64,000 nt of DNA from the NCBI RefSeq assembly GCF_006345805.1, contig NC_043005.1:108066001-108130000 (forward strand), read 5' to 3'. Positions 1 to 64,000 of the stretch are shown here, in pieces. The translations under genes and the position numbers were made by a program. The notes under the pieces were generated by a model. The model saw nothing but the letters and a program-made list of their open reading frames with translations, was not told where the DNA came from and did not search any database. Source of the DNA: Octopus sinensis (Eukaryota). Position 1 is the first letter of the stretch. Every line of letters starts with the position of its first letter.

Positions 1-27619: not shown

Positions 27620-29290
27620 GTGTCCTTGTTTTGACATTATGCAAGAGTTGTTAATGCATATCACCTTCAAGGTGTGTCATTCATTTCCAATCTTCCACAA
27701 AAACATGTCTGGCAATGGGGAAACACTGCCTTATGTGGAAACAGGTACAGTTTGGTGACAGATGAAGCATCCAGCCGTAGAATATCTGCTTTGATGAACT
27801 GTACTGGCCACATGCAAACTTGGAAAAGTGAATGCTAAAACGACGGTGATGACGATGAAGATGATGATGATGATGTTGCCAATGACGTATATATTAACCT
27901 TAAGAATAAATATTGAGCAGTTATGATGAAAATATTTCTTTCATGTGAAGGGATAAGCTGAGAACTCAGTGGAAGGGAAATAAAATTAATTTTTGTATAA
28001 TTATATAACGATATACGAATACATGGTGTAGAATGCATTCATATTTATTCAACTGATGCTTTCTTCTGTTGCTTCAAGCTGCACTGTTTGTTTACCCTGT
28101 TGCGCAGCGATCTACAATGATTATTAGCCATTATAGACCCATTAGATTGAAGACTTGTGGAACTTGAAAATGGCAGAAGAATCCAATGGAAACATAAACT
28201 ATTATATAAGCATGCACAAACACTCTCTCTCTCTCATACACACGCACACACACACACACACACGTACACACACACGCACACAGAAGCATAATCCAATTAT
28301 CTTTACTTAGACACATTATCCAGCTTCAAGATGGCATTGTTCTAAGCTTTAATACATTTGTTCCCATTTTCATCCTTGAGGTTTTAAGGAAAACAAAATA
28401 ACGTTCAAAAACAGAAATATTATTATTTCTAAGTCTCTAAAGAAGACTACGGCAGCGGTGCTGGATATTAACAGTTATCACCAAGCTAATATGGCAGTCC
28501 ATAAATATAGGACGAAAGCTGCCGTTGATTAGCTCCAAGAGGCCATCGCCTCTAGCTAGCTATAAGACACACGAACCTGTGTCCATTATAACCTTCGAAC
28601 AGGAGAGGTCAGCCACTTCCCCTTGCTGATCAGGCATCTGCAGACATGTTTCAGGCTATTTGCTGTTCTAATCACAATTTAAATGCTTGTAATCCAGTTG
28701 TAATGCTTCCCTAATATTCTAATTCTTTTAGTATTTGGGGCATAAGGACTACAGTAAAACCAAAATATTTAATCCTGCTTTTCGTTTTGTTTCCTTTAAG
28801 CTAAATCACCTTAATGAAGGCAGATGAGGAAGTGGAGGACATGGAAAAGAACCTCCTCTTACAGCTGACGTATTAACCCTTTAGCATTTAAATTGGCTAT
28901 ATTTGACCCCAAAACTCTACCTGCTTTATGCTCCAGCTAGACTGATCTCACCTCTCACACCAAAAATTTGATTCCAAATTTTGGCACAATACCAGCAAGT
29001 TCAAGAAAAGGGCTAAGTAAATTGACCCCAGTGCTCAACTGGTACTCGTTTTATCCACCTCAAAAGGTTGAAAGTGAAAGTTAACCCTTGCTGAAGTTTA
29101 AACTCATAACATAAAGATAGATGAAATGCCACGAAGCATCTTGCTCAAGCCTGTCTATGATTCTGCCAGAAGCTTCAAGATATAGCATGATTAATTCAAA
29201 ACAATGTGAATAAAACCGTTCTATATTTAAGAGATGAGGAATTATGTACATTATTTACATTGATGGATATTTGTCCTCATCTTGTTTGTT

Positions 29291-29337
29291 GTTAACATGT
29301 TTCGGCTGATATACCCTCCAGCCTTCATCGGGTGTCT
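29291..29337 (-). ncRNA. Hammerhead ribozyme motif (degenerate copy)
   Basis: GACAC CCGAUGA A GGCUG-GAGGGUAUAU-CAGCC GAAAC AUGUU: 5-bp stem II and a core with U4C; stem I/cleavage region looks damaged. Confidence 0.65.
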
Positions 29338-29397
29338 TGGGGAAATTTTGAACCTGGGTTCTCATTCCTAAGGTATTTTCCGATGTTATTGTTATTA

Positions 29398-29456
<59 letters not shown>

Positions 29457-29457
<1 letters not shown>

Positions 29458-29690
29458 GCTGGACATTGTTGTAGAGCTGAAAACGAGGCAATTTCTACTC
29501 TTCTCCTTTGGAAGCCATCTGATCGCAATACCAGAGGGCGCACACTCCTACCCTGATGTAATCTCCAGGGTTACAGGCATCCAACAACAGGACCTCCGTA
29601 ATGCTATGATGGACCGTGAAGTCTGGCGTAGCATGGTAAATTCCATTGTCTCGACCATGGTCAAACAATGATTATTATTATTATTATTAT
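29457..29690 (+). mobile_element. 5'-truncated RTE/RTE-X-type LINE 3' end inserted in an (ATT)n tract
   Basis: AGHCCR..LLLWKP..RGR..YPDVISRVTG..DLRNAMMDREVWR is typical of the RTE-clade ORF C-terminus; stop at 29669-29671, then (ATT)n; one frameshift. Confidence 0.85.
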
Positions 29691-30959
29691 TTAAGTCACT
29701 GCTTGGAATCGAACTCGGAATTATGGGGTTAGTCGCCTGTGCTCTTAGCCACTATGCCATATGCCCACGGGCATATGGCGTAGTGATTAAGCGGGCCCCA
29801 GTGTCAAACTCTCACCTTCATCAAAGGCCAATGACATAACATTGGCCATTGAAAAGGTGATTACACTGGCAGTGCTCCACCATGGCCATGGCCTGGACTG
29901 AAACATATAATAGAATAAAAGAATATGCAGGGTTACAGCTGACCCTTCTGCCCAAATATTTACATGTCCAGTCTATGATTGAATCTGTACATCGAGTATT
30001 GGGATGTACTGATATTGAAAGCTATACAAATGAAGAAGATGGTCATCAATGGATTATATATCTTACCGCCTGAAAGGCCCTCATGCCGGTGGCACGTAGA
30101 AGCATCCACTACACTCTCGGAGTGGTTGGCGTAGGAAGGGTATCCAGCTGTAAAAACTCTGCCAGATCAGATTGGAGTTTGGTGCAGCCATCTGGTTCGC
30201 CAGTCCTCAGTCAAATCGTCCAAACCATGCTAGCATGGAAAGCGGTCGTTAAACGATGATGATGATGATGATGATGATGATAAGGAAGCAAGATTTTCGA
30301 ACATAAGAAAGTTCTAAAGAGTACAAAGTAAAAGAAATGATACACCATCATCCTCATCATCGTCATCATCAGCATCATCATCACCACTACCACCATCATG
30401 ACTGCTACTATCGTTTTTCTCAGAGACGGAGTTGATGGCATCCTCAACGATAAGAATTTTAGAAACAATAGAAAAACAACAACAACAACAAAAATATACA
30501 CTAATGCACTACATTACTCACAATAACAATAACAAAAACAACAACAACAGCAATAACGATTATTAGTAAAGCATTTGACATTTGATATGTTTGGGGTTTA
30601 TTTGGTAATTTAACTAAATAACAACTGCAGTAAGAACGACAGCAACAATATCAACAACAAACAACATTGGCAGAAATAACAACAACAACTGTGAAACAAG
30701 GTCAACATCAACTTCAGGAACAACAAGAATATTGACAATCACAAGGAAATTTCACAAAAACACCAGCATAATCATCACCAATGGCAACTGTAATTGCAGC
30801 CGTAACAACAACAACAACAACGTAATCACCAACAGCAGAGGAAAAAAATTACAAGAGAAACATCAATCGTAAATTTGTTGTGAATAATGATTTACCAAAA
30901 AATAGTCAAGGTTTTATTTTTCAGATGTTTTTTTAATGGGAGTTGGGATGGATGTGGTT

Positions 30960-31700
30960 TAAAGGGGATAGGGATGATGGTGGTGGTGGTCATGGCAACA
31001 ACAATATTGATGATGAAGATGATGATGATGATATAATGACGACGATGATGATGATGAGGACAACAACATCAACGATGATGATGATGATGAGCTCAACAAG
31101 AACAACAACGATGATGATGATGATGATGATGACTATGACGACGATGATGATGATAATGATGCTGATAATGATGATGATAATGATAAGGATGATGGTGATG
31201 ATGAAGATGATGACAACGGCGACGATGATGATGATGATGATGGTGATAACAATGATGATGAGTATGACGATAATAATGATAATGATGCTGACAATGATGA
31301 TGATGATGATGATGGTGATGATGACGATGATAATGATATGAACGACGATGATAGTGATGATGATAATGACGCCAATGATGGCGATGATGATGATGATAAT
31401 GAAGATGACCACAATGACGATGATGCTGTGGATGATGATGATGATAGCAATGACGGTGATAATACAGATAATGGTGATGATGATGATGATAATAATAACG
31501 ATAGTGATGTAGACAATGATGATGACAGTGACGATGACGATGATGATGATAGCGGTGTGGTAACGATGGTGGTAGTGTAGTGGCAGTGGTGCTGATGATG
31601 ACCACGATAGCTACAACAATGATGATGATAATGAAGAGGAGGATGTTCATGATAGTGGTGGTGGTGGTTGCGGTGGTGATGCAGTAGCAGTGCTGGAAGG
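30960..31700. repeat. Degenerate (GAT)n-rich low-complexity tract
   Basis: gat/gac/aat trinucleotide repeats. Confidence 0.9.
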
Positions 31701-32291
31701 GGTGTTCCTTGAAGTATAAGTTGTGTTTGTTCATTGTGTGGTGGAACTGATTAAGGGAGTGTCGTATTAGCTTAGGAACAAAAATAATATATTTGATTGT
31801 TAATTTCCTGCAAATTTAAAACATGACAAAATTATCTCCAAAAATTGAATAAATAATTGCAAATAAATAAAAATTAAATAAACAATTTAAAATAAATAAA
31901 TATATAATAAGATAATAAATTTAAATAAATTGCAATGAAAGCATTTATAAATAAATATATAATATGTAGAATAAAACAAATTTATTTTTATCTGTCTTTT
32001 CCCTAGTTTTATTCATTGAATTATCGACATGCTGGGGCATAACTTTTAAAGCTCTTTAGTAGAATATGTCAAGCCTAGTAATGTTTTGGTGTACCATATC
32101 CTTTTATTCTTTTAAGTGTTTCAGTTATTTGACTGTGGCCATGCTGGAGCAGTGCTTTTAGTCAAACAAGCCGACCCCAGGACTTCTTCTTTGTAAGCCT
32201 AGTACTTATTCTATCGGTTTCTTTTGCAGGACTGCTAAGTTACAGGGACGTGAACACATCAACATCAGTTGTCAAGTGAAGGTAAGAGAGG

Positions 32292-32345
<54 letters not shown>

Positions 32346-32667
32346 CATTCTCGAAAGACGCCTGTTGTTATGTCGTGTTATTATTTTTTTTGTATTTGTG
32401 TAACATAGTCTGTTTTTTCCTGTCCTTGTTTTTGTATACATTCACTTCTTTCTTCCAAGGAATCTAATGCTCTTAGATTAGTTTTTCCTTGGGGCTGGCC
32501 AGATTGGAGCAATCTCGAGTATAATCAGCTGAAATTGGGAAGATAATCTGGTACTCAACTACGGAAAGAAAACTTCGAATGACCCGTCCTTGGTTTCTTT
32601 GTATCATCTATCTGGATGCTTTGTTGTCTCATTTTGTCTGGGTGATTTGCATTCTTGTCCCATTTTG

Positions 32668-32706
<39 letters not shown>

Positions 32707-32973
32707 CATACATACACACACACATATATATATATATCCCTCTCTCTCTTTTGGAGAGGCACTGAACAGCTATACACACACATACACACACGGCAGTAAC
32801 TTCCACCTACCGAATTCAATCCCAAAGCTTCGGTCGACTCGGGGCTATAAGCAGAAGACACCTACCCAAAGTGCCATGTGGTAGAACTGAACCCGAAACC
32901 ATGTAGCAAGAAAGCAAGCTCCCTAACCACACAGCCATGCCCACGGCTATATGTGTATCTATATATATATTGT

Positions 32974-33024
<51 letters not shown>

Positions 33025-33042
33025 ATGTATATGTATATATAT

Positions 33043-33104
<62 letters not shown>

Positions 33105-34105
33105 GTATACATATATACGATGGGCTTCTTTCAGTTTCTGTCTACTAAATCCACTCACAAAGTTTTGGTTGGCCCAAGGTGGTGGTGGTGGTGGTGATGA
33201 TGATGATGATTCACTTGACTGTGATGTGAACTTCTTAACCACTTTGTCATGTATGCACCCCCATCATCATCATCATCAGCATTTTAACGTCCACTCTTCC
33301 ATGCTTGACCCATGCACTCTAAATTAGCAAAAAAACACAGATTAACAAATAATTACACAAAATAAACATGGTTGTTAAATTAAATCAAATAATAATAAAA
33401 ATAAAATGACCAAAGAAAATACATAAGAAAATAATAGAAATAAATAAAAATAATTACACACACACACATTATAATCATTATGCTGAATAATTAAAATGAA
33501 TAAATACACATATAAACGAATGATTGAAATATAACAAACTTGTCACAACAAAGTATAATTTTTGAAGAAAATGTAGAAACAGCGGAAACTCTAGCAACAA
33601 CAACAACAACATCAACTGCAACAATAACAATAACCACAGCAAGAATAAAGTTGAAATGATGATGCATCAACATTGCAGCACCATGGAATAAAGGCACTAA
33701 TTACCAGCATCAAGAAAATTTACATGTGTGTGTATGTATGAGCGTGTGTCTGTATTTGTATAGGCGTGTGGTTGTGTATGTATATGTGAGTGGTTGTTTG
33801 TTTGTTTGTTTGTGTGTGTGTTTTAGTGTTGAGATCATTTGGGCAAATGGTAGTATTTGTTTACGTTGCCCATAAACTATTTGTCCAGAAATTTTGGTGT
33901 AGTTTGATGTGTTTAGAGCTGAATAATAAAGCACCTTTACAGCAACAAGCTGTTGAATAATGTTAGAAGAAGCCTTCTTCAGTCCAAACCAGTGGGGCAA
34001 AAAGGCAAACATAAAACAGATGATGATGATAATGATGATAATGATGACAAGACAAAATAGGAGGAAGAAAAGGAGGAAAATTATGATGTTTACAAGCGTC
34101 GATTT

Positions 34106-34375
34106 ACTGGGGCCTGTGCCGGTGGCATGTGTAAAAAGATTCGAGCAAGGTTGTTGCCAGTACCGCCTGACTGGCCCTGTGCCGGTGGCATATAAAAAGC
34201 ACCCACTACACTCTCAGAGTGGTTGGCATTAGGAAGGGCATCCAGCTGTAGAAACTCTGCCAGATCAAGATTGGAGTCTGGTGCAGCCATCTGGTTCGCC
34301 AGCCCTCAGTCAAAATCGTCCAACCCATGCTAGCATGGAAGGCGGACGTTAAACGATGATGATGATGATGATGAT
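34106..34375 (+). mobile_element. Family D element
   Basis: Internal gtgccggtggca repeats, ggttggcattaggaagggcatccagc, and the end ggacgttaaac(gat)n. Confidence 0.85.
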
Positions 34376-34591
34376 GTTGATCATCATCAGCATCATAGTC
34401 CTGATAACTAACTGAAGATACCTCCACCTACTATCTCCCTGTCTCCCAACCTTCACCAGTCTATCATTATTATCAATCTGCTGGTCTTCAGCCTTTCTAT
34501 ACTTCCAGTAATTACTTCCTCCTCCCTGAATCATTTTCGCTGACATCAATCCCTTATTCTTAGCACCTTTCCTTCAAACTTTATATTTACC

Positions 34592-34823
34592 CATTTCTTT
34601 ACTACCCACAAGGGGCTAAACACAGAGAGGACGAGCAAGGACAGACAAACGGATTAAATCGATTACATCGACCCCAGTGCGTAACTGGTACTTAATTTAT
34701 CGACCCCGAAAGGATGAAAGGCGAGGTTGATCTCGGCGGAATTTGAACTCACAACGTAACGGCAGACGAAATACGGCTACGCATTTCGCCTGGCGTGCTA
34801 ACGTTTCTGCCAGCTCGCCACCT
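34592..34823 (-). mobile_element. Full-length SINE family B with 19-bp TSD
   Basis: TSD ttcaaactttatatttacc at 34573-34591 and 34824-34842. Confidence 0.95.
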
Positions 34824-35999
34824 TTCAAACTTTATATTTACCATTATATTTACCTCTCCATCCTTGATCCCTAGTTATTACAGTCATTCCCTAACTCCCT
34901 TTTTAACCTCTTTCACTCTTCTCCCACACTCTTGCAAATTTCCATCCCACCACACTTGCTGATTGTTTGTCCCCTCACTGTATTCTGTTTATATTTTGTA
35001 CCTTGGGGGCACATCCTGAGAGCTCAGTGCTATCATCTACATTTCTTTTTCTGGTTCAGCTTTAATTATACCCACATTTAAATAATATGAGGTTGCTATT
35101 GCCTTACTGGCACTTGTGCCAGTGTGCAGGTGACATGTAAAAAAAAAACACAATCTTCCATGACCGATCAGATCAGATTGGAGTCTGGTGCAGCCATCTG
35201 GTTCGCCAGTCCTCAGTCAAATCGTCCAACCCATGCTAGCATGGAAAGTGGACATTAAACAACGGCGAAAACAATGATGATGATGATGATGATAACTCCC
35301 CTAAGCAAGAAACTTGTTTCTGTCTCTTATATCATACTTTGATTGACCTCGCAACATCTAACATAAGTCGCTACCTTCCCTAATTCATCCCCATTCTGTG
35401 AAGATGACTCTTTAATCGAGCAAGGTAGATGGCGACCTCACTAGTGCTGATGCAATGATAAAAAGCAACCAGCGTACTCTGTGGAATGGTTGGCGTTAGG
35501 AGGATGCTAAATCATAGAATCTTTGCTATGGAAGAGATAGGTGTAAAATGTTGTCTTGGATTCATTAAATATCATTGAATCATATTGAAAGAGGTGACCA
35601 AAATGGTTTGTGTGAAGATGGGGCATCAGGCCGTAAAACGCAGCCTTGTAAAAGTATCATACCAGTGAAGGAAAGTGAAGAGAAAAGACAAGGCTAATGA
35701 GGATAGATGGTGATGTTGACAAAGCTAAAGTATGTATATATGTATAAATAAATCTATGTGTGTGTATATAATTATGTATATGTATATATATATTAGTATA
35801 TCTATGTACATACATAGTCTTTCACTTGTTTCAGTTATTTGACTGTGGCCATGCTGGAGCACCACCTTTAGTCGAACAAATTGACCCCAGGACTTATTCT
35901 TTGTAAACCTAGTACTTATTCTATCGGTCTGTTTTGCGGAACCGCCAAGTTACATGTATATATAATATATATGTATGTAAGTATGTATGTATGAATATG

Positions 36000-36040
<41 letters not shown>

Positions 36041-36087
36041 TATATATTATAGATATATATGTATATGTATATGTATATGTATGTATA

Positions 36088-36158
<71 letters not shown>

Positions 36159-36287
36159 GTATAATATATATATATATATATTATATATATATATATGGTG
36201 TGTGTGTGTGTGTGTATGTTGTGTGTATATCGTCCAACCCATTCTAGCATGGAAGGCGGATGTTAAATGATGATGATGAAGATACAT

Positions 36288-36328
<41 letters not shown>

Positions 36329-38210
36329 ATGTATGTATGTATGCATGTACACATAAAAAAGGAAATGATGGGAAGTGAGGGAGAAAGAGATGTGTCTATA
36401 AGCCTGAATTGTGCACATGGGCGTGCACATATGTGCGTGTGCATTTATTGAAATGATTGTGTTAACATAAATAAATCATCAGAAGTAGATATGAAGAAAA
36501 TAAAATGGAAAACTACAAACTAATAACAACACAACAATACCAAATAAAACAACAAATTAGCAACAAAAAAAAAATACAATGAACAAACAAATAAAGAAGT
36601 AATCATTTCCAACAACGAAATTGGATCAAATGAAAATACTTCCCAAATTTAAGAAAAGCGGAATCATCATAAAAGAAATTTCCTTTCGTTCAACAATCGG
36701 GTGAAAATAATTAGCTTACAGAAATAACATGTTATCGTTTGTAAAACATTTTTCTTAATTACATTTATTGCATCTTGTGTAATGCAAAGAGATTTTTTGA
36801 GAGAAAAAAGGGAAAATTTTGAGTTGAATCAAAAGAAAAGCAAAAAGAAAAAAAAAATAAAGAAAGGAATATTATGGTTTTATTTATGTAGGGATATATA
36901 AATATAAGCTTATGAAATACTGCATACATACGTGTATATCTACATATATATATATATAATGCATGTACATATGCATATATATATAGAGAGAGAGAGAAGA
37001 GAGAGTAAGAGAGAGGGGGAGAGAAAAGAGAGAGAAAAAGTGAAAGAGATGAGAGAGGAAGATATTTATACACACACACACATATATACATATATATACA
37101 ATATATATATATGCATGTATGCACACATATACATATATATGAGTGTGTGAGCATATATATATACACATACACACATATTTTTCGTATGTGCATATATATG
37201 TATATATATCACATGAATGTTTATATCTATATGTATGTATTTATATATGTGTATGTGTCTGTGATGTTTATGTATATGTACTCATATACATTAACATACA
37301 CACACACACGTATGTGTGTATATATATATATATAGCATTTATACATTCATATATATAGCGTTTATACATTCATACACATACAAACACACACACATATATA
37401 TATATATATATGTATATATATATGTATATATATATGTATGTATGTACTAGTATATGTTCATACACATATAAATCAAATCTGTGTGCCTCTGTGCATGTGT
37501 GTGAATATGTGTGTGAACATTAAATAAGAACTTTGTCCATGAATACAAATATTTTTTGGCTTATTTATGGCTATTGATCTGGGTTTTTTTTATCTTTCCT
37601 AATTTATTTTTTTCTCTGCTAAAAGTTTGGAGAAATCAGAATTAAAAATTCTTATGAGGCCATCCCTCTGCTTTCACATTACTGCCAACTCTACTGATTG
37701 GTTAATTTTGATTCTGTTGCTTAAAAATAAAAATCTTCTGCCCACCTATTTCTTCAGAATTAACCACTGCTATTGGACAGTTAAAATTTTGAAAAGAAAT
37801 AGGTTGGTCTTAGACTTTGGTATCACTGCCAGACTATGATGATGCTGCATCTATTCTTAAAACATTGCCGCTGACGATGTTGTTATTGTTGCGTTTGGTG
37901 CTGTATTTGTGGTTGTTGTTGCTCTGGTTGATGTTATTGTAGCTGTTGTTGTTGTTTTTGTTGTTGTTGTCGTTGTTGTTGTTACTGTTTAACTTGTACA
38001 TTGTAGTAGGCAGTGAACCAGCCAAGTTGTTGATATTTCAGACACAATGCCTTACAGTAGTATCTCTGAGCTATGAGTTCAAATCCTGCCATGCTCAAAT
38101 TTACCTTTTATGTTTTGTAGTGTTCTTGAATAAAGTGCCAATCTTTGGAAGAGAAAGAAAGGAATATAGAAGGAATTTATTTTTGTATATTATTTCTATA
38201 GAAGTAATAT

Positions 38211-38544
38211 AGGGTAAAGACCTGCTTTGGCCATGAATGTCCATGGGTTTGCACCTAGAAGGTTCCCTTCAAAGGCACAAGTCTGGGCAAGGTTGCTTAT
38301 GGAAGACCAGCAGTCACCCATGCATACCAACCTCCCATCTCTATGACACCAATGTTGTTCAAAGGAAAGGCAAAGGGGCTGATGCAGCTTGGCACCTGTG
38401 ACATCACAACTCATTTCTACAGCTGAGTGAACTGCAGCAATGTGAAATAAAGTGTCTTCCTCAAGAACACAAAACACAGCCAGGTCTGGGAATCGAACTC
38501 ACAACCTCATGATTGTGAGCCCAATGCTCTAACCACTGAGCCAT
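38211..38544 (-). mobile_element. tRNA-derived SINE family E
   Basis: TGGCTCAGTGG A box, GAGTTCGATTCC B box and CORE-like tcttgaggaagacacttt; second copy at 50805-51103 (+), decayed copy at ~60310-60485 (-). Confidence 0.88.
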
Positions 38545-39437
38545 TAGAAAATTGAAAACTTACCCTTCTCACCAAGAAGTGAACAAAATGTGAAGAGGCA
38601 CCCCTAATTCTCTAATGATAAATCTGTCTAAAAACTTGATGAAATGAAGTTCAAAGCCCTTTGAATAACCACCTAGATGCATATAAAGTGTGTGAGATCT
38701 TGTTAGGTACAATTCCTGGCCTGATAGAGTTTCCATCGGAAAAGATGAGTCACTGAGAAGGAATTCTAAGTGTGTATACTTTGCATTACAAGTCAACAAG
38801 CCACAATATTTGGCTCTTCGGTGAACCGTTCCCTTCTTATGAAAGGCCCTTATTTACTCACTGAAATTTCTGGAACTTACCAAGTTTGAATGGTGCATGA
38901 ATGAAGTGAAATTCTGCAATATGAAATGTGCAATGCCCTTGGTCAATGTTGGACATTCATTTTGATATATGTTGATTTAATTGTCATGTATTCTCTGTCA
39001 AATTTTCTTATTATTCTCTTTAATCATCTGTATGCCTAAGCAGTTAATTTTAACCTTCTTCCCAAATATCTTGCATAACATTCTTCATCTTTCTCTTTTA
39101 TTTGTACAATATTTTCTTGGATGTGAACTTTTTAAGTACTTCTTTATTTTTTAAAAACTGTTTTATCTTTGTGTGTGTGGATGAATTTGTTAATGTTCTT
39201 AGTATCTGTTATATATAACATAAGCCCCCCCCCCCCACACACACACACCCACATAAGTTGTGGCTGTGTAGTAAGAGGCTTGCTTCCCAACCACATGGTT
39301 TCAGGTTCAGTCCCACTGTGTGGCACCTTCGGCAAATGTCTTCTACTATAGCCTCAGACCCCAAAGCCTTGTGTGTGGATTTGATAGACAGAAACTGAAA
39401 GAAGCTTGTCATTTCTGTTGTGTATATATATATATGT

Positions 39438-39743
39438 GGAGGCGCAATGGCCCAGTGGTTAGGGCAGCGAACTCGCGGTCGTAGGATCGCGGTTTCAATT
39501 CCCAGACCGGGCCTTGTGAGTGTTTATTGAGCGAAAACACTAAAGCTCCACGAGGCTCCGACAGGGGTGAGTGGCAATCCCTGCTGTACTCTTTTGCCGC
39601 AACTTTCTCTCACTCTTTCTTCTGTTGGCCTGCTCGCTTAGCTAGCGGGGTGGTGTCATTCGAAGGCTAAAACAATGCGAACGCATTGTGACCAGTGATG
39701 TGTAGCAACATCTGATGGTCTGGTCAGTCACGTGATCACGTGA
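39438..39743 (+). mobile_element. tRNA-derived SINE family C (tail type 2)
   Basis: GGAGGCGCAATGGCCCAGTGGTTAGGG head; the tail matches an isolated fragment at 5533-5630 (-). Confidence 0.88.
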
Positions 39744-40249
39744 TATATATATATATATATATATAGTTAATCCAAACATGAAAACACAACAACGTGAGGA
39801 CGTGGAACAAATATAGTATTAATATGTATGTATATAATGTCTGGGGAACATTGTCTGGAAGGTGCACATAATGGAAAGAAACGATTAAGTACAGGTGTGA
39901 CGTCTTTACACACAAGTAGCAGGAGCATGCTGCTTTGAAATGATTCCTCCACAAGAGGGATCCAAATGCAGAAACCGCAGAAACTCATCAAGAACTGAGA
40001 TGCAATGAGTGCAGGTATTTTTCTCTTCTCAAGTACTGTATTTGTAAACCATCTAAAGACACATTAGCCAGGGAAAAGTTGAACTGAATGTCAGATAGCC
40101 CTACTACCATGTCACCAAGGTAGATTTATACTGAAGAGAAAAATAAATGTCAGATCTGTGACCAATGTCAGATCTGTGAACAATGCCATCACCACTTATA
40201 CTGGTCACGGATATCCCCACCACTACCAAAACCACCAACACCATCAAGT

Positions 40250-40855
40250 GGAGGTGCAATGGCCCAGTGGTTAGGGCAGCGGACTCGCAGTCAGAGGATC
40301 GCAGCTTCGATTCCCAGACCGGGCGTTGTGTGTGTTTATTGAGCGAAAACACCTAAAACTCAACGAGGCTCTAGCAGTGGGTGATGGCGGCGAGCTGGCA
40401 GAAATGTTAGCACGCCGGGTGAAATGCGTAGTGGTATTTCGTCTGCCACTGCGTTCTGAGTTCAAATTCCGCCGAGGTCGACTTTGCCTTTCATCCTTTT
40501 GGTGTCGATTAAATTAAGTACCAGTTCCGCACTGGGGTCGACATAATCGACTTAATACCTATGTTTGTCCTTGTTTGTCCTTTCTGTGTTTAGCCCCTTG
40601 TGGGTAGTAAAGAAATAGGTGGCAACCCCTGTTGTACTCTTTCACTCCAACTTTTTCTCACTCTTTCTTCCTGTTTCTTGTCCCCAACTTCCTACGCAAC
40701 CACTGTGCCTGGATGCGCATTCATCCATCCGTCGATACTCTTGGTGTCGGGGGTTGACCTGCTTTTTCTTCTGCGGGTCTTACGAATAGCAAAGGACCAC
40801 GTATTGGACTTATCCCACTACGGACGAAGACCGCTTCACTCAACAAACAAACGAA
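40250..40855 (+). mobile_element. SINE family C (tail type 3) with nested full SINE B (40386-40617)
   Basis: Family C head and body are split by a ggcggcgagctggcagaa...gtaaagaaata insert; distinct tail ending in (aaac)n. Confidence 0.88.
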
Positions 40856-41583
40856 GAAACCAGCACCATCATGTCACCCACCTGTAACAAGCAACACCCA
40901 AGCATAAATAGCAATGCCACCACAACCTTCCAATAATAACGACAACAACAACAACAACAAACATCATCAGTACACATATCCTGCCTCTCCATATTAACCA
41001 GGTATTCTTTCTTTGCGAACTTAACAACAATTACCTATAACAAAAGCAATAGAGGGCGCTGTAAAATCCAATCAGAAATGAAGAATTCAGTGAAAGGGTG
41101 AAAGCGAAATGGGTGGAGTGAGAAAGGCAGAGACAGAAAGAGAGAGGGGGTGGGAGAGAGAGAGAGAGAGAGAGGGAAGGAGTGTGTAAGAAGTGGAGAA
41201 ATGAAGAAAAATGGCAGCAATCGCTTTGATGTAGTAAAAAGAAATTATGTACATAAAAATTCTAGTTGGCATGGTAACAATAATATATGTATATGTATGT
41301 ATGTATGTATGCACCTGTATTCATTGTATGTATGTGGTTATATTACATGGGTGTAAATATCTACAGAAACATATACATACATATGTATATATATATATAT
41401 ATGTATGTATATAAACAAATATTCATATATATATGTATATATATGAGTGTATATATATATATATATACACATATATATATATATTGGTAAAAACGGTAAG
41501 ATAACAAAAGAAAGAAAGAGGCCTCAATATTATGTAAAAAGAGGAAATTTATCTGAAAATTAATATGTTACCATTATTCAATA

Positions 41584-41653
41584 GCCAAGATAAAACTCTG
41601 AGTTTCGGATGCCGAGGTGGAAATCCACAACACTATCTCTTCGGTTATCTGGC
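41584..41653 (-). ncRNA. Type I hammerhead ribozyme motif
   Basis: GCCAGAUAA CCGAAGA GAU..AUC C GAAAC UCAGA GUU UUAUCUUGGC: long stem I, near-palindromic stem III ACUC-A-GAGU, GUU triplet. Confidence 0.72.
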
Positions 41654-41729
41654 CAAATAACCGAAGAGATGGTGTTGTGGATTTCCATATAAATAAATAT
41701 ATATGTATATGTATGTATGTATATTTATA

Positions 41730-41765
<36 letters not shown>

Positions 41766-42384
41766 CACACACACACCTATATATGTCTCTGAGTGTGTAT
41801 ATGTGATCAACATTATTTAATACCACTATTTGCATGCTTGCATGGGTCAGACAGAATTCATCGTGACAGATACACTACAGACTTCCTGTTGACAACCTTC
41901 ACCTGTCTCTTACCAATATTTTTCAGCTTTGCTTGTATGATGATGATGATGCCGATCAAACACATATACACATAAACATACACACACACATGCACGCACA
42001 CATGCACGCACACATGCATACTCATACATATATATACAATAGACGTCTTTTAGTCCACCAAATCAACACATAAGGCTTCAGTCAACCTGGGCCTATAGTA
42101 AAAGACTCTTGCCCAAGGTGTCATGCAATCGGATTTAAACTGGGGTCAAGGACATATACTTGGGAAGCAAAGATCTCAACTGCACAGCCATGTCTGCACC
42201 ACATCTAAGTGTATGAGTATGTATTCTCATCCAAGATAGGGACGAGTTCCAAGTGGCAGGCTTGATGATTGTTGAGAAAACTCTTTTACATGAAACCAAT
42301 GGTAGCCTTGTTAACTCAGAAATAAAGAATATTTATCCACCAATGCAGTGTTTAACACTCATTCTCACTGGTCATTATTCGTCG

Positions 42385-42755
42385 TCATCATCATCATCAT
42401 CATCGTTTAACGTCCGCTTTCTATGCTAGCATGGGTTGGACGAATGACTGAGGGCTGGCGAACCAGATGGCTGCACCAGGCTTGAATCGTGATCTGGCAG
42501 AGTTTCTACTGCTGGATGCCCTTCTTAAAGGCCAACCACTCCGAGAGTGTAGTGGATGCTTTTACATGTCACCGGCATTGGGGCCAGTCAGGCAGTACTG
42601 GCAACGACCTCGCTTGAATCTTTTACACATGCTACCGGCACAGGTGCCAGTAAGGCGATGCTGGTAATGATCACGCTCGAATGGTGCCTTTTATGTGCCA
42701 CTGGCACGGAAGCCAGTTAGCCGCTCTGCCAACGATCACGCTTGAATGGTGCTGA
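42385..42755 (-). mobile_element. Family D element
   Basis: Same blocks as 34106-34375, in reverse orientation. Confidence 0.85.
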
Positions 42756-43023
42756 TATTTATCAATATTTATTATCAGTACTATTATTACTTGAGCATCT
42801 ACTTTTCCATGCTTGCATAAGTCAAACAGGATTCACTGAGGCACATTTTCTATGATTGGATGCTTTTCCCATCACCAACCTCACTTTCCCTTTGTCTTTT
42901 TCTTCATGAAGATTACAATCAGTCAACGCTGGTTGTATGATAGCATTCTTTTGTTTGCACTTAACACTCTATAACAAGACAAGGTGACAGAAGAATACAC
43001 AAACTCTCTCTCTCTCTCTCCTG

Positions 43024-43054
<31 letters not shown>

Positions 43055-43129
43055 GTACACACACAATCCCCCATTCAATCTATATTTCCTCTAGCATAGC
43101 TAAGGACTTCCTAGCACTAATTAGAGAGT

Positions 43130-43530
43130 ATTTCTTAAGAACCTATCCCCATTGAACTCCTTGATTTCCATGACGTCAAGGCTAGTTACTCATGCTTAGA
43201 TACAATTGCTTCCAACAATGCACACTACTAAACAAGCAATCGCATGCCTACACAATCACTAAATCCCACTAACTGCCCACTAGGATGTTCTTGCATATCA
43301 AGATCCATTATCCATAGTGCCAGCCTTACACCATCTAATGGCATCACAAACCTTTACATGGGTGTAACAGCGAAAGATTTCAAGGGAAGATTTACATAAC
43401 ACATATACTCCTTCAAATATAAAGACAGGCATAATGCTACTTCCCTGGCTTACTGCATTCTTGGAGATATCTGATGTCAGGGAAAACTTACCCATCATCA
43501 CAAAAAACCATCTTTGTCAAGTGCACTTGA
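43130..43530 (+). pseudogene. Penelope-like element relic, GIY-YIG endonuclease region
   Basis: VKASYSCL..NCPLGCSCISRSIIHSA..LYMGVTAKDFKGRFT*HIYSFK..NATSLA; colinear with the endonuclease region of the element at 51410. Confidence 0.85.
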
Positions 43531-43727
43531 TGAGGAACCGGGAAATTATTACTGTGCAAACTTTTGAAAAATATATGAAACACTCCACATGTATTTTGTA
43601 TTGAGTACTACATATGGAGCCCATTTTGTTTGAATCTGTTTCCACAAAGTTAATACATGTGTGTGAATCATCCCTCTCTTTCTCTCTCTCTCTCTCTAAA
43701 TATATATACACATACATACATACATAC

Positions 43728-43766
<39 letters not shown>

Positions 43767-43793
43767 TCATATGCATACAAACACATACATACA

Positions 43794-43843
<50 letters not shown>

Positions 43844-44640
43844 TACATAATTTATCTTTTCCTTGTTTCAGGCATTAGACTGTGACCATGCTAGAGCACT
43901 ACCCTGAAGACTTTTAGTCAAACAAATCATCCACAATACTTGCTATTTTACTATTTAAAGCCTAGTACTTATTCTCTTGGTCCCTTTTGGCCAAACTCTT
44001 TAGTTGCATGGATGTAAACACACTAACACCAACACCAACCCAAAGACACACACACATAAATGTATCCAACAATGCAATTCACTCACAAGTCTTTGATCAG
44101 CCCAAGGCTATAATAAAAGATACTTACCCAATGTGCAATGCAGTGAGATTGAACCTGGAACCATGTGGTTCGAAAGCAAGCTTCTTACGACACAGCCACA
44201 CCTGCACTTTTCTCAAGCATTTGTTTATCAACTGCTATTATATATGGCTTGTTTGATGCAATCGTATATACACATACATATATATATGTATATATATGTG
44301 CATATATAAAATGTGCATAATATGTGCATGTACGAAATGCATATATTCTTTTATTCTGTTATTTGTTTCAGTCATTTAAGCGTGGTCATGCTGGAGCACT
44401 GCTTTTAGTTGAAAAAATCGACCCCAGGACTTATTCTTTGTAAGCCTAGTACTTATTCTTATGTGAACATAAACACACCAACATCAGTTGTCAAGCGAAT
44501 GTGAGGGGGGGGGTCAATACAGATACACAAATATTTATATATATATATAATATATAATATATATATATATATATATATAATTAATAATAAGGGTGAGAGA
44601 ATTAGATACTAATTAGAGCAATATAGTGACCACTCTCTTA

Positions 44641-44678
<38 letters not shown>

Positions 44679-44745
44679 TATATATCTATATATGTATATA
44701 TATATATAATATATATATAATTATATATATATATATATATATAAT

Positions 44746-44776
<31 letters not shown>

Positions 44777-44804
44777 GTATATATATATATATGTGTATAT
44801 GTAT

Positions 44805-44850
<46 letters not shown>

Positions 44851-45303
44851 GGCAGATTTCTTTCAGCTTCAGTCAACCAAATCCACTCAGTAGGCTTTGG
44901 TCGGCCCGAAACTATAGAAGTCACTTGGGACTGAACCCAGAACCATGTGGTTAGGAAGCAAATTTCTTACCACACAGGCATGCCTACACATACATACATA
45001 CATACATATATACATACACACATACATACATACATGCATACACACACACATACATATATACATACATACACACATACATACATACATACACACATACATA
45101 CACACACACATACATATATACATACATACATACATGCATACATACATACATACATACATACATACATACATACACACATACATATATACATATACACACA
45201 CACACACACATACTATCACCACTGTCCCTGAAACCCCTACCTCTATTACTGCTACGTCTGTTTACCACCACCACAACCACCACCATCAAAACAACAGCAA
45301 CAC

Positions 45304-45342
<39 letters not shown>

Positions 45343-45979
45343 TTAATAATGCTGCATCTATTGCTATTGGTATTACTGTTGCTATGGTGGTCAGTTGGCA
45401 AATTAACAGGCTGATTGGTTGGGTGAATGGTCGGTGGTGGTATGGTGGTGATAGCAGCCGTATTGGTGGTAGAGGAGGTAGCGGTGGTTTGGTGATGTGT
45501 AGCTCTGGTTGTGGTGGTGGCAGCAGCAGCGGTCATAGTTGTGATAATCATAGTGGCGGTAGCAGTGGCAGTGATAGCCGTGATACCTGTTAAGGTGGTG
45601 GTGGTGGTGGGGGGGGGGGGCACAGTGGTGATAACAGTGTGGTTGTAGTAGTGATAGTGGTAGGGGCTGTGGTAGCTGTAGTGGTGGATGTGTTAGAGAC
45701 GTTGATGCTGGCTCTGATAGTGGTGATGGAGAAGATTCTGAGTGGTCAGTACAGAAATAACAAACAATTATGTAGGGACAGATATGTAAACAACTTTTTA
45801 TAAAGCTGTTGCCTAGAAAAAAAAAATATATATATATAATCTGAGTGATGATCGTGTTGTTTTCGCTGGTGGTAGGTGACTAGTGATGGTGTTGGTGGTA
45901 GTACAGAATGGTGGTGGAATGGTTATGGTGATTACAGTGATGTAATGGCAATGTTATTATTGTGTATTGAGGGAATGGT

Positions 45980-46625
45980 AAAGGTAGAGGTGATGGTGGT
46001 GGTGGTGGAAGTGGTGGTGGTGGTGGTGGTGGTGGTGATGGTGGTGGTGGTGGAAGTGGTGGTGGTGATGGTGGTGGTGGAAGTGGTGGTGGTGTTGGTG
46101 GTGGTGATGGTGGTGGAAGTGGTGGTGGTGGTGGTGGTTGTGGTGGTGGTTGTGGTGATGGTGGTGGAAGTGGTGGTGGTCTTGTGGTAGTTGTGGTGGT
46201 GATGACGGATGTGTTGGAGATAGTGGTGATGGTGGTAGATGTGGTGGTGATAGTGATGGTGGTGGAAGTGGTGTTGTTTGTAGTGGTGGTGGTGGTGGTA
46301 GTGGTGGTGGCAGTAGTGATGGTGGTGGTGACAGTGATGGTGGTGGTGTAAGTGGTAGAGGTGGTGATGGTTATGGTAGGAGCGTCAGCAGTGGAAGTGT
46401 TGGTAGTTTTGCTGTTGGTGGTGTTGGTGTTGGTGATGGTGGTAAGTGCGACAGTGGACCAGTGTGTAGTGGTGAATGGTAAGAGAATATTGGTCTTTGA
46501 TGGTGATGCTGGTGGTGGTGGTGGTAGTGGTGGTGGTGGTGGTAGTGGTGGTGGTGGTGGTAGTGGTGGTGGTGGTGGTGGTAGTGGTGGTGGTGGTGGT
46601 AGTGGTGGTGGTGGTGGTTGTGGTG
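45980..46625. repeat. (GGT)n microsatellite with variant units
   Basis: ggt repeats; (ggt)5agt higher-order unit at 46511-46620. Confidence 0.93.
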
Positions 46626-47149
46626 TCAACAACAGCAATTTGAAGGCGAGTCAAGTGGTAGGTGAGGAACTAGTTATGAAGATGTAATAAATAAGATTAA
46701 AGACCCAAGAAAGGTAAAAGAACTTAAAGAAAATGGAAAGATATGAAAGTTGAGGTGGATTGAAATAATTGGTAATGTGTGATGGAGAAAACGGAGTTTA
46801 GAGACGAGGGAGGAGGGATTCGAAAGAGAAGAGAAACCAATTAAAATAAAGACACAGACTTGAGATAAAATATTTTCTGAGTAATACCCAGTCAATATGT
46901 ATGGGTGAGAGTCAGTGTGTATCTATTTAAAATAGAATATTATGCTTTATTTCTCTCTTTGCATCATCTGATATATAAAATAGAGAAGAGTGTGTATTCG
47001 CTTTTCACGTGAAGGTGGCTTCACCAATTGCTTCCATACTTGTGATGCATGAATAATTTGACCTCGGATGCATGTTAGGCTCTTCATTTGATTATTAGTC
47101 TTTTGTTTTTTTTTATTAAAGATTTTTAAAATATTGCTTTTTATAATAG

Positions 47150-47750
47150 ATGAGCAAAACACAAGTTCACAAGTGGTTTTTCACGCTTTAGGAATAGTCA
47201 CGTGTCGCTTGAACACCAATCTCGTTCAGGGTGACCGTCGACCTCACGAGCGAATGAAAACATCAGGATAATTCATGAACTGAACTTGGAGAACCGTTAC
47301 CGAACAACTGACCAAATTGTTGATATGACTGCTGTGTCCTGGAGCTCCTGCCAACTACTTTTGAGCAAAGAATTGCGAATGAAAAGAGTTGCTGCAAGTT
47401 TGTGCCTCGCTTGCTCACAGAAGAACAAAAGAGGTCACGAGTGAATGCGTGTTGTGAACTGAAAGAACAACTGGAAGTTGATTCGAGCTTTTTTTCGAAG
47501 GTCATCTCTGGTAACGAAAGCTGGTGGTACGGAATTTGTCCATGTGGAAGAGGTGACAAAAATAACGACGACAGTGTTAAAAGGCATCACTTTGCAAAAT
47601 TTGCGGGACTGCTTCGATCAGTGAAAAACGCGTCTAGACAAATGCATTGTTTCAAATGGAGAATACTCTGAAGGCGATAAAAATGTCAACATGTAAAACT
47701 AATTAAATAAAATTTAGAGAAATTCCGGTTTCTTTTGGTTACCCCCTTGT
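47150..47750 (+). pseudogene. Internally deleted mariner relic with right TIR
   Basis: MSKTQVHKWF..RSG*PSTS..RMKRVAA(K)FVPRLLTEEQK..KVISGNESWWYG, then a jump to RLDKCIVSNGEYSEGD; TIR-like end attccggtttcttttggttacccccttgt. Confidence 0.92.
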
Positions 47751-48598
47751 TTTTTCTTTCCCCTTTCCTTTCTTCTCTCTTCCTTTCTTTAATTCTTTGT
47801 ATCTCCTTTTCTCCCCCTTTCGTTTTTTCTCTCTCATCTTTTCTCTAATTCTTTTCTTCTCCCCTTCACCGTTTTCTATCTGTTCCTCTCTCTTTCTCAC
47901 TCTTCCTCCTTTACTCTCTCATTGCTCATACGTGATCATCGGCCGTCTTTCTTTTTCTAACTTGAGCTTTTTTCTTTCCTTTTGATCATGCATTCTTGTC
48001 TGTCTCTTCTCCTATCTTTTCACATGTAAAATCTTGTTCCTCCAGCGTTCGCCACCTCACCTCGTTATGGCTTAGCAGCATTTACTGTTTGTTTCCACTG
48101 TCCTGTTTTTGTTGCCAACTTTGACACTCCGCAAATCCCAAATTTTATTTTGCTTTGCGGGAGCAACTGTTTTCTCGAAAACACATCTAGTCGTAATTGC
48201 TCGAAATGTGGAGTAGATAAACAGCCAACTGATGAAGGATCATTTTTTATGTTGCTTGTTTTGTTTTCCATTTTTCTTTCGTTGTTCGCCAAAAAAGTTC
48301 GTATTCCATGTTTTTGTATTTCACGTTGTTTACGTTTTATGACGTTCTGTACCCATATATGCATACCTACATACATATATATGTAAGTATGTACATATAT
48401 GTATGTATATATGCATATACTCTTTCACTTGTTTCAGTCATGTGACTGTGGCCATGCTGGAGCATCGCCTTTAGTCGAGAAAATCGACCCCAGGACTTAT
48501 TCTTTGTAAGCCTAGTACTTATTCTATCGGTCTCTTTTATTATATATATATATATATGTTTATATATTTACACTCACGCGCACACGCACGCACATTTA

Positions 48599-48958
48599 TA
48601 TGAATTGGTATCAAAAGGTTCCCAGACTAGTTATGTTTCATAAAAATAACTTATGTACCTAAGTTTTAGCCTCATCTCCTTTGAAATAGTCACCTTCCGT
48701 AAGCAAAGCACCAGCCCCAGGGTTTCTGTCACTTTTTGGAATCCGATCTGGAAGTCGTTTTTCAGAAGCGTATCGAGAACATTCTGCGATCTTGACAACG
48801 GTGTTAAAACGGCGATATTTGAGTTACATTTTTATCTTGGAGGGGAGACGGAAATCAGCGGATGTGAAATCAGGCGAGTAGGGTGGGTGAAGAAGCAATA
48901 CCATGTTCATTTTGGCGAGAAACTCACGAGTGAGGAGAGCTCGGTGACAGGATGCATT
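48599..48958 (-). pseudogene. Mariner 3' fragment with TIR
   Basis: Minus strand NASCHRALLTREFLAK..HPPYSPDFTSADF (YSPDL-like motif)..EGDYFKGD; TIR ggtatcaaaaggttcccagactag resembles 17637-17667. Confidence 0.9.
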
Positions 48959-49771
48959 CCACCTGCGTAGCTAGAGTGTGTGCTTCCCGGGGTGGCCCTT
49001 CTGTTTGCCACCCTCGGACCTCACAAAAAAACAAATAGTGTCTACAAGACACCCCAAAGTGCTGCCCGTAAATACACACACACACACACACATATTTCTT
49101 CGCTCTCCTGTGTGATCCTTCTGTCCGGCAGTCGCCATAATAGATCGGTAGCCACTACACACATTTTTTCCCTCTTTGTTTCTCTCCTTGTTTTTTCTGT
49201 GTTCCTTTCTGTAGAAGAGCGTAGGATCGATACGTAAAAGACTTTTTCAATTCCCGAGCGTTATACTAATACATCTGTTTGTTTTCTACACCACCTGTCT
49301 TCGTCTTTTGCTTTTTTCGTGAACTCTCCCCTATATATATATAAACACATACATACACACGCACACACATTTAGAAGGTTGACTGTTATAGCCCGTCAGA
49401 GAGTGACCTTTGGTTTCGCACGTATAAAGCGACTAGCTGCATACACGACACGTCAAACTCAAATGGCCAGAGGCACATAACCTCTCTACAACTGAAGGGA
49501 GGAAAACGTCATGGTTAGTTTTGTAAACAAAACGTATATCGAAAATGAGCTCTGAAGGCGAGGTCCCAGGCGGGATGGGGTTATTTCTCTTACATTGGCT
49601 CCTACCTTGACGGTGTACGAAGCTCTTGGTGTACACCCATTCGGTGAACAGGGCATTCCAAGCTTGCAACAGGAAATGTTTCTGATGAAGACATTGACTA
49701 ATCACTTTTTTCTGGAGTTTAGAAAGACCCCTGGGTCGAGTTATTTTACTAAAGCAAAAACATCTTCACAG

Positions 49772-50692
49772 ACTGTCCCTCAGATTTTCGTGTGACTATT
49801 TACCAGACAGTTGTGGTAATACAGAATAATGAATTTTCTTTTAATTGTGAGCATATGCAAACATTTGTGGTTATCAGTAAAATGGATACACATTTAAGTT
49901 TGATTGAGTTGCTAATTTTGAAAAATATACAAGTGTATAATTGGTCACAAGTGGGTGTTGAACGTAGCAGAGAAATAAATATAAACAATAGCTGAATCGA
50001 AAAACTCTGTACCAAAAAAAAGTGAGTGACAAATATGCAAAATAAAATCGATTATGTCAAAAAAGAGAAATTGTAAATGATTAAAAAAGACTATAATAGA
50101 AGTAGACTAAAAAGAAGTATAAAATTAAAATTGAATTTAAAATTAAAGATTAAAAACTTTAGTTGAGATTAAAATAAGTTAACAAGTAAGAATACATTTA
50201 TAATAAAAGGAAAAGGAAAGGAAAGAAAAGTGATAGAAATTAGAAAAGAAAAAGGAGAAAAAAGTAAAAGAAGATACTCTTTACTTTCTTTCACATTTTT
50301 CTCATTTCTTTCCTTCCCTCTTCCTCTTATTAGAATATTTTTATTTGTCTACTTATTTTAATCTCAACTGAAGCTTTTAATCGTAATTTTAATTTTAAAA
50401 TACTTTTTTGGCTTCTATTATATTCCTTTTTATCATTTGCAATTTCTGTTTCTTGACATAATCTATTTTATTCTGGATATTTGTTCAGTTCAGCTTTTGT
50501 CTATATTTATTACTCTGCCATAGAGTACTCCAACGTGCAGCCAATTATACACCACTTTTTAAAGAATTAATTAGTTATCCAATCAGATTTAAATCTTTAT
50601 TCAATGAACTATACTCGCAATTTATTCAATTACATTATTCTGTAATACTATAACTGTCTGGTGAACGGCCACACGAAACTCTGAGTAAGAGT
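49772..50692. repeat. Old ~920-bp fold-back with hammerhead relics at both outer ends (inverted pLTR-like)
   Basis: Arms align as reverse complements around ~50275, e.g. accagacag/ctgtctggt, agttgagattaaaataagt/acttattttaatctcaact, gattatgtcaa/ttgacataatc. Confidence 0.85.
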
Positions 50693-51319
50693 TCGAGGAA
50701 TTTTTCAGCTTTAACTCTGCCTTTGGTATTTCAGTACCATTTCCCACCTTGTTTTGCACTTATGTGCTTACATGTGAGAGCGCGCGCGTGTGTGTGTTTG
50801 TAAAGGTGCATGGCTCATGAGGTTGTGAGTTCGATTTCTGGACTGCTCCGTGTGTCGTGGTCTGGAGCAAGACACTTTAATTCATGTTGCTCCAGTTCAC
50901 TCAGCTGTTGAAATGAGTTGCAGCCCCACTGGTGCCAAGCAGTGTCGGCCTTTGCCTTTGCCTTGGAGAGCATCGGAGGCATGGAGAGGAGAGACTGGTA
51001 TGCATGGGTGACTGCTGGTCTTCCACAGACCACTTTGCCAGCACTTTTATCTCGGAGGGGAATTTTCTAGGGGCAGTCACATGGTCATTCATAGCCGAAG
51101 GGAAATTTTGATATATCCTCCTCCTCATTATCATCATCACCATAATCAACAACAACAACATTTAACGTCCGTTTTCTGTGCTGACATGGGTTGGACAGCT
51201 TGACAGGAACTGGCAAGTCCAGGGGCCGCACTAGGATCCGTAGTCTGTTTTAGCTTGATTTCTACAGTTGGATACTGTTTCTAACCCCACTCACTTTTGG
51301 ATACTTTTTATGTGACACT

Positions 51320-51354
<35 letters not shown>

Positions 51355-53455
51355 CACACACACACATTAATGTTTGTTTTTATGTTATAATAAAAACTGT
51401 TTTACATTACATTGAAGAATTACTCTAGAGTAATAGACATCTTTAATAAGATACCAAAGAAAAATGAATGTCATTCCTTCCAGTTTGACATCAAGGATTA
51501 TTATGCTTCAATATCAAAGCCTATTTTCATGGAGGCCTTAAACTTCGTTATGATTATAAGAAGAATAACAACACTAAAATAAATACAATATGACAAGCAA
51601 AGAAGTCCGTTTTATTCCGCAGAAATGCTTTCTGGATAAGAAAAATACTGAAGGCGATTTTGACGTGAGCATAAAATCAAAGGACTCAGCCAAGACAAGC
51701 GACATCGTTGACCATTGCATATTAAAAAATCTACATGGCAATTTCCATTTTTCTCAGGCGATCTCTATAGGGACGATGGTCTACGACTACTAAACAACTA
51801 CAAGTCCCGAATAAAGGTAAATTTTAGAAAATAATTTCACCAATCTTTTAAAAGCTTGGGCTTTACCATCACAGTAGGACTACAACTAAAATCTGTGATT
51901 TTCCATGATGTTACACTTGACTTAGGAACCAATATCTACAAACCTTACTTGAAAGACAACGAAAATATCTAGTATATTCCCAAACATTCCAACCACTCAA
52001 AATGCATAATCGAAAAGCTACTAAGGAAAATTTCTCTAAAACTTTCTTCTTATAATCTAATGAAAACGACTCAACGAAATAGCAATCCTTTAGTCAATTT
52101 CTGAATAACAGTGGATACAACGGAAACGTAAAATATATAAGCAATATAACACCTACAATAAAAATATAAAAAAAGAACAGAAAATTATCTGGTCCATCCC
52201 CAACCCTTCAATATACAAGTTTCTACATTAATACTCTTTTACCCTTCTACTCTTTTACGCATTTCAGCCATGCGGTTGTGGTCATGCTGGAGCACCTATG
52301 TTATTTTTCAGAACACTCTAAAAACTCTTTTACCTTAATCCTGAGTACCATAAACTAATTAACAAATTCATAAAATTATCATATTCTACAATGAACCACT
52401 TTGAAAAACTGTAGCCCATTGCAACCACCAAACACTGACTAAAACCGAAAATCAAAATCACATACATAACAACAATTGCAATTATAAAGCCTCTTCGTCT
52501 TTCCCTTCAGAAGAAAACTGTCTCTCAAGCAAGATTGTTTATAGTGCAGCTGTAACCACTAATACAAAACCAACTACTACAACTGCATAGGTAGGGTTTA
52601 CATCAAACCAACTGCAAACACGATACAACAAACACACGATTTTCGGAACCCAAACAGGAAAAAAATGATACATCTCTATCTAGATATATATGGAGTTTAA
52701 AATCAGGACATATTCCATCCATCATTAACTGGAATATATTGTCACAAGCACAATCATACAAAGATAAAAACAAATCGTACAAAGATTGCACCAATGAATC
52801 CTACCAGATTCTTAGATTGAAAAACCAAACTATGAACCGAAACTCCGAATTAGTCTCCTCTTGTAAGCAAAAAGTCGTTAAAACTTCAAACCTATAAATC
52901 TTTCTAACGGCTTTGTATGAAAATACCCCACCACCTTCTTTCTCTCATTTCTACCTTATCCATTAACTACAATCTTAATAAAACATGAACATCGATATAA
53001 CCCAACACAAAACAAGGCATGCAGAAATTATCTATGAGTTCCCAAATTTTCAAAAAGTTGTCACAAAATTTTCTAACAAAAGTCCACACATATATTTATG
53101 CAAGGAGAGTGAAAGAATAACGTAGTTTAGAGTTTCCGGGGAATTTTTTTATAATGCCCAACTTTTGAATATTTTAATATGTAAATATAACATACTATAA
53201 AATGTACCCATGCCTGAAACCGAATACAAGAAATATCTATAAGAAACAGCTTACAAAATTTTTATGCAAAAACGTTAAACTTATTTACAGTAACCAAATA
53301 CTCTTCAGAAGAATGATTCCCTGTGAAAAATATACATGTCAACAACTTTTAAACGTGCCTAAATATTCTTGTGAGCATTAAAACATTTAATTAACAATTC
53401 TTTCATACTAATATAATTGTGACATATGAAACACCTTTCCACTAATACCAAACCT

Positions 53456-53686
53456 ATTTCTTTACTACCCACAAGGGGCTAAACACAGAGGGGAATAAAA
53501 AAGGACAGACAAACTGATTAAGTCGATTACATCGACCCCAGTGCGTAACTGGTACTTAATTTATCGACTCCGAAAGGATGGATGGCAAAGTCGACCACGG
53601 CGGAATTTGAACTCAGAACGTAGCGGCAGACAAAATACCGTTAAGCATTTCATCCGGCGTGCTAACGTTTCTGCCAGCTTGCCGCT
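53456..53686 (-). mobile_element. Full-length SINE family B nested in the PLE 3' region
   Basis: TSD ctaatacca(a)acct at 53442-53455 and 53687-53699. Confidence 0.93.
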
Positions 53687-54164
53687 CTAATACCAACCTG
53701 CCAACTAACTTAATCTTACCATACACTTACATTTCTTTGTGAACCCTTAAACACCAATACCCTAAATTTTGATATACCAAGATTGACACCAAAATGCGTT
53801 CTCTTAGATTTAACCTTCACAATCTTAAAACAAAAAGTAAACATTCCACTAATATCTAAATAAAACCAACAATAACCAAACCAAGTGACAGATCTGTCCA
53901 AGAACTTAACGTTGTTCTTTTGTGAACATATATGACCCAAAGATGACACACCGAAAAATACATGCCTAGTTACACAACTCTACATGCATCAATAAATTCT
54001 AACAATTAGCACGTTCCCAAATTTAATCCATAAGAATCCTTCGCACCATCCAGCCACTACAACTTACCATACACCATAATTACCATTCAACAGGACTCAG
54101 GTTACCCAGGAAAATTATAAACTTAATAGAGACTATATAAAGCCAATATGAACTTAAATGATTT

Positions 54165-54209
54165 ACTGTCCGATGATGCTTTAGCTGACCGAAGCTTCGA
54201 AGTCACTGT
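54165..54209 (+). ncRNA. Hammerhead ribozyme relic at the PLE 3' end
   Basis: ACUGU CCGAUGA ... C GAAGC UUCGAA GUC ACUGU: palindromic stem III, GUC triplet, several inactivating changes. Confidence 0.55.
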
Positions 54210-54231
54210 TGATGCTGCTCTTGGTAAAGAA

Positions 54232-54279
<48 letters not shown>

Positions 54280-54289
54280 TCAGCATCAC

Positions 54290-54645
54290 CGTTTAACGTC
54301 CGCTTTCCATGCTGGCATGGGTTGGATGATTTTGCTGAGGACTGGCGAACCAGATGCCTGCACCAGGCTCCAATCTTGATCTGGAAGAGTTTCTACAGCT
54401 AGATGCCCTTCCTAACACCAACCAATCTGAGAGTATAGTGGGTGCTTTTATGTGCCACCGGCACGAGGGCCAGTCAGGCGGTACTGGCAACGGCCACGCC
54501 CAAATGGGTTTTTTTTTACATGCCACCTGCACACAAGCACAAGTGCCAGTAAGGCGACGCTCGTAACGATCACGCTCGAATGGTGCTTTGTACGTTCCAC
54601 CGGCTCGGACGCCAGTTAGCCGCTCTGGCAACGATCACTAGCACG
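54290..54645 (-). mobile_element. Family D element
   Basis: Colinear with 42385-42755. Confidence 0.85.
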
Positions 54646-56287
54646 GATGCCAGTCATATTTTCATACACATATTGCACCTGAAAATTTTTTATCTGAAAC
54701 TGCATGCTGAAACTAATATTGTTGTTCCCTGTGAGAATAATACTGACAAAAAAAAAGTGCGTATAGTTTATATCAATTTTAGTTTTTTTTTTATTACATA
54801 GTTGTCAGGAAATGGTCGTCACACCACTGTGACCTTCTCAATAATTCTAAATTTGCTATTTTTTGTGTTTGTTGTTTTGTTAAGATTCTAAGTTTGTTGT
54901 CACATTATTGCCATATTTTCCTTGTCTGTTTTTGTTTCTTCTTTTCATTTGCTTGGATTTGTAGCGTAGCTGATATCCTCACTGTTTGAGAGATATATTA
55001 GAAATAATTTCGTGTTAGAAAGCAACCATCTTCGGTTATTTTGACCCTGTTGTGTCCACTGCTCTGATTGGTTGACATTAGCGCAATTTGTCGCTTGACT
55101 TATTTCGCGCCAGTGTGTAAGCCATCCAATCACGGCCTTCGGATAAGGTCCCGTGGCACAGTCTTTTTGGGTTCTCACTGGAGCCTTTAGGAGGTCGTTT
55201 TCCCTACAGATTTGTTTCTTAGTGACAACGGAAGAACATAAGTTGTTAGACTGTGTGTCAGTGTGTGACTGTGTGATGGTTGAATCTAGCTGCTTTTATT
55301 CTATTTTATTCTTATTTTTGTATTATTATGCCTGATGTGACTGACGGTTACAGGTAACGGAGGTGTTGTTACATCATGCTTTCTACTGAGTTAGGAGTGA
55401 CTGGTCAGAAACCGTTTCCGGTATGTGTACTCCTGTAAATTTTTGTAGTGTTAGATCATTTGGACTTATGGAAGGAATTTTATACTTCAATTTTGTTTAT
55501 TAATCCATTGTATTTGTATAAGAAATGTTGATAGATTACCAATGGCATTGCATTCACGATTAGAATCCATATATGGGGAAGCATGCTAGTATGTAAGGGG
55601 CCTATCCCCTCAAGTTTAAGAATTTTTAATTCACTTCTGGAAGAATGCATTATTTCAGCCTGACTGTGTTTATAGCATCGTAGTCACGGGAAGCCCTCCC
55701 CACCCCCATGTAGTTGCGGGTGGGCTCACTTAGTCTCCAATATTTTTAGTCCCAGTCCGCCATTGGCTGCAATTTCCAAAATCCTAGCATTTGGTTAAAA
55801 ATATTGATGTCTTGAAATAAATGGTTTACCTTTTTACTAACACATACTCCACAGGGCCAGTTTGAAAGAAGACTGCCATGCGGTTATGTTGAAGCATGTT
55901 TAAGACTTGAGGGTGTGATTTTACATGTCATCTGTTATGTTTATTTTATGAAGTAAATTTGTTTAGAAGGCACTTTTGCATATTTTTTCCTCTTTGCTTA
56001 TACAAATAAATTTGTTGATAAAAATGTATCTTGCAACAATTCTCAAATAATTTTTTGAAGTCTTCACAATTTACATAAATGTATATAAGACTTGTCATCT
56101 GATTGCTAAAGATTAGATTCACTCTGCAATGCATTTCTTATTTTATGAAATTTTAATCAAAATATCTATCAACTCGTTTTGCAAGATTCCTGATGTGAAA
56201 TCGTGCGTTGAAACAGATATTGTTGCATTTCGGGATAGTCATTTTATTTATTTATTTATTTATTTATTATTATTATTATTAATATCA

Positions 56288-56327
<40 letters not shown>

Positions 56328-56652
56328 TTATTATTATTATTATATTATTATTATTATTACTATTATTATTTATCTATTTTTTTTTTGCTATCGTGTTAAA
56401 ATAATAAAATCACAGTGATAAATGTGTGAAGAAGAATTGTATAGTGCGTGTGCTTATTCGGCAAAAAAGTAAATAAAATGACCATCCCAAAATACAACAA
56501 TATAAATCAGTGCAGTTTTAGGACTATCTCTTTTATTTTTTACTAGGATTTGTAATTTAAATAATGGTTACCCTCGTTGAAAGTCAATATGCTTGCATAC
56601 ACAAATATACACAAACACATACATATACATACATTACATGCGCACACGCACG

Positions 56653-56799
56653 TATAAAGGTGGGCAAAAGTAGGTCTATAGTTGATTAAAATGAGTGGAA
56701 TGTTCTTTTCATTTCTTATCATAAAAAAGAAATAGAAAAACGAAAAGAATATTCACCTCAAATTAAGCAAAATATACCTACTTTTGCCCACCCAGTGTA
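56653..56799. mobile_element. Tc1/mariner-type MITE
   Basis: Perfect 17-bp inverted repeats ggtgggcaaaagtaggt (56659-56675) and acctacttttgcccacc (56776-56792), with TA at both ends. Confidence 0.85.
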
Positions 56800-56899
56800 G
56801 AAGAAATGGTGTCGAATAGTAATTATTCAAATGACCTTAAATCCAATTAAATTTTTTAACACAGTAATATTTGTATGATGAAGTTACGAGTCAGTCGCT

Positions 56900-57146
56900 A
56901 TGATAGATCGTTAGCCACTACACACATTTTTTTCTCTCTCTTTTTCTCTCCTTTTCCATCTCCTTTTTTCTTTCCTTTTGTCTCCCCTTTTTTCTCTCCT
57001 TGTTTCTTTCTGTATCCCTTTCTGTAGAAGAGCGTAGGCTCGAAACGTAAAAGACTTTTTCTATTCCTGAGCGTTATATTAATACATCTGTTTGTTTTGT
57101 ACACAACCTCTCTTCGTCTTTTTTTTTTTTCGTAAACTCTCCCTAC
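56900..57146 (+). mobile_element. Short non-coding repeat carrying a minimal hammerhead (solo pLTR-like); second copy at 49139-49335
   Basis: The two copies align end to end from atagatcg.tagccactacacaca to aactctcccta. Confidence 0.85.
57018..57053 (+). ncRNA. Minimal type I hammerhead, dimer-type, A6U core variant
   Basis: CUUU CUGUAGA A GAGC-GUAG-GCUC GAAAC GUA AAAG: 4-bp stem I, 4-bp stem II, loop-less palindromic ACGU stem III. Confidence 0.75.
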
Positions 57147-58410
57147 GTATTTTTGTATGTTGGAGGGATGTAGCCGCAAGTGTTATTTATTATTCTAGCT
57201 GTAGTAAAACAGAACAACTGAGTTAAAGTCTGGGTGAAATTGAAAGAAAAGCTCAATGACCACTTACATCTGACCAGCAGAATTATCTCCCTTGATTTTG
57301 TCGGAGGACATTTAGAGCATTAACCTCAAATATATTGCCATTTTGCAAATATATACTAAATATATTTTAATGTTCTAAAAGTTAAACATGATTTTTACCT
57401 ATAGAAATGTTTCTTTTTTATGTAACTCTTATGTAGCATAGCTCCAACTTATTTAAAAAGTGCTTCTTTATAAATACTATCTATCATAGATATGGTTTAG
57501 CAGAACGATTAGGAAGCTAACTGTTCAATTTATGGACAATGTAACGTTAATCTATTCGGATCAAATGACTCGTTAGGTTATCAGGTTAAAAGCTTTCTTT
57601 CATATATATATGATGTTGGCTCGAAAAGAACCTTTACTAAACTATTCACAGTATTAGTTAGTTAAAAGTAATGGCCCAACATTAAACTGGTCAAAAGATA
57701 TCTTATTTGTAAGCCCAATGCTAAATATAAACGCATTTCACTTATACTTATATCGAGTTACACACACTCTCCGCACGCACACAAACAAACATATGAATGT
57801 AAGCGTGTATTTTTGTTTTTCTATTGTGGTTTTGTTTTGTGAGATGTAAAGTTATATAGGGATTAATATACGCTGATTTTTTAAGTGCATGCTCTTACCT
57901 GATATTTTCTTATCGAACGAACATTCTCGGTTGGGATGGTGCAGTAATCACCATAAAATGTGTCCTTGAGAGCAATATCCTTAGCCCATTCAAATATGCA
58001 CAAATCATATTTTAAGATCGTTTTGTGTTGTAGTCCATGTCCCGTCTGCGATTTGATTTACATCTGATTAAATTACAATATCTTTTCATTTTTATATAAG
58101 AGTGGTAATCTTGTTCCAAATTTTATTGTTTATTTATATTATTTTTCACTTTATGTTCAACGGTGGCATTACATAATATACAATTGTGACGTTGCTTAAA
58201 TGTTTCCAGTGGATGACAAGGGAGTGTCTTGCGTCTAGCTGAACAGAGGACAAATATCTCAAGCTATTATGTTACGTAAACCATTGGTTTACCAGTTTTC
58301 TCATCAATGCTTCTTTTACAAATAGATCCATATACATGCACATCGTATGGAAGGGTGTCCGTTGATCTCGACGATGAGGAATAAGATTTTCGATCAACGG
58401 AATTACCCAC

Positions 58411-58822
58411 TTACTCTCTTTACTCTTTTACTTGTTTCAGTCATTTGACTGTGGCCATGCTGGAGCACCGCCTTTAGTCGAGCAAATCGACCCCAGGACT
58501 TATTCTTTGTAAGCCCAGTACTTATTCTATCGGTCTCAATTGCCGAACCGCTAAGTGACGGGAACGTAAACAGACCAGCATCGGTTGTCAAGCAATACTA
58601 GAGGGACAAACACAGACACACAAACATATACTCACTCATGCATACATATATATACATATATACGACAGGCTTCTTTCAGTTTCCGTCTACCAAATCCACT
58701 CACAAGGCTTTGGTCGGCCCCAGGCTATAGTAGAAGACACTTGCCCAAGATGCCACGCAGTAGGAATGAACCCGGAACCATGTGGTTGATAAGCAAGCTA
58801 CTTACCACATAGCCACTCCTGC
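58411..58822 (-). mobile_element. Full-length SINE family A
   Basis: Colinear with 16189-16595. Confidence 0.93.
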
Positions 58823-59533
58823 TGAATTGACTTGTAAATTTTTGAGCATTATGCTGACACATGTACCCTTAACGTAATTCTCGGGTAGAATCAGTGTGGT
58901 GCGGTGTGTAACAAGACTATTACCTTTAAATCACAGGAAAATCCATCTCAGAGGCTTTTGTATATTTTCTGTTTATCAAAGTTGATTCCAAATGTTACAG
59001 TCATCTTGAGGCAATAGAAAATGGCATTTGCCCAAGATTCCAAGTAGTGGGATTGAACCCAGGACCTAGCAGTCCCGAAGCAAACTTCAACATTTGTTCA
59101 ACTCCGCATGTGCATATACATATGCATGCTTAATGCACACACACATACGTATATGTAAATATGTATATATTTATACAGAAATAGGATAAAGGTATTATTT
59201 AATGATTTATTAGTGGCCAGCGTACTAACAAGACCATAATAATAAATTCATATTTAAGTTTAATTATGAAATATAATTATAAGGACACTGAAGCGACAAC
59301 GCCTGTGCGCTAGAAGTAAACCCCAAATGGCCTACAAACCACTTAAGTTGTTACTCCATTTCTACAAGGTTGTATGCAAGGAAAATGACCGCAAAATTTA
59401 TAAAATTTCGTGCGTTTTTCCCTCTTCAGTAGTAATAACTTAAGTGGCTTGTAGACTATTTGGGGTCTTCTTCTTGTGTACAGGCTTTGCTGCTTCAGCA
59501 CCCTTATTATATTTATACTATATAACTTCACTT

Positions 59534-59618
<85 letters not shown>

Positions 59619-59792
59619 AGTAGGTGAATGAATTATCCTATGTTTATCGTCAGCATGGAAAATTCGTTTAACCGAAACCTGGGTAGCAAATTCACGTCAG
59701 AATTTTGTTAACATCTTCGACTCCATTCTTTCATTTATATATATATATGAATAAATATATACTCTTTACTATATAAATATATATATATATAT

Positions 59793-60153
59793 ACTCTTTA
59801 CTCTTTTACTCTTTTACTTATTTCAGCCATTTGACTGTGGCCATGCCGGAGCACCGCCTTTAGTCGAGTAAATCGACCCCGGGACTTATTCTTTGTAAGC
59901 CCAGTACTTAGTCTAAGTGACGGGGACGTAAACACACCAGCATTGGTTGTCAAGCAATGCTAGGGGGACAAACACAGACACACAAACACATATATTTACA
60001 TATATACGACAAGCTTCTTTCAGTTTCCGACAAGGCTTTGGTCGGCCCGGGGCTATAGCAGAAGACACTTGCTCAAGATGCCACGCAGTGGGACTGAACC
60101 CGGAACCATGTGGTTTGTTAGCAAGCTACTTACCACACAGCCACTCCTGCGCC
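59793..60153 (-). mobile_element. SINE family A with two short internal deletions
   Basis: Colinear with 58411-58822. Confidence 0.9.
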
Positions 60154-62039
60154 TATATATATATACACATAAATGTCGATACACGCGCATTCTCATACAC
60201 TCACACACACGTGCGCACACATGCACAGATATATATGAATATTAGCACTGTCTCGTGTCTTAAGATTCATGGGGTCACTGAATCAGTTTCCAAAGTGCAT
60301 AAGTGTGATGAGATCAAGATATCCCCCTTCAATGGGATGACAGTCCATCGCAGGGCTGCTCATTCATATTGAGTGAACTGGAGCAAGATGAAAATGGAGT
60401 GTTTTCTTCAAGAATACAACTTGCCGCCCAGCTTGAGAATTGAAAGCACAATCTTGTGAGCAACACACTAACTGCTGGGCCACATGTATACATTAAATAT
60501 ATTTTTCATATCTGGAATATAAAAACTACGAGTGGGTTCAAAGTGTTTCTTTAGTTACAGTTTTTGGTACGGAGAAGCAGCCAGTTGAAGCATAACTCAA
60601 CTGGAACGCTGAACAACATCATCATTAACAACAACAACAACAACAACAGCAGTAGTAGCAGCAGCAGCATATTAAAATAATGATATACAATAGCGATATG
60701 TGGCTGGTTAGGCTGTTGTTCCAATTAAGTGGATATTTGATTAAAAAGCCAATCAAATAGTATTCTTTTTCCCGATATTAATAATTACATCAACACCAGA
60801 ACTCATTAACATTCTAATGTTTTTCCTTCACTTTATTGTCCGCCCATCGTGTCCTGTCTTACATATTATGGTTACCCCTTCGCACTCATTATCCAAATTT
60901 TGTTTTCCCTGTAACGTTTATCTCCTGTTACTATCAACTATACTCTATACATTGACATCAACAATGGCAAGAACAAATGTGCTAAATGAAATGAAGTGGT
61001 AACATAAACCACAATAACAACAACAACAGCAACAGTAACACTAGTTAATGATAATCTCCTGTATAGTCTCTATATTTAGAAATAGCAGCTAAATCTCTTT
61101 CAAATCACTTTCAACCTGTTTAGAAAAGAACACATTGGGTAACGTGGTCTCAAGATGCCTGCAGGTAGAAAGAGTAAAATAGATGGAATTATCAATCTTA
61201 GTTGACATGGAGCTAAAGAACAACAACAGCAGCTTAAGAAAGATCTTCAGTGTAAGGGTCTGAATTACAAAAAAAAGAAATAATAATAGACAAACATCTC
61301 TCAAATCACATATTACCATTTTTGTGAAGGACATTTTAGGTAAAATAGCCCGTGCATATTGTAGAAAGCTGAGACGGTCATGACTAAAGTGACTGATAAT
61401 AGGGCTGCTTGATTCAAGCTATCTTTTGGATGAATAAGAAGAAGCAATAATAAAAACCAATGAAAGATCTTGTACGTACTTGTAGGGCATACTAGAAATT
61501 AAAACATCTACCTCAAATTACAAACTTAACAGCTTAGAAGCAAAAGAACGCGTTGGTCAATGTAATACCAGTTGTGCAAAAAGAGGGGTGATTGTTATAG
61601 CTGGAAAGACTTTTATTATGATAGTAATGCCTGTAGCTACATATTTTGCATGTCAACATAGTAGTATATCTGTGTGTGATTGTATGTGTGTGAACAGTGT
61701 GTAGAGATTTTATAGCTCAATTAAGAGGTTCAAGATGTGAAGTGCTCAGGAACCTAGTAAAACTTCAACTAACTCTTATCATACAGTTCTTCCTCCCAGC
61801 TGATTCCTTCACTCTTTCATCTTCCTATTTCTAATCTTATATACATATGAATAACATAAGATAAACAGTTTTGACCCTTACAAAACAGGAATTTTATGGT
61901 ACTATTATTTTAACGATTTATTTTCTGTGCATAACTGTTAATCATAGCTGCTACTGAATTTGTCTAAAATTCAAAATGTCTCTGTGCCTTTAGCAGAGTC
62001 CATCTTACTGCAATCATTTACTCTTGACGGCCTTGTTAA

Positions 62040-62340
62040 GAATTCGTGGGCACTGTCCTTTCTCCAGACTTGAAGATGAAAATAAAGTTGTCTCTTATTC
62101 TTTGGCATTGGCTTGTCTCACACCATCTCCCCTCTGGTAATCCTAACCCAACTGATTCTCCTCTCCTCAGCCTCCATTTTGGGCTTAATTTCCAAATCTG
62201 AGATGCTGCACTGACCACGATGTCCAGTCCTTCCTCCTTTCCTAGAATGTCTTCCTTTTGGAATTCCTTCCTTACCCATGATTTCCTTGAAGCCATCAAC
62301 ATGCAGCTATGCAAAAAAAGTTGAACTACACCTGTTTCTT
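62040..62340 (+). mobile_element. Decayed CR1/Jockey-group LINE 3' end
   Basis: SSFPRMSSFWNSFLTHDFLEAINMQLCKK resembles the SFFPR..LWNSLP..F....LQ.FK terminal motif. Confidence 0.45.
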
Positions 62341-62839
62341 TGGTATAGAAGGGTCTATGAAACCCACGTCTGAACTCTTTCATCCAAAAAGCAATAAGTT
62401 TGTTCGTTTAATAGTCTAATGTTCCATTTTACATACTAGCATGCATCAGATAGGAAAGTATTTGATGCACATAAGAAACACTTTATTACTCACTCCCTAC
62501 AACAAAAAGCCAGCCTTTGTGATGCAGGTTTAGCAAAATTAAATACACAACAACATTATGAGAGATCTTCTGGGATTGTATGACTCGTATTTTTCTGAAA
62601 TTGTGGGCTTTGATTTAATGTTTTTCAAGTGTCAGGTGGGTGCAGTACCTGAGTACTTCCTTGATATGTGGGTAGCTTCAACAGAGTTCTATTTGTTAGA
62701 AACATTCAGACAAGTGTGGTAGATTGATAAAATTCCATTTTCGTCCCACCAGTCATTGAGACTCTGAGAATTGTAACAGACACTGGTCCCCTTCTGTTGA
62801 TGATAGCATTAATAAAGAATGGTGAATTTTCCCTTGTTA

Positions 62840-63205
62840 TCATCATCACCATCATCATCGTTTAACGTCCGTTTTCCATGCTAGCATGGGTTGGACGGTT
62901 CGACTGGGGTCTGGGAAGCCAGGAGGCTGCACCAGGCTCTAGTCTGATGTGGCAGTGTTTCTACAACTGGATGCCCTTCCTAACGCCAACCACTCCGAGA
63001 GTGTAGTGGGTGCTTTTTACGTCCCACTGGCACAGGTGCTAAGGGAGGTGGCAACAACCACGATCGGTTGATGGTTTTTATATGCCACCAACACGGAAGC
63101 CAGTCAAGGCGGCACTGGCATCGGCCATGTACGGATGGTGCTTTTTACGTGCCACCGGCACAGGTGCCAGGGTAGGCTGGCAATGGCCACGAACGGTTGG
63201 TGCCA
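62840..63205 (-). mobile_element. Family D element
   Basis: (cat)n gtttaacgtccg...ctggatgcccttcctaacgccaacc plus internal gtgccaccggcac repeats. Confidence 0.85.
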
Positions 63206-64000
63206 GAAATTGCTCATATAACTTTCTATGATGTTTTTGAATTCTCTTTCCTTGGAAATGATGCAAAACTGGATCAAGTATACAAATTTCTTGATTCAGA
63301 AGTCCTACAATCAAAGGCATTCCATCTGTGACCATTACATATATTTTGTAAACTTATAACTATGTGGTCTAATGTGTCCTTCTTTAGGATATCATTTCAA
63401 ACTTATTAGTATACTGCTATTTATAGCAGATCAAGAAACACTGTATAGAAACTCTGTTGTGAGTCCTTAGTTTCCTCTTGGCAGTTGTATCTACTTAATG
63501 CAACTTTACAAACTCTTAGTTCCCTTTAAATCACGGAAAGGGATGAATGTCATTGAATTTCATGTATTCTCACTTCTTCTATAAATCTGAAATCCTTTTG
63601 ATATTGTTAGCACTGAATTAATAAATTTTAAAGCAAGAGAGCACCTACAACAACAGCAAAAACAACAAAAGCAACAAAAACAACAAAATAATAATAATGA
63701 TAATAATAATAATGATAATAATAATAATGATAACTTGAATCGTTCTGAGAAGTAAAACGTTATATACTCCTCTTCTCACAAAATATCCTTGTTCCTCGCC
63801 AAAAGATAATAATAAAAAGTTGCAGAAACACACCAACAAATTGTATAAAAGAAGAAGAATAAAACAAAAGTAAAGAATGTAATGGAAGAAGAAGAAAATG
63901 GTAAAGTGTAAAACAAAGGAATGTGCTTGAAGAAACCATGAACAGACACAAGGAAAAGACATAGACCGAAGAACAAAGAACTCATGAAAGAAAAGGTTTA

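Follow-up and report, generated by a model that had tools for sequence, protein, structure and literature searches.

A hammerhead-bearing, SINE-like repeat of Octopus sinensis as the pseudo-LTR of a Penelope-like element with a likely Pol III promoter

The repeat analyzed here lies on the minus strand of the window (the whole 64-kb stretch of Octopus sinensis contig NC_043005.1 that was analyzed, the numbering of which is used for positions; the host genome, G000, comprises 2.72 Gb) and is best explained as a solo copy of the pseudo-LTR (pLTR) of an autonomous Penelope-like element (PLE). The tRNA-like head of this pLTR is likely to serve Pol III as a promoter and thereby to determine where the RNA begins, and we assign the reading as a whole a probability of about 0.65. 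The family itself is a real and abundant PLE family, and its head, linker and tail are the pLTR of an element with an ORF of RT plus presumed GIY-YIG type, not a separate parasite. The preliminary description of this DNA had presented the repeat as a Pol III SINE mobilized by a PLE, an interpretation that our results support in part.

The window copy and its family

All the features named in the preliminary description (head, boxes, split (AAT)n linker, hammerhead-like motif, hairpin and inverted arm) are present in their places on the minus strand. The parts of the window copy are as follows.

29692..29766, minus strand: tRNA-derived head of the pLTR (closest to tRNA-Arg(ACG) in a comparison with 11 isoacceptor types)
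29749..29759, minus strand: A box (from the sequence; consensus in the available text of PMC8969392)
29705..29715, minus strand: B box, 33 nt behind the A box, with one mismatch to the printed consensus (available text of PMC8969392)
29671..29691, minus strand: (AAT)n linker, head side (from the sequence)
29458..29670, plus strand: later insertion of 213 nt that splits the (AAT)n linker and is foreign to the element (3' end of a younger LINE)
29386..29457, minus strand: (AAT)n linker, tail side (from the sequence)
29218..29385, minus strand: tail of 168 nt, the 5' end of the PLE ORF, stopping at the family's 'long' 3' end
29363-29365, minus strand: predicted ORF start ATG inside the tail
29294..29336, minus strand: minimal type I hammerhead motif, mutated in this copy (from the sequence; available text of PMC4209133)
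29232..29282, minus strand: terminal hairpin (arms 29232-29251 and 29263-29282)
29762..29791, plus strand: short inverted second arm, native family positions -7 to +23 (tRNA start = +1), without a 3' part

The late arrival of the LINE insert in the linker is borne out by its relatives, as 38 of the 40 further matches listed in the host genome are 95-96% identical, and one match (L256) continues into an open frame of LINE C-terminal type; the insert is presumably RTE-like. The (AAT)n linker looks like an insertion hot spot, with other elements inside or right behind it in the window (29458-29670) and at L034, L050, L122 and L131. The inverted duplication of the head, formerly delimited as a 23-nt arm at 29769-29791, is present with 87% identity to the head start but is better read as a native second arm from -7 to +23, the first 5 nt of which overlap the long arm through the 5' palindrome (the spacer sequence being taken from ORF loci). 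The T4 run at 29212-29215, previously regarded as the first such run and as lying at the element end, belongs to the flank, and the majority head and tail of the family contain no T4.

Taken by itself, the window copy is decayed. Its ribozyme is damaged, with a C replacing a core U and 3 nt gone at the cleavage site, and the exact CTGATGA..GAAAC pattern has no occurrence in the window. ARAGORN called no tRNA across the window, an Rfam scan of positions 27000-32000 at E<=10 returned neither a tRNA nor a hammerhead match, and the window tail alone folds no better than its shuffles (z -0.91). No TSD was detected for this copy, the second arm of which is cut short. Three further stretches of the window were noted. 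A second family head with a short inverted 5' arm lies at 27444-27528 (minus strand) and stops just past the B box, linker and tail being absent and a T4 run coming next; a different repeat at 30060-30280 ends in a (GAT/CAT)n run and has similar sequence at several other loci; and a (CT)n(AT)n(AG)n palindrome at 27000-27080 gave many spurious miRNA matches below gathering scores.

At the family level, a 29-nt stretch of the hammerhead motif has 2455 exact occurrences in the host genome and its control none, which places the motif beyond chance. Forty evenly chosen 10-kb stretches contained two loci with four tail arms, corresponding to about 27,000 arms (95% range 7,400-70,000), and the exact 29-mer was kept in none of 34 unselected arms, which implies more than 29,000 arms in the genome. 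Throughout the genome, which has roughly 3x10^4 tail arms, the head occurs in linkage with the (AAT)n linker and the hammerhead tail. The working sample consisted of the first 70 of 100 listed 29-mer matches, all on contig C1, in which focal arms (n=64) were picked on stem II plus GAAAC and partner arms (n=34) were unselected. The proposed check of head-tail linkage yielded a head on at least one arm in 49 of these 70 motif-picked loci, and a head match lies close by in 22 of the 29 best tail matches. Arms are 91-93% identical to the majority sequence, and copies differ by decay only.

The consensus that had been predicted for the ribozyme, CUGAUGA..GAAAC GUU GUGUU with an AACGUU palindrome, is restored exactly by the family majority. 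The core CUGAUGA is found in 48/64 focal and 22/34 partner arms; GAAAC-GUU-GUGUU is the commonest form (36/64 focal arms, which were selected on stem II and GAAAC, and 5/34 partner arms); and core and cleavage triplet are both kept in 35/64 and 6/34 arms, respectively, and not in the window copy. The majority has the hammerhead core, an extra nucleotide before stem II and the palindromic AACGUU, all of which are described for PLE minimal hammerheads in the available text of PMC4209133. The family majority carries a minimal hammerhead motif in its pLTR, as EN+ PLEs do. This hammerhead is predicted to depend on dimer formation or on a helper protein, and it appears not to define the ends of copies. 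Starts within +/-4 nt (8 nt) of the cleavage site were seen in four of 103 unselected arms, versus 13 in the preceding 67 nt and 11 in the following 40 nt, which constitutes no excess among these arms and gives no sign of the self-cleaved RNA template that had been suggested; an apparent cluster of starts at this site in ORF loci turned out to be an artefact of the 3-nt loss in the window copy. The result is consistent with in vitro work on an anole element, in which insertion does not require cleavage (PMC11167929, available text). It also bears on the idea that the family is retrozyme-like, with tandem units that self-cleave, circularize and are copied as circles. The intact hammerhead of the majority and the proposal that animal retrozymes are PLE derivatives (bioRxiv 10.64898/2026.07.22.740005, available text) speak for such a mode of propagation; copies nonetheless do not start at the cleavage site, their arms stand head-to-head rather than in tandem, and no tandem head-to-tail hammerhead units were found at the 70 loci, making it extremely improbable.

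The unit as part of an autonomous element

The preliminary description had called for a search for an autonomous PLE with the same tail, and one was found, with ORF and RT upstream. At L021, an open frame of 281 aa of RT-thumb/endonuclease type lies upstream of the tail and ends just before the linker; it contains a motif that we take to be that of a GIY-YIG endonuclease. A Pfam scan of the 281-aa/ORF protein named no GIY-YIG family, and the label leans on the motif and on homologues; a PDB search returned no PLE structure and weak group II RT matches only. Upstream of the endonuclease-type frame lies a PLE-type RT (RVT_1 E 8e-6, below Pfam's cut-off), and 33 of the 34 homologues at E<=1e-20 are 504-847 aa long, most of them with RVT_1.

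Searched against the genome, the 281-aa protein gave 139 scored matches among 10,886 candidates. The head lies downstream of the ORF in 27 of 30 cut-out ORF loci (two of which, L042 and L060, resemble one locus counted twice), about 30-215 nt from the match end and mostly 35-37 nt past the ORF stop; in the other three it is deleted, fragmentary and absent, respectively. Upstream of the RT, four of 20 examined loci (20 of the 40 listed) go from the tail directly into the ORF, and two of these four begin at the head (positions -2 and +4) and lack a preceding ORF. At L243 and L244, pLTR sequence is present at both ends of a 2.5-2.8-kb body. One tail frame is open, and its translation matches the N-terminus of a natural 847-aa homologue (P0005) with 48% identity over 348 aa, in an alignment that runs from residue 24 and begins inside the hammerhead. 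At both ends of a 2.8-kb element, the ORF stop, 35-nt spacer, head, (AAT)n linker, hammerhead and ORF start stand together as one unit. Since the head follows the ORF stop and opens full-length copies, and the tail encodes the ORF N-terminus, the 'SINE' is the pLTR itself. The single ORF with PLE-type RT, and the pLTR at both ends overlapping the ORF start, are those of an EN+ PLE. At L234 and L243, a stretch of about 27 nt across the long RT start site is present as three tandem repeats, immediately after the 5' pLTR's long 3' end.

These results bear directly on the model in the preliminary description, in which an independent Pol III SINE with a borrowed PLE tail is moved in trans by a head-less PLE. 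The tail is indeed not LINE-derived, as had been stated: in place of the LINE-derived tail with simple-repeat end of a SINE, it has PLE ORF start sequence and two fixed ends. The head, by contrast, is not an addition made by a parasite, since the autonomous family has it at both ends. Short copies are commoner than ORF-bearing ones (56/70), the ORF of the L021/L031 locus reaches the tail without a head, and solo copies with intact boxes could be transcribed and re-mobilized, as mobilization in trans would have it. Nevertheless, no position among 75 head and 149 tail positions separates 28 short from 27 ORF-bearing arms (smallest p 0.07), and this likeness suggests that the short copies do not constitute a separate non-autonomous SINE lineage. 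The trans-mobilization model is therefore largely refuted, and we consider it highly improbable.

Insertion signature, 5' ends and transcription

Insertions consist of head-to-head arms, one with a long and one with a short 3' end, inside a TSD. The inverted arm abuts the 5' end at 39 of the 70 loci and lies within 450 nt at 46, so that inverted 5' arms, as noted in the preliminary description, are common in the family. The 3' ends are concentrated at two sites, one near tail positions 138-151 ('short', inside the loop of the terminal hairpin) and the other near 171-174 ('long', 14 nt beyond the hairpin), and 41 arm pairs comprise 33 long/short, two short/short and no long/long combinations, plus six with an end elsewhere. 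Once 24 loci without clear outer ends had been dropped, 46 were left for the TSD test (33 pairs and 13 singles), and 19 of these show an exact flanking direct repeat of at least 7 nt (18/33 pairs and 1/13 singles; 0.41 when shuffled). With one mismatch allowed, a TSD of at least 10 nt (length 10-15 nt) flanks 24 of the 33 complete inverted pairs, versus 0.6 (maximum 2) when shuffled, contrary to the earlier prediction that TSDs would be absent. An inverted 5'-truncated arm, an optional tail on one end and a short TSD are the marks of PLE insertion, and the same features are described for rotifer and other PLEs in the available text of PMC3846280 and PMC8557442. The two fixed 3' ends are consistent with the two internal RT start sites demonstrated in vitro for the anole element (PMC11167929, available text).

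In the mechanism that we propose, the RT-GIY-YIG protein would nick both target strands, and reverse transcription would begin at two internal sites at the terminal hairpin, for which the anole element provides the in vitro precedent. If the RT were primed in the 5' pLTR, or on the short RNA of a solo copy, it would reach the RNA 5' end after about 270 nt, and the product would be SINE-like; ORF-bearing copies, 5'-truncated at scattered points, would result from priming in the 3' pLTR. A separate SINE lineage is not needed, because the RT start sites lie inside the pLTR and a full-length RNA primed near its 5' end would yield a solo pLTR.

Compared with 11 tRNA isoacceptor types from the host genome, the head scores best with tRNA-Arg(ACG) (67, z 8.1; next 59.5), and Arg(TCT) equals it in identities (51) but needs more gaps. 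tRNA-Ile(AAT), the first guess as parent, reached 55.5. Identity to tRNA-Arg(ACG) amounts to 18/21 positions in the boxes versus 33/54 elsewhere in the head (p 0.054). The boxes match, with one mismatch and 33-nt spacing, the SINE consensus in the available text of PMC8969392, and lie 9-15 nt from ends at -7..-2; tRNA-derived SINEs have a comparable head, with both boxes, close to their 5' end. About 90 listed matches to the tRNA-Arg(ACG) anticodon-arm motif, spaced at ~206 nt, occur at G000:C2:3121907-3162222, an array of tandem tRNA genes or a tRNA-derived satellite, and 20 tRNA-Ile(AAT) motif matches are clustered in ~51 kb at G000:C4:115571573-115622577.

The 5' ends of the longer arms at the 70 loci fall in linker or tail (21), in the head (13), at -10..+8 (24) and at -42 to -698 (12), with none at -20..-11. 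The pile-up at -10..+8 compares with 1.7 ends expected by the rate elsewhere (P 7e-20), the ending rate being 5.1% per nt within this interval versus 0.4% and 0.3% on its two sides. Because ends pile up there and for 17 of the 24 the palindrome cannot be the joint (P 3e-12), we infer that the 5' end of the RNA lies at -10..+8. ORF sequence is present upstream of the head in 14 of the 70 loci, including two loci outside the 5'-end tally, which indicates that longer RNAs serve as templates too.

T4 runs are absent from 2.5 kb of L244 and 1.2 kb of L242 and occur once in 2.8 kb of L243, with many in the flanks. Across 73,038 nt (131 segments, 111 loci), runs of at least four T occur at 0.29/kb versus 2.21/kb by composition, any one T4 site is common to at most two copies of the 131 segments, and the majority sequence (2719 positions) has no shared T4 site versus 13 for T3 and 29 for A4; all these data in effect describe one ancestral sequence, and the 5' half of the ORF is covered by just 8-15 copies. 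Phe codons are TTT in 5/21 cases versus 100/186 T-ending codons (54%) in other two-fold families (p 0.011). In eight control PLE contigs from metagenomes the corresponding figures are 78/128 and 512/812 (p 0.69), with 51 T4 runs versus 49.4 expected. A codon shuffle of three decayed natural frames predicts 3.2 T4 runs, and two are present (P 0.33; P of zero 0.017); these frames also lack G4 runs (0 versus 1.1 expected). One metagenome PLE contig (L252:2627) has a hammerhead-like motif behind the ORF and no A/B-box match.

Sharp 5' ends, A and B boxes, no shared T4 and avoidance of TTT, unlike the control PLEs, would together point to Pol III transcription of the whole element, which in turn would explain the absent T4 runs. 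On these sequence data, use of the head by Pol III seems probable, and read-through of the entire ORF, of which we are less sure, has somewhat under an even chance. The fuller scenario is put forward just as tentatively: an autonomous element would have swapped its promoter for a captured tRNA gene, been transcribed by Pol III end to end (2.8 kb) with its coding-strand terminators purged, and, through internal priming, given rise to tens of thousands of SINE-like pLTR copies. The translation of an uncapped Pol III RNA, which this scenario leaves unexplained, counts against it. So do the single ancestral sequence behind all T4 data, the thin coverage of the 5' half of the ORF, the codon-shuffle result, the missing G4 runs and the longer template RNAs.

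The same observations could be read differently if the head were an inert tRNA or SINE relic in a pLTR transcribed by Pol II or by read-through, and the short copies were 5'-truncated cDNAs that stop or fold back at the palindrome. In seven of the 24 clustered ends, both arms lie within -10..+13, in accordance with fold-back, but the remaining 17 are not palindrome joints, and the palindrome amounts to a 4-5-bp hairpin, equalled in strength by stems within the head. The pile-up does coincide with the palindrome, a type of sequence known to occur in PLEs at pLTR 5' ends and at inverted junctions (PMC3846280, available text), and we count this against the Pol III explanation; two full-length copies, however, start at the head without an inverted arm. 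Short and long copies are indistinguishable, and G4 is as absent as T4, as a relic would allow, whereas the avoidance of TTT is specific. We consider an inert head unlikely, and the Pol III promoter remains our preferred reading.

Three raw RNA runs of one study, the species label of which may differ from that of G000, and one contig set were aligned to L243. Mate directions are equal in depth and, in the three runs, 76-81% of aligned reads extend into unlike sequence, a pattern that fits copies embedded in host transcripts. The three runs show no pile-up of RNA 5' starts at the head or the cleavage site, and the data are uninformative on Pol III. Strand-switch joints at L243:327-382 appear in all three runs (X21-X23, about 25-120 reads each) and are probably inverted-junction copies within expressed host transcripts.

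Relation to known elements and significance

As far as the available texts go, the octopus element resembles canonical EN+ PLEs (Penelope/Poseidon; anole PAc, PMC11167929; Adineta Pen, PMC3846280) in that the RT is followed by a C-terminal endonuclease (in the octopus element a presumed one), the pLTR overlaps the ORF start, where a minimal hammerhead lies (PMC11167929, PMC3846280), and insertions have an inverted 5'-truncated arm, an optional tail of ~25-35 nt on one arm and ~10-nt TSDs. It departs from them in that its 5' ends cluster at the head and its sense strand lacks T4, and its pLTR opens with a tRNA-derived A/B-box head, unlike those of rotifer PLEs, for which a TATA/Inr-type Pol II promoter has been proposed. 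With Schistosoma SMalpha/Sj-alpha (PMC6765202 and PMC8490949, available text) it shares a Pol III-type promoter and a type I hammerhead in a short repeat; that repeat is in tandem and cleavage frees its units, whereas octopus copies are dispersed inverted pairs, and no autonomous partner with the same promoter is reported in those texts, whereas the octopus unit lies within an autonomous element. Animal non-LTR retrozymes (PMC7229834; bioRxiv 10.64898/2026.07.22.740005) are likewise short non-coding hammerhead units related to PLE pLTRs, but the octopus family has no tandem arrays and has a tRNA head; the available text of the bioRxiv report contains no mention of tRNA, and that of PMC7229834 mentions it in connection with ligases only.

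The architecture, which according to the preliminary description is not known to have been described, is in print in one part, since a Pol III SINE-like repeat with a hammerhead has been reported in schistosomes (SMalpha, PMC6765202, available text) and retrozymes as PLE derivatives; on the other hand, no PLE with a tRNA-derived pLTR was found in the available literature (including PMC8967140 and PMC13282606), Repbase, Dfam, SINEBase and the 1994 octopus SINE sequences being outside the comparison. The new part would be the combination of 5' ends at the tRNA start, A and B boxes and a T4-free sense strand, suggesting Pol III transcription of a whole PLE. Among the octopus SINEs OK, OR1 and OR2 of Ohshima and Okada (1994), OR1 and OR2 are reported to be of tRNA-Arg origin, with copy numbers near 3x10^4, in which they would resemble the PLE family described here. 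Repeat databases may already contain the short unit under the name of a SINE. The available text of PMC4758252 places OR2 among the CORE SINEs, at odds with a tail that stems from a PLE ORF.

The mode of PLE transcription and the cause of their inverted insertions with a one-sided tail are still open questions in the field. This family supplies naturally occurring products in the tens of thousands; their sharp 5' end, two fixed 3' ends and TSDs put the internal-initiation model directly to the test. Some of what is annotated as 'tRNA SINE' in genomes of this kind may consist of PLE termini. Were the entire element transcribed by Pol III, it would be a natural case of an ORF whose translation proceeds from a Pol III RNA, and it would link an autonomous element directly to a SINE-like family; the element would then be a jumping gene of an unusual, self-sufficient kind that also produces short SINE-like copies of its own.
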